Shown here: positions 1 to 64,000 of the stretch, piece by piece
Numbering within the stretch: position 1 is the first letter of the stretch
Layout of the letters: each line of letters starts with the position of its first letter
NCBI GenBank assembly: GCA_951406725.2
Contig: OX597820.1
Coordinates: 84,754,001 to 84,818,000 of the forward strand
DNA from: Octopus vulgaris
Taxonomy: Eukaryota
Reading direction: 5' to 3'
DNA: 64,000 nt
Position numbers and translations under genes: made by a program
The notes under the pieces: model-generated
Seen by the model: only the letters and a program-made list of their open reading frames with translations
Database searches by the model: none
What the model was told of the DNA's origin: nothing

Positions 1-309
1 ATTGTGCTGTGAAGAACTTTAAGAATTGTGAGAACTGTTATATAGGGGAGTGTTTTGCCTCCGAAGTTTGAACAATTTTTACCAATTTTACACCAATTTT
101 TGTGGAAGTTGTGTTCCATTTGCGGCGTTCCGGGTTCAATTTAGGCCGGGAGTACCGAATGGCCAGAAGGTTTTTGCTGTGTTATTGACTTTCTTTTTAA
201 CTTTATTTGACTTTCTCCTTTTTGTTCATTGTGACTTTCTTCTGATTTCTTTTTCTTCTCGCTTTTTAAGTTTTATTTTGAATATATTTAAAAAAAAGAA
301 AAAAAAAAC

Positions 310-1587
310 ATGGCAAGGAAAAATGACAAAATTTTGGAATGGGAGATCATACCGCCTAAAAAGTGGTTAAAAGACCGTGAAGATAGGACGGTGGTGTTGA
401 GAACCTACTCCAAGGCACTCGACACCATCGCCCTGTTCGAAAAGACGGCAATTGAAAAGGAGTTGGCAGAGTATTTGCCAACAATTAAATTCATTTCCAG
501 GGGTGTCAAATATGCAACGGTGTGGTTGCTATTTGACACCCCTGAAGAGGCTTGCAAATTTGCTAGTAAACCTTTGGCGAGTAAGGAAATTTTATTCCTG
601 CCCACGTACCAAAAAAAGAGACTGACGAAAGCTTGGATTTGCGGGCTGCCACTCGGGATAGAACCCGAGTGGATACAGGAGACTATCCGCCGGGGTTTGG
701 GTAGCAGCGAAACTAAGCTCCTTAATGTGAAATTTCTTCCTGCGCTGCTTGGGTTGGGTCAAAAGCAATTTTGACCCTTTGGACCCAATCAGCCAATCTG
801 GTTCTTCCAGATTTTTTGAAAATGACCGGGTGCAGGTACCCGGTGATGCTTGAGGGTCGCCCCCCTAAGTGTCATCGGTGCTTGGAGTCCGGCCATATAA
901 AGAAGATCTGTCCCCGGGAACAAAATAGGATCCCGGAACAGTTAAGTGAAACCCCTGTAGAAGAGGGAAAGATAACGGCCGAGGAAGCAGAGGACTCCTC
1001 AAACAGAGGCCGAAAGAGGAAGGTGAGCAACAATGGGTGCTCACCAAAGGACACTAGGGATGAGGAGGGAAAGGCGAATCTTCCGGCCACGGAGGAGACG
1101 CACCCTCCCTCAGTTGAAAAGAAAAAAAAAGAAAAAGAGGAAGAGAAACGGGACATTACTGGCTGTCGGTGACATAGCACCGGAATGTCCCGGAACTACG
1201 TCGGTTGGGGTTGTGCCACCGACAGGAGAATAAATACCGTTGGCGGGAACTGTGCCGCCAACGAAAGAATTGAGTATCCCGCACCCGAGCAAAAACGAGG
1301 TATTGATCCTCTTCCATAGAGGCGGAGAGATTGAAAAGGTGAAGGAAAAGCACCACAAGGGAGCACCTTTAGCCTTCACACAGGACCCCAAATGGCCTCC
1401 GCAGGTAGCTGTGGAGGCCGTGGCGTTCGACGTGACGCTTGGGCTGAAGGAGCTCAATGAGGATTATAGCTTGGTCCCGGGTGACGCTAACTCGGAACTC
1501 GATTACGTTCTGAGGGAGGCATGGTGGATGGTGGAGGATGCGGGCACAAGTTATTTCGAGGACGAGTCAAATTGTGATACGACTTGA
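310..1587 (+). pseudogene. Disrupted ORF1 (gag-like, CCHC zinc knuckle) of an L1/Tx1-like non-LTR retroelement
   Basis: ORFs 310-774, 771-1172, 1033-1233 and 1240-1587 join into one ~425-codon frame via two compensating frameshifts and one TAA (1231-1233). The product contains PVMLEGRPPKCHRCLESGHIKKICP (CX2CX4HX4C), followed by a K/E-rich tail. It is GC-richer than the flanks and has a T-rich leader. Confidence 0.7.
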
Positions 1588-1932
1588 GGGGCCCCGACCT
1601 AGAGCTGGCGCATTCCTAAGGGAAGTGTAAGCCAGGTCTGGGAGGAGGGTATTTGTGTATTGTATTTATATATGTAATTATTGAACTACGTTGTTATTAG
1701 TAATGGACTACTAAGACCAAAAATTGAAAAAATTGTAAGAGGTTTAATACCTCGTTTTGTGTTTGTTTTTAAAAGAACAATGTTTTAGAGAAGTAGAAGT
1801 CGGCGGACGCTTTTTGTCTTCTCCCATCCCCATCATATTTCTTTCATTATCATACACTTCATTAATGTCCTCGTCCAGCCCGCAAAGCTAACTTACTCTA
1901 TGTACTGCCTTTATGGCAAATGTTATGAAATA

Positions 1933-2075
1933 AAGTAGCTTGTCTACCAACCACATGGTTCCGAGTTCAGTCTCACTGCGTGGCACCTTGGGCAAGTGTC
2001 TTCTACTATAGCCCCAGGCCGACCAAAGCCTTGTGAGTGGATTTGGTAGACGGAAACTGAAAGAAGCCCGTCGTA

Positions 2076-2145
<70 letters not shown>

Positions 2146-2351
2146 TGTGTGTGTTTGTCCCCTAGCATTGCTTGACAACCGATGCTGGTGTGTTTAATGT
2201 CCCCGTTACTTAGCGGTTCGGCAAACGAGACTGATAGAATAAGTACTGGGCTTACAAAAGAATAAGTCCCGGGGTCGAGTTGCTCGATTAAAGGCGGTGC
2301 TCCAGCATGGCCGCAGTCAAATGACTGAAACAAGTAAAAGAGTAAAAGAGT
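1933..2351 (+). mobile_element. tRNA-derived SINE (family A, CORE-like) with internal (TA)n/(TG)n
   Basis: B-box-like GGTTCCGAGTTCAGTC, CORE-like CCTTGGGCAAGT, central microsatellite and a 3' (GTAAAAGA) repeat tail. Homologous copies occur elsewhere in the window. Confidence 0.8.
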
Positions 2352-2931
2352 ACTAATTAATATTTATCCAAATAACTTGCCCGTAAATTGATTACATTTA
2401 TATACTTACTGCTACATTATTAACACGAACCAAGTCCTGCCATCAATATAATTGATGTTAGTTAAATTTAAAAACCAAAGGACAAGCTCCTAAGTCTGTT
2501 ATAGGTGTAGATGTAAATAATGAAGTGCGTAAAATTAAGGGGTAGCATACGTTATAAATGGGCCAAGTCCGCTTATGATATTATACTTAAACCAACTAAA
2601 GGTGTAAACAAGCACCGTGCCACAGAAGGTGCTACAGTTAAGGGGAGAGTACCATTACGGGGAGGTAAAGACTAGGTCATTTACTTTCAATTATATAATT
2701 ATAATACTAAATCTATCTTTTCAAATAGACACCACAGTGCCCAAGTGGTGGTCTTACAAGACAAACTGCATTTGTCTAAACATTCTTAAATACATTCAGC
2801 CGAGTGGACCTATGGGAAAGCATAAACATAAAACCCCAAATTAATTAAATGATTACAATTAAGTCACTTACTAATTACTACTATTGTTACAAAACATGGT
2901 CCTACTACAGTTTGCTAAATCATACTTAATA

Positions 2932-2973
<42 letters not shown>

Positions 2974-3599
2974 GATTGGTAGTAGTAGTAGTAGTAGTAG
3001 TAGTAGTATTTTTGTTGCTGTTGTTGTTAATATTACTAAACTAGTCGTTATATCAACCCTTGCTTGAGTGCATCCATGCGGGGCCTCTCACAAAATTGTA
3101 CTTGCATTCTTACAAAATATGCTTAAGGGCAATAACAATTCATAGAAGACCGCCTATTGTAATACCAAGTATAAGCAAATACAATATAAAGAGGTGTGCA
3201 GTTAATATTAAGTTGTTAAAATATGTTAAACGGGGGTGGCGTTCTTAAATAAGTAAATCTAATATAGTCAAAAATAACTGGAAGTAGACCAACATGCCGC
3301 CTGAAAGTTGGGCCCAGAATGAAATTAAGTTAACTTAAACAAACTAATCCATGGTGTAGAATGTAAAATTAAAGTAAAATTAGTTGCAAATAAAGCCATT
3401 GCTGAGATGGCAGGTACAAGATCTCATGGACAGGGGTTACTTAACTGTAATTCAAATTATAATTATAGCTGAAAGAATTGCCATTAAAGTGGTGAGGAGG
3501 TTACATTATTGAGAGGTAGATTAATAATTATATTATGTATTTAGATATTATGTGTGAGAGGTGGAATTTCAAATCGAATATGTTGACAAATACATATTA

Positions 3600-4755
3600 C
3601 TCCTAGGTGTGTAATACAATTAACCTAGCTTTAATTTGGAAGTTAATATATGCCCTCATTTAGAATCGAAGACTACTGTTTCTTTGTTGAAGAGCTTTGG
3701 GTGCTATTTGTGGGATGGTGCAAAGGGTCTCTACTGATCTTTATATTCAGCGAAGGTAAAATTACCCTTGTACAGATCGGTTGTGTTTCTCTCTTCCCTC
3801 ATGTTAAACAATCTGTGCTGTGCCGCTAGAATGATTTATTTTCTTTGATGCATAGATAGATTTTCTTATTTCTTAAAGTGTACGACGGTGCGGAGGTGAG
3901 GAATTTCCGTTCTAAAACGAATCTAATACCTCCATCTTTAAGCGCCCAAAATATATTTACTTAATCCGGTCGAGTTAGTCTTATTTCTGTTTCTGAAAGT
4001 GTGTTGATGTGAGGCAAGTCTTCGTTTCATTTCATTTGGGGTAAGTCCTATTTATATCGTTTTAATAGCCCATGTTGTGAGAGTGCATTGGAAATTTACA
4101 TCTTCAATTTTATAACTATTTCTTTCTTTCTACAATCACATAGGTGGTACTGTGGAGGAGAATTACTTGCTAGTGGATCGGTGCTAGATTTATTATGGTC
4201 GATAGTTTTATTATGTTTCTGGGTGTTATCGTTATAAAATTCGGGTTCCTTATGGATTTTTATTACTTTTATTCTTACTATTACAGCTATTGTTGTTATT
4301 ATTACTTCTGTCTAAATAGAAAATACATTTTTTTTTATTATTTAGGGAGGAAATTATGCTAGCTATGTAATGCGTGAGACTACAACCTATCTTTATTACT
4401 CTACTATTAATAATATTCGAATACCTGCTATTCTTAACGAAGTATTTATTTATAATGTTGCATATCAGTTTAGCTTAGTTCTTTTTTGCATTGTATGTGG
4501 GGGTATAAGCCAATTAATGTATCTTGTTTTTTCGGTTATCTTGTCGAACGACACAAATTTATTGCTCTTAGTGTGATGCCTGCTGGTATATATTTTTATT
4601 AGTATTAATCATATTATCAAAGTTATACGAGTAAATACCACCATTAGCATTACTAGGACTTGGTTTGTGCATATAATGTTTTCAGTTATTGCTGTTGTCA
4701 TCGTGATTAGTGAATTTATTGGCATTGTTAAAGCCTCACGTATAAGTTGTATTTC

Positions 4756-4820
<65 letters not shown>

Positions 4821-5430
4821 TTGGTGTTGCAAGGAACTGTGCTTTATTAATTAATTTAGTTGTATTTCTATGTTCTGTATTAATGCTATTAATGTTGTAC
4901 CTACTGAATGTATTCTTGTGTGGGATATACTTGTATTTGCCTCTGTAAGCTGCATCTTTAAGTAACTTATCGTACATATCGTTATGGTTATTGAATAAGT
5001 CCTCTTCACAAGAGAGATAAGAAATTATTTTACTAATGCTTTTTATAAGAGCTTTTTCATAGATTGTGGATGATTACGTTGATAGTTTATATATTTTAAG
5101 TTAGAGTTAGGTTTCATGTAGGTAGTTGATAGAATAGTTTTCATTTCCTACAGTAATAGAAAGGCCGAATCTGTTGAAAAATTAGCAGAGTCATTTGTTA
5201 ATTAGTTCTAGGCGTCTATTAGAGGTGTTTCTATTATAAAAAGTGCGTGGTCCCTGTAGAGCTCCACCCTACGAATTCTGGGATTTTTTTTAATGTTTTC
5301 CACAAGTCCGGTTACCTCTGCTGAGTCTGGAGATCCCGTTGTTATATCAAAGAAATCAGGGTTGTCTTTTCTTGCCCACAATTTATTAATAAATTCAATA
5401 ATAGACTTACGTCTATGTTTACTAAATTGC
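3600..5430 (-). mobile_element. Degenerate Penelope-like element (RT + GIY-YIG endonuclease)
   Basis: Minus-strand remnants WARKDNPDFFDITTGSPDSAEVTGLV (cf. PLE FDVTMGSxDGAEVCELVG), LYRDHAL, YDKLLKDAAYRGKYKY and KFLTSAPSYTLRNKKIYLCIKEK. Interrupted by stops and an (ATT)n tract. Confidence 0.75.
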
Positions 5431-5799
5431 GGAAGCCCGTTTTGGGGGGATAAATCAGTGTAACATGTGTGTCAGTTATATAATTGTCCTTATGGACCTT
5501 CATTCTGATACGATGTCTAATCGCTGTAATAGGTTCCGTTTAATAATGTATATTATACTCAGATATAAATACCTTCGAGTCTATGTTAGTTGTTTTAAGA
5601 GTGTTTCTAAGGTCTAATTTATATTTTTTAACGATTTCTCTGTGGTTTAGTCCGTGGTACGTGTTTCTGCTGATGTTGCAGGAGTTTCTAGCTTTATCCG
5701 AGTGTACTATTATTCCATTTCTATACTTTTGCTCAAGAATCAAGTTCTTCAGCTTCCTCTGGTGTTCATTGTGCCTAAAGAGATTATTTTAAAACTTTG

Positions 5800-5848
<49 letters not shown>

Positions 5849-6338
5849 CATATATATGTATATGTACATATACACATGTATATATATAAAGAGAAAGAGA
5901 GAGAGATAAATATATAGATAAAGATATCTCTTTCTTAATCTGTGTGTTTTTTATATACGTAAAAACATGGATTTTAGGTTAAATGCATTTCCTGTTGAAG
6001 CATTTATATCGCAACAATCCAATATATCTCTACGTTGATCACCGCTGGGACTCTTATTTTGCAACGTCCTATCTACTGGATACGTAATTTTTTTTTAGAA
6101 TTGTTACACCACTATATTTTTTCTTGCAATTCTAATTTTTAACTTGTTGATGAGATTTTCTTTGTTGCTCTTATACTCGTATGTTTTCATATTTGCTTTT
6201 TGCTTTTTATCATATTCGAATTTAGGTAATTAAATAATCACCCGAAAGCAAAGAATATATCATCTAAATATTACAGTTAAAAAAAATTTTATATTCTCTT
6301 TAAATATATTTAAGATATATGTATATATATTTATATAC

Positions 6339-6442
<104 letters not shown>

Positions 6443-9164
6443 ACATGCATACAGTCAATTCAGTAATAAACAGAAATATTAATGCAACACTGACAATCTT
6501 TTTCTGACAATGAAATTTTATAAACAGGAGGAACTTATAAAATTTTATGGCATTTATGTTGGATATTTTATTAACACTTTGTTTAAGTATTGAGAAGGCA
6601 AAGGAAATAATACATTTCGTGTCAAAGCATTACGTGTTAATAATTTTATTCCCTCTACGAGCATCAAACACGTTTTAGAGAAATTATGTCTTCGGAATTA
6701 GAGATGATTTAAGTAGTAAGAAATAAAACAGGAAAATAACTGAGCTACATAGAAATATCGTTAATTTAATTTCATTTTAAATATGTTATTTTCTGTTGTA
6801 ATGAAATCCAAACTAAATTCAGGTGTTCTCAATCAATTGCAGTTAATGTAACCGTAAAAATCAAATCATAAGAAGTGTTCAGCAATTTGATAAAATGTTA
6901 AGAGTATATTCTCGTTTGAGTAGCAAAAATTACAGATAAAATTATGGAATAATACATATTACTCGTGTAATACCTGCCTAAAGAAACATTGTTTTCTTGT
7001 TTTTATTGTATTAAGTTATTTTTCTTAACAGCATGGCATATAGTATGTTCATGTCTATTTTTAGTTTACGTGTGTATGTCAAGCTATGTTTAAAGGAGTT
7101 ATAGCAATGTGAAAATCATAACATTTACAATATTTTTGCACATAAAATTTATTTAAATTTTCAATGAATAATTCTAAGAAAAATCAGTGGCAATCGCATT
7201 ATTAAATATACATTTATTCAATGCTACAATTTGCCTTCAATGTGAGGAATGTTTTCAAGTGATTTCAAATGTAGCCTACATTGAATATCATTGAAGATAA
7301 TACCGTAAACTGATTCAACATTATAGATAAAACTGAATATGAAATATTTTGTCGAAATATTTTTTGTCTCCAAAATATTCATTTTAAAGGATAAGAAAGA
7401 ATCTGTTTGTTTGATCAAAAATCTGTTTTGTGAAGAAAAGAAAGTTTTAACTTAGAAACCACACACTTCACTAGCGGCACTTTAAAACTGTGCGTCATTG
7501 AACGCGACATAACATTGATTATTTTTGCAAACAGATCATTTTTATCTTTTCAATTTATTACCATTGGGCATATTGATGACGGAATGTGCAATCGACTATA
7601 CAACGAATCGCATTCTTGCACTTTAATTCAAATCAACATTTTCCATACCTTTGGTTTTAATTACGCCACGTCAAAAGAATTATTTTTCTTCAAATCATGT
7701 GTGCGTAGATCTGTTCATAAATACTTTCATATACAATTTTAAAGGAACTAATCGAGAATGAAGTTTCGAATTAAAGAGAAATTGTTGAACAGCACATACA
7801 CGTAAATGACAAATATCAGATTTTGCTATCAAGCAATATAAAATCAGGAAATATATCATGCATTATATTTATGAGGAATTGTGAGATTTAAATAGAATCC
7901 CTTTGTCTGTGGTTTAAACACTATCTCTAAGTAAACAACCCATAATCGTTTGTGTCCTTTAGTGACCATTGTTAACATTTGTGATAACTTTCATGAAGCG
8001 TTAAAAGTCAAGGATTACAAAGGTAATCTCTAATTAGAGAAAAATTAATTTCCTTAATTATTTCCGCGGTGAGTATTTTCATATAACGTATTTTCTTGTA
8101 TTACAGTCAATATTTGAAACATTAGCTATGAAATATATGAATGAAAAACTAAGTAGTGTTTTACCAGATTGAAACATCCTTTTCCAAGGCACTTTGGACT
8201 ATAGTTCAGTATATCATAGTACGTTATTAAAGAAAAAAAAAGAAAATAAAATACGTGAATTCTACAAAATCTGAAATCCTTTCAGCGTTTCTTATGATCT
8301 GATCTACACACACGATACATTTTTAAAATTTCCCTTGACTTCTTAGGTCACATTTTTATATGTAGAAATCAGGTTAACGGATAACTTTCCACTGAACTTG
8401 CAATGTACGAGATACTGAACAGGAAATGCCAGTTGCTTGTAGTAGAGGTTTTCATGTATGGCAAGAATCCTAGGCTTGTGGCCGTCCCTATATGGTAGTT
8501 CCACTGACAAATATAATTTTTAACTCTTGAAAACATATAAAGTCAGAAATTTATGCGTATTAAAGTCAAATAACCAAAGTGGGTTTCAAGTGAAAATTAA
8601 TGAGGGACCAAAACTCGATAACGCGTGACAAACATTTTTTCAGAGATTTGTCAAGTTTGTGAAATTTCATTTTCGATACTCAAGATACTATTTTAATTTG
8701 TAAAGTTGAACACCATATTTCTGTACTTCCGAATAAGGAATGACGTGCTATGTATGTGCCGCTATGACATTAGATTGCGCAATATTAACCAGAGAGAATT
8801 TAGAACGCATGTGAGTGTGTATGGTCTGAGTGTGTGTATTGCGAATGTGTGTGTGCGAGACGGAGAGAGAGAGAGAAAGAGAGAGATAGTGAAAGTATTT
8901 CTACCTACATCATTTTGCTTATTGTTTAGAAAATATTGATATATACATAAACATTCTATGAAACAGGAGATAAACATTTGAAGTAATATGTATACGTTCT
9001 AATTCTGTGAGTGTTTTTATGGTTACTTATTTAATTACAGGCTTCCGTAAATTTCAGTCTTTAGCGCTAAAATTTGTTCAGGTGTGCATGTGTTAGGAAT
9101 CGTTACGTCATTAATGAACCATGCCCTTCAAATCATTCCCTGGTCTGCCCTTATCTCTTATCTT

Positions 9165-9379
9165 TTACATGGTTTAATCATTAAACCACCAGGAAGAGTT
9201 TCAGTCAAACAAATCGACGGCAAGAGTTATCTTTTTAAAGCCTGGTATTTATTCCATCGATGGGTTTGCCAAACCGCTAAGTTACTCGGACGTAAACAAG
9301 CCAACGCCGGCTGTGAGAGACAAACACAGGCAACAATACACACACACATAAATATAGGCATTTATATATATATATATAT

Positions 9380-9410
<31 letters not shown>

Positions 9411-9510
9411 CGGCAGCCTTCTTTTCTTTCCCATCAAACAAATTCACTTACTAGGCTTTGGTTGGCTCGAGGCCATTGCAAAGGACACCTCACCAAGGTG
9501 CCACTCAGTA
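9165..9510 (-). mobile_element. SINE family A, diverged copy
   Basis: Reverse-complement similarity to 1933-2351 (AACCGCTAAGTTAC, CAAATTCACTTACTAGGCTTTGGTTGG, CCAAGGTGCCAC) with central TA tract. Confidence 0.7.
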
Positions 9511-10123
9511 TTTTAATATCTTTTCGTTTTCTTTTTTTGCAATATTTTATCGAATAATGACAGTAAAAGGGTCGGCTGAAAAATTCTTTGACTAACCAAG
9601 ATACTTTCTTGGAATGAGACAAAATTATGTGTTTTCAACACAGTCCCGCTAGCGGCCATAATTGTTTCCACCGGTGCTTGGATCCTATAGGTCAGGAAGC
9701 TTTCAACATGTTCGTCAATAGAAGATGTGATGTCATCAACATTATGATACTGGTTTCCAGAGGACTGTTTTTTTTCCTTTTCAGAAACAAATTATACTTT
9801 GAAGCGTGCGAAATCAGGGGAAATAGTTATATATTACATTAAGTAGCTTTAAATTTTCATTTCAACTGTTGTTATACTGCTTACGGGATTTCTATCGCAT
9901 TATAGCAACTGGCAGATATTTGGTGCCCTCTATACAGAAAACAGGGTTTTGAAAACGTAATGGAAATTCCAATATTTATTTAACATGGTTGCTATTGCGA
10001 ATATGATAAATTTAAATATATTCAAGTCTATAAGTTTGTGCATAAACATTATGCATACCTTCTACTTCATGACATATCCCCACATGTTTCTTTTATTATT
10101 TTTTTATGTTTATATTTGAATAA

Positions 10124-11020
10124 AATGGGCGACCTATCTGAGTTCCTAAAAGGACAAATTCTTGGAACGAGGATGATTGGAGCATCGATCATTAAAACTG
10201 TGAAATTGTTTTGTGTGTCGAGATGTCCGATGTCTTCAGATACTTTGGCATTGTAAAACGAAGGTAGAACCTGTTGTGAGTAGCTTAAATCGAGACGTAA
10301 GTTGTAATTTAAAGAGGCAGGGACCGTAAAATAGCGAATATAGCGAATGATACTGTGTCTCAAAGCCACGAAGCTTCAGCAGCATAAAAGAGAGCAGAGC
10401 TAAACAACCACTTTGCCAACCCTGTTGCAGGCACAACTCTTCGTCGAGTGGGTTCACAGTACAGAATGTTAACATGTGATAGCTGTAATTACTAAATATC
10501 TCGTCTCACATTAATATTGAGAACTGCGAAACAGGGTGTAGTCTATCAGTAGAGTTGAATGACCGAGGAAGACAATCTCATCTTCTATGAATGAATGATC
10601 CTTATCCGTTTTCCGACTTCGGAGCAAGTTTAAGTCTGATAACAGCTCAAAAAACCTCCAGTTCTGCCATTTTGGACCATTCTCTAGAAACTGGAGGTGG
10701 CACAAAAGTGATTTGGAGAACCATATCACTTGAAATCCCCTGGATCTTTAGTTGTTCTACATAAGAAAGGTAACGCCTCAGATTATCTGAGTATTTTGGA
10801 TGATGATGCTCTTCCTATGTTGCAAACTTCGTTCCCTGTTGTTAGCACAATTTCAATTTACAGGACAAAAACTCACTGATTAACATGGGTAACATTATTC
10901 AGAAATTGTACAAAGATCACAGAAGTGAAGTAGACAACATCGATTGTCATCTACAAGAGTTTCCAGATCTGAATATAATCCAAAAATTATTGGAAATTCC
11001 AGAGCAAATGAGGAGCTAAG
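10124..11020 (+). mobile_element. Degenerate Tc1-family transposase
   Basis: N-terminal MGDLSEFLKGQILGTRMIGASIIKTVKLFCVSR (HTH-like) and C-terminal PDLNII..LW remnant near 10965-10995. Many stops. Confidence 0.7.
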
Positions 11021-11319
11021 TCCACCTAACGTTATTTATATACGGCAATTGTGTTGACAGAAGCAGGTTGTACTTGAACAATAGCATATAAATGTAATTT
11101 CATTTAAACAAATTGTTTATGTTATTTTGTTCATCCATCAAATCGTTAGCACACCAGACAAAATACTTAGTAAGATTCTTTCAGCTCTTTAAGTTCAAAT
11201 GCCGATATAATCGACATTGTCTTTCGTCGTTTTTGGTTTGAGCCCTAGGGTAGATGCTGCTGACTAGTCTGCTACCTGAAAGATTTCTCAAAGTGGAAAT
11301 AATTATATTTAAAAGAAGG

Positions 11320-11460
11320 TGAGCTGGCAGAATCGTTAGTTCACCGAGGAAAATGCATAGCATCGTTTCGTCCTTCTTTACTATCTGAGTGCAAATTCTC
11401 CCGAGTTCGACCTTGTCATTCATCATCCGGGTATCAATGAAATATGTATCATGTGAGGAC
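11320..11460 (+). mobile_element. Short SINE-like repeat (family C)
   Basis: GAGCTGGCAGAATCGTTAG...CTGAGTGCAAATTC...CGACCTTGTCATTCATC. Similar copies at ~11140, 28641, 38480, 42570 and 42885. Confidence 0.6.
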
Positions 11461-12950
11461 TGGCATCGATATAATCGATTAGGCATTTCCCAAAAATATC
11501 GGGCCATGCGCCTGTCGCATAAAGTACAGTTTAGTCCAGTCCTTATATATACTTCGGTTCTAATAGGAAGCCATATACTACTTCATTTGGTAGTCCCAGA
11601 TGTGGAGAGTTAAGAGCATAATATAGTGGGGTATCAGCATTAAGAATATGGGTAGGAGTTCGTACGGGTAAGGCCCCTTGTTCGGTTACTGAAATTTCCA
11701 AGGGTTATGTATCCCTAAATGTATTTATGCTGTTATGTGGAAACAATAACTATTCTATGCATTTTCAGGTTTAAAAGATTACTGATGGTTCATTGGATTT
11801 CAGTTGTAAATGCAAGACTAAATGTGAATTCTCACACACGTAAACCTTTCACATGGATGTTGAATCCACGATTTATAGCAATAAATATTGTATCTTTACC
11901 GTCCTGTTTCGATAACGGAGTTAACATTCCATAAACACATTTTACATACAATATTATTTATTTGGACTCCCTCAACTTTACCCGTTATCTTCCTTTCCTT
12001 TCCACTCTTCCTACTCCCGGCACTATTTAATTATTTGTTTATTCCTACCTCTTACCGGATTCTCATGCCACGTATTTCAGTAATAAAACAATATCATATT
12101 TACAGTTTGAACACGTCAGTACTTTCTTCTGTCAGCAATAGATGAATTAGGGCTGATTTGTTTGTCGATGGTAAGGATATTTAGGCTTAAGTTGGATCTG
12201 AAGTAGAATGTGGAGGATTTAGTGCAATTTAGTTTATGAGAGATATGAATATTGACCTTCTGTCAGTTGTGCATATATTTAATTTAAAGGTTATAAATTT
12301 TCGTCTGACGTAATATAACTTAAACAATCAGCATTATGGGAACGAAAGAGAATCTATTCCTATATACACTCTAGCATATATAAAATCAAATTCTCCACTA
12401 CAAATACGCAATTCTAATTATCTACAATTCTAATCTACTCCAATCATAAATCTCTACAACATCTTACAGAAATACGATTAAATTATTTAACTCCTAATTG
12501 AATCTTGTTTCCGCGCATCTTTAGGCAAAATCTTTCAAGGCTTGCCCATTACAAATATGGTTATGTCAGAGTACATTAACTTGTATGGCTCTTAAATAAG
12601 TTAGTCATTGGTTTGAGAGAAATGCATTCACTATTTCTATCAATTCCTACAAATACATGTAGTCAGTATACTTGCTTCCATAGTTGACTGAATATATTAG
12701 GTTACTCAGGCAAATTGCATTGAGTTAATGAGGAAATACTTCTACAATAATCATTTGTTGATGTTCAGTTTTCTCTAATTGAATGTCAAATAGCATTCAC
12801 ATTTTTATTAATTAGTACAAGTGCAGGCAGCAAGCATGCAGAATCACTTAGTACTCCAGCCAAAAACAAAAGTACTCCTGAAAACAAAAGACAAGTGAGG
12901 AAACAACGAGCAAGTGTTTTAGTTTGACGCTCCAGAAGAATGGAAAAGTC

Positions 12951-12984
12951 TTTGACGTTTCTCGCCTACACTCTTCGACAGAAA
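12951..12984 (-). ncRNA. Degenerate minimal HHR-like motif of PLE pLTR type
   Basis: Minus strand reads TTT-CTGTCGA-AGAGTGTAGGCGA-GAAA-CG-TC-AAA. One core change (A6->U) and a weak helix II. Confidence 0.4.
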
Positions 12985-14051
12985 AGATAAAAATGGGGAG
13001 GCAGAACGAACGAATGGAGATAATAAAAAATGTTTAAGGATTGAGGTAGTAAAAATGTTTAATGATCGTTTATTTAGCACTTACATCTTACGTTAGAGAA
13101 CCATCATGATAAATCTCTGAAGTGTGATGTAATATTACTTAATCTGGCCTCTCAGCCCTCTGTGCTGGTGTACTTACTTGTGATAGTCTTGTGGTTACAG
13201 TCGTTCTAAATATATTTCTTGTGTTACCGAGTAGACATAGTTGCTCCAATGATAGTGCGGTCTACAAATAATGATCACTGATTTCAAAAGAACTTTTATT
13301 GTAACATTACCTAGAAAAGGATTCTACAGTAACAGGCGAAGACTATATTGAAATCATGGCCAACAAGTCAAAATTAGCATTCTCATTTAAATGCCGAGGT
13401 CTCTTGTCAAATGAAGGTTATTGTTGCATAACAATGCACGTTCACATGCGAGGACCTATATCATTGAAACCGTTGAAAGCTTTAAAAAATGTTTTTCTTT
13501 AAGTCGGTAACCAGAGTAATTGTAATATTGCCATATGATTAGTCACCTGTTACATGCCAATACATTTTCTCTAAATTATGACTATTATGAATAACACGTA
13601 AATTGGAACTTTCTGAAATTACTGTCGAGTGAGAACATTAGATATTTCTGTCCCATTTTTCTGCATGTTAGTGCTTAATGTGAATATGAGCGAATACACA
13701 CACACATACACACAAACATACATGAATGTAAATCTGTAGTGCATAGTATGAATTCTGGCAAATCATAGAAAAGCTCATCTAATACGTCTAATGTTTATAC
13801 AATATAGTAATGTAATAGGGAGGAGTATAATGCAAAGTCCTGTGCAAATGCGATCCAGAAGATGCAGGCTATGTACTCATTTCATGAGGCGTGTATAAAG
13901 CAGAAAAATCAGCAGTTATGAGAGGTAAATATAGTCATATATCAATTGATGAAATATATTCGCCTCTCATAACTCCAGACATTTCATTTTCTATACATAT
14001 GATACATAAATATATATGGGTCTGTGTATAAGTGTGTGTGTGTGTGTGTGT

Positions 14052-14084
<33 letters not shown>

Positions 14085-14296
14085 GCATACAGACAGACAT
14101 ATGTGTACAGATTATGCAAAGATGGACAGGGCAAGTAAAGTGTCAACAGCAAGCTAGGTGAATGTAAGGTCAGTGGATTAACAAGGCGTTAGAAGAGAGG
14201 ATTGTGTGTGTTTGCGTGTGTATATTTACACACGCAAACACACACAATCCTATTTATACACACATACACACACACAAACACACACAATCCTATTTA

Positions 14297-14341
<45 letters not shown>

Positions 14342-14867
14342 GGTTGTGTGAGTATGCGCGTGTTTGCATGCGTATATTTAATTAGTACTTTTCTCTCTGA
14401 CAACTTTTGTAATTTATCCTCAGTTGCTTGCATTGAAACCCTTGTTAATTAAGTAATACACAATTTGGAAACATTAATTTTCCGCGTGTATTTGATTACT
14501 TTAGAACTCCAAATTCACACTCTTCTAAATTATTGGTTAATATAAATGTCTTTTAAGAACTTAAATTAGATAAATCTTTACATTTCATATATTTTAACAT
14601 CTATTGCTTTTTTATATATTTTAACATCTATTGCATCTATTGTTTTTTCTTATGTTTATTTAGTTACTCACCATTTGGAAAAAAAAAACGTATATTAAGC
14701 CTTCTAACAACAAAGAGGATTCTTAAATTCATTCAAATTCGTCAAGATTTTCGTTGCAGATTTGCAGTCTTCATGCTGACATAGATCAATAACATCTGCT
14801 TGAAAGATTTAGAACCATAGGATATGGACATAGTTTTGTATCCATTTGTTTTATATATTCATTTCTA

Positions 14868-15275
14868 TTGCAGTGGCTGTGTGGTAAGAAACTTGCTTCC
14901 ATGCCACATGGTTCAGTGTTCAGCCCTACTACATGACAACTTCGGCAAGTGTCTTCTACTATAGCCTTGGTTTAACCAAAAAAAGGGGTTTTGATGAACA
15001 GGAACTGAAAGGATCCTGTCGTAAATGTGTGTGTGTGCGCGTGCGTGTGCATATATGTGTGTTTTTTTGGTATTTGCGTTTGTCTCTACCACCGCTTAAT
15101 AAACGGTGTGTTTCAGTACCGTAATTTAGTGGTTCGACAAAACAAAATGATAGAATAAGTACCAGGCTGTAAGAAAAAATTCCTTGTCTTAATTCATTCG
15201 ACTAATAATTCTTCAAGATGCTCCCGCATAGCCGTAGTCCTATGACTGACAGAAGTAAAACATAAACGATAAGAT
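14868..15275 (+). mobile_element. SINE family A, diverged full-length copy
   Basis: GTGGCTGTGTGGTAAGAAACTTGCTTCC...CCACATGGTTC...GGCAAGTGTCTTCTACTATAGCC...GATAGAATAAGTACC, matching 1933-2351. Confidence 0.75.
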
Positions 15276-15462
15276 TTATACACATGTGCATTTATATACA
15301 TGGGATTTATTTTCGATCCGTCATGTCAGTCATTTTATGTTACTGTTCAGTCATTTAACTCCTGTTTTGCCCTTGCACATACATTTCTATGTATAAATGT
15401 GTGCATAACTATATAATTCAATATGTCTTATAAATATCTCATCTTATTCTGGAAGATGCTCT

Positions 15463-15577
15463 CTTGGGCAAGTGTCTTCTGCTAGAACCTCGGGTCGACG
15501 AAAGCCTTGTGAGTGCATTTGGTAGGCGGAAACTGAAAGAAGACTGTCGTATATATGTATATATGTATATATATATA
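15463..15577 (+). mobile_element. SINE family A fragment
   Basis: CTTGGGCAAGTGTCTTCT...GGAAACTGAAAGAAGACTGTCGTATAT matches ~1987-2080. Confidence 0.7.
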
Positions 15578-16289
15578 CCTTGCTTATTTAGTCTTTGGGT
15601 AAGAATCATGCGTCAGAAACCATCCATTTTCAGGCAATGTTATGTCCTGCTGTTTTTAGTTACACATTATATGATTATATTGAATCTGACACGCACATTT
15701 TCATTGATTGACTTCGTTTAAGAATTTACAGTGTGGTATTTAAGAAATATATTGCCAGCAAAGGTAACTTTTCTTAGTGTACACTGGAATCAAAGTGATT
15801 TCCCGAGATAAATTGTCAACCGGTGAATGATAAACGAGTTACTCTTCACTGAACACGATTGCATTCGCGGTGCGGGATATGAAGAAGGTTAGTCGAATAA
15901 CAACGCTAATTGAAAACTGAGAAATGTTGGCTTTTATTCTGAATCAACGTATCTTGTGAAACATCAATAGTTTCAATGGATTGATCTATCTGTTCTATTT
16001 ATATGATAGATTTTGTGTCAAATATATTTACCTGTAATAGATCTCAGTGTATAAACAAGTAGATATGAACATGTTAGATCCAGTATTTGAAATACTTATA
16101 TAGTGATACAAGCACAGCTATGTAGCTGATAATTTCACTTAAGTCTAGGCATGTAACATCTAGATTTCGCTGGTTTAAAATGTGGAATAGAGAAACCAAA
16201 ACTCTGCAACAACCAGTGACACATACATATGTACACACACACACACGCACACGCAAACCCCGATATGCACATACATATATCTATCTATC

Positions 16290-16361
<72 letters not shown>

Positions 16362-16365
<4 letters not shown>

Positions 16366-18500
16366 TAAAAACGGTAACATAACAAAACAAAGAAAGAGAC
16401 CTCAATATTATGTAAATAGAGGAAATTTATCTATAAAATAATATGTTACAATTACTCAATAGTCAAGATAAAAATCTGAGTTTCAGATGCCGAAGTGGAA
16501 ATCCACAACAGCATCTGTTCGGTTATCTGGCCATCTGAAAAACGCTATGAAAAATACCGTTATATAAAGGGAAATTACTGTCTTATAATTCTGCTACTTA
16601 TATAAAATAAGATTAAAAGTTCATAGTAAACACATAAACATGCCCTCACTTTAACCGCTAATACAAATGGACCAGCACAGGATCGTTTTAGGAAGGATAG
16701 TATCCAATTAAGGAAATACTTTGGACTTAGTATAACTATAGATACTAACCTGACGGTTGTCAAGTTCCTAGACGTTTCCTTAAATCTATATAAGAATATT
16801 TATAAGCCTTATAGGAAGCCCAATGATAGACTTAGTTATATTAATGTAGGTTCATGCCATCCCCCTATAGCATTCAAAAGTTTAGTTAAAAATATTAGTA
16901 AGAGAATTTCTAGCCTCTCCTCCGATAAGGACATTTTAATAGCGTTGCCCCAGTTTATAATAAGGCTTTAAAAGATAGTGGTTTTAGCGAAAAAATAAAA
17001 TATACACCTGTTACTAGCCCAACAGTAAAGAAGAGGAAAAATAGAAATAGGAAGATCATCTGGTTTACATCTCCTTACTCACACGAGGTGACCTTCAATA
17101 TAGGTAAATATTTCTTAACACTGATAGATAGACATTTTCCAGTTAACCATACTTATAGGAAACTCTTCAATAAACACAATTTAAAAATTAGTTTTATTTC
17201 AACTACCAATTATAAAAATATAATCAGACATACCACACAAAAACCACAGGAAAGCAGCTGTTCATGTAGGAATAAACAAATTGTGCCCGGTAAATGGAGC
17301 TTGCATGTCAGTGGACTCTAAAGACACCGTTTCGACGAAGAAATACGTGGGCCTTACAGAGGGTAATTTCAAGGCCTGGTACAATAACCACACCTTGAGT
17401 TTTAGGCACTGGAACAAAAGAAAAGCGACACAATTATCTAATCATATTTGTTCTTTAAAAGGTAAAGGTGTCGATTATAACATCCATTGGAAGATTTTGG
17501 CCAAATGTAAGCCCTACACTAACGGCAGCTGAAAGTGCGGTCTATGCGACATGGAGAGATGGCTTATCTGGAAAAGCAGCTTAGACCCTACTACATGTCT
17601 AAACTCAAGGACATAACTTTTCGGTTCATGCCCAAATGTGACAAAATATTTGTTACGTTTTTGGTCCCTTAAAGAAAACAGATAGAACTTGCTTTCTATA
17701 TTATGTCCCAAAAAGTTTTTTATCTCATTATACCTTTTATTATTTCATATATCTTTATATTTTCATACATAATTTTTTTCTGTACTCTTCTATCCTGCAT
17801 TTTTTCCTGTGCCTATATAGACGTGTATATAGATTCATTTGTACACGTGTGTGAATATGTATGATGTGTGCGTGTGTGCGGGCATAAGAATGCATATATA
17901 TATATAGACGTTTTTACTTAGTAATTTTCTTTTTTTAGTTCATTTTCTGTTTATGCGTGTGTGTGTATGTGTATATAAACATGTGCGGGTATGTACATAT
18001 ATGGGCGTGTGTGTGTATGAGTGCATAAGGGCATGTCCGTATATGAACGTGATTTTTATTCTTTGTATACTTCCTTATGTTTTTTTCTGTTACCTTTAAC
18101 CATGGTTTTTCATGTGCTTGTGCGTATATGGACGTATGTATGAACTTTTTCGGTACGCGCCTGTGTGCGTATGAATTTGTATATATATGCGTATATATTT
18201 GGCGGAAAATGCGAGTGAGGTGTGCACGTTTTCATAGTGACGTATTAGTAGGCACGTGTATCCGCGAATGCACATGCGAGTGTATGACTAGCCATGTTTA
18301 AGTGTTTACTATGAACTTTTAATCGTATTTTATATAAGTATCAGAATTATAAGACAGTAATTTCCCTTCATATAACGGTATTTTATCATAGCGTTTTTCA
18401 GATGGCCAGATAACCGAACAGATGGTGTTGTGGATTTCCACTTCGGCATCTGAATCTCTGAGTTTTATCTTGACCATTGAGTAATTGTAACATACTATTA
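16362..18500 (+). mobile_element. 5'-truncated Penelope-like element with inverted 5' pLTR and 3' pLTR, flanked by (TA)n
   Basis: 16650-17660 encodes KFLDVSLNL...YKPYRKPNDRLSYINVGSCHPP (RT thumb) and CSCRNK..CPVNGAC...YVGLTEGNFKAWYNNHTLSF...WKILAKCKPY (GIY-YIG) with frameshifts. 16440-16642 is the reverse complement of 18293-18497. Confidence 0.9.
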
Positions 18501-18698
18501 TATATATATATATATATAGATATATATATATATATGGGTGTGTGTGATTGTGTATAGAAGAATATATTAATAAAAGAATTCCAACCTTGTCTGATTTTCA
18601 CGTTTTATTTACAATCTTATAATGATATATTATAAGATAATATATTATAATTGAATAAAATAAAATGAAATAGTAGAATGTTAAATATTCATTCTGAT

Positions 18699-18743
18699 TG
18701 AACTAGTACTTTCATGCATTGAATTCTGCAATCTTCGGGTTCA
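18699..18743 (-). ncRNA. Type-I HHR-like motif (left arm copy)
   Basis: Reverse complement of the motif at 19106-19150. Confidence 0.6.
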
Positions 18744-19105
18744 TGTAGTAGTGTTGACAGTCATGCTTCACAATTTTTGACTGTAGCAAGATGAGTGATT
18801 CTGTGCTATAAATACAGCTGGGTAGGCTCCAGAGTGCTAGGTTTTGCAAACTGTATTCTGACCAATCAGTGTGTAGTATCACTCAATTACTTAAGCTGAT
18901 TGGTTGGTTGAGCTGATTGGTTTAGGCATCACGCTTTGTTGGACAGGTCAAGAGTCCTGTAATTGAGTGATACTACACACTGATTGGTCAGAATACAGTT
19001 TGCAAAACCTAGCACTCTGGAGCCTACCCAGCTGTATTTATAGCACAGAATCACTCATCTTGCTACAGTCAAAAATTGTGAAGCATGACTGTCAACACTA
19101 CTACA

Positions 19106-19150
19106 TGAACCCGAAGATTGCAGAATTCAATGCATGAAAGTACTAGTTCA
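19106..19150 (+). ncRNA. Type-I HHR-like motif (CCGAAGA core variant)
   Basis: TGAAC-CCGAAGA-T-TGCA-GAATTCAA-TGCA-T-GAAA-GTAC-TA-GTTCA. Helix I TGAAC/GTTCA, helix II TGCA/TGCA, palindromic helix III AGTACT, UA cleavage site. Confidence 0.62.
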
Positions 19151-19279
19151 ATCAGAATGAATATTTAACATTCTACTATTTCATTTTATTTTATTCAATT
19201 ATAATATATTATCTTATAATATATCATTATAAGATTGTAAATAAAACGTGAAAATCAGACAAGGTTGGAATTCTTTTTA

Positions 19280-19328
<49 letters not shown>

Positions 19329-19332
<4 letters not shown>

Positions 19333-20223
19333 CATAAGGGACTAAAGCCATCTGAATATGGCTAGGGACAGGGCAGGGTGGTGGGGGCGTTACTGTTGCA
19401 TTTAGCCCCAGGCGAACATCGACGTCACCAGATAGGCCCGACACCGTCACGGTGTCCTTTAACCTGCAAAGGGAGGTAATTCCCCGATGAAGCGGAAACC
19501 ACACACGGACCATGGGTTCAAGGTGTATTGCCTATCGTCGGCGTGTGGTAGGCTTCCGCTTCCTCGACGAATTCTCACTCTGCAGGATATTCATATATAG
19601 ATTTTCAAGCAAAATACATTTGCTGATTTCGAAAATCTGTTCGAAAGCAATAATAATTCTCTAAAAGAGATATAGACAGTAACTGCTCGATAACATAAGG
19701 GACTAAAGCCATCTGAATATGGCTAGGGACAGGGCAGGGTGGTGGGGGTGTTACTGTTGCATTTAGCCCCAGGCGAACATCGACGTCACCAGATAGGCCC
19801 GACACCGTCACGGTGTCCTTTAGTTCGCCTGGGGCTAAATGCAACCATGGTCCGTGTGTGGTTTCCGCTTCATCGGGGAATTACCTCCCTTTGCAGGTTA
19901 AAGGACACCGTGACGGTGTCGGGCCTATCTGGTGACGTCGATGTTCGCCTGGGGCTAAATGCAACAGTAACACCCCCACCACCCTGCCCTGTCCCTAGCC
20001 ATATTCAGATGGCTTTAGTCCCTTATGTTATCGAGCAGTTACTGTCTATATCTCTTTTAGAGAATTATTATTGCTTTCGAACAGATTTTCGAAATCAGCA
20101 AATGTATTTTGCTTGAAAATCTATATATGAATATCCTGCAGAGTGAGAATTCGTCGAGGAAGCGGAAGCCTACCACACGCCGACGATAGGCAATACACCT
20201 TCTCTTTTAGAGAATTATTATTG

Positions 20224-20225
<2 letters not shown>
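19329..20225. mobile_element. Retrozyme-like element: 361-nt unit as ~1.4 tandem copies (minus sense) plus one inverted monomer
   Basis: AACATAAGGG recurs at 19331 and 19692 (period 361). 19845-20201 is a 357-nt reverse-complement monomer. Short rearranged fragments at 19823-19844 and 20201-20225. (TA)n on both sides and an HHR-like motif in the unit. Confidence 0.75.
19502..19547 (-). ncRNA. Type-I HHR-like motif (CCGACGA core, GAAC variant)
   Basis: Minus strand reads CACACG-CCGACGA-TAGG-CAATACA-CCTT-GAAC-CCATGG-TC-CGTGTG. Helix I is 6 bp and extends by GAAGCGGAAGCC/GGTTTCCGCTTC. Palindromic CCATGG in helix III. Confidence 0.62.
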
Positions 20226-20294
<69 letters not shown>

Positions 20295-20295
20295 C

Positions 20296-20396
<101 letters not shown>

Positions 20397-20559
20397 TGCG
20401 TGCTTGTGGGCGTGCGGGTATATATACAGGCTATTCGGAATATTTACAGTCAAGGTTGTTATGTTCAGATTAGCCAGACGAGGTTTGGAAATCTTTGTAA
20501 GGTATGATGCAATCTATTATGAATACAATAAGTAAAGATTTCTAATGAAATTGTGAACT

Positions 20560-21150
20560 CCTCTGATATATATATATATATAATTATTTAAATCTGAAAT
20601 TATTCCTTCAAAGTATTTATTAATTCTTATAAGAGGATTATACAATTTTTAGTAGAATTGCCCTTTCCATTTTCAAGGCAAAGAACGCATTAGGCATTTA
20701 GGTATGTTAATCAGTTGATGAATAGTCTCTTGAGGAATTTGTCGCCAAGTGTCATGCAATAATCTCAAAGGATATGGCTTTGAAGATGCCTTCTTGCTCT
20801 TTTTATGAAGCGTCCTGTCTATAATGTACCCCGACGTGTTCAATGGGTTTCATATCTGGTGACAGGCGTAGCCATGGAAGCCTTTTAATGCCATACTCTT
20901 CCAACAAATCTTGCGTCATTTTAACCATTTTAGCCATAAAAAAAAGAGTCTTCTTTAAGGATTTCACCACCGGAGAAGATTGGAAGGATTTCTTTCGGTA
21001 AAATGGACATATACTTATCTCACACTCCCATTGACCATTGCTCCAAATTGCACCATGGACCATCACTGAATAGTTGCCATATTTCATTGTTGGCCGCATT
21101 ATTTTCGCATCAAATTCCTGAGCACAGCCTTCAGAAAGGCCAATTAATCT
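20560..21150 (-). mobile_element. Tc1-family transposase fragment (DDE region)
   Basis: PTMKYGNYSVMVHGAIWSNG and WLRLSPDMKPIEHV (cf. WPxxSPDLNPIE) within ORF 20803-21399. Confidence 0.75.
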
Positions 21151-21266
21151 AACTTTCAAACACATTATGATAAATCTATAAATCTGATAAGGTAGGAAAG
21201 CGCTAGGTGTGTAAATAAAATATAGATAAAAGGTAAAGAAAAAATACACATAAGCATCTAGCTTAT

Positions 21267-21331
<65 letters not shown>

Positions 21332-21335
<4 letters not shown>

Positions 21336-22050
21336 GGTTTGACAAAATAATGGAAACGCCTTTTTCAAACAAATTTATTTTAATATAGGGTAGGGCCAAC
21401 TTTGGCAGTAATTACAGCTTGAATTCTACGAGCTATGGACTCGTACTAAGTTTGAATCGTTTCCAGAGGACTTTTTGGTCTATTGTGCAGCTAAAGCAGT
21501 CTCTAATTCTTGTAGTGATGATGCTGGAGGATATCGACTCCTTACTTGTTTTTTTCTAAAATGCACCATAAATTTTCAACAATATTGATATCTGGGGACT
21601 GTGGCGGCCAGATAAGATGTTCAACCTGACTAGAATATTACTCGTGCCATTCAGTAACAAATTTAGCTGCGGGAATTGGTGTATTATGATCCTGAAAGAT
21701 CGTGTTTCTCATCGGAAACAGTTCTGCAACCGTAGGTTGCATTTGATGAGATAAAATGCTTAATTAGTCTCGACTATTAATTCTGCCAAGAATGGAAACT
21801 ATTTGCCGGCGGATATCCAAGATATAGACCCCACCGATCATCATAGATCCTCCTCCCTGGTTAACAGTTACAGGAAGGAGTCTGGATCAAATGATTCTTT
21901 TGGCTGTCTCCACACGCATACTCTGCCGATTGTCAGAAATCAGGCAAAGGCTGACTCGTTCGAGTAAATAACATTTTCGCCTGATCTAAGGACCGATTCT
22001 GTAGCCTTTTACCCCATTCATTAGCAGTTTTGCAATAGAGACTTTAGACA
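21332..22050 (-). mobile_element. Tc1-family fragment with one TIR abutting (TA)n
   Basis: Minus-strand HLIWPPQSPDINIVENLW at ~21565-21620. Terminus TACACGGTTTGACAAAATAATGGAAAC. Resembles the 10124-11020 copy. Confidence 0.8.
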
Positions 22051-22974
22051 TGATACCAGTTTACAAACTAAATAGAGGGATCGATCTGTCCAGCAAAAAT
22101 GCTGCATGGTAGTGCCCTAGCATACTGCAATCCAATGCCTGAAATAAATAAAACATAAAATTCAAAATGTAAAAAGAACAATGCATGGTGTAGGGAATGC
22201 AATGCATAACCTGAACGCAGATAATATTTTTCGCATAATATAGTATTGCCTATATTGCGTTGCTTACCCATTTTAAGTGAGCTGAATTATTTACTTTTTC
22301 AAGTATCATTATAATAGCTATTTATACTCTGGTGAAATTATGAAATCAACTCATAGTAAATGAAACACTCGAATCCATCACCTTACACACGCGCGCGCGC
22401 TAGCAAACTCACACACAGTCGCATGTTTATGTATGTATTAATGTATGTTTGAAGATAATCAAGCCAAAGTTTTAACATTTCAAGCCACTCACCCAATGAG
22501 TATTTATGACAAATTTGGTGAAATTCCGTTCCGATGTTTTCCACTAAGTTTGCCAAATTAAAGACAATGTGACACATACGAGTGATTACAATGACCCTGC
22601 TTTCGCTTATGCGCACAGCGTAAATATATACGGCTATAATTTGTCTGCTGCTATATAAGTGTGAAATTCTATATGTAAAATGTGTGCTATCGGTTGGACA
22701 TTTCATCCCTGTATTTTTACTAATTGTCAGCAAATTACTCTTATACTAAAGTATTCATTGTAGTTGTAACTCTCAGTTTGATGTGAATAAATCAAACACC
22801 CTATATTTCTTGGTTTTCAACAAGTATCTTGCGTTCTCGGACCTATTAGAGTTGCATGTTATCACATTCTTTGACATAGATCGATTTTATTATTGACTCA
22901 TGACACAGATATATCATTGCAACGTAATTGGATTTGCACACGTGGCTAAAGTAAACTTCCATTAAATTCCTTAA

Positions 22975-24236
22975 TGTATCAGTCTGAGTAAAAAGTAAGC
23001 AAAGTTTTAGAAATTGAAATACATCACAATGTATTTTAACAATGCGGAAATTTTATTCATCAAACTAAGTACCATTACAATCAACGCGCTTTTGCCAACG
23101 AGATACAAGTTTGTTTATTCCGGAGATATAAAACCTTGATTTCTGGAGTTAATGAACTCTTTGAAAGCACTTTCAGCATCGGTTTGAACTTTTAAACACC
23201 TTCTGTTGCAAAGGAACCATCGAAGTGCTTGAAAAAGTGGTAGTCAGTAGAAAGGGGAGTAAGCGTGTTGGGGAAGAACTTCGTAGTCAAGTTCGCTCAA
23301 CTTCTGGAGCGTCATTAGTGAATCGTATGGCCGAACATTGTCATGACGTTTGGCCCGCTTCTGTTGACCAGTCTGCGTCGGAGAAGTAGCAGTTTTTCGT
23401 ATATTGTGGCGATTGTATGGCAATCTGTTTCTGCAGTAATGGTTTTTCCGGGTTTTAAGAAGTTATAGTGGATACGTCACCAAACAATCACTATAACCTT
23501 CTTTTTGAAGAACTCGAGTTTAGGCAAGGTTTTCGAGGCTTTATTTTGGTTCAACCGCTACGAAGAACGGTTTTTTCTTATTGTACCGGGTAAACTTTTC
23601 ATCGCAACTACCAAACGGTCGAGAAATGGATCGTTGTGGATACGGAGAAGAAGCGACGCGCAAATTTTAAACCTACGCATTTTCTAATTTTCATTGAAAT
23701 CGTGTGGTACCCATTTGTGCAGCTTTTTTGATTTTCCGATCGCATGCGAATGACTGCAAGCACTTTTCTGGCTGACTTGCAGCTCTTTTGCCAGTTTTGG
23801 AGTGGTTTTGCGTGGATTTTTCTCAATGAAGGTTTGTAATTGACCGTCATCAATACCAGATGGGCACCCACTACGCTCAGGTCCCCACTGCGAAATCGTT
23901 TTAACTATTTTCGAGCTGACCATTCACTGGTAATTTCCTCACCAAACATTTCCTTTACATCGCGAGCGGTTTCACTTCCTTTACACCCTTTTTTTTTTTT
24001 TGAAGTTGAATAACAAAATTACTCGAATATTGCGCTTTGGCTTTTCTATTTCAGATGATTGTAACAACTGTGAAAAACATATCAATGTTAATTTATTGAT
24101 GCATTTGTGCAAATCTATGTCTATATTATCAGACAATTGCAAAAGGTTGTTTAAAAAAATTCAACGTTTGCAAAACTCTGGTATACATTCTTCATGGTTC
24201 AAAACTTTGCTTACTTTTTACTCAACCTGATAAATA
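22975..24236 (-). mobile_element. Full-length degenerate mariner element (~1.26 kb)
   Basis: TIRs TATCAGTCTGAGTAAAAAGTAAGCAAAGTTTT and AAAACTTTGCTTACTTTTTACTCAACCTGATA. Transposase remnants RSGCP and KKLHKWVPHDF (WVPHEL motif). Confidence 0.88.
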
Positions 24237-24984
24237 TAAAAAATGTGGGTAACGCCAACAGTTTTGGGCTATTGCAAGCAATGCCATCATACCTAAACAT
24301 TAGCAAGTATATCTATGATTTTCTACTGATAATTGAACTAAAACAAAATGTATCCATATATATTTCATCTAAATTTCTAGTTAGCAAATGAACTCGCATT
24401 TACTGTTATGTAAAACAGTTCTCAACCTGCTGCAAATCCAGGTACGTACAGTTCTTAAACAAGGAAGTACTCATTGTGTTAATAATTATTTTTATTTTGC
24501 GAGTCGAAAATAAAGAATGATAAGATTCAACTCATTTGTATTTCACTATAGACTACATATATTTATCTCTAAAGCATTTTAACGTGAATTTGACGAGTAA
24601 TTACTTGCATTTTCGTTTCAAAACAATTGTGATTATGAGTAGCACAGGATGTAGTTAGGGAAAGAAAATCCCAAAATATTCACTGAAGTGATTAGGAATC
24701 GAGAATTCTAAATTACAGATAATGTTCTTTAAGAAGACATTCAGGATAATTCTGGTGAATATATTTTCAACATTGTATAATTTGTAATCCAATGACGATT
24801 TTAATTTAATATAGAAAGATTAGTATATATTTATAGATAGTAGGTTTGTTATCTATTTCCTAAATATCTGCTCCAAGCGTTCTAAAAAGATATCTGATAA
24901 AAGCGTACAGACACACACAGCGAGGCACACTTTAGTATGAATATATGGGAGTGTATCAGCGCGCGTCTATGTATGTGTGTTTCC

Positions 24985-25046
<62 letters not shown>

Positions 25047-26684
25047 AAACATATACTCTGCAGAGCGTAAATAGGAATAAATTAGATTAAATTCTCCAAA
25101 TCCTCTTTGTGTATTAAATAAGAATGTAAACAACTTTATATATTCTTTATTGAAAGCAAAAAATCAAGATAATCACTAAATGAAAATCTTCCCGGCTTTC
25201 TGAACAACCCTTAGAAAAATCACACAACTCATCATAGCATACACAAAAGCACATATCAGCTGCTATACAAAACAAGGAAAACTATATTGTTACGGTCTTA
25301 GCCAAATTCATATGTTTTTGCGTTCCTACAGTTCATTATTAATTGCACAAGTTTTATGTACAAAAGAATGGAAATGAAGAGTGAGGATTTTAGATACTAC
25401 AAGAGATCTCTAAAAGTTTATTTGACTTACCTTATTTTGTTAGGCTATTATAGTGTTTTGAGAGGAATAAGTGTAGGTGCATGCATTTAATAACTTGATA
25501 TGGCTTTATAAACTTTTATATGGTTGGACTTAATCCTGTTGTATGTTTCAGTTTTATATGAGACTCCTAGATGTTGAAGTAGATCAAAGTGTATTTTCTC
25601 AACCCTAGATGTTCTATGAGTTTGTAATCTTCTGATATTGTGTACTGTTGTTGGCTATAAAATCAGATGAAATCAAATATATGAGTTACAAATATCTTAT
25701 GCATAAGGCCAATTCGAAGTTTTCTTTGTATAAACCAAGTTTCAGATTACATACTATACGTGGTGCAAGAATTATTAGCTAGTTTAATTAAAGGAAAATA
25801 TTGATTGTTACTTAAAAGTCAAGGTAAATATTATCCTCACACTGAAACAGTTATTAAACTATATGCAGTTTGCATGGAAGAATTTGGAAGTCCTCGTATG
25901 TAGGTGCGCACATCTTGCGTATTATTTTTGTTTACTGTTTAGAAACTGGTGTGATGCTGTGAAAATATGGAATATTTTCTCTGTGCCCAAATTTCATCAT
26001 AGTTTTCCTCAGATTACATATGATTCAGCCATGCTTAATTTTTCGCATTCCATAATAAAGTTAGACATTCTCTGTATTTGGGAACAACTCAGGCTCGTGT
26101 TATGCATCTTCTCTGTATCCTTAAATGAAATCCAATCATTTGTCAGTCTCGCCATTTATGTTGTCGAGGAGGGAGCAATGTTGGACTTCGAATATCCTAC
26201 TAACGTAACCCTACCCTATAGCTGTATGCCAAATTTTCGATATTACATTCAGTATATAAAGGACAAATTCTCTTTCTTACACAACGGAAATGATATATTA
26301 CTTTTTCTAACCCCACCTATATTAGTGGGACCAGAATTAGATATCCTCACTCTCCGTATCTACGGATGTATTGCTGCTTATATTCCAGCTATCATTTCGG
26401 CTTTCCTCGCTATAACCTCTGCCATCTACTGTACCCGGTTCACCTACTTTAGGGATAGTAACTGTTGGCTCTCCACCACTGCCTATATCTACTTGGATGT
26501 TCGTTTCTATATCATTGGGTGTGAGGTTGGTATATGGGGTCCTTTATGGTAGACTATCTTTTAAAATTTAAGTGCGTTGTCGCTATCATTAAGAGTATCG
26601 TTATAATTGTCCGAAGCTTTATAGTCGTCTCTTGTGTTCAGGAATGCAGATATTCTACCAGTATCATGCGCCGCTATTATTTAT

Positions 26685-26732
<48 letters not shown>

Positions 26733-26741
26733 ATTGAATGT

Positions 26742-26910
26742 ATATATATATTATTCAAAGAAATTGCAACTCTGTTTTTTATGTTTTATTTGTATTCTTT
26801 ATAATATTAATGTAGAATTATTATATATTCTATATTCTACATTAATATCATAAAGAATATAGATAAAACATAAAAAACAGAATTGGAATTCCTTTGAATA
26901 ATATATATAT
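26742..26910. repeat. Imperfect ~170-bp AT-rich foldback
   Basis: TATTCAAAGAAATTGCAACTCTGTTTTT...ATTAATGTAGAA pairs with TTCTACATTAAT...AAAAACAGAATTGGAATTCCTTTGAATA. Confidence 0.8.
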
Positions 26911-26936
26911 CCCTGTATACTCAATCATACAAACCC

Positions 26937-27999
<1,063 letters not shown>

Positions 28000-28507
28000 A
28001 TACACACGAAAAGATATACATATGTTCGTCTAGTAGGTGAGGCATTAACTGTACATTGACCAACGGCCTAATTGAAGAGTATCGTCCAAAGTGAATTCGG
28101 CAAGCATAGGTATAAACAACAAAAAATGGATATTTTTGGAAACATGCAAATAAAATTCTTTGAAGGAAAAGTATATCAGAAAATGTGTGAAACTCTCTTG
28201 TTATCAATATGTATCAGAATATTTTTTTAATAGTATATGCATGTGTTTCTGATAACATTATAGAAAGCCAATGACGTCGAAAGTTCAAGAGACCGTGTGA
28301 CATAGCTTCTCTGACACAACGGGTGCGGGCCTATAATACACAAAAAAACCTTTTGTATAGTGTAATTTAGTCGAAAAATTATTAAACACAGAGTGTGATT
28401 TTACAGAAATGGTTAATTTGATTTATGAGCGATGTACAGGGAACAATGAGATATTAAATAAACATATAAAACCAGTGAAAACCACGACCCATGAACATTG
28501 TTTTGAG

Positions 28508-28565
<58 letters not shown>

Positions 28566-28640
28566 CAAAAATATTCGTCGAATTCATATCATCATCACAT
28601 TTTATCTGGATAGGCGATATTATAAAATTTCTTAAGGAGA

Positions 28641-28820
28641 GGAGCTGGCTGAATAGTTGGCCCGACGGCAAAATGCTCCGGTAGAAAGTGTTTTCCAGGG
28701 CGACACTGCTTTCCATCCTTTCAGGCCCGTTAAAAGAAGTACGAGTTGAATGCTGTGGTCTATGTAAACGAGTTAACCCCACTCCAAACGTGCTGGCATT
28801 ATGCCAAAATTTGAAACCGA
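28641..28820 (+). mobile_element. SINE family C, diverged copy
   Basis: GGAGCTGGCTGAATAGTTGG...AAAATGCT...TGCCAAAATTTGAAACC. Confidence 0.5.
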
Positions 28821-28894
28821 CGCAATAGGAAGTTTCAATTCAATATTTTTACAGAAACATACGTATGTTTTGTTTTGTTCCTTCTCAAACCATG

Positions 28895-29062
28895 TCTGGC
28901 TCATAAGGGGCGGTTTCGCGGTTTCCTTGGCGTATAGGTTCCCCACCTGGACGGGTCACCGGTGGGCTGCAATATGCAGGAGGAAAGAGTGAGAGAAATT
29001 TGTGGCGAAAGAGTCAGCAGAAGTTCGCCATTACCTTCTGCCGGAGCCGCGTGGAGCTTAGT
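28895..29062 (-). mobile_element. SINE family B-related fragment
   Basis: GAGTGAGAGAAATTTGTGGCGAAAGAGTCAGCAGAAGTTCGCC...TGCCGGAGCCGCGTGGAGC matches 38029-38100, but the 3' portion differs. Confidence 0.65.
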
Positions 29063-29429
29063 TGATAGGTACGTATGCATGTTTATATGCCGGCATGTAG
29101 ATATATATATAAAAGAGATACATAGCAGTAACAATAAAAGATGACCACAAAGATATACATATCATTTTAATGAAAATACACTACGTGAGATTTCTATATT
29201 AACATCGTGATGGCCAAAGTTTTAAATAAGTTTGTTACCAACGTTTTTTAAAAATATTTAAACTTACAAGTTGTGTAATGTACAAGAGAAAATTAGTTTC
29301 ATGACTCTGATACTACCGGAGGACGAAATCTTTAAACACATAAACATGAAATTGACGATAATGGTTTCTTTCCACAACGTATCCAATTAAAGTAGTTAAT
29401 ACAATTATACTGGCATAATAATTACCAAA

Positions 29430-30290
<861 letters not shown>

Positions 30291-30408
30291 AAAAAACATA
30301 TATATATGTACATATATATATATATAAACAATGTGCTCAAGAAAATTTAGCAAACACCAGAACGTAAGCGACCAAAACAAGTGAAAAGTAACAAAAATGT
30401 AGATTAAC

Positions 30409-30478
30409 CATAAACATGTATCGCTATCAACAGTTGCGTAATTTTACAAACGCAATTTCTCCGTAGATATTCAGTATG
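30409..30478 (-). ncRNA. Decayed HHR-like motif
   Basis: Minus strand reads CATA-CTGAATA-[TTGCGT/ACGCAA stem]-GATA-CATG-TT-TATG. Two core substitutions, palindromic ACATGT. Confidence 0.35.
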
Positions 30479-30986
30479 TTCGTCCTTACAAATATTATAT
30501 GCAGAACTATACACGAGACGTCCGCATGAAGTTGGAGGTGTATATAGTTCTACCTGTTACACTTGTGGTTATTTTTTAAATGTTCTCCTTTTTGCGCGCT
30601 AAAATACCGGGAATAATACTGCAGAAAATAATTCTCAGCAGTGGCATTTGCCGGTTAGAGAACGCATTTATTTAAATTTAAATTTAAAATGAGGTTGAAA
30701 AAAGGGATATTAATTTGATTAACATCAATTTAAAAACCATAATATCCTTGATGTTAATCAAATTAATATCCATTTTTCATTTATATCCATTGCACACGGC
30801 TATCTATATACATACATACACTCAAATATATATATTTGAGATGCAGCACGGATTTTTGTCAGTGAACAGGTTGTGGTCTTATAGCGACGAAAATATTTTG
30901 ACGAATTAAACTTAAATGTTGAAGTGAATAGAACGGCTTTTGTATGTTTCTTAAATGGCTTACATACACCTTCCACGCTGAAATTG

Positions 30987-31026
<40 letters not shown>

Positions 31027-31640
31027 TTTTCCTTGGTGTTGGCCAGATTGGAGCCATCACGAGTATAACCAGCCGAAATTGCAAGTATAATCTGGAACTC
31101 GACTGAGGATAGAAAACTCCGAATGACCCGTCCTTGGATTCCTTGTATCGTCTGTCTGAATATTTTGTCTTCCTGATTTTGTTTCAAAATACAAAAATGG
31201 GTCAAGAACGCAAAACATCCAGACAGTTAGGTGAAACAAAATAAGGAAGACTAAATATTTAGACAGACGATACAACGAAAACAAGGACGGATCATTCGGA
31301 GTTTTCTTTCCTCAGTCGAGCTCCAGATTCTCTTTGCAATTTCGGCTGGTTATACTCGCGATGGCTCCAATCTTGACAGCCCTAAGGAAAAGTTAGCTAC
31401 GAATATTACATTCCGGCGAATGTATACGAAACAAGGACGGAAAAAAAACATAAATGTTACACTCGAGTATAACCAGCCGAAATTGCAAAGATAATCTGGA
31501 ACTGGACTAAGGATAAAAAAATCCGAATGATCCCTCCTTGTTTTCCTTGTATCGTCTGTCTGGATATTTTGATTTTATTCTTTTGTTTCACCAAACTGTT
31601 TGGATGCTTTGCCTTCTTGTCCCATTTTTGTATTTTTATA
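31027..31640. repeat. (TA)n-embedded element with three copies of a ~160-210-bp unit (+,-,+)
   Basis: CGAGTATAACCAGCCGAAATTGCAA occurs at ~31060 and ~31463 and as the reverse complement at ~31335-31359. It forms a foldback over 31027-31393. Confidence 0.85.
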
Positions 31641-31688
31641 TATATGATATAGCGGCGTACTTACACTTTGTTCGATTATATATATTTA

Positions 31689-31733
<45 letters not shown>

Positions 31734-32078
31734 CCTAGAATTTGGCAAGTGACATTTGAGATCATAATACCCTCGGTGCAAAGTTTACCTCACCAAAACT
31801 CTTCACGTCATGTTTCTCGTGTACACTCAGCAGTGAGTGGGTAATCGTGCAATTGTTTTGCTGACAGAGATAGTAATGGGTTTGTGTACGTGCGTGTGTG
31901 CATAGACTTTGCGTCCGAAACTTTGTACTTTGTGTCAGTTTTTGTCCCCATCACTAACTGATAATCCTTGTTGGTTTGTTTACGGCCCTGAAAATTTATA
32001 TGAATATGTGTATATATACATATATATATATATAGAGAGAGAGAGAGATATAAATAGACAGATATATATATATATATA

Positions 32079-32133
<55 letters not shown>

Positions 32134-32332
32134 GCACAAATAAATATATTCATATACATTTATTCATAAATTCATACATTCACACCTATGTGTGTGTGTG
32201 TATGAAAAGATTGAAATCTATTTAATCCTTAACTTTGGAGGGTTCCAAAGGGCAATTGCTAGCAAAGATTCTTCTCATTTTGCTGGTAGCTTACTGGCGT
32301 AAGATTTTTGCGAATATGACAATATTACATGT

Positions 32333-33352
32333 ATATGGTGCGTTATGAGAATTTATGGAAAGGTTTCCTATAGAAACTAAAGAAATTTGTTAAAGATGTA
32401 GACGGGAAGATGTTAATATTCGAAAGAATTTTAATACATACTTACGATCGTTACAAACAGCAATATTAACATTTAAATTCATGGTAGAATAATTAAAATT
32501 AATTTGATTTAATTAAATTAATCACATATCACTGTTCTCCTCAGTGGAATACGAAATATATATATATACATATACATCGGTGGTATGAAGAAGTCTATTA
32601 AATTAAGAATAAATAACCATAGATCTTCCTTTAATGGCCCTAGAAAAGCGAATAGCACAGGTATATCTCAAGAAAAATTGGCAACTCAAAGAAACAAAAT
32701 AGATTACTCAATATCTTGCAAAATCCTATCTTCAGCCCCATCTTATAGATATAATAAGACAATTTGTAGGTTAAGTCTGGAAGAAATTTATAATATAATG
32801 AGAATGAATAGTCTTCTTGTTAATACTAGGAATGAGAAAGTGTTTTTCATGTAAACACATGTCTAAATTCCTGTTAATTAATCTTAATTTTAATATCATT
32901 TCTCTTTCTAATATCTCTATATATTAACTCTTTCTATGGAATTCTATTATTAATAATCAAATACTCTGCACATCACTTTATCTTACAGTATATATATTTA
33001 TGAGTTAACAATCCCCTCTTATATTTACATGACCCGCCTCATATCGGGCTAATATTTTCTCCAAATCTCCATAAATCTCCCTTTCTCTCAATATAATCTT
33101 ATATCGTACCTTCGAATATAATATCTCTTTCTTTTCTGCAATTTATTTAAATTGCAAAAGATACACTTAACTCTCCTCACTAGCATATTCCAATTAATAT
33201 TGTTTAATGTTATTGGCCAATCTATCTGATATTTAATTACAGCTTACAGCTGATATATGCAAACTCACATGACACTCATTTGTGCCAAACAATGGGGGCA
33301 TACATAGATATCAATATTATTTGTCATTATGTGTGTACAACAATTTTATTTA

Positions 33353-33411
<59 letters not shown>

Positions 33412-34794
33412 GTGTGTAATTATTAACTATATTTTATCACCAATTAGTATTTTTATATAAACGTGTGCACATATACGTATGTCCACCCACACAAGCATAC
33501 ATATACATATGTATATACATATACACCACTATATGGACATACATATAAATAAATATGTATGTATTAATGTATATTTGTATATAACGTGTTTTATTTGTGT
33601 GGGTAATTATAATTATATCAAGATCCATTTGGCTTTTTCGTCTCTTTGCACTGGTATAAGTATACTTATTTTTCTTTTGCGGTGTTCTTTCTTTCATATA
33701 CACGCTCAAATAAAACAACTTACAAGATAGCTAGAATATGTAATTCCATGTATACTATTTCTAGATATGTTCTCTGCAAATGAATCAGTGCACACTACAA
33801 AAATGTTTCCCATTATAAGATTTCTTTTTATATATATAAATTATTTGTGTATATTTCAGTATACATATGTGCACCCAATGATCCACATATAAATAAAATT
33901 GTTTTTCTTATATTCACATTGCACAATAACCTTATATTAGTGAAGCACTCATTACTTACATAATATAACTCTATACTTCCCTCTCCCTTTATGCCAAGTT
34001 AGATGCTTAACTCACATTTTTATTTCTACATAAACATAGTCAACCAACTAAATATCGATAATTACAATTTAAAGAATATTTATTACATTTTCCTATCTTT
34101 ATTATCTCCCTACATTGTTTATTTTCAGTCTTACAATATCTATTATTCTCCCGAACGTTGTTTTAATGTTTATAGCCACAGGAAGTACTTACTATCTTAA
34201 TTCTGTAATATTAGCAACTGATTTTACTATTTTTTTTATATTTTACATTGCATTTAATACACACAAATGAATATAGGTTCCAACACTATCACATTTCCAT
34301 TATATGATAGCTCTTGAAGTATTTCTACTAACTCTTATTCTCGTTTCATTCTAGCAGCCTAATATATAACTATATTCACTAGTTTAATTTCATTCTCACA
34401 ATAAAAGAAAAATTAAATATACACCATACCCAATATTACTTATAACTGTGAAGTCATATCTTAAGTGAGACATAACATTTTTCTCCCATATATTCAAATA
34501 ACCGTTAGTTTTAGTTTATACTCAATAACCCTATTTCCTTCATCACGTCTTCTGTAATAATGTTCTTTTTGTGCGTTATACTTCTTGCACTGGGAAGAAT
34601 ATGGAATTAATTTAATTTAATCAAATCAATTTTAGTTATTATACCATGTCTTTACAGGTTAATATCGCTGTTTGAAACGATCGTTCGCTTGTACGAAAAT
34701 TCTTTCACATTTTAACATAATTTCTTCTGCATTTTTAACAAATTCGTTGAGTTTTTTTAGTATACCATTCCATATATTCCCATAACTCACTATA

Positions 34795-34797
<3 letters not shown>
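32333..34797 (+). mobile_element. Old, strongly 5'-truncated Penelope-like element with inverted pLTRs
   Basis: 32570-32860 reads YIGGMKKSIKLRINNHRSSF...CKILSSAPSY...CRLSLEE...LVNTRNE (GIY-YIG C-terminus). 32333-32522 is a diverged reverse complement of 34606-34797. Confidence 0.75.
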
Positions 34798-34870
<73 letters not shown>

Positions 34871-34903
34871 GTTATTATTATTATTATTATTATTATTAGT
34901 ATA

Positions 34904-34948
<45 letters not shown>

Positions 34949-36060
34949 TCTGTATATATACTGTATATAAATATATATATGCGCTTTCGCGCGCGAACAT
35001 ATATCTATATGTGTGTGTGCGTGTGTGTGATTGTGTGTAAAATCTGTTTAGTGGAATTTTAATAGATTTGAATATTTTAGCACCATAATGTTTTAATTAT
35101 TAGTAACCATTGTTTGAAACCACGTTTTAAACCATTTTATATTTGTATTTTAATACGTTGGCATTTATATCATTTAGTAACGCTAAGTATTTTTTGTGTC
35201 TAATTTATGTTGTGACTAAACGTTCAATGATGGTCATAGTTACTATGTCTATATTTCTCTGTGTTGAAACATGGGAATTAAAGATGTTTACGTATAGTGA
35301 CTCACAAACAGACGTATGTGTTTATGCGTGTTTTGTGTATATGTGTGTGTTTTGGATTTCTCTTCCGCCTATGAGTTCCTGTTTTTGTGTATGTGTACAA
35401 GAATCGAGAATATGACAATATTGTGAATACGTCAAGGCAATATATTGTATAAGATTAAAATGGGAAATCTCAAAATAAATCTAAATAGCATGAGCGAATA
35501 AAAATATGTGCATTTTCATGAAGAAAACGTTAAACTCATTTAGCTCTTGTTAAGATTCATAGGAGTATAGAAAAATGTTTTAAAAATCCAAATCTGAAGA
35601 AGACTTCTAGAATTGATTCAGCTACTAATCTAGTATTTAACATCATTTTTCATTTAAATGGTTTCTTTGTGGTAATATTTAGCGATGTTATGAACTGAGT
35701 GTAAATAGAAGACCGGGGATATAAATCACATAATAACCAAAGAGATTGGACTTGTGCTCTATTATTAAAGCTAATAAAGTTGATTATAGACCAGGAATCG
35801 GCGAGAAATATCAGGGCAAATAGTTGATTCCAATTGTTCGTCAAGAGAATAAGTTATACCAATCAAAATACTTAAATGTTCTAATGTGGATATATTTCAA
35901 TCAAGACAATAGAATTTGATCCACGAGTGAAGGCGAAATCAAAAACGTGAAATGAATAGAATAATTGTATAGATGAAGTGAGTTCAGCGTATATAATACG
36001 CACACACGCACACCTACACACACGAATACACTCATAAATGCATAAACATATCACACTTTC

Positions 36061-36177
<117 letters not shown>

Positions 36178-36528
36178 ATATTTCATATTACACAGACATA
36201 TGCGCATCATTCATATAAATGTACATACACAAACATACATACTGACACAAACACACATATATGTATATATATAGAAAGAGAGAGTTAGGCAGATAGATAA
36301 ATTCATAGATAGATAGATAAACAAAGAGAGAGTGGGAGAAAGATAAGTTCAATTAATTTACTTAGTTCACATGGAGTGTCAATGGGATTGTATATCGAAT
36401 TGGAATTTCGTTCTGCGAGGAAGCCAAATAGATTTAGGTGACAGGTTGTAAATTATATAATACGTGCATTGATAGAAATTTAGACAGATGCAAGTGCTCA
36501 CAATTTCACACACGTATATACTTACATA

Positions 36529-36618
<90 letters not shown>

Positions 36619-37821
36619 AGTGTGTGTGTGTATGTGTGTGTGTGTGTTACCTCGTCAGTTTTAAAGTGTGTACATAGATGTAATGAAATATTGGAATGCA
36701 TGTATTTTAAATATACACTATATAATATAATCGACTTACATGTATGTAGGTAGATATTCATGGAAGTGTGCAAGTGTTCGAATGTGTGCATATATATGTA
36801 TGTATGTATTTATGCATGTATGCATGTCGGCATATGCGTGCGTCTGTTATGGAGAATAATTTTTTTTTCAAGAAGCACAGTAGATCCATATAGATATATT
36901 GCGTGTATATTTAATGCCCGATACACCTCTTGCCCATCTACAAACTTTCTGCAACTTACCGCTTCATCATTTTGTTCTGCATATTACAGGTCCTCAGGAC
37001 GTCTTATTATAAATAACAGTAATCTACAACGGTTCGTATAGAAAGAAACGAATACCTCCATGTTAAATGGATTGCAGCTGTCTCTAAACTTAATCGAATT
37101 TAATGACAGTTATCACAGTGAGTATTTCTATGAATTCTATGATTTAAAAAGTTGCATATTCTAGACATGATTCATACTGGATCTGCAATCTGAAAAATCT
37201 AACGGATTGACTCGTCTTTAATAATTTTTTTAATCACCGGCCTATAATCAACTTTTATGTGAACGAATAACGAATTATACTGATAAATAGAGCGTAGACA
37301 CACTCATAATTTGCATTATTTCTGTATAGAATAATGTGTATTATAATGTAGTAATATATTTTCATAATCAATCAAATTAGGTTCTGTATGCCTTTAGATC
37401 AAAGCTGGGCTTGAAATGTTGGGTTTTCGAATGAGCTAATTTGCTTGCATTTTATACAAAGCAGATTTGGATATTTCCCTTAATAGTTGTCTATAATAAC
37501 TGTCCATAAGGTTGTCTAAGAAATACGTTTTCTCTGTGTAGTAATACGTTTTTGAATCAGTATTTCTTTTATTGTTTTGGTGATGTCCATTAATGGACAT
37601 CACCAATCATACAGATCCATTGGTAAATAGATTATAGATTTGACTGACTTCTGGACATCCTTCGTTTCCAGTGAATTTTTTCAAGTTTCAGTCACTAATT
37701 GTATAGGCTATTTCTAGCATATAATTCGAATGTATACGGATACATACATGAGACATGCTGAGCTGTTACTCTTTGTGATCGATCTTTTTTTTTTTTGTAA
37801 ATAATGTTATCATCATGTTTA

Positions 37822-38208
37822 GTACTCGTGACACTCCATCGTTTTCAACGACGAGGGTTCCAGTTGATCCGATCAACAGAACAGCCTGATCTTGAAATTA
37901 ACGTGCAAGTGCCTGAGCACTTCACAGACAAGTGTACCCTTTACGTAGTTTTCGGGGAGATTCAGTGTGACACAGAGTGTGACAAGGCTGGCCGTTTGAA
38001 ATACAGGTACAACAGAAACATGGAGAGAGAGTGAGAGAAAGTTGTGGTGAAAGAGTACAGCAGGGTTCGCCACCACCTCCTGCCGGAGCCTCGTGGAGTT
38101 CTAGGTGTTTTCGCTCAATAAACACTTACAACGTACTGTCTGGTAATCGAAACCGCGATCCTACGACCGCGAAACCGCTGCCTTAACCACTGGGTCATTG
38201 CGCCACCA
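37822..38208 (-). mobile_element. tRNA-derived SINE family B, near full length
   Basis: Minus-strand head GGCGCAATGACCCAGTGGTTAAGGCAGCGG...GGTTTCGATTACC (A/B boxes), followed by a non-tRNA body and tail. Confidence 0.8.
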
Positions 38209-38479
38209 ATGTTTAGTAATATCGACTAGAAAAATGGCAGGCATACTGATATCCACAGAATTACATGTGTTCTTCCAGATATTTCCTCCCACCGTCTAAC
38301 TGAAATGAATAATTCTTATTCCGATATAGCAGGAACATATTTCAATGTGTGTTTTGTGTTAATCGAGACACATTGTCCATTTTTAATAATGTTTACCGGC
38401 TCTACGGTTCCGAGAGCTGTCAAGAAACTTTCCAGCCTATCGAGATATGTTTGTATTTAATTCTACATTGGTTTCAAAT

Positions 38480-38685
38480 TTTAGTACAATGTCATCAATT
38501 TCGGAAGAGGTATTAATTCAATTACACCGGTCCCATTATTGAACTTCCATTTATTTGTTCGATCCCGGGAGAAGGAAAGGCCAAGTCGACCCCGGTGGCA
38601 TTTGAACTCAGGACCTAAAGATAGGCAAAATGCTACTAGACATTTTACCAGACATGCTAACGATTCTAATGACTCGCTGCCATAC
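38480..38685 (-). mobile_element. SINE family C copy
   Basis: AAGGCCAAGTCGACCCCGGTGGCATTTGAACTCAGGAC...GCTAACGATTCT is the reverse complement of the 11320 motif. Confidence 0.65.
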
Positions 38686-39624
38686 AAGTTTAATATAATA
38701 TTAGTAATTCTATTATACACTTGTGGCATATTCGATGTAATATTCGTGGGTAGTAACACGCTCTTAGAAAACAGATGCTCCTCACGAGTAATTATCGGTA
38801 CATTTTATCAAATCATACTCTTGGTTAAGACACTTTTTGTTAAACCTTCTTTATGTCATCTGTTGGAATTAGCGTTTTAGATATGTATTACCTGGGCTAT
38901 AAAATGTGCTTCATAAGTCCCAAAGAGACGACGGTGTGGAATGTGTACTCAATAATCTACAACGTACTTGTGCATGTTGACTGGTGAGGCGTCGGATATT
39001 ACATTCTAAACTGAAGCTTTACTACATATGTATCACCCAGCACAGTTATTAAGAGAAATGAAGCTAATCATGCAGTTCGAGTTTCAATGCAATGGTGAAG
39101 TCTTTTAAGTTTTGCGTGAAGTGAACAAGTTTATTTCTCTCCATGCGCTCCTCCCACCACACCACTGCTATTTTTCAAACTAACTACTCAATTTAATTAA
39201 CGTACTTACATTATTACACGTTTCCTCTTTGGATACCAGAATACTATTTTGGAAATATTTGACGATACTGCACATGGTTACTTTGTCAGTGTCTTCACTG
39301 CAGTTTGACCGGCATGACGCTTATTTTTCTTGGCAACGTGCCTTGTGAATGTTGCATTTATGCATTCTTGACAACATAAATGCGTTAATGTGTATCATTG
39401 TAAAATATTAAGCATTCATGTATAAGAGTGCGAAGAGACACCAGGCTGAAACTACGGAAAAATCTGATATTGTTTGAGGCAAATACAACTGCTTTTCTCG
39501 AACGTTTCCTAACTCAGAGTGACTTGTGTGTTCGTCACATTCAACAAACGAAATCTTTACTGACTAAAAGGTAATTGCAAATTTAGTTATACCTGTTGTT
39601 CATAGGGACATTGGGTCAGCCTAA

Positions 39625-39765
39625 TCACATTCTGGGCGACGCTGATTCTCCTTGAAAACAACGTATACGTATATCTGTGTAATGCACAGCCACTTGCACG
39701 TTAATTTCACGAGCAGGCTGTTTCGTTGAACGGAACATGAACAGCACTCTTCGTTGTAACTGACG
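39625..39765 (+). mobile_element. SINE family B 3' fragment
   Basis: CACTTGCACGTTAATTTCACGAGCAGGCTGTTTCGTTGA is the reverse complement of 37873-37911. Confidence 0.65.
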
Positions 39766-40499
39766 TAGTACTATTTTGTTTTGAAACTTGGTCCTGAAAG
39801 AAAACTGTAGATAAATAGAATCAATAATAAAAATGTTATGCGTCCGCAAAATTTCGGCTTCGTATTCGGTTGACAGTAAATGAGTTTTCTTGCGCTAAAT
39901 CACCTTCTGCGGTCATTCTATTTCTCCCTCTCGCACATTCATACGCACATACACACATATACCTTCCTCTACCTTCCATATACTAACATCCATGTCAACA
40001 CATTCGACGCATGTCTCAATACTCACTCAGTATTCATACAATTTATGCACAGAATATGCATACATATACCTGATTATCGTACCCTTGGACATATCAACAC
40101 GCAAACACATATATGTTTACACTCATATACGCAGTTACAAACATATACGCAAGGAGAAAATGCGTGTACATCATTTCTAAGAGTCTCCATTCCCTACTTA
40201 CATTTACATACAAAGACATACTTATGCATAATTCAAAACCATCTCCAAATTTATTTCTTTTCTTCCCCTAGAAACTAGCAACTCAATTCTATTCACGTCC
40301 TTTCTAAAATACCAACACGTTTCCACTTTGAATACTAGAATTCATTGTCTTACCCTTCATTTCTTTTACTTCTTATAGCTTGACAAAGGGCAGCTGTTGG
40401 CATTGACTATTTTTCTTCTACGATTTGCTAGGAAGAAAAGCAGGCGCTCAAATTGCAGGATTCCGAATTTAAACTCAGCTCTTAGACTATCATCATTTC

Positions 40500-41450
40500 C
40501 ACATAAGACTTGTGTTTTTCATAACTTAAGCAAACTTTTCAATAAAGAAACAAGATGCAATCTCAAATATTGTCATGAAACATCTTACATATCCAGATGT
40601 TCACAACTTTAGTGAATGGTTTCCATCTTAGTTTTACCGCATTAAGTTCGGCCACAATTTACCAAATTTGTAACGAAGTCGGATCTTCTAGAGGCGTTTT
40701 ATTCATGTTGATAAAGATTCCTCATTAAATGATTTTCTGTAATGTTTTCATTGTATCCGTACATATTTGGATTAAATGTTCTTTCTTGCACATGAATGTA
40801 TCTTTGGTTCAAAGTGTGTAGGGAAGAATGAATAGCGATATCGTCAGTATATAAGTGGATGAACTTATAGGGAAAGTTGGTGGTTTAAAGGGTAAAGTTA
40901 AATCAGGATAATTTCCATGAGCAAATATCTCAACATTTTAATCTGATCAGAAGCTACCGATCTTCAAGAGGATCTAATGAAATCTTTAACGAAATTGCTT
41001 ACTAAGAGAATTCGTGTCAAGAGAAGAGAATAAATTCAGACAAATTTCTTGAGGAAGTGAATTACGTTGCTACTGATATGAAGACTATATCCCAGTAAAT
41101 ATGGTGTTAAGAAAGCCCTATTGGTTGTCAGGAAAGGAAGAATAGTAACTGTGATATACTAGTTAAATGTCGTCTTGTTTTTGTAAGAGAGGGCAATTTC
41201 ATACGAGCGTTGTAGGTCACAATAATTGTCAGGACATCTGCAGCACGGCTACAAATGTAGTGTAAACAAGCTGGGGTTTTTGAAATAAAAGCACTGGTTA
41301 CGGGTGGACCGTCGATGGCCATGCTTACTATTATCAGAGGAGATGCAGTGGTTTTGTTAAGTTTAAAGTTGTATCAGTTGTTTGACGTGACAGAATATCT
41401 GTTATAGATCAATGTAATTCATAAAAGTAACTGATTAAATGATTTTATGA
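40500..41450 (-). mobile_element. Highly degenerate non-LTR (CR1/Jockey-like) RT remnant
   Basis: Minus-strand HLYTDDIAIHSS (YADD-type motif, ~40823-40858) and DNQ*GF (cf. DxQYGFR) near 41112-41130. Confidence 0.5.
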
Positions 41451-42569
41451 ATCACGTTTACTCTACGGACGGATTGCATACGAAATCAGTATGAGTGTCA
41501 TGATAATTTGCCCGTGTTGAGATAACATAGGTGATGATTTTAAGGGGGCTAAGGCGAGGCGTGTGTTCTTGATGTTGGAAAATATATTGGTTGAGTAAAT
41601 GAACGTTTTATGATTGATAAGCTGATACGAGTGGAGTCAATCTATGCATACGCTGAGGCTTGTATATAGATTTTAGATGTATCAGAGACAGACATATATA
41701 CAGATAGGTAAATATACAGATAAATATATTGATAAATAGAGAGAGAGAGAGACATTTGGGTTATAGAAACATGAGGAGAAAAAAACTGGAGATAGTCAAC
41801 GGCTTATAATTACTCTCCTCCATTAACATTTGTGAACTGGGAAATCAATGAAGCAATTTATAAATAGATTTAATAATTATAATTACTTTTCGATTATTTG
41901 TTTTGTTGTTTTTTTTTTCCTCACGTGTGTTTGTGATTGATATCGACAATTTATTTTTTTCTGCGTTGAATATTTCAAATGTTCACAATAGAGGGATGAA
42001 GATCCAGTTCATAATTTAGAAATGCATGAGTAATTATGATAGTCTACTGTGCAATGTTAGTTGCTGCTTTTGTTGTCGTTGTTCAGACCCGTAGAACCCT
42101 CCGAATAACAAGAGATGTAATAAAATAAATAATCCCTACATTGGTATATATATATAGAGAGAGAGCGGCATTGCTCATGGTATGTTTGGCGTGGGACTTA
42201 GAAACACTTGGTCCTTATTCCTCCAAGTCATGGGATCAGCTGTATGCCCACTCGTTTGTAAACATTAGCCTTCATCTGTGATTCATCCCAAATAAAGAAG
42301 TTTATGTCAACTGAAGAGTTGTTCTTTGAACTTGTGTGCCAAAAATTATATTAAATAATGTATTAAATAATGTATATTTCATCATGAAACAATATAGAAT
42401 AGGAAATATGTTACCTGTTTCTAGCAATAAGGGTCAACATATGTAAATCACTGTACATAAATTGTATCATTACTAAGTTGAACTGCTATTGTTATTCACG
42501 GAGATGGGCACTTGATTACTTTGAATTTTAACCAGTAATTCATTAGTCTAATACTAAGATGCTCGTTAG

Positions 42570-43090
42570 AGCTGTGAGTTGGCAGACTCGTAAGCACAAC
42601 TAGCTACATGTTTCGCGGTATTTAGTGTCTTTAATTTCTGAGTTCGAATTCCTTCGAAGTAGATCTCGTTTTTCATCATGTAATCGACACACTCCTTTCT
42701 CCAAACTTACTATCCTTCTGCCAAAATTTGAAATCACTATTAAGGTGTTCGTAGAAGTTCATTGCTATGACATTAAATTATCTCTTATTTATTAAAGAAA
42801 TATTACAAAGTTAGATATGAGAGAAAACTTCACAATTAAAGAAGAAACATTGTCAAAAGTTAAACTATAAAATAATTATTTCTACTATAGATACAGGACA
42901 TTAAATCAAGTGGTATGGGGCTAGTTGAGGACAACAACCCAAGTGCTTAACTAGTATTTATTTTATTGACTCCGAAGGATGAAGGCAAAGTCGACCACGG
43001 TGAAATTTGTAGTCAGAATGTAAAGGCGGACGAAATGTCGATAAATATTCTGCCCAGCTAGCTAACAATTGAGCCAGATTGCCTGCTTAT
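42570..43090. mobile_element. Two SINE family C copies in opposite orientation
   Basis: Plus-strand copy ~42570-42735 (GAGTTGGCAGACTCGTAAGC...CTGAGTTCGAATTCC) and minus-strand copy ~42885-43090 (AAGGCAAAGTCGACCACGG...GCTAACAATT). Confidence 0.6.
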
Positions 43091-44099
43091 AAGCTATAAA
43101 ATATACAAAGATGATCTAAATAACTTACGGCATTTATTCCGATGCAGCTTTGTCAACTTCCATTCTAGAGTCACAAGTGTAACAGATTAGCAAAATTTTA
43201 GCGCAGAATGCTTTAGAATATTCGATCGGAGTAAGTGCGTCCTTGTTTGAAGTCACGAAATCTGCCGTTTATTGAAAGATGTAATCTGTCACTCATTTTA
43301 GCAGCATCTCCTAGGGTTTGAAAGCTTTTAGTTGAAGCAATTTTGACAAAAATATTTGACGTGCAATTCCAGTTATGCTATTACCTTGTTATCAGTTTCG
43401 GATGCTTTACATGTGTTCATACTTACTGATTGTTACTGCATAGAAATAATACTAAAACAGGTTTAGCCCCCACTAGAGACATTGCTTTATTGCAATTATT
43501 ACAATTATAAACTATGTTATCGTATTTCTGGGGGATACATACAAATATCTATATCATAAAAACACAAGATGTTTTAGACACCTGAGGATAAATTTATGAA
43601 TCAAAAGTTAACCTATGATTGAAATGGTGATTACTATCTGCTCAAATTTTATTGTATATTCTTGACCATAACAATTCACTGTCGAAGACTGTTCCTTGGA
43701 GGTAATGATATGAAATAACTCCTATCTAAATCTAAACAAAAACGAATAAAAAGGAATTCTTATTTTTCGGTGAGTGAAAGCCTCAAGATGCTTTTTTTTT
43801 CCCAGTACAATAACTAAATTAGTGTATTTGGCAAGATGGTGTGATTGCTTTTGTTTAGGAGAAGTTGTTTCATTGTGGACTATTTACAAAACTTGATATA
43901 AAAATATCACTGTGAATGGGCTAGGAAAACCAGTAAAGGAAGACATGACAAATATAGAATTAAAAAGAATGCGTATAAATACATAGGAAATTGAGGTGAA
44001 GCAATTTGCACGGTGCTAAAATGAATAACTGATTTTCAGAAATTTAAAATAAAGTTAAAAGAAAGCAATCATAGAAAAGCAGCCGATGCTGCTGCGCCT

Positions 44100-45027
44100 G
44101 TGTCTGACGAAAGCGATGGCGATAATTATGAGGAGGGGAAGAGGAGGAAGAAGAGAAATACGGTGACAACAATGACGATGACTACAACGATGAAAATGAG
44201 AATGATGATGATGTGGATGACGACATTTTTGATAAGAATCTATATAAAGTTGCTCGTGAATGTGTTGCTGATGGAAGTTGCGATGCTGATGCTGACTATG
44301 CTGTTGGTAACGATCAAGTTTATTTTGATTACTTATCATGACTATGACGCCAGTAATGAAATCATTGGTAATGATGAGAACGCTGACAGTGAAATATTTG
44401 CTGATATTCCTGGTCATATTCATGGTAATGATAATTATCTAAGTTGTATTAATTAAAGTAATGAAATTTCTGGACATCAGAGATTGAAATAAATGAATAA
44501 TAAATGAAAAAATACGATGAGGCGACATGATGAAAATTTTATTAACTGAAGTAAATGATATTATTAAAATAACTTTCTACTAATTATAATGACATTGGTA
44601 GAAATACATGTAACAAAAAATTTTAAAAAAGACTTACAGGTATTCTTCATTTGTTACAATAAATATTATTTATATGACGAGACAGAACACATATAGATTA
44701 CATCATGATTGTGATTATAATTAAGAAGATTATGACAAAGATGATAACGAAGATGGTAAAGAAAATGATGATGATGATTATGACGATAATGAAATAGAAA
44801 AATGTGATAGTGGTAATGGAAATGATATGGCGGCAGTAAATATTTTGACAGTGACGACGAAGATGATGAGGATGATGATGAAGACGACTGTGACGACGAT
44901 GATGATGATAATGATGATGATGACGAAATCGATGACGGAGATGATGGTAGTGAAAACAATGAAAAAATATAATGGTATAAATATTAGAAATACAAAACTG
45001 ATATTTTAATATTAAATGCATCGCAAA

Positions 45028-45064
<37 letters not shown>

Positions 45065-45081
45065 TCTTATGTGTGTTTGTG

Positions 45082-45154
<73 letters not shown>

Positions 45155-45165
45155 GTGTGTGTTTA
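44100..45165. repeat. Degenerate (GAT)n low-complexity region followed by (GT)n
   Basis: Direct reading. It explains the Met/His/Ser-rich spurious ORFs. Confidence 0.85.
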
Positions 45166-46160
45166 CACGCAAGCAAATATATTATCGTATATTTACATTT
45201 AGAAACACCTGAAATTTCTTCAATTTATTTCCTGGCTATAAGTGTGCCGCAAAAAACCTGGCTGGAGGCTCAACGTTCCGAGCTCATTTACAAGGTTTAG
45301 AAAAACTGAAGGACTGCTGCAATGTGTACATTTGAGATTGGAACATGCAGAATAAAATCAAAATTGTGTGATTCCCCTGTACCTTGTTATACTTAAAGCC
45401 AGAAACTGTTCAGCACCTCCACGTACAATCCTGGGTTCTATTAATTACGAATATTCTTACTCTTGCGCCTCCACTTTTGTCATAGCCAACTATATGTACA
45501 TACGAAACCAAGTGAAAGCACTAAAAAATACACAACTAAATATCTTTTCATGTTTGAACTATAATCTAAAACAAAAAAATTATTTCCCTTTTATTCTTTT
45601 AAGTGTTTCAGCTTCAAAGCTGCAGTCATGTTGGGGCACATAGACAAAAGGTAAATTGTATAAAAAATCCAAATATGATCAAGTGCCAATAGATTGAGTG
45701 ATGCGAATGAGAACGCAGTGCAGCAAATATGAATGGATGAGGTTGATGCAAATTGTTTTCAAGTTCGCTTTCACGGGAAACATATTGCACTCACCACAAC
45801 TCGCCTCATATATTTGTTACAATATATGCTTGACGCCATCATGATAAACCGTGTTTTCCAGTTAAAAGACACCAAGCCTCATCTTAGAGACAAGGCCAGA
45901 GATGGCACTTGACGTTACTGTTGCTACCATGACCAACATATTATAGTAGGCGGACATGAGAACTTCATAAATCAGGGTCCAGTTGCGCTTCGCTCGACTA
46001 CAAAAAATCAATCATTAGTTGCCAATTATGGACATATCTTGGCTGTATAACATTGTGATTGTACTGGGAGTCGTCCTTTGCTGAACATTTAGCATGTCAA
46101 TGTACAGATCACGAAGGCAATGAGGGGAAACCAATAAGAGAAGAAAAGTAAACAGGTAAT

Positions 46161-47405
46161 TATTGGGTTATCCGGAAAGTCATGCCAATTTTTAAAGGAG
46201 ATTAAGACCAAACAAAATCACGCTATCAAATATTTATTCAACTAAATATGACCTTTTGTTGCACAAATTCTCTCCATATTTTCTGAACTTAAAGATTCTA
46301 TCTCCCTAGAATTTCGATGGTTTTTGTGAAAAAAAAACTCATTAAGGTGATTTTATATGTCCTTCAATGAATTAAACATTTTTACCGTTGAGATTATTTT
46401 GAAAGGATCTGGATAAGTGAAAATCAGAAAGAGTAATGTCTGGTGAATATAGAGGATGGTATAATAATCCCAGGCAACATATTTTGTCAGGTCGCCAAAG
46501 AAACGTGAGGGCTGGCATCCTGATGGAAAAAAAAACACCTTTCCTTGTCGCGAAATCTGGACATTTTTCTTGAATCGCAGCCTTTAAACCGTCCTTTTGC
46601 TAGCAGTTACATCTCAGAATTAATTGACTGGTTACTTAGCAGAAGCTCATAGTACTGAATTCCTTTCCAATCTAAGCAGATGCAGAACAGGACTTTCTTA
46701 GTATGAAGACCTGCTTTTGGGGCGGCCAAATGCAGCATATGCCGCTTACCCCAGGATCTTTTTCGCTGAACATTGTTGCATAAGATCCATTTCTCATCAC
46801 TCGTTACTTGAAAAAGAGTGCATTTTCATTGCGTTTATACAGAAAATCACAGATAGAGATGCGATCCAAAATATTCTTTTCACTCAGATCATGTGATAGA
46901 TACTCAAACATCGTAGCGATTTGTGTACCAAAGCTTCACTAAGTGCTCATGGACGGTGGATTTTGATAAATTTAGATAAAACCATGCATTGCGTAATACA
47001 TATTATTCTCAGTCATCGTCTTGATTTGGTCTTCATCTGGAGTTGGGTATCTGCCTAAGCGTTCTTCATCAATAAGGCTACAATCACCCACTCTAACCTA
47101 CCGAACCACATCTATACAGTTCTACCAGTACCTTCACCGTACACAGCACATATATTTTTGTTGCTTGCAAGGCATTTTTGCCTTTACGGTAATAAAAATA
47201 TATCAAGCATCTAAAATGGTCCTTCTATTTTCATAGAGATTCAAAACAGACACGAATTAAGTTATTTTAAACTTACTTACTCAGGAGATAATGTGGGCTA
47301 ACCAGAAATGTAAGCATATTATATATGTCTATACATTCGACGTGTTCTAACCTATTGGATCATGAGCGATGAAAAATCAGCATGAACTTTCCGGACAAAT
47401 CTATG
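46161..47405 (-). mobile_element. Degenerate mariner-like element (~1.25 kb)
   Basis: TIRs TATTGGGTTATCCGGAAAGTCATGC and GCATGAACTTTCCGGACAAATCTA. Mariner-typical length and decayed transposase-like interior. Confidence 0.7.
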
Positions 47406-49002
47406 AATAAAACTTAAAGACAAAATATCGAAAGCAAAATGATATTTATTAACTTTGAATATTTACAAATAAATGAATATGTTCGTTCCTTTGTTATCTA
47501 AATACGAACAATCATTTAAATATTGTGATCTTCCTTTTATATACTTGGCAATGATAACATCTAAATCCCAAATACCATAAATTTACCAGATATTAATATA
47601 TCTGCTTGCGATTTCGAATACACTTTTTCTGTTTGAAAGTCTGGATGAATTCATAAAACAGAATAAACAAATATTTTAGTTCGATGTAAGGAAGAGAGTT
47701 GTTTTGACGGGAGAAATGTTATTTATTTTGATATTTTGGGACGATAAATGTATCTAATGAAATATCATTAGAATAATTTTTAAAGATAGATTTTAATATC
47801 TTTTTACGTAAAACGACTTTGTTATGTTTTTCATAAATTCTCCTTCGCCTCGAATACATGCTGAATACAAAAAGAGAATTGAATAAATAAGATTAACCAA
47901 GAGAACCATTGTTACAAGATTTGTATATTGATATAAAAAATCAAAACTCAGAATCCTTGATATATATTTTATAAGTACACACCAGACTACATTACATCTG
48001 CTTTTTAATATATTTTATGAAATATATATATTAAACATATTTCGTTTTCAGATAAGCATGTACAAATGACAAAATAGAAGTAAACAACAAAAAGATAGAC
48101 CATATTCATAGTTAATACGATTACATTAACGCTCAGGAAGAACTGTAACAGTAAAAGTTATAATGTTTCGGAAATAGTCTCTATTTGAATACAGGAGAAA
48201 AACAGACGAGAAGGAGAATGGGTATAAAAGAAGATGAGAGTGAGGGAAACTGCATGGGGATTCATCAGGACGTCAGTGCATTTGGACTTTTCAGTGTACT
48301 TGAAACGATAACACCAGAAGTGTAGGAGTAAAGAACTATAATTTGCATATTACTCTGTTCTAAGAACTGATCTGAATACATGCAGCGTCCAAGCGGACAG
48401 TATTAATTATCTAACTTTCAAATATAGAGCTTTCCTATACTTGTTCTTTCTGTCTGGAAAGTTTTACTCAGTAGTTAAACAGATTTTGATTATACAATCT
48501 AATATTTTTCAAGGAACTGTGCGTTGCGATTGTTCTCATAATCACGAAATTCATAGGAGTAATTCTGTATAATTTTGGCCAAATTTTCATATTTACTGAG
48601 AGACACATATAGAAAGAGATGGTGATAAATACACAGACATATACGTATATGTATGCATATTTATGGTTACATTCGTGTGGGTACGTATGAGCTTTCGTTC
48701 ATAATTCTGTGTGTGTGTTGTGTATGATTTTGCGTGTGTCCTTATAATGTGTGTGCGTGTTTGTGTGTGTGTGTGTCTGCTGTATACCGACATTAATGAA
48801 TAATGAAATAACGAAATGAAGGATTGAGTAAATGAAAATGAACGTATATAAATAAAATAATGAACTGAAGAAAGAAATTTAAAAAAAAATATATCTAAAT
48901 TCTATTCGTAAATTTAGCAAACTAATGAACGTAACCTCTTCATGAGCAACTATTGATTATATTAATTAAGAAATGTGATTTTTTAATGTTTTCTAGGTAA
49001 GT

Positions 49003-49041
<39 letters not shown>

Positions 49042-49067
49042 ACCTACATACCTACCTACATACATAC

Positions 49068-49100
<33 letters not shown>

Positions 49101-49464
49101 GATATAGATATAGATGAATCATTCGAGAAACACAGGGAAAGACAACAAGAAAAAAAAACGTTTCACTCTCTAATTACATTACAGCTAGCGTTTGGAAATC
49201 ATCAACTAACATAATTTATTTATAGTCGTAGGCTTTCAATGTGTTCGGATTTTTAAATAAATTTTCTGCATTTGTATTTTTCTACTAAATATCAGTATTT
49301 TTCCCCCTGCTTGTGTGGTAGGTTTTTTTCTTTTTTCCCTCTCTCTCTCCGTGTTTTCTCTCTCAATTCTCTCAGAAGCTTGTTTATTGTCGCTCTCCTT
49401 TCGCTACTATTATGTCTACTACTTCTTGTAGGAGAAATAATAGTAACTATGATGCTCGTTTATG

Positions 49465-49732
<268 letters not shown>

Positions 49733-50787
49733 ATCTGCTTTAGTTTGATATAGTGGCAAATGGACAAAATACTTAATAAGAAATCACTCGAATATGTGAT
49801 GATAAAATGAGGCATTGTTTTGAGCAAGTGTTTGTCTGCATTTTAATATTTTATTTCCTCGTGGAAAAGTTGACTTTTTTGTTAAATAACTACTGATATA
49901 ACCGTCTACATTAAGAAATATACTCGAAATAGCTGCCGGGAAATAGTTGCATCGGCAGCAAAATTGATATTTGAATGATGTTAGCTGTATGAAAATTTGC
50001 ACTTTAGCCACGGAGAGAGGGGAGATAACCAACTTTAACTGAATGGCCACATTGAAAAAATGGATTTTAGAACGTTATTCGTTTTGATTCAAGTATCTAA
50101 GCATACTGAACCTGAATGTTGGCAGGGAAAAAATACACGATATTAGTTCATATGATTAATAACATATGAATAATTTAGTTCAGAGAAGATGTGATCCATA
50201 CTCTGTAAATTTCTGATTCACAGAACAGAATAAAAAATAAAATAATAATTGGGCACCGAAAGCTTTAGACGCAGGTAGATGTCAAACCTTTATATAAGAT
50301 AATGTAGGTTATATAGAGAAGGCATACCTAAGCGTCTAACTCTGTGAGGTGAAGTAAAGTAGTACTTTGCAAGAACGAAAACATTCTGCTTCAACCTACT
50401 ACAATAGAAATATGACTTAGGTACGTTGAAATTTGAAGAGATAAAAGCATATCAAAGCACAATAAAGGGAAGCCCTGGAAGATATACACCAGGATAGAGA
50501 GTTCTAGAAAAACACCAAGAATAAAATGATTCATGATTCATTGTAAGTCTTCGGTGTCGAAGTTTATGTAGGGAAACAGAAAACTGGTGGACAGCTGCTG
50601 AAGAATAGTCACTAAATATTAATTTAGTTTGGAGCTAAAACACGCATTTTCATCCAACAAATACCATTATATATTCTGAAAGAATTGTACGCATATTCTC
50701 GATATTTGAGGAGACTTGTAATGACCAAGCCTCAAGTTAACATTCCTGCTAATTAAATTGAATTGTAATTTGATGATGATGAAGATG

Positions 50788-50865
<78 letters not shown>

Positions 50866-50879
50866 GAAAAATCCGGTGT

Positions 50880-51450
50880 AATGATTCTCAAAGGGAGGGG
50901 GGAATCAATTAAGGGTCAAGCAGGAAAGTGGTGAAGCAATAAAGGAAGTCGGCGAGGAAAGATATAAGTAGGTGGGTATCATTGAAAGCGATAAGATGGA
51001 TGAACACAAGATGAAAGAAATGTACAGGAAAGATTATTTGATGAGAACGCGGCTTGTGCTCCAATCGAAGCTAAATAGCCGCTATAAGATTAGAGCAATT
51101 AGCACGTGATTGCTTCCTTTGATGAGATATGGGGCAGGAATAATATCTTGGGAGAAACATGAATTACAAGTGATAGACCGGTGAACACGTAAATTAATGG
51201 TAGACGAACAATGAACTACACTCGAAGAGTGATAAGTGAAGATTGTATGTAAAGTAGATAGGACGACAGGGTCGAGTGTGTTGTGAATTTTGTGTAAGGA
51301 ATGATGAAAATAGCCTAGCTTGGTATGTGAAGTGGAGTAAAGAAGAAATGACTGAAGCAGTGAAAATGCAGGGACCCTTAAAAGTGAACGAAACCGTAGA
51401 TCCAACACAATTTAAGAAAGACCAGTCAGTTCTTGAATAAAAATGAGTTT
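50880..51450 (+). mobile_element. R4/Dong-like non-LTR retrotransposon fragment
   Basis: Translation DYLMRTRLVLQSKLNSRYKIRAIST*LLPLMRYGAGIISWEKHELQVIDR*TRKLM, typical of the R4/Dong post-RT region. It lies just after (TAA)n at ~50788-50862. Confidence 0.75.
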
Positions 51451-51792
51451 GGTTAGAATAGAACCTGGCAATTGCTGCAAAAGGTAGAAGTAATGCATGT
51501 ATTTTGGACATGGTATTCTGTATTCTGCAAGAATCTCAAGGAAAATTCTAGAGATGTAAGAAATCATGTTACTAACATGTTTCAGAATAATATAGAGGTT
51601 AGCTAAATTTGAAAGTCAAATATTTTGGTTTGGCAATAATGATGATGAGGGGGAAGAGGAAGAAGGGGATGAAGCGGAGAAGGGGATGAAAGAAGTAAAA
51701 ACAACTACGACAGTAATAATAATTAAAAGAAAGGCAAGAAAAAGAGAAAAAAGGAAGAAGTACAACTAGAAGAAGAGAAAAAGAACAACAAT

Positions 51793-51836
<44 letters not shown>

Positions 51837-54800
51837 AAAACTTATGTTTTAATCTTAAGAAGGTTTTCTAACATAAGCATGAAAACGGAGAACGAACATG
51901 TCAAAACAGACATCAAAATATCCTCACTCTGACTAGGTCTCCCTCTTTCTCCCTGTCCATTTCCCTATCAACATGTCACTCGCACTGTCTGTCACGTCAA
52001 GAAGAAAATAAGCTGGTATATTTGTTATGCTAGATTACTTTTTAAATTGTTATTTAAATTGTTGTCGTTGTAATTTGTTCACCATACATCGCTTCGGCTT
52101 AGAAAGCATCATGCATATAAAAATGAACGCAACGATCCTATAAAAGACAACCATACCATCCTCGTTGAGATATAACAACCTTTGGCCTGTATGCCACACT
52201 CATCCCTCTAATCTACCCACTTCTAGTCTGTCTTCTGGCTCTCCATCAAACTTGACAACGTTATTATCTTTGGGTGAGGGCAGACTCTAGGAAGAAAGCG
52301 AAATAACATAAAAACCAGGACAACTAAAGATGATTCTGACTTTGGAGACTTAAACAGCAATTACGAGAAAACATTTCATTTATGTGAATAATTTCGAAGT
52401 ATCTATCAAAGATGTCTTTCCATTGCGTTTTCTGTTGCATAGGAGCTCATATCACAACAGAATCATGGTAGTGCTATGCGAAAAATGAACAAGAAATATA
52501 TTATTAAAGAAAGTAACCACGAAAGCAAGAAAAATGTTGAATATCTAGAATGATATGCAATTGCTTAAACTGGGAATAAGGTTTACGATTGCCTGTTGTC
52601 TATATAAGGAGTGATTTAAAGTATCCTGTTGACTGTGAAAGTGAAAAATATTCATAGAATGATAAACTAAGAATTAAGAAAGCCAACTGATGAAAGCCAA
52701 ATGTTAGAGTACAGCTCCCGAAAGCGAGAGAAATAAATAGCTGCCGTACAGACGAGAACACAAAGAGCATATATGGCGAAAACCCTTCAATTAATGTTTA
52801 ACAGTCTCAGATAAAACAGTATATGATAAGCAAACGTCATTGTATTTGTATATATTGGAAAAATCACAAAGCCAAAAGTTGATAATATCAATGCATTAAA
52901 TATGCACGCTACGATCAGTTGTGTAACTTACACAATATTAACATCTTCGGTCGACATATCTAACTGGGAACATAATCAGCAGGTTTACTCCATAAACAGT
53001 AGTTGCCAGAATGATCAAGGACAACGTGGCAACAGAAAAAAGAACAGGAAATAATAAATATAGTGAAGATAGTCAGAAGAAGTGAGGTAAAGATGAAAAT
53101 ATACATGGGAAAATGGAAGTGGTGAATATAAATTATTAAGTAGATAAGGTAGAAAATTAAACAGGCAAAATATGTCCATCGCAGCAAAGAACAAACGATC
53201 AAAGAGAGAACTAGAAAGGAACAGATTATAAGGAAGATTAAGAAACAGGAGGAGGAGGAGAAGTGAAGAATATGGGGTAAAAAGAAAGTAAAAAAAAAAG
53301 GAAAAAGTAATAGAAAAGAGACAAATCAAATTAGACATTGCGGATAGGGCAAAATATAGACTATAGTGTGCCAAATATGGAATCAAGTACGTCGTAAGTT
53401 TAAAAAAAGGAAGGTTGAGCAAGTGTAGCCTTTTCAATTGGATGGTTTCCTCATTAACAATAAACTCTAATTCTACTGATTTCTTACCACATGCCAGGGG
53501 AAATATAAACGCACACGATGCACGAATTGCGGTCATCACAAGCTTATCCTTCAATTATACATAGATATATACACACGCACACACAAACACACACACTTAT
53601 ATATAAGAAGATTTCAGAAAGAAATATAATCTTGTGTGATGAAAAGTTTTGAAGATATAAATAAAAATACATCTATGAATTTAAAATGTAATTACAATAT
53701 ATAATATCCACATCAACAACATATTCATGTGTTAGCTATTCACAAATATTGGTCGTATACTGTCGGTAGGAAAATTATATTATAGGAGTATTTAGTTCGT
53801 GGGAAATACAGGTTAATGATTGTACTTGATTGAAATATCCTTAATCTGTTGTTGTATCATTAACACGCCACGTACATCGAATTAGAAGTCCAAGGGAATA
53901 AATGTTGATTGCTTAAGAAATATTTTAACAAGAAGACTATGTCTGTTATGGAACTTCGCAAATATCATATATATGGAGAAAAACAAATTTATAATTTTGG
54001 GTATAAATATAAAATATTTCATATAAAATATGATATATATATCTTTTGGGAAACTCTTGCAGTATTTATTTAATACTGAATGAGATTCACTTTGGAATTC
54101 AGATTCTCTCACGGGTATATAAATAGGAAGTACAATGATGATAAGTCAACACTAGAAATTTTTTTTAAAAATCATATAGAATAAACGAATTATAATACCA
54201 TTAATACAGAAATTAGAGACAGATGGGGTGGAAATAGGAACAGCTTAGGACGAATGTAGACGTTGTAAAAGGATATCTATTTTTATATTTAGTTAAACAG
54301 GCTCTCACCCAAATTCCTGTAATGTTACTTTATGCTTTTAATACGCAGTGAATTTATTGCATTTATTTTGCATATTTCCCTATTACCAAAAATAATTTTC
54401 AAGGAATCGCGCAAACAAACGTTGTAATTAATTCTACCACTCTGGTAAGTGCATTGATCAGTTTGACAGTATATTTTCTGGTGCAGAATTTGTTCAGGAA
54501 AATACTGGCATGCTCACCAACCATTAAGTGTGTTATATTTGTAATGTGGTGGTCTCTCTTGTTAGTGATATGTTACTCTTCTATTAAAATTATATAACCG
54601 ATGTGATCTTCCTCACTATATAGGCTTCTTCCACAAAACAAGCAATATGTATATGTGTATGTGTGTGTGTGTGAGAGAGAGATAGAGAGTATTGTCTTTT
54701 GTGCGTGCAATTATATATTACTATACAAATATTAGATGTATACATATTCTACTCTAGAAATAAATTAGTGTAAAATATTTTCAATTAGAATTATTCATTC

Positions 54801-57148
54801 TCATTTTCTATTTAATAATTTTTGTAATAACCTATCATGAGTTAAAAAGAACTAGTTATTACTTTATGCTCAAATTGAATATGTAATGCCAAGCTATCAC
54901 ATTTGTCATCAATGCCTTTGTTGTTTATTCTTTATGAACTACAACTCATTATAATTTATTAGATTTTACTGTAGCTTTTAATCATACAAATTGCGTCCTT
55001 AATTTGTTTAACGTGTTTGTCTCCTATGTGTTCACATAACATTCATTGCATTCGTTTCCACAGAATTATCAATAAGAGCTCAAATGTTTTAGATACTTGA
55101 GAGACGCCTTTATTCTCTTCTCAGGGTCATGCTATCCTTACCCTTAACTAGTGCAGGCAGTCACTACCCTCTCGATGCGTTAACCAATCATTATTATATG
55201 CTTGTGGTGTCGAACCGTCTGCGGAACTCAAGTTCCCCCACACTATTTGATCTGGCAGAACGTCTAATGTCACTTATCAGGAGAAAGGGCCGCACCAGCA
55301 CACATCCAACACTCATTACAGTTGAGTGGATTGAAGCAACATGACATGAAGTACCTTCCTTTCTGATGCAATCTAAATGATACCCAAAAATACTACAGGT
55401 GAAATACTAAACTATGAAAAAAGGGTTATCTATTAAATGCATGTTTGATGATTCCCTTTCATCTAAATTCGGTTTATTTTATCACTCTTACAATTACTAT
55501 TCAGTGAAATATGCCTCTTCGTATATTTTTTTATTGATTATATTATATTAGAAAAAATTTTTTTATTTCATTTAAAATTTTGGTCATCGATAGTTTTTCT
55601 GCAAGAAGAATTCAGGGTTTGCTTTCTTTTCATTTTGAATAGCAGAATTACATAATGTAAAAAAATTGTTTTAATTTTTTTGCTGATAGTGATATTTGTA
55701 ATAGGAATGCATTTTCTATTTCTAGTTTTTTCCTCAAACCTACAAAATTCCGTTTGATCAACATGACAACCTATCTATCAAATTTACGTTATGTATTCCG
55801 TTTTGATAGCAAACAAGCATTTGTTTCTTTATTTTGTTACTCATGGTTATAAGCTACGAATTACTCCATCTAATATTGTCTATATAAAAAGAATTATTAC
55901 TTTATGTAACCCGTGAAATTAGAGTTTAAGTTTTTTTTTCTTTGCATTTGTATATTTTTTAACATAAGACAACATATATGTGTTAGAATAGCAAGTTTTT
56001 ATTTTCGTTCTCTGACAAAAACTATAATTTACGTGAAATTCATACGTATTGCATTTGCTATAATCAATGAAAACATATAAACAATTTTATTAAATGTATA
56101 CTGAATGTGTAGAAATTAATAATTCCTAATAAAGTATTAAATGAGTTATACGATTATAAAATTTACAAGTGATATGGGATTGTTGAAATACAAATTCTTT
56201 TACAATCCATTTAATAAAACAGCTTCCACTGGACAAAAGCAACACTGGACCGTTGGTCTCATTTTCAATGAGACAAGGAACAATGCACTATGGATGTTTT
56301 ATATTCACTAATATGGCTTTTATTTGATCACTAAAACACTTAATAATAGTTCTAGACGTTTTACTTGATTATATTGCATTGATGTATCAGATACGCTATG
56401 CTGTTGAGCATGAATATATTTCTATATGCATATCACACGTTTTAAGGATGAACATGTTTACTAAAATTGCGCCAGATCTCTGAATGTGTTCAGACAGCAG
56501 TGCCGTAATTCAATAAATCTCCTTTATATTCTTCTTCAGGATGGAACCTTTGCGTGGTTACTTGAACTTTTATAAATAAATTCATATTCGATGTACTCTG
56601 CTCTCATTAAAAACATTGGCTATATTGGATAAAGTGTATCTAATTTTGAAATTACTTTATAGATAATCGCTGCACTTATAACTGCAATGATTTTAATTAA
56701 AGATCTAATCAGTCAGAAGTGACAGGTTTCTAGATAGCAGCTATGCAAGTTTTAGGTATACAAAGTGATCTAGCACTAAGCAACAATGACCGCAATAATT
56801 GTTTTATAATGCATCAAATTACTTTCTATTTGACAAGAATAGAATGAAATTATATTGTCAAGTAACATTATTATTATCAGTGAGCGTTCGTATATGATTG
56901 TATGCTTTCACTGCACAACAGGACACAATATTTTGTGGTTTCGTATATTCAAATTTGTTGGAGGAGGGGAGATACACTTTCTGTTGTAGTGAGTGTTGCC
57001 TATGTATAATATTAATGCCATACCTTGTGCTATGTGTTATGAGTAGGAAGTGTGTACCGTTATTGGTAATTCCATCACCCGCTTCTTAAAATTGTTTATT
57101 AGGAAGTGTCATTTTATTTAGCAATAATATTTTTATTCAACCCACCTC

Positions 57149-57576
57149 GGATCTATTCGGTTTGAACGGCAGTTTTTAACATAATTTCTAGGTAACTTCG
57201 TATACTGGTAGAATGTGTTTATAAAACATCTTTTTCTCTTGACTTTATTAAGAATATTCTATAGTTTGTAAGATATTTATTGTTTTGTTCTTCAATTTCT
57301 GCACTTTCAACTAATCACTGACGTCCATTGAGGTAAACAACATTCTGTGCCGTATGGATATGTCCCTCGTTTAAGAAACAGATTGGGTTTATTTACATTT
57401 TTGAAGAAAAAAATATACCCTACCCCCACCCCTATCCCTAACCCTAACCTTAACCCTAACTAACCCTAACCCTAAAATAGATTGAAATGCAATACATCGA
57501 TACTAGGGTCAAAATTATGGGTGACAATTTCATATGACACCGCTAGAAAAAACTGCCGTTCAAACCAAAAAGATCC
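57149..57576. mobile_element. 428-bp MITE with GG-terminal TIRs and 8-bp TSD (Merlin-like), containing CCCTAA repeats
   Basis: TIRs GGATCTATTCGGTTTGAACGGCAGTTTTT and AAAAACTGCCGTTCAAACCAAAAAGATCC. TSD CCCACCTC at 57141-57148 and 57577-57584. (CCCTAA)-like array at ~57418-57476. Confidence 0.85.
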
Positions 57577-60525
57577 CCCACCTCCCTTTTTGGGGATTTC
57601 CTTTCGAACAATTTAATATTTTTTTCTTGGAGTCTAATTCCTGGAATTCTGTATGATTTCTAATCCTTTTACTTGTACGCCTGGGTTCCATCACCTACAG
57701 TAGCATTGATACAAGGAACGTATCGTACACCCATTCCATCGGTTCCTCCAACTACTTTGGTTCACTTTCCACGAATCTCTTTTTTAAGTTGGTTCCTGTG
57801 TCTTTTATGTATGCCATTTCTAACTTTTAACCAATATATCATTTTACTTATGTGGTAGGTAATTTCGCTATCCATTTTTGTATGTCCAGTTTTTTCAGTT
57901 CTTTGTTAACCTGGTCTGTTGCCTCAAATGGTGTATTTCCTTTTGACATACATACAGGCGTTTCGTGTTTTACTGCAATCATTTGTTTCAGCCTTTTGAC
58001 CTCATTTGAACATTCGACTGAGGCGACTATATTTCTATACAAAACATTTGTGGGTGTATCCAATAAAATAAGTAGGTTTGTCCACTCTCTGCCAAATAAA
58101 TTAAGTGAATGTTTTAATACATATAATACATATATCTTAGCCTCTTTCGTTTGACCTCGAAATGCTACGCTACATACGCATATACCTATAACATATAGTC
58201 TTTTTCTCATAAACCAAGTGCTACCTTATAGAATTTATAAAACTTCAGCTTGCCGATATATTTGCACATGTTTTTCGTTTATAATAGTCAGGTCACTACC
58301 ATCACACACCTTATCACCAACATTAGAAATCTTGCTATGTCTTCCTTGGCACTATTCTTTTCTTTCTAGGTAGCAATTTACCAAAAACTTACATTAATTT
58401 CCTAGAACACATCAGTCCCTATAGTGTGCTACCTTCTAGTGTATTCGGATTTGGCGTTACACTTAAAAATTGTTGCAGAGATACCGCATCGGTGCTTTCC
58501 TTATTTGCTTTTATTAAAGCTCTTTTGGAAGTATGAACAAAGCGATGTACCTGTCCATTAGATCTAGGATAGTATATCGCAGTATTATATGTTCTACTGC
58601 GAATATTTCCCAATATTTTTTGTATATGCTCCACATAAATTGCTTTTCCTTGTCATCCATTACTTGTCCTAAGGATTTCATTTTATTTAATCAGCAAGAA
58701 TTCCCACTTTACCTTAACACCAAAGGGAAGCTGATTAAATTTATTATAAGCCATGGTGTGTGTTAAGTTTTAACAAATGTTAACAAATTTAAGCATGTGC
58801 GACGAGCAAATTTAAAAACTCCCTATTGATAAACTTGTGAAAACACTTCGTTTGTCATATTTTTTCTTTTACACGTAAACCATCAGTGTTGACCAGTCAG
58901 CGTGGTCATTCTTTTCAAGTATACCAAGACATTCCAGTCTTACCAGCTCTTTGTTAACCTGGTATAATGCTGCAAATAGTACATTTCTTTTTGGCCTACG
59001 TGCAAGTATTTCGTGTTTTACTGAAAGGTTTTCGTTTCAGTCTTTTGGTCTCATTTGAACCTTCGACTGAGGCGACAATATTTCTGCACAAAGCACATGT
59101 GGGTAAGTCCCATAAATTAAATAGCTGAATCTACTATCTGCCAAATAAATTAAGTAAGTGTTTTAATATATATAATACACATATCATAGCTTCTTTCGTT
59201 TGACCTCGAAATGTTACTTTACACACGGATTCACCGATAAAATATAATGTATTTCCAGTAACATGTGCTACCTTTTTTAGATTTAATTAATTTCGGCTTA
59301 CACACACATTTCCATGTTTGTTTGTTTTTTTGTTTATAATAGTCATGTCACTACCTGTGTCGAACTTCAATTTTACACTTGTATTTTTAACTTTCATATT
59401 TATGAATTTTCGGTTCCTTGTATTACCCATTATTTTCGATGTAAAACTAATTACATTTTTCTCATTGTTCTCACGTTTTATTATTTTCGTTCTACTGTGC
59501 GACATTATATAACCTAGATTTCCATAAAGAAAATACTCCACTTTTTTAGATGAACAATTTTTCCTCGGGTGTATACCTCCACATGCAAAACATGAGTTTA
59601 AATCCTGATGTGTTCTTTTTGGAAAATACATTATCTCTATTCAGACTATTCCGCACTGGTTTTACCTGGAAACAATCTTTACATAAAATTTCCTCTGTGT
59701 CGTGTCTTAATTTAAGTATCATTTTACATTCATCAGACACTTTTTGCAGTGTTACACCTGGCTTTGCTCCATCTTTGCAAGAATTGTAGTTCTGACTTCT
59801 GCGTCGTTTTCGGCAGTTAGTCCCCGTGTAAAACTTAGGTATTTGAACATATTTGGAGTTAACTTATCCAGCTTAATCTTCTCGGATTCCCGGTAGCTGT
59901 ACCAGCATATGTGATGAAGTCTTCGTTGTTGTTTTTCTCAATATCCAGACATTTCCATCATTTGTTGAACGGTGAGCTTTTTTCAGTGAAAATCTTACAC
60001 AATACATCTATTACGGTATCATTCATGTACAGTTGGCGTCAGGTTTCTTAACATTAAGCGAGTTTTCTTATTGTTGTCCCAATCATTACTTTCTCTTTCG
60101 AAGTTTTGCCCGTATCTTTTGTAGTATGCTCTCAAGGCAGCTGCTTCGTCAGATTCGTTTTGGAATTCAGTTATTGAATTCGCAACATAGTCTTGCGAGA
60201 ACATTTTTTTTACGCTTTCCTGACGACATCAGTAACTGCAGCATTTGTTGCTGAAATATTAATTGTTGTTGGCATTGCTTCTGTTATTTCTCTTGCTGTT
60301 GTATCTCCTGTTGTTGCTCTTGCAGTTGTATCAGCTGTTGTTCTTTCAACTGTTGTTGTTATTGTCGCTGCTTTTGTAACCCAAGCAAACAGGGCATTAA
60401 ATTTTCAATAATTTTACGATTTTTCGGAAACTTTACACAGCGAAAACACTTCTGAGTTTCTTAGCTCCTCTACAAGTTTATATTAACTCCACATGAATTG
60501 GTTTATCCTCTTCGCCACTGTTATA
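57577..60525 (-). mobile_element. Internally deleted, degenerate Ty3/Gypsy LTR retrotransposon
   Basis: Minus strand: LTR end ...ATAACA followed by PBS-like GTGGCGAAGAGGA (~60506-60519). Gln-rich gag, CFACGGIHPRKNC knuckle, protease LKFDTGSDMTII, integrase remnant YYPRSNGQVHRFV and PPT AAAAGGGAGGTGGG. No RT/RNaseH recognised. Confidence 0.85.
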
Positions 60526-62787
60526 AAGCGGTATTTTGCCACTGTTTCGCCTATCTATGTATGACGATTGTTACATTCCGAAGTCGTCGATATAATGTTT
60601 CCATCTGGCACTGCACAACCCCCACTCATACATTGTTATTATCCTCAAACGGATAATAACCAACCAGTAACACAGTATAATTACTATATCAGCACAGACA
60701 CGACAATAAACACAATCTACACGTACTCTGTTATTCAAAGTACTCTTGATACTGGCCGGCATCACCTTACTGATTCATTCCACAAATCAGGTGGGAAGGG
60801 TGTACCATTATTACTAATTCCCTACAGCTTTATGTTCTCATGTGTGAGTCCTAGGACAAAACGTAGACAGAGTAGACGAGGTCAACAACTATTTCAATAT
60901 AGGAAACGCTTAATCCGTTCTTGACGAGTAGACAATAGTTCTGTACCGTAAGTATCAGACCATTTGTGCTATTATTGACTCTCGCTTTTACAGGATATTT
61001 GCAGTCGTTTCTAGAGAGTTATTGCCCATGTGTAATACCTGAAATGAGATATCTATATGACCACTGACTTCCTATAGATTACACATATGAAAAAGAGAGT
61101 ATGTATTTAAAAAAAACGAATAAAATGTGAAACTAATATGGACACAAACTTACAAGAGCTAAATAGTGGCTTATTATTTCTGTCAATACACAAGAATGTA
61201 CTCGCAATAGTGTTTCTTGAAAAAATTTAAATGCTCCAGAAACAATCTTCGGGTCGTAATAAGAGGGATTTAGGTAAAGTAATTGCTGCATGAGCAACTT
61301 TTTATAGTCCTAATCAGTTTGGATCAGCAGCAAGTTATCATAAGCTTCTTTTCTTCTCAACTTTGCAAAAGAATTGACTAATATCGATAAGAATAAAATT
61401 TACAACACCAATACGTTATTCCGATAATGCTTACGTTTAGACTTGTATAGCCTTGGAGAGAAATCATGTTCAGACTTTAAGTTATTGTCAAAAGTATTCT
61501 ATTTCAAGATGGATGAGTTACAAAAAGGTATGCCTTTGCAGCATCATTTTTAACAGAAAGTCTACAGGATGATGCATGAAGATGGAAGTATGGCTGTGAA
61601 ACGATCTAGCATACGATTGGAATACGGGTGAATTCTAGATAATACAGGATTTGTATTTGACATTTTCTTGATTTCCATTTTGTTCAAAATATATAGACAC
61701 CCAGCAAATTACCAAAGATATCGATGAGGGTAATGCTGAAACATAATGTACGTAAGAGCTTAAAGAAGGAACTTCTCACTTTCATTTGCAACAGTGTTAC
61801 TTTTTAATACCTAGATTTGTTTCCTGCGGAAGTAACCCGAGATATTGTATTTCACACAATATCTGATCTCCAAGAATACATTCAAGACGTTGAGAGTTAT
61901 GGGGTTCCAACAGCATTTCCCATCACATCATTATACGTGCAGATTTTTTTCACAGAAGAATTTTAAATAACTATATTATGTGTGTTTAAAGGCCTCAGAT
62001 GTGATGATTAAATCAAGCTGACGATCCATGATGCGTAATCACATTCGTTATACACTGAGCAAAGCTTGAAATTGATCGATATAAATATTCTGAATAGCAA
62101 CAACAAAATCAACAAACTATAACATTCTCGAGTGTTCGGCAATATTATAATCACTGTCACTTTACTAAATACCACAAACAAAAATAAAATAAAAATGCAA
62201 TAGAAGTTAATATTTCAGAATTAAAATGGCCATACTTGGCTAATAAGTTGATTATTTTCAGAAAATATTCAAATACAAATTCATCTTGGATTTACCGTTC
62301 TTATTTACCGCAGGAGATTTATGAGCTATTCTGAGATGCTATTTTTTCCAAACGTATTATAGAAATCTTGTCAAAATTTAAATGAGTAAACGGTAATAAA
62401 TAACATTAATTCAAAAGAAAAGTGGAAACTATTTAACAATGCACATAAACCATTTCTTGAAAAAAGTAACAACAAATATCACTGAAACAAAATGCATAAA
62501 TCTCAGGGAGAGGTGGAGGAGAGAGAGAGAGCGAGAGGGATGTATCAAAATACTACAAACAGTTTGAAAAATGTATAAAATATAAATCAATTATATTGTT
62601 TTGCACATTTAAATTGAAATATTAAATAGGGATTAGGCTCACATATATAAACAATACACAAACGTGTTAATGATGATGAGCATATGGTGTAATAGACAAA
62701 CACACACTCACACGCACACACAGAAACTCACATACACACATATATATGCATATTTACATGTATGTATATATACATATTATAAATAAT

Positions 62788-62828
<41 letters not shown>

Positions 62829-62898
62829 CGCGTATGTGTGTATATGCGTGTATGTAAGCACACACATATATATATAAATACAGATATATATAAATACA

Positions 62899-62950
<52 letters not shown>

Positions 62951-62986
62951 CATATATATGTATATATAAATATATGAGAGAGAGAC

Positions 62987-63021
62987 GAATGCAATTGCGA
63001 ATGCAATTGCGAATGCAATTG
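62987..63021. repeat. 3x 12-bp tandem repeat GAATGCAATTGC
   Basis: Direct reading. The third copy is imperfect at its end. Confidence 0.85.
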
Positions 63022-63533
63022 TGTGCGTATATGAATGCAAATGCATTTATATAACAAGTTATGTGACCGTATCTAAAAAGAATAAACATAATATTACACA
63101 CAATAATATATTTTGACATGTGTGTGTATGTGCGTCACGTGCATGTTTTTGATTGAGAGCGTGTGTATATAACTTTTCTATTTTCTACAACACTTACCGG
63201 CGGGAAAATGTTATTTATGTAAAGATACACCTGCAACATAAGAAATAATATAAAATATTTTAACAATGATGGACATTACCAACTACTATAGAATCCCAAC
63301 GTATTCGGTAGTTTCCTTTCAAAAGAAGTTTGAAGAATTACGATGCAAATAACCATTGCGACATGTATATGTGCGGACATATGTTCGTGTTAACGAAGAA
63401 CAACACATTTCTATGAAGAGTAGAGAATTCGAAAAGTGTTGCCCAAATGATGTTTCTAAAGACATTATGTAATCCCATATAATGGCACAAAAGTATGCCA
63501 AACTCTCACACACAAAAACAGACATACATGCGA

Positions 63534-63690
63534 AGGAGTAACCGTGTGGTAAGTACCTTGATTAGGAACCACATGGTTCCGAGTTCACTCCCACTGCGTG
63601 ACACCTAAGGCAAGTGTCTTCTACTATAGTCTCTGACCAAGCAAATACTTGTGAGTGGATTTGGTAAAGGGAAACTGAAAGACGCCCGTC

Positions 63691-63743
<53 letters not shown>

Positions 63744-64000
63744 TAATAATAAAAAATTAGGGAATAAATCCAAACTTACAGGGAAAAATCAGATATAGGA
63801 TTGAATCCAATTTTATAGTAAAAGATTATATTATATTAAATATCCCCCGAACATCGCTTGACAACCGATGCTGGTCTGTTTACGTCCCCGTAACTTAGCA
63901 GTTCGGCAAAATTGACTGATAGAATAAATACTAGGCTTACAAAGAATAAGTCCTAGGGTCGATTTTCTCGACTAAAAGTGGTACTCCAGCATGGCCACAG
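63534..64000 (+). mobile_element. SINE family A copy with a ~95-bp insert in its TA tract; runs off the window end
   Basis: Matches 1933-2330 on both sides of 63750-63843. Confidence 0.8.

What the first reader, a model, noticed from the sequence alone, without database searches (positions are those of the whole stretch)
19106..19547. Recurrent CCGANGA-U...U-GAA hammerhead variant in two unrelated elements
Seen: two elements with no other evident similarity both have C at core position 4, a U.U apposition at the base of helix II and a 6-nt palindrome in helix III (AGTACT and CCATGG). The PLE pLTR at 18408-18470 also starts CCGAA and has U before GAA. Inference: recurrence argues against random decay and suggests a lineage-specific HHR subtype with compensating changes.
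Basis: partly seen in the sequence, partly recalled or inferred. Interest (0 to 1): 0.75.

Follow-up and report, generated by a model that had tools for sequence, protein, structure and literature searches.

The report
Recurrent C4 hammerheads in Penelope elements
Two unrelated young jumping elements in this animal genome carry a predicted self-cutting RNA (hammerhead) in which one normally fixed core letter is C instead of U across the whole subfamily; the change arose separately several times and is not tied to the neighbouring U-U mismatch, so it is likely a tolerated variant that standard searches miss, not a new compensated ribozyme type.

Summary
Motif A (+19106-19150) lies in the pLTR of a young, tandem, 4,271-bp Neptune-like Penelope element (about 1,500 motif copies). 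Motif B (-19547..19502) belongs to a young 360-bp retrozyme (about 1,500 copies). C4 and U.U are subfamily states, not decay, and helices I-III covary across 14 related retrozyme ribozymes (11 of 15 pairs).

The 'compensated subtype' reading fails. Both elements have close sister subfamilies with canonical CUGA/UUGA and the same U.U. C4 also occurs with A-U, C.U and G-C at the base of helix II. In B, C4 is nested among U4, U.U relatives and arose apart from C4 in other retrozymes; in A it marks the younger subfamily.

Both features are in print separately: U.U in an active axolotl retrozyme ribozyme, CCGA in active viroid-like ribozymes. I did not find family-wide C4 in animal Penelope elements or retrozymes in the papers searched; Lünse 2017 was unreadable. 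Cleavage is untested. About 180 A stubs end at a probable start site upstream of an uncut ribozyme; few end at the cut. The scan had already noted family B on other DNA.

The parts
19106..19150 (+). Motif A: type I hammerhead, core CCGAAGA (C4 at 19112), U.U at 19118/19135, 4-nt palindrome inside A15.1-U16.1, predicted cut between 19145 and 19146. Lies in the inverted, tail-less arm of the insertion.
   Evidence: 40 of 40 scored genome copies identical over 191 nt
18699..18743 (-). Identical mirror copy of motif A in the main, tail-bearing arm
18514..18961 (-). Main arm of a 5'-truncated insertion of Neptune-like Penelope element A (3' UTR, pLTR and tail) in a TA repeat
   Evidence: 99.1% to the 4,271-bp unit from L031
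18959..19277 (+). Inverted pLTR arm of element A; perfect 319-bp inverted repeat with 18572-18890
19065..19066 (+). Probable transcription start of the A pLTR, about 45 nt upstream of C3 (inferred from piled-up 5' ends of stubs, some with an extra G)
   Evidence: 180 genome matches with a changed letter 10 nt upstream, most ending here, against 26 at the cut site
19502..19547 (-). Motif B: type I hammerhead of a 360-bp retrozyme, core CCGACGA (C4 at 19540), U.U at 19534/19520, 6-nt palindrome inside 15.1/16.1, predicted cut between 19508 and 19507. This copy has a private A15.1-to-C change at 19516 and is likely dead.
19331..19819 (-). Main arm of the retrozyme B insertion, about 1.36 units
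   Evidence: joint going back 361 nt in 4 of 4 runs laid
19840..20201 (+). Inverted arm of the retrozyme B insertion; holds only the two split halves of the ribozyme
18409..18469 (+). Motif C: decayed copy of a C4 hammerhead in the pLTR of a Hydra-like Penelope element; the family has a G-C-closed helix II plus a bulged pyrimidine before G12
16643..18499 (+). Decayed 3' part of Hydra-like element C (end of RT, CxCX5C-type linker, GIY-YIG remnant, long 3' UTR)
   Evidence: clade features from PMC8557442 section 11; clade call by motif only, no tree
16437..16642 (-). Inverted pLTR copy of element C with a second decayed C4 hammerhead

Best explanation
Both motifs are type I hammerhead folds in the ends of young Penelope-system elements; they are predicted to cut slowly and mainly as dimers, and U4-to-C is likely a tolerated change that arose separately in several masters. 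Shown: A is the pLTR of an intact RT/GIY-YIG element in 4,271-bp tandems, B is a 360-bp non-coding tandem repeat, the helices covary, and position 4 and the 10.1/11.1 pair vary independently between subfamilies. Inferred: transcription starts just upstream of the ribozyme. A lone ribozyme cannot close its short palindromic helix III and mostly stays uncut, so the RT copies through it to the RNA 5' end and leaves stubs. Two copies on a tandem transcript pair through the palindrome and cut, and a host ligase would close a unit circle that the RT copies repeatedly into homogeneous arrays. Because cutting is limited by dimer formation and little is needed, mild core changes (C4, U.U, A-U) would be nearly neutral and drift in and out.
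For: Element identity: (RVT_1 E 2e-6, below its curated cut-off; GIY-YIG E 3e-5, above it). Covariation: 96% of cells paired, 11 of 15 pairs with two-sided changes, 0 of 500 shuffles as high, slid controls 20-54% paired (14 sequences chosen by me). Descriptor hits: 88 in loci L094-L173 against 0-1 in 5 shuffles (loci picked from pattern hits). Independence: A first 100 matches = 76 C4 with loop C, 22 U4 with loop T, 2 C4 with loop T, 0 U4 with loop C, all U.U because the pattern required it. B first 100 = 82 CC, 18 UU, 0 mixed. A tree of 165 nt downstream of the ribozyme nests B1/B2 (C4) among U4, U.U relatives (split support 94) and apart from the C4 families F/E (98-100). Dimer: helix III self-duplex -4.8 (A), -11.2 (B), -7.4 (C) kcal/mol, while the monomer fold is 5-17 kcal/mol above the MFE. 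The B palindrome covaries, CCATGG to CCTAGG. Arrays are homogeneous with array-specific variants: A units in L032 share 6 and in L033 up to 9; B within-locus 1.95 against between-locus 17.2 differences (the latter inflated by divergent sister families). In print: U.U ribozyme HHR_Amex2 cuts, better as a dimer (PMC7229834 section 15); CCGA type III ribozymes of ZV1 and bvdl786 cut in vitro (bioRxiv 10.64898/2026.09.16.752053 passages).
Against: No cleavage or circle was observed. 5' ends do not pile up at the predicted cut (A 26 matches; B 25 matches; boundaries spread over 0 to -10), whereas 180 matches sit at the upstream start site with the ribozyme intact, in both C4 (16 of 30) and U4 (6 of 30; 7 unclassified, 1 intermediate) copies. 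Homogeneous arrays could also be copied from a homogeneous genomic master, and L055 is heterogeneous. U4C 'considerably decreases activity in vitro' (PMC3088659 passage), and CUGA mutants had low activity in a type III scan (PMC9901934 passage). The C4 plus U.U combination has not been assayed in anything I read. In context the B ribozyme helices have pairing probabilities of only 0.1-0.3 as a monomer.
Confidence: 0.68

Rival explanations
1. The C4 ribozymes are inactive or nearly so; the fold is inherited from active U4 ancestors, and the elements spread from uncut read-through RNA.
For: No pile-up at the cut. Many stubs copied through an intact ribozyme. Naiads thrive without canonical hammerheads (PMC8557442 passages). 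C4 is recent in A and B.
Against: C4 is kept across divergent sister families whose helices covary (C, C2, C3; E1-E3). The rest of the core is intact in each young subfamily. Uncut stubs are just as typical of the U4 subfamily. Natural CCGA ribozymes cut.
Confidence: 0.14
2. C4 is positively selected as an attenuator: slower cutting preserves circles or multimers and so favours longer arrays and faster spread.
For: The youngest expanding subfamily carries C4 in both A and B, although T-to-C creates a decay-prone CpG. Direct tandems occur in 14 of 28 C4 loci against 0 of 13 UU loci of B (Fisher p = 0.0013; counted by eye, test).
Against: The comparison is confounded by U3 and age. U4 sister families also form tandems (L125, L136, L109). 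Uncut stubs are not enriched in C4 copies. Two recent events cannot separate selection from drift.
Confidence: 0.12
3. One reading: C4 and U.U are mutually compensating and define one lineage-specific subtype.
For: In the retrozyme superfamily C4 occurs only with U at 11.1 (3 of 6 such lineages against 0 of 3 G-C lineages), and U.U precedes C4 in B. The C4/U11.1 pattern is enriched (3590/3559 against control 441/421; position 7 restricted to exclude A) while C4/C11.1 is barely so (1164/1174 against 905/850).
Against: U.U stands with U4 in A2, B3, FU, M and H. C4 stands with G-C in C2, K and L159 (K and L159 rest on 1-3 copies). Counts are dominated by a few families and the controls are not dinucleotide-matched. 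No second-site rescue of CUGA mutants was seen in a pairwise scan. A weak one-way permissive effect of U11.1 is not excluded.
Confidence: 0.06

Closest known systems
Type I hammerheads in Penelope-like element pLTRs (Cervera & de la Peña 2014, PMC4209133; read parts 1-2 of 4 and supplement file 2 parts 1-2 of 3; supplement file 1 not available)
   Same: Position in the pLTR, type I topology, palindromic dimer-type helix III. Fig. S3 already lists Hydra and D. willistoni ribozymes with U and U flanking helix II and 6-7-nt palindromes, and a shrimp element with A-U.
   Different: None of the 56 aligned representatives has C4, but the consensus and search required CUGANGA. No G10.1-C11.1 pair with 9b insertion in A or B.
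Metazoan non-LTR retrozymes, axolotl HHR_Amex2 / Rtz_353 (Cervera & de la Peña 2020, PMC7229834; passages and section 15; supplement too large to read)
   Same: About 350-360-nt non-coding tandem unit, U.U mismatch at the base of helix II, 2-bp helix III with tetraloop, dimer-enhanced cleavage.
   Different: B has C4. The position-4 letter of HHR_Amex2 is only in a figure I could not see. Circles and cleavage are shown for axolotl, not here. B insertions carry Penelope-type inversions.
Natural CCGA hammerheads of viroid-like RNAs: PLMVd variant, citrus CtaHVd-LR1 variants, zeta virus ZV1, betaviroid-like RNAs (PMC3088659 section 8 and passages; PMC9608096 passages; bioRxiv 10.64898/2026.09.16.752053 passages)
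   Same: U4C, recurrent in unrelated replicons, active in vitro for ZV1(-) and bvdl786.
   Different: Those in the preprint are type III ribozymes of RNA replicons; here type I, dimer-type, fixed in genomic retroelement subfamilies of thousands of copies.
Neptune and Hydra clades of Penelope-like elements (Craig et al. 2021, PMC8557442; passages, section 11, supplement searched for 6 terms)
   Same: A has a CX4CxxC linker, DKG and a CCHH-type GIY-YIG. C has a CxCX5C-type linker. Both insert in TA repeats with tandem and inverted pLTRs.
   Different: The paper reports canonical CUGANGA ribozymes. A has a separate upstream 454-codon frame overlapping the RT frame.

Membership tests
Hammerhead ribozyme (type I) | Three helices around the core in type I order | tested here: met
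   covariation
Hammerhead ribozyme (type I) | Core C3, G5, A6, G8, A9, G12, A13, A14, A15.1-U16.1, H17 | tested here: met
   Family state of A (41 of 41) and B (77 of 78); not met in the window's own B and C copies
Hammerhead ribozyme (type I) | U4 of the CUGA turn | tested here: not met
   C4 in A1 and B1/B2; natural active exceptions in print, so filed as a core variant
Hammerhead ribozyme (type I) | Match to an Rfam hammerhead model | tested here: not met
   No hammerhead among 70 hits to E 10 in window 14000-24000; 0 hits at gathering in 6 loci, including two canonical-core sisters, so the models are insensitive to this class
Hammerhead ribozyme (type I) | Site-specific self-cleavage after N17 | not testable with these tools
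   Only contigs were available; insertion ends give no pile-up at the cut
Penelope-like element, Neptune-like (element A) | RT followed by Cys-rich linker and C-terminal GIY-YIG in one frame | tested here: met
   775-codon frame; Pfam
Penelope-like element, Neptune-like (element A) | Tandem pLTRs, inverted 5' copy, tail on one end | tested here: met
   4,271-bp tandems, window structure, tails
Penelope-like element, Neptune-like (element A) | RT groups with Neptune in a phylogeny | not tested
   Clade assigned from motifs only; Nematis not excluded
Non-LTR retrozyme (element B) | Non-coding 170-400-nt tandem unit with one type I hammerhead per unit | tested here: met
   360-nt units, arrays up to 12
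Non-LTR retrozyme (element B) | Expressed as linear and circular RNA | not testable with these tools
   A joint going back 361 nt in contigs fits tandem DNA as well as circles
   All four combinations of C4/U4 with U11.1/C11.1 occur as family states

The most novel reading that the evidence does not exclude
In dimer-type hammerheads with long palindromic helix III, the U-turn position 4 and the first pair of helix II are released from their usual constraints, and U4C is repeatedly selected in expanding Penelope elements and retrozymes as a rate dial that keeps circles or multimers intact. CUGANGA-based surveys would then have missed the most active ribozyme-bearing retroelements of whole genomes, and the natural C4/U4 sister pairs give ready-made matched tests.
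Probability: 0.15. Interest if true: 0.62.

Novelty: new variant of a known kind. Interest (0 to 1): 0.36.

Why it matters
Published searches for Penelope and retrozyme hammerheads use CUGANGA descriptors (PMC4209133, PMC8557442, and by its stated models the 2026 retrozyme preprint). In this genome they would miss thousands of motifs, including the youngest Penelope element and retrozyme found here. The matched natural pairs (A1/A2, B1/B3, F/FU) isolate position 4 in otherwise identical ribozymes. They let one ask how much cleavage these elements need, which is an open question for Penelope transposition. The chemistry itself is not new.

Tried and rejected
- Obligate C4/U.U compensation: rejected.
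- 'C4 always goes with U before G12', my own early idea: rejected by C2, K, L159 and the older C subfamily.
- Coupling of positions 3 and 4 (CC against UU in B): a U3-C4-A8 pattern was not enriched (3247/3410 against control 4724/4623), but C3 with U4 is common, so no rule follows.
- Purine at position 4 as a family state: most hits proved to be decay or inversion junctions in the 20 loci fetched; one small family stays unresolved.
- CpG decay as the source of U4 in A: rejected, 0 of 76 loop-C copies have U4.
- Cleavage-site pile-up: none.
- Rfam: no hammerhead hit.
- Sequencing runs: no RNA holder listed. The laid runs were contigs only and show U4 and C4 relatives in other samples; they say nothing on ends or expression.
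- The loose pattern gave uninterpretable counts.
- The non-circularly permuted hammerheads of PMC10085705 (passages) do not apply; these motifs fit type I order.
- Lünse et al. 2017 and Nelson & Uhlenbeck 2008 were not held. Lünse may already list such variants.
- Paper searches: (CCGANGA, 0 hits).
- PMC3376415 (passages), PMC6765202 (passages) and the 2026 retrozyme preprint (parts 1-2 of 5; supplements closed) gave no C4 statement.

Full report
Observation. The window shows two type I hammerhead folds with core CCGANGA and U opposite U at the base of helix II: A at +19106-19150, mirrored at -18743..18699, and B at -19547..19502. A strict descriptor gives 3 hits in the window and none in 200 shuffles. 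The two elements and the neighbouring pLTR (C) share no sequence beyond chance. The palindromes differ in register. The window's B copy has lost A15.1 (77 of 78 copies keep it). The genome has 2.8 Gb in 227 contigs.

What the elements are. A is the pseudo-LTR of an intact element in 4,271-bp tandems, with a 454-codon frame and a 775-codon RT/GIY-YIG frame. Its linker and endonuclease motifs fit Neptune as described in PMC8557442 (motif call only). A pattern spanning its ribozyme has 1,515 matches. B is a non-coding 360-bp repeat in direct and inverted arrays of up to 12 units, with 1,478 matches. C is a decayed Hydra-like element. In the window, A and B are truncated insertions whose inverted arms form 319-bp and 303-bp duplexes, so these particular copies are unlikely to fold as ribozymes (inference).

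Is the fold under selection? B belongs to a superfamily of 350-360-nt retrozymes, at least B, J, Q, F, P and E by alignment. Across 14 representative ribozymes that I chose, 96% of cells pair, 11 of 15 pairs change on both sides, no shuffle of 500 reaches this, and slid registers pair at 20-54%. The helix III palindrome changes while staying palindromic. This is the signature expected of dimer pairing, and the self-duplex energies (-4.8, -11.2, -7.4 kcal/mol) fit that, since the monomer folds are unfavourable.

Are C4 and U.U coupled? No. In A the first 100 matches split into 76 C4 with one loop letter, 22 U4 with the other, 2 mixed C4 and 0 mixed U4, all with U.U. The U4 copies are visibly older (distances inflated by flanks, and the C4 set was chosen for identity). 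Contigs of two other runs show mostly U4 with U.U unchanged, and two keep C4. In B, 82 of the first 100 are CC and 18 UU at positions 3-4. A tree of the sequence downstream of the ribozyme nests the C4 subfamilies among U4, U.U relatives (support 94) and separates them from the C4 families F and E (17 rows, 165 nt, weak inner support in F/E). Other families give C4 with A-U (D, E), C.U (F, I) or G-C (C2, K, L159), and U4 with U.U (FU, M, H). So U.U came first in B and probably in A, and C4 arose at least three times.

How it likely works. 5' boundaries of copies do not gather at the predicted cut (26 matches for A, 25 for B, spread over about 10 nt). They gather strongly about 45 nt upstream of the A core (180 matches). 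The 30 examined were 170-285-nt stubs, 28 with a boundary there, and came from both C4 and U4 subfamilies. Several carry an extra G, as expected from a capped start (inference). Thus a lone 5' ribozyme often stays uncut whatever the letter at position 4. Long arrays are homogeneous with array-specific variants, as expected if dimer cleavage and ligation give unit circles that the RT copies repeatedly; copying from homogeneous genomic masters is not excluded. Low, dimer-limited demand would explain why mild core changes are tolerated. Cleavage, ligation and circles are all untested here.

Comparison with print. Penelope pLTR hammerheads with palindromic helix III are known, and the 2014 alignment of 56 motifs holds U.U-flanked and A-U examples but no C4, under a search that required CUGANGA. 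U10.1.U11.1 and U4C are each noted as natural (PMC3088659). The axolotl retrozyme ribozyme with U.U cuts, better as a dimer. CCGA recurs in viroid-like RNAs and cuts in vitro. A pairwise scan found no rescue of CUGA mutants except the 3-8 swap. Nine searches found no report of family-wide C4 in animal Penelope elements or retrozymes. Lünse 2017, the most relevant paper, and two supplements could not be read. Earlier scan notes describe family B and its core variants on other DNA; they are not independent support.

Verdict. A real, repeated core variant of a known ribozyme in known element types. It is useful because standard descriptors miss it and because it offers matched natural pairs for kinetics. 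It is not a compensated subtype. Novelty: new variant of a known kind; interest 0.36.

Noticed in passing
window 19065-19066 (+); loci L257-L286: About 180 copies of element A begin at one position about 45 nt upstream of the ribozyme, some with an extra G; probable capped start site of the pLTR promoter, giving 220-270-nt solo stubs.
   Followed up: partly
L031 3356-4717 and 1122-3446 (-): Element A has a 454-codon upstream frame with no Pfam match that overlaps the RT frame by about 90 nt in another phase, the same in all arrays read; possible frameshift or intron.
   Followed up: no
L146-L151, L164-L167: B sister subfamilies with U3.G8 and U3-A8 cores and a changed palindrome; seen only as single or inverted pairs (0 of 13 loci with direct tandems).
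   Followed up: partly
window 19340-19353 (-) and L095, L109, L136, L152: A conserved hairpin just before the 3' end of most retrozymes of the superfamily, with a 10-nt match upstream of the family C ribozyme (E about 1); possible RT recognition signal.
   Followed up: no
L237-L241: Small repeat family with A or G at position 4, a palindromic 9-nt helix II region and weak helix I; unclear whether it is a ribozyme.
   Followed up: partly
L225, L226, L229, L230, L115: Inversion junctions of family D fall inside the 5' core strand (partly a selection effect of the search).
   Followed up: no
L174-L198: Many A copies have small deletions in the GAAA/helix III strand, five of them the same single-G loss; RT slippage, a subfamily or assembly error.
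   Followed up: no
L055: A six-unit B array mixing haplotypes of different subfamilies; possible heteromultimer or template switching.
   Followed up: no
window 292-1172 (+): Two overlapping frames that resemble a LINE ORF1 with a zinc knuckle (resemblance recalled, not searched).
   Followed up: no
window 31025-31636: Two further long inverted repeats (87-89% complementary), likely older Penelope-type inversions.
   Followed up: no
L104 7426-9626 (+): Two long intronless frames (431 and 326 codons) rich in hydrophobic stretches, not identified.
   Followed up: no

Follow-up and report, generated by a model that had tools for sequence, protein, structure and literature searches.

The window, by which we mean the whole 64-kb stretch of Octopus vulgaris DNA that was analysed, contains a non-coding tandem element with a hammerhead-like motif, inserted in an AT-dinucleotide tract next to the 3' end of a Penelope-like element (Table 1). 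Positions within the repeat unit are numbered on the hammerhead (minus) strand, with u = 19690 - window position. As an earlier note on this DNA had proposed, arm 1 follows a 361-nt period, with 99.8% identity over its 494 nt. The same note had read the sequence to its right as a free inverted monomer, and thus as evidence of circular permutation. An inverted copy is indeed present, but as the second arm of a head-to-head insertion into (TA)n. This arm 2 is 5'-truncated, contains jumps and comprises three pieces (u273-295, u175 round to u170, u20-44). The unit is 361 nt long in the window copy and most commonly 360 nt in the family (range 359-361 nt), and its GC content is 47%. No credible protein is encoded, as had been claimed: the longest stop-to-stop frame within one arm is 83 aa and partly AT repeat, and frames of 91-129 aa exist only across the inversion junction. 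No tRNA was found in the 64-kb window. Far from a contig end, at 57417-57475, the window also holds about ten degenerate copies of a telomere-like ACCCTA unit.

Table 1. Features of the retrozyme insertion and the adjoining Penelope-type insertion, in window positions
Feature	Position	Strand	Remarks
Neptune-type Penelope-like element 3' end, head-to-head, 5'-truncated	18514..19288	.	left arm 4321 to 3875 (long end), right arm 3946 to about 4275 (short end); candidate mobilising family
Second hammerhead-like motif, Penelope 3' UTR	19106..19150	+	mirrored copy 18699-18743, minus strand
(AT)n target tract	19283..19331	.	common to the retrozyme and the adjoining Penelope-type insertion
Retrozyme arm 1	19329..19822	-	1.37 units; 3' end is the short fixed site u361 (window 19329); 5'-truncated at u229
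Type I hammerhead-like motif	19502..19547	-	read from sequence; family state from copy comparison; activity predicted only
Head-to-head junction piece, 23 nt (u273-295)	19823..19845	+	likely template jump
Retrozyme arm 2, main piece	19845..20201	+	u175 round to u170, 357 nt; position 15.1 outside its span
Arm 2 outer end, u20-44	20201..20225	+	long fixed 3' end, the 44-nt 'tail' site
(TA)n tract, right flank of retrozyme	20225..20378	.	

The type I hammerhead topology reported earlier can be seen directly in the sequence. Stem I is formed by 19542-19547 pairing with 19502-19507, the core C3 C4 G5 A6 C7 G8 A9 occupies 19541-19535, helix II consists of a U·U plus three base pairs, and G12 A13 A14 and a palindromic helix III complete the motif; the predicted cut lies 3' of C17 (19508), that is, at u182. 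Position 15.1, at 19516, is C in the window copy versus A in the family. Of the unusual core described in the earlier note, U4C and the U·U pair proved to be family-wide, while GAAC did not, as the other 60 of 61 hammerheads in the 30 best loci read GAAA. Being unique among these 61 copies, GAAC is therefore a private mutation, which probably impairs the window copy. The 46-nt hammerhead has 381 exact copies in the 2.8-Gb genome, and the C4 core pattern gives 1,258 exact matches genome-wide versus one in the control, in agreement with the proposal of a recently active, multi-copy non-LTR retrozyme. All 1,258 depart from the canonical core (C3 U4 G5 A6 N7 G8 A9, G12 A13 A14 A15.1) by U4C. Among 91 U4 copies, 90 carry U3·G8 and one has the canonical C3-U4; some U4 copies may represent CpG decay of C4. 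No Rfam hammerhead model was detected at E up to 10 in the window region, in GAAA copies or in the Penelope 3' UTR, so that a standard search overlooks the motif, as had been anticipated, even where GAAA is intact.

Neither core change is wholly unprecedented, each having a single published precedent. A U·U at the base of helix II is described for the axolotl retrozyme HHR_Amex2 (PMC7229834), and Perreault et al. 2011 (PMC3088659) report U3-A8 covariation, a U10.1·U11.1 pair and, in a viroid, a U4C variant; U4C lowers activity in vitro. In the octopus, the U3-U4/G8 subfamily looks older and is about 95% identical to the C4 retrozyme, and U3-U4 with A8 is found in one contig of sequencing run X1 and in part of the depth in run X19. 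Three forms of the 3-8 pair (C-G, U·G and U-A) are thus on record, with stems I-III, GAAA and the helix III palindrome unchanged across the aligned subfamilies. As far as sequence comparison at this small divergence can indicate, the pattern supports a real hammerhead fold under constraint.

The high base pairing claimed for the unit is likewise evident, with 65% of positions paired and a z-score of -5.7 relative to 150 dinucleotide shuffles. For three further natural monomers the z-scores are -6.9, -5.1 and -4.3, and for a control piece of equal length from the 3' end of the neighbouring element it is -1.4. The long rod and the GACACCG and AGCCAT hairpins of the earlier note recur in the circular fold; its third hairpin is drawn otherwise in the minimum-energy structure. 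Folding predictions for the monomer place the active fold at -4.4 versus a minimum of -19.2 kcal/mol, with probabilities of 0.05 for helix II and 0.28 for stem I, and in a natural dimer the inter-unit helix III has a predicted probability of 0.6-0.7. This predicted pattern fits the dimeric-hammerhead scheme, in which cleavage would occur in multimers and circles would be protected. Penelope hammerheads have been characterised as low-activity dimers (Cervera and de la Pena 2014, PMC4209133), and for the present family we lean slightly towards measurable self-cleavage in dimers.

The arrangement seen in the window recurs across the genome. Seventy-nine non-redundant loci were mapped, six overlapping loci having been removed before counting, and the degraded locus L104 was dropped, which leaves 78. 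Because a locus had to contain a full unit or an exact hammerhead to be included, short arms are under-represented and read-through counts inflated. Fifty-eight of the 78 loci are two-armed, and in all 58 the arms lie head-to-head, each with its 3' end pointing outward. These outer ends cluster at two fixed sites, u361 (short) and u44 (long; u40 in some copies), which are offset by 44 nt. One short end is combined with one long end in 53 of the 58 two-armed loci, two short ends are found in one, and in four loci one end lies at neither site (short/long pairing 53/54, p 3e-15). The remaining 20 loci are single arms, each ending at the u361 or the u44 site. Inner (5') ends are scattered, and (TA)n flanks the fixed ends of nearly all loci displayed. 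One clear non-microsatellite target, at L113, has a target-site duplication of 12-13 bp; at the other loci such duplications are hidden in (TA)n. Arms reach up to 14 units, subfamilies differ by single-base indels, and the mapped loci have no terminal direct repeats besides the unit itself. By reading of alignments, the older subfamily has the same end pattern in 13 of its 14 two-armed loci. Divergence between arms is 0.96% (43 of 65 loci), 1.33% (9 of 15) and, for the U3-U4 subfamily, 1.61% (10 of 14), and it is 0.22% (3 of 15) for the Penelope element; these values are noisy and include junction errors, and the age ranking of retrozyme subfamilies derived from them is weak. In windows picked post hoc, 27 of 132 5' truncation points fall in the tail zone u1-44 (p 0.005) and 11 of 132 at the rod foot u225-235 (p 0.002).

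Tandem arrays and palindromes can also arise at the DNA level, which speaks for a satellite or foldback that recombination or rolling-circle replication of DNA would have dispersed, its hammerhead-like motif being fortuitous. The end statistics largely refute such an origin, since fixed, asymmetric outer ends combined with random inner ends at dispersed loci match those of an RT-encoding element; the covariation of the 3-8 pair and fold z-scores of -4 to -7 also count against it, and we consider it very improbable.

The ends do correspond to a published insertion signature. Inverted 5'-truncated copies, a one-sided tail of 30-40 bp and (TA)n targets are reported for Penelope-like elements (PMC8557442 and its preprint). 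Work on the lizard element PAc showed that its tail lies between two internal sites at which the RT starts, and that both strands are nicked at AT-rich DNA; this two-start-site signature is called unique to Penelope-like elements (PMC11167929). Because the retrozyme ends match this arrangement, we infer that they represent the RT start sites of a Penelope protein, and we regard Penelope-type mobilisation of the retrozyme as very likely. The earlier note had suggested a link to Penelope machinery, and the insertion signature at 53 of 58 two-armed loci bears this out much more strongly than the letters of the window alone could show. No shared fold was found around the two start sites. Partial tandems, an inverted 5'-truncated copy, a tail at one end, AT-rich or microsatellite targets and a hammerhead near the 3' end are all features that the retrozyme shares with Penelope-like elements of the Neptune type (PMC8557442), Poseidon PAc (PMC11167929) and Adineta Penelope (PMC3846280). 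Unlike Penelope-like elements, however, it is without an ORF, and the 360-nt unit constitutes the entire element.

The palindrome to the left of the retrozyme is the 3' end of an element of 4,271 bp, an intact copy of which lies at L061:4784-9058 (G000:C1 about 80,215,683-80,219,957). This element occurs in tandem and inverted arrays, and its copies are 99-100% identical. It has a 775-aa open frame with an RT plus a GIY-YIG at the C-terminus, preceded by a 430-aa frame in another phase that has no Pfam match; Pfam identifies RVT_1 (below its cut-off) and GIY-YIG in the longer frame. The translation shows a DKG motif in the RT, a CX2-5CxxC linker and, at the C-terminus, a GIY-YIG with internal cysteines, motifs by which the element would belong to the Neptune clade, with Nematis as the alternative. 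Most of the 60 best genome hits have kept the RT-endonuclease frame open, and when hits to a distant homologue are ranked, the best 60 all represent this one family. Its closest named protein relatives come from bivalve molluscs, and scans of metagenome and prokaryote collections found no relative. Naiad was ruled out as partner by the C-terminal endonuclease and the DKG motif, and an apparent second Neptune family at L078/L208 turned out to be a frameshifted copy of the same Neptune-type family.

Several properties of the Neptune-type element parallel those of the retrozyme. Its ends at 4275 and 4321 (21 and 33 of 62 alignment ends, loci not being de-duplicated) delimit a 46-nt tail, and its targets are the same. 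Its 3' UTR hammerhead-like motif has a 5-bp stem I, a C4 core, a U·U plus 4-bp helix II, GAAA and a palindromic helix III, and the pattern has 1,148 matches genome-wide versus none in the control. An older, degraded sister (L209-L220; 61 exact matches) has the canonical U4 and the same stems with a different loop II, so that C4 looks derived in the currently amplifying Neptune-type lineage. Among 70 loci compared there were no chimeric retrozyme/Penelope arms, two loci had adjacent insertions in one (TA)n tract, and one had a 73% fragment nearby. At L096:1113-3241, as in the window, one (TA)n tract holds a retrozyme insertion and, directly beside it, a Neptune-type insertion.

No similarity could be detected between the retrozyme and the Neptune-type element (best E 0.11) or, at E 0.01, the older sister, and the identity of the partner is hence circumstantial. 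Other intact families may fill this role, because intact frames were scored among the best 60-150 of 17,740-29,048 candidates. We nevertheless consider the Neptune-type family the probable partner. The unit could instead have been the terminal repeat of a different, unseen autonomous Penelope family, its true partner, from which it became detached, as in the model of a 2026 preprint (bioRxiv 10.64898/2026.07.22.740005). In that study 24 of 57 frog retrozyme families have matches among known elements, and of these 22 elements 21 are Penelope-like. Further Penelope-type ends do exist in the octopus genome, among them a minimal-hammerhead family with 10,683 copies and a fragment whose identity to the partner protein is about 65%. 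Against a detached terminal repeat, none of the 78 loci continues, by eye, into recognisable common upstream sequence, and all top-scoring intact frames among the best 60-150 of 17,740-29,048 candidates belong to one family, which makes this origin unlikely. The present case resembles those in the preprint in that Penelope would mobilise the retrozyme and in that the retrozyme co-occurs with a Neptune-type element; it differs in its evidence, as the preprint cases rest on co-occurrence and terminal-repeat homology and here it is the insertion signature, with no homology to the candidate partner, that points to Penelope. Non-autonomous elements of Chlamys are comparable, yet they generally share 3'-end sequence with their partners (PMC8557442).

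The insertions also constrain the template. Arms copied from a linear monomer cut at u182 could not exceed 179 or 223 nt, yet 125 of 132 arms pass u182, arms reach 14 units and 5' ends do not pile up at the cut site (5 of 132, p 0.65), which argues for either a circle or an uncleaved multimer. A haplotype is common to both arms in 20 of 23 loci versus 14% for random pairs, and the other three differ at one site; mean differences are 0.4 between arms, 0.8 within arms and 4.5 between loci. Locus-specific alleles are fixed through whole near-identical arrays, for example at L094 and L134. Homogeneous donor arrays would produce the same haplotype pattern as a circle. In runs X1, X3 and X6, which derive from three studies and are presumed to be RNA, one contig of 390-391 nt each has a 30-nt terminal overlap and thus closes into a cycle of 360-361 nt. 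The same runs yield contigs of the Penelope 3' UTR, and run X19 gives 609 contigs over the whole stretch. Since a graph cycle also arises from a tandem transcript, closed contigs fit circular and tandem RNA alike. An odd inner unit occurs in L105 and L122, which together with L130 makes 3 of the 16 arrays displayed mosaic, and such mosaics are not obtainable from one circle without template switching. The 11-unit array at L130:1493-5383 is a mosaic of two or three haplotypes that are found pure at other loci, and would reflect template switching or a mixed donor array. On these data the balance tips slightly towards a circular RNA intermediate serving as template.

A competing interpretation accepts mobilisation by Penelope but takes the hammerhead to be dead or irrelevant, the template being an uncleaved multimer with no circle and the core change being neutral or a favoured loss of cleavage. 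That both U4C and U3·G8 lie off the canonical core, that no 5' ends are piled at the cut site and that the L130 array is mosaic are all as this interpretation would expect, and cleavage is unneeded in vitro for another element (PMC11167929). It accounts less well for the retention of the 3-8 pair in three forms with stems, GAAA and the helix III palindrome unchanged, for the unbranched closed cycles in three presumed-RNA runs and for near-identical units, up to 14 per array, throughout which locus-specific alleles are fixed (for example L094 and L134). We judge it doubtful, though it is the most serious of the alternatives. The viroid size, strong fold and closed cycles of the unit, together with 23 haplotype strings among 72 loci, might also suggest an autonomous viroid-like RNA that replicates from RNA to RNA and was endogenised secondarily. 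In the hammerhead scan, however, the ribozyme motif occurs in one polarity only, contigs from the runs differ from the genomic copy by 1-6 letters, and phage records and metagenome contigs contain no match to the unit. Of all the explanations weighed here, a viroid-like RNA is the least credible.

We therefore return to a non-coding 360-nt hammerhead retrozyme that is written into (TA)n by a Penelope-like RT and GIY-YIG endonuclease, probably those of the adjoining Neptune-type family, a reading to which we assign a probability of roughly 60%. Tandem arrays would be transcribed. Two adjacent hammerheads would then join by way of the 8-nt palindromic helix III and cleave slowly, leaving the monomer to be closed by a host ligase. 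Once the monomer is circular, the motif is predicted to be largely misfolded, which would make the circle more stable. The Penelope protein would then nick both (TA)n strands, and cDNA would begin at two internal sites, one per nick. Each cDNA would pass the unit up to 14 times, and the joining of the two truncated 5' ends would create the palindrome. For this last step a circle is the preferred template, with an uncleaved multimeric transcript as the main alternative.

For PAc, hammerhead cleavage is dispensable for insertion, unprocessed RNA being the main substrate (PMC11167929), of nine frog retrozymes put to the test eight showed no cleavage (Li, Clavereau and Pollet 2026, bioRxiv 10.64898/2026.07.22.740005), and Naiad elements proliferate without canonical hammerheads (PMC8557442). 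By analogy with PAc and Naiad, weakened cleavage may be tolerated or favoured. In the octopus genome C4 is the majority state in three high-copy families: the retrozyme, the young Neptune-type element and a minimal-hammerhead repeat. The third repeat ends in (TA)n and has 10,683 exact matches (control 0), and among the first 100 listed matches C4 is found in 79 and U4 in 21. Copies of it were encountered in the flanks of L107, L113, L130, L032, L066 and L070. For the retrozyme and the Neptune-type element, the relatives that look older have U4, the age ranking of retrozyme subfamilies being weak. The situation is unlike that in Perreault et al. 2011 (PMC3088659), where U4C is a rare viroid variant. 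One could go further and propose that the Neptune-type protein copies a 360-nt circle in trans without homology, from two fixed starts and with both arms drawn from one template by rolling-circle copying, and that ribozyme-weakening U4C cores swept independently to majority in the retrozyme, its partner and the third Penelope-type family as slower cutting favours transposition. We offer this combined scheme tentatively, as rather less likely than its opposite; if true, CUGANGA-based searches would miss a large class of animal hammerheads.

Compared with known systems, the element appears to be a variant of the metazoan non-LTR retrozymes of Cervera and de la Pena 2020 (PMC7229834): by sequence and structure it agrees with them in every testable respect except the canonical core, and its cleavage and circularity are predictions. 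Shared features are a non-coding tandem unit of 150-450 nt in many dispersed copies, GC under 50%, one type I hammerhead per unit, a palindromic helix III and a self-paired circular fold, and the unit size is like that of mussel retrozymes (PMC7229834). As in those retrozymes there is no LTR-type structure, and the target duplication exceeds 4 bp (12-13 bp at one locus). The octopus family differs from them in its family-wide U4C core (U3·G8 in the older subfamily) and in a hammerhead that is predicted to be blocked in the monomer, unlike most animal retrozymes, for which PMC7229834 predicts a free one. Head-to-head insertions with a one-sided 44-nt tail are absent from the retrozyme description in the sections of PMC7229834 cited here. 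A literature search that covered main article texts returned no description of this retrozyme family or of the tail signature in retrozymes; the work of Lunse et al. on Penelope hammerhead variants may cover U4C.

With U4C present in three high-copy families, standard descriptors would seem to undercount animal hammerheads, although not every search excludes C4, since a CYGANGA descriptor is used in one virome paper. The U4C core also bears on the open question of what role hammerheads play in Penelope elements. The action of a Penelope RT on circular RNA is the stated hypothesis for the genomic entry of retrozymes and has until now been backed by co-occurrence and homology. The Penelope-specific two-start-site signature in retrozyme insertions constitutes unusually direct genomic evidence of such mobilisation. 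Moreover, an intact, near-identical, multi-copy candidate partner makes three questions testable in vitro, namely recognition in trans without homology, the use of a circle versus a multimer as template, and the formation of the inverted arm.
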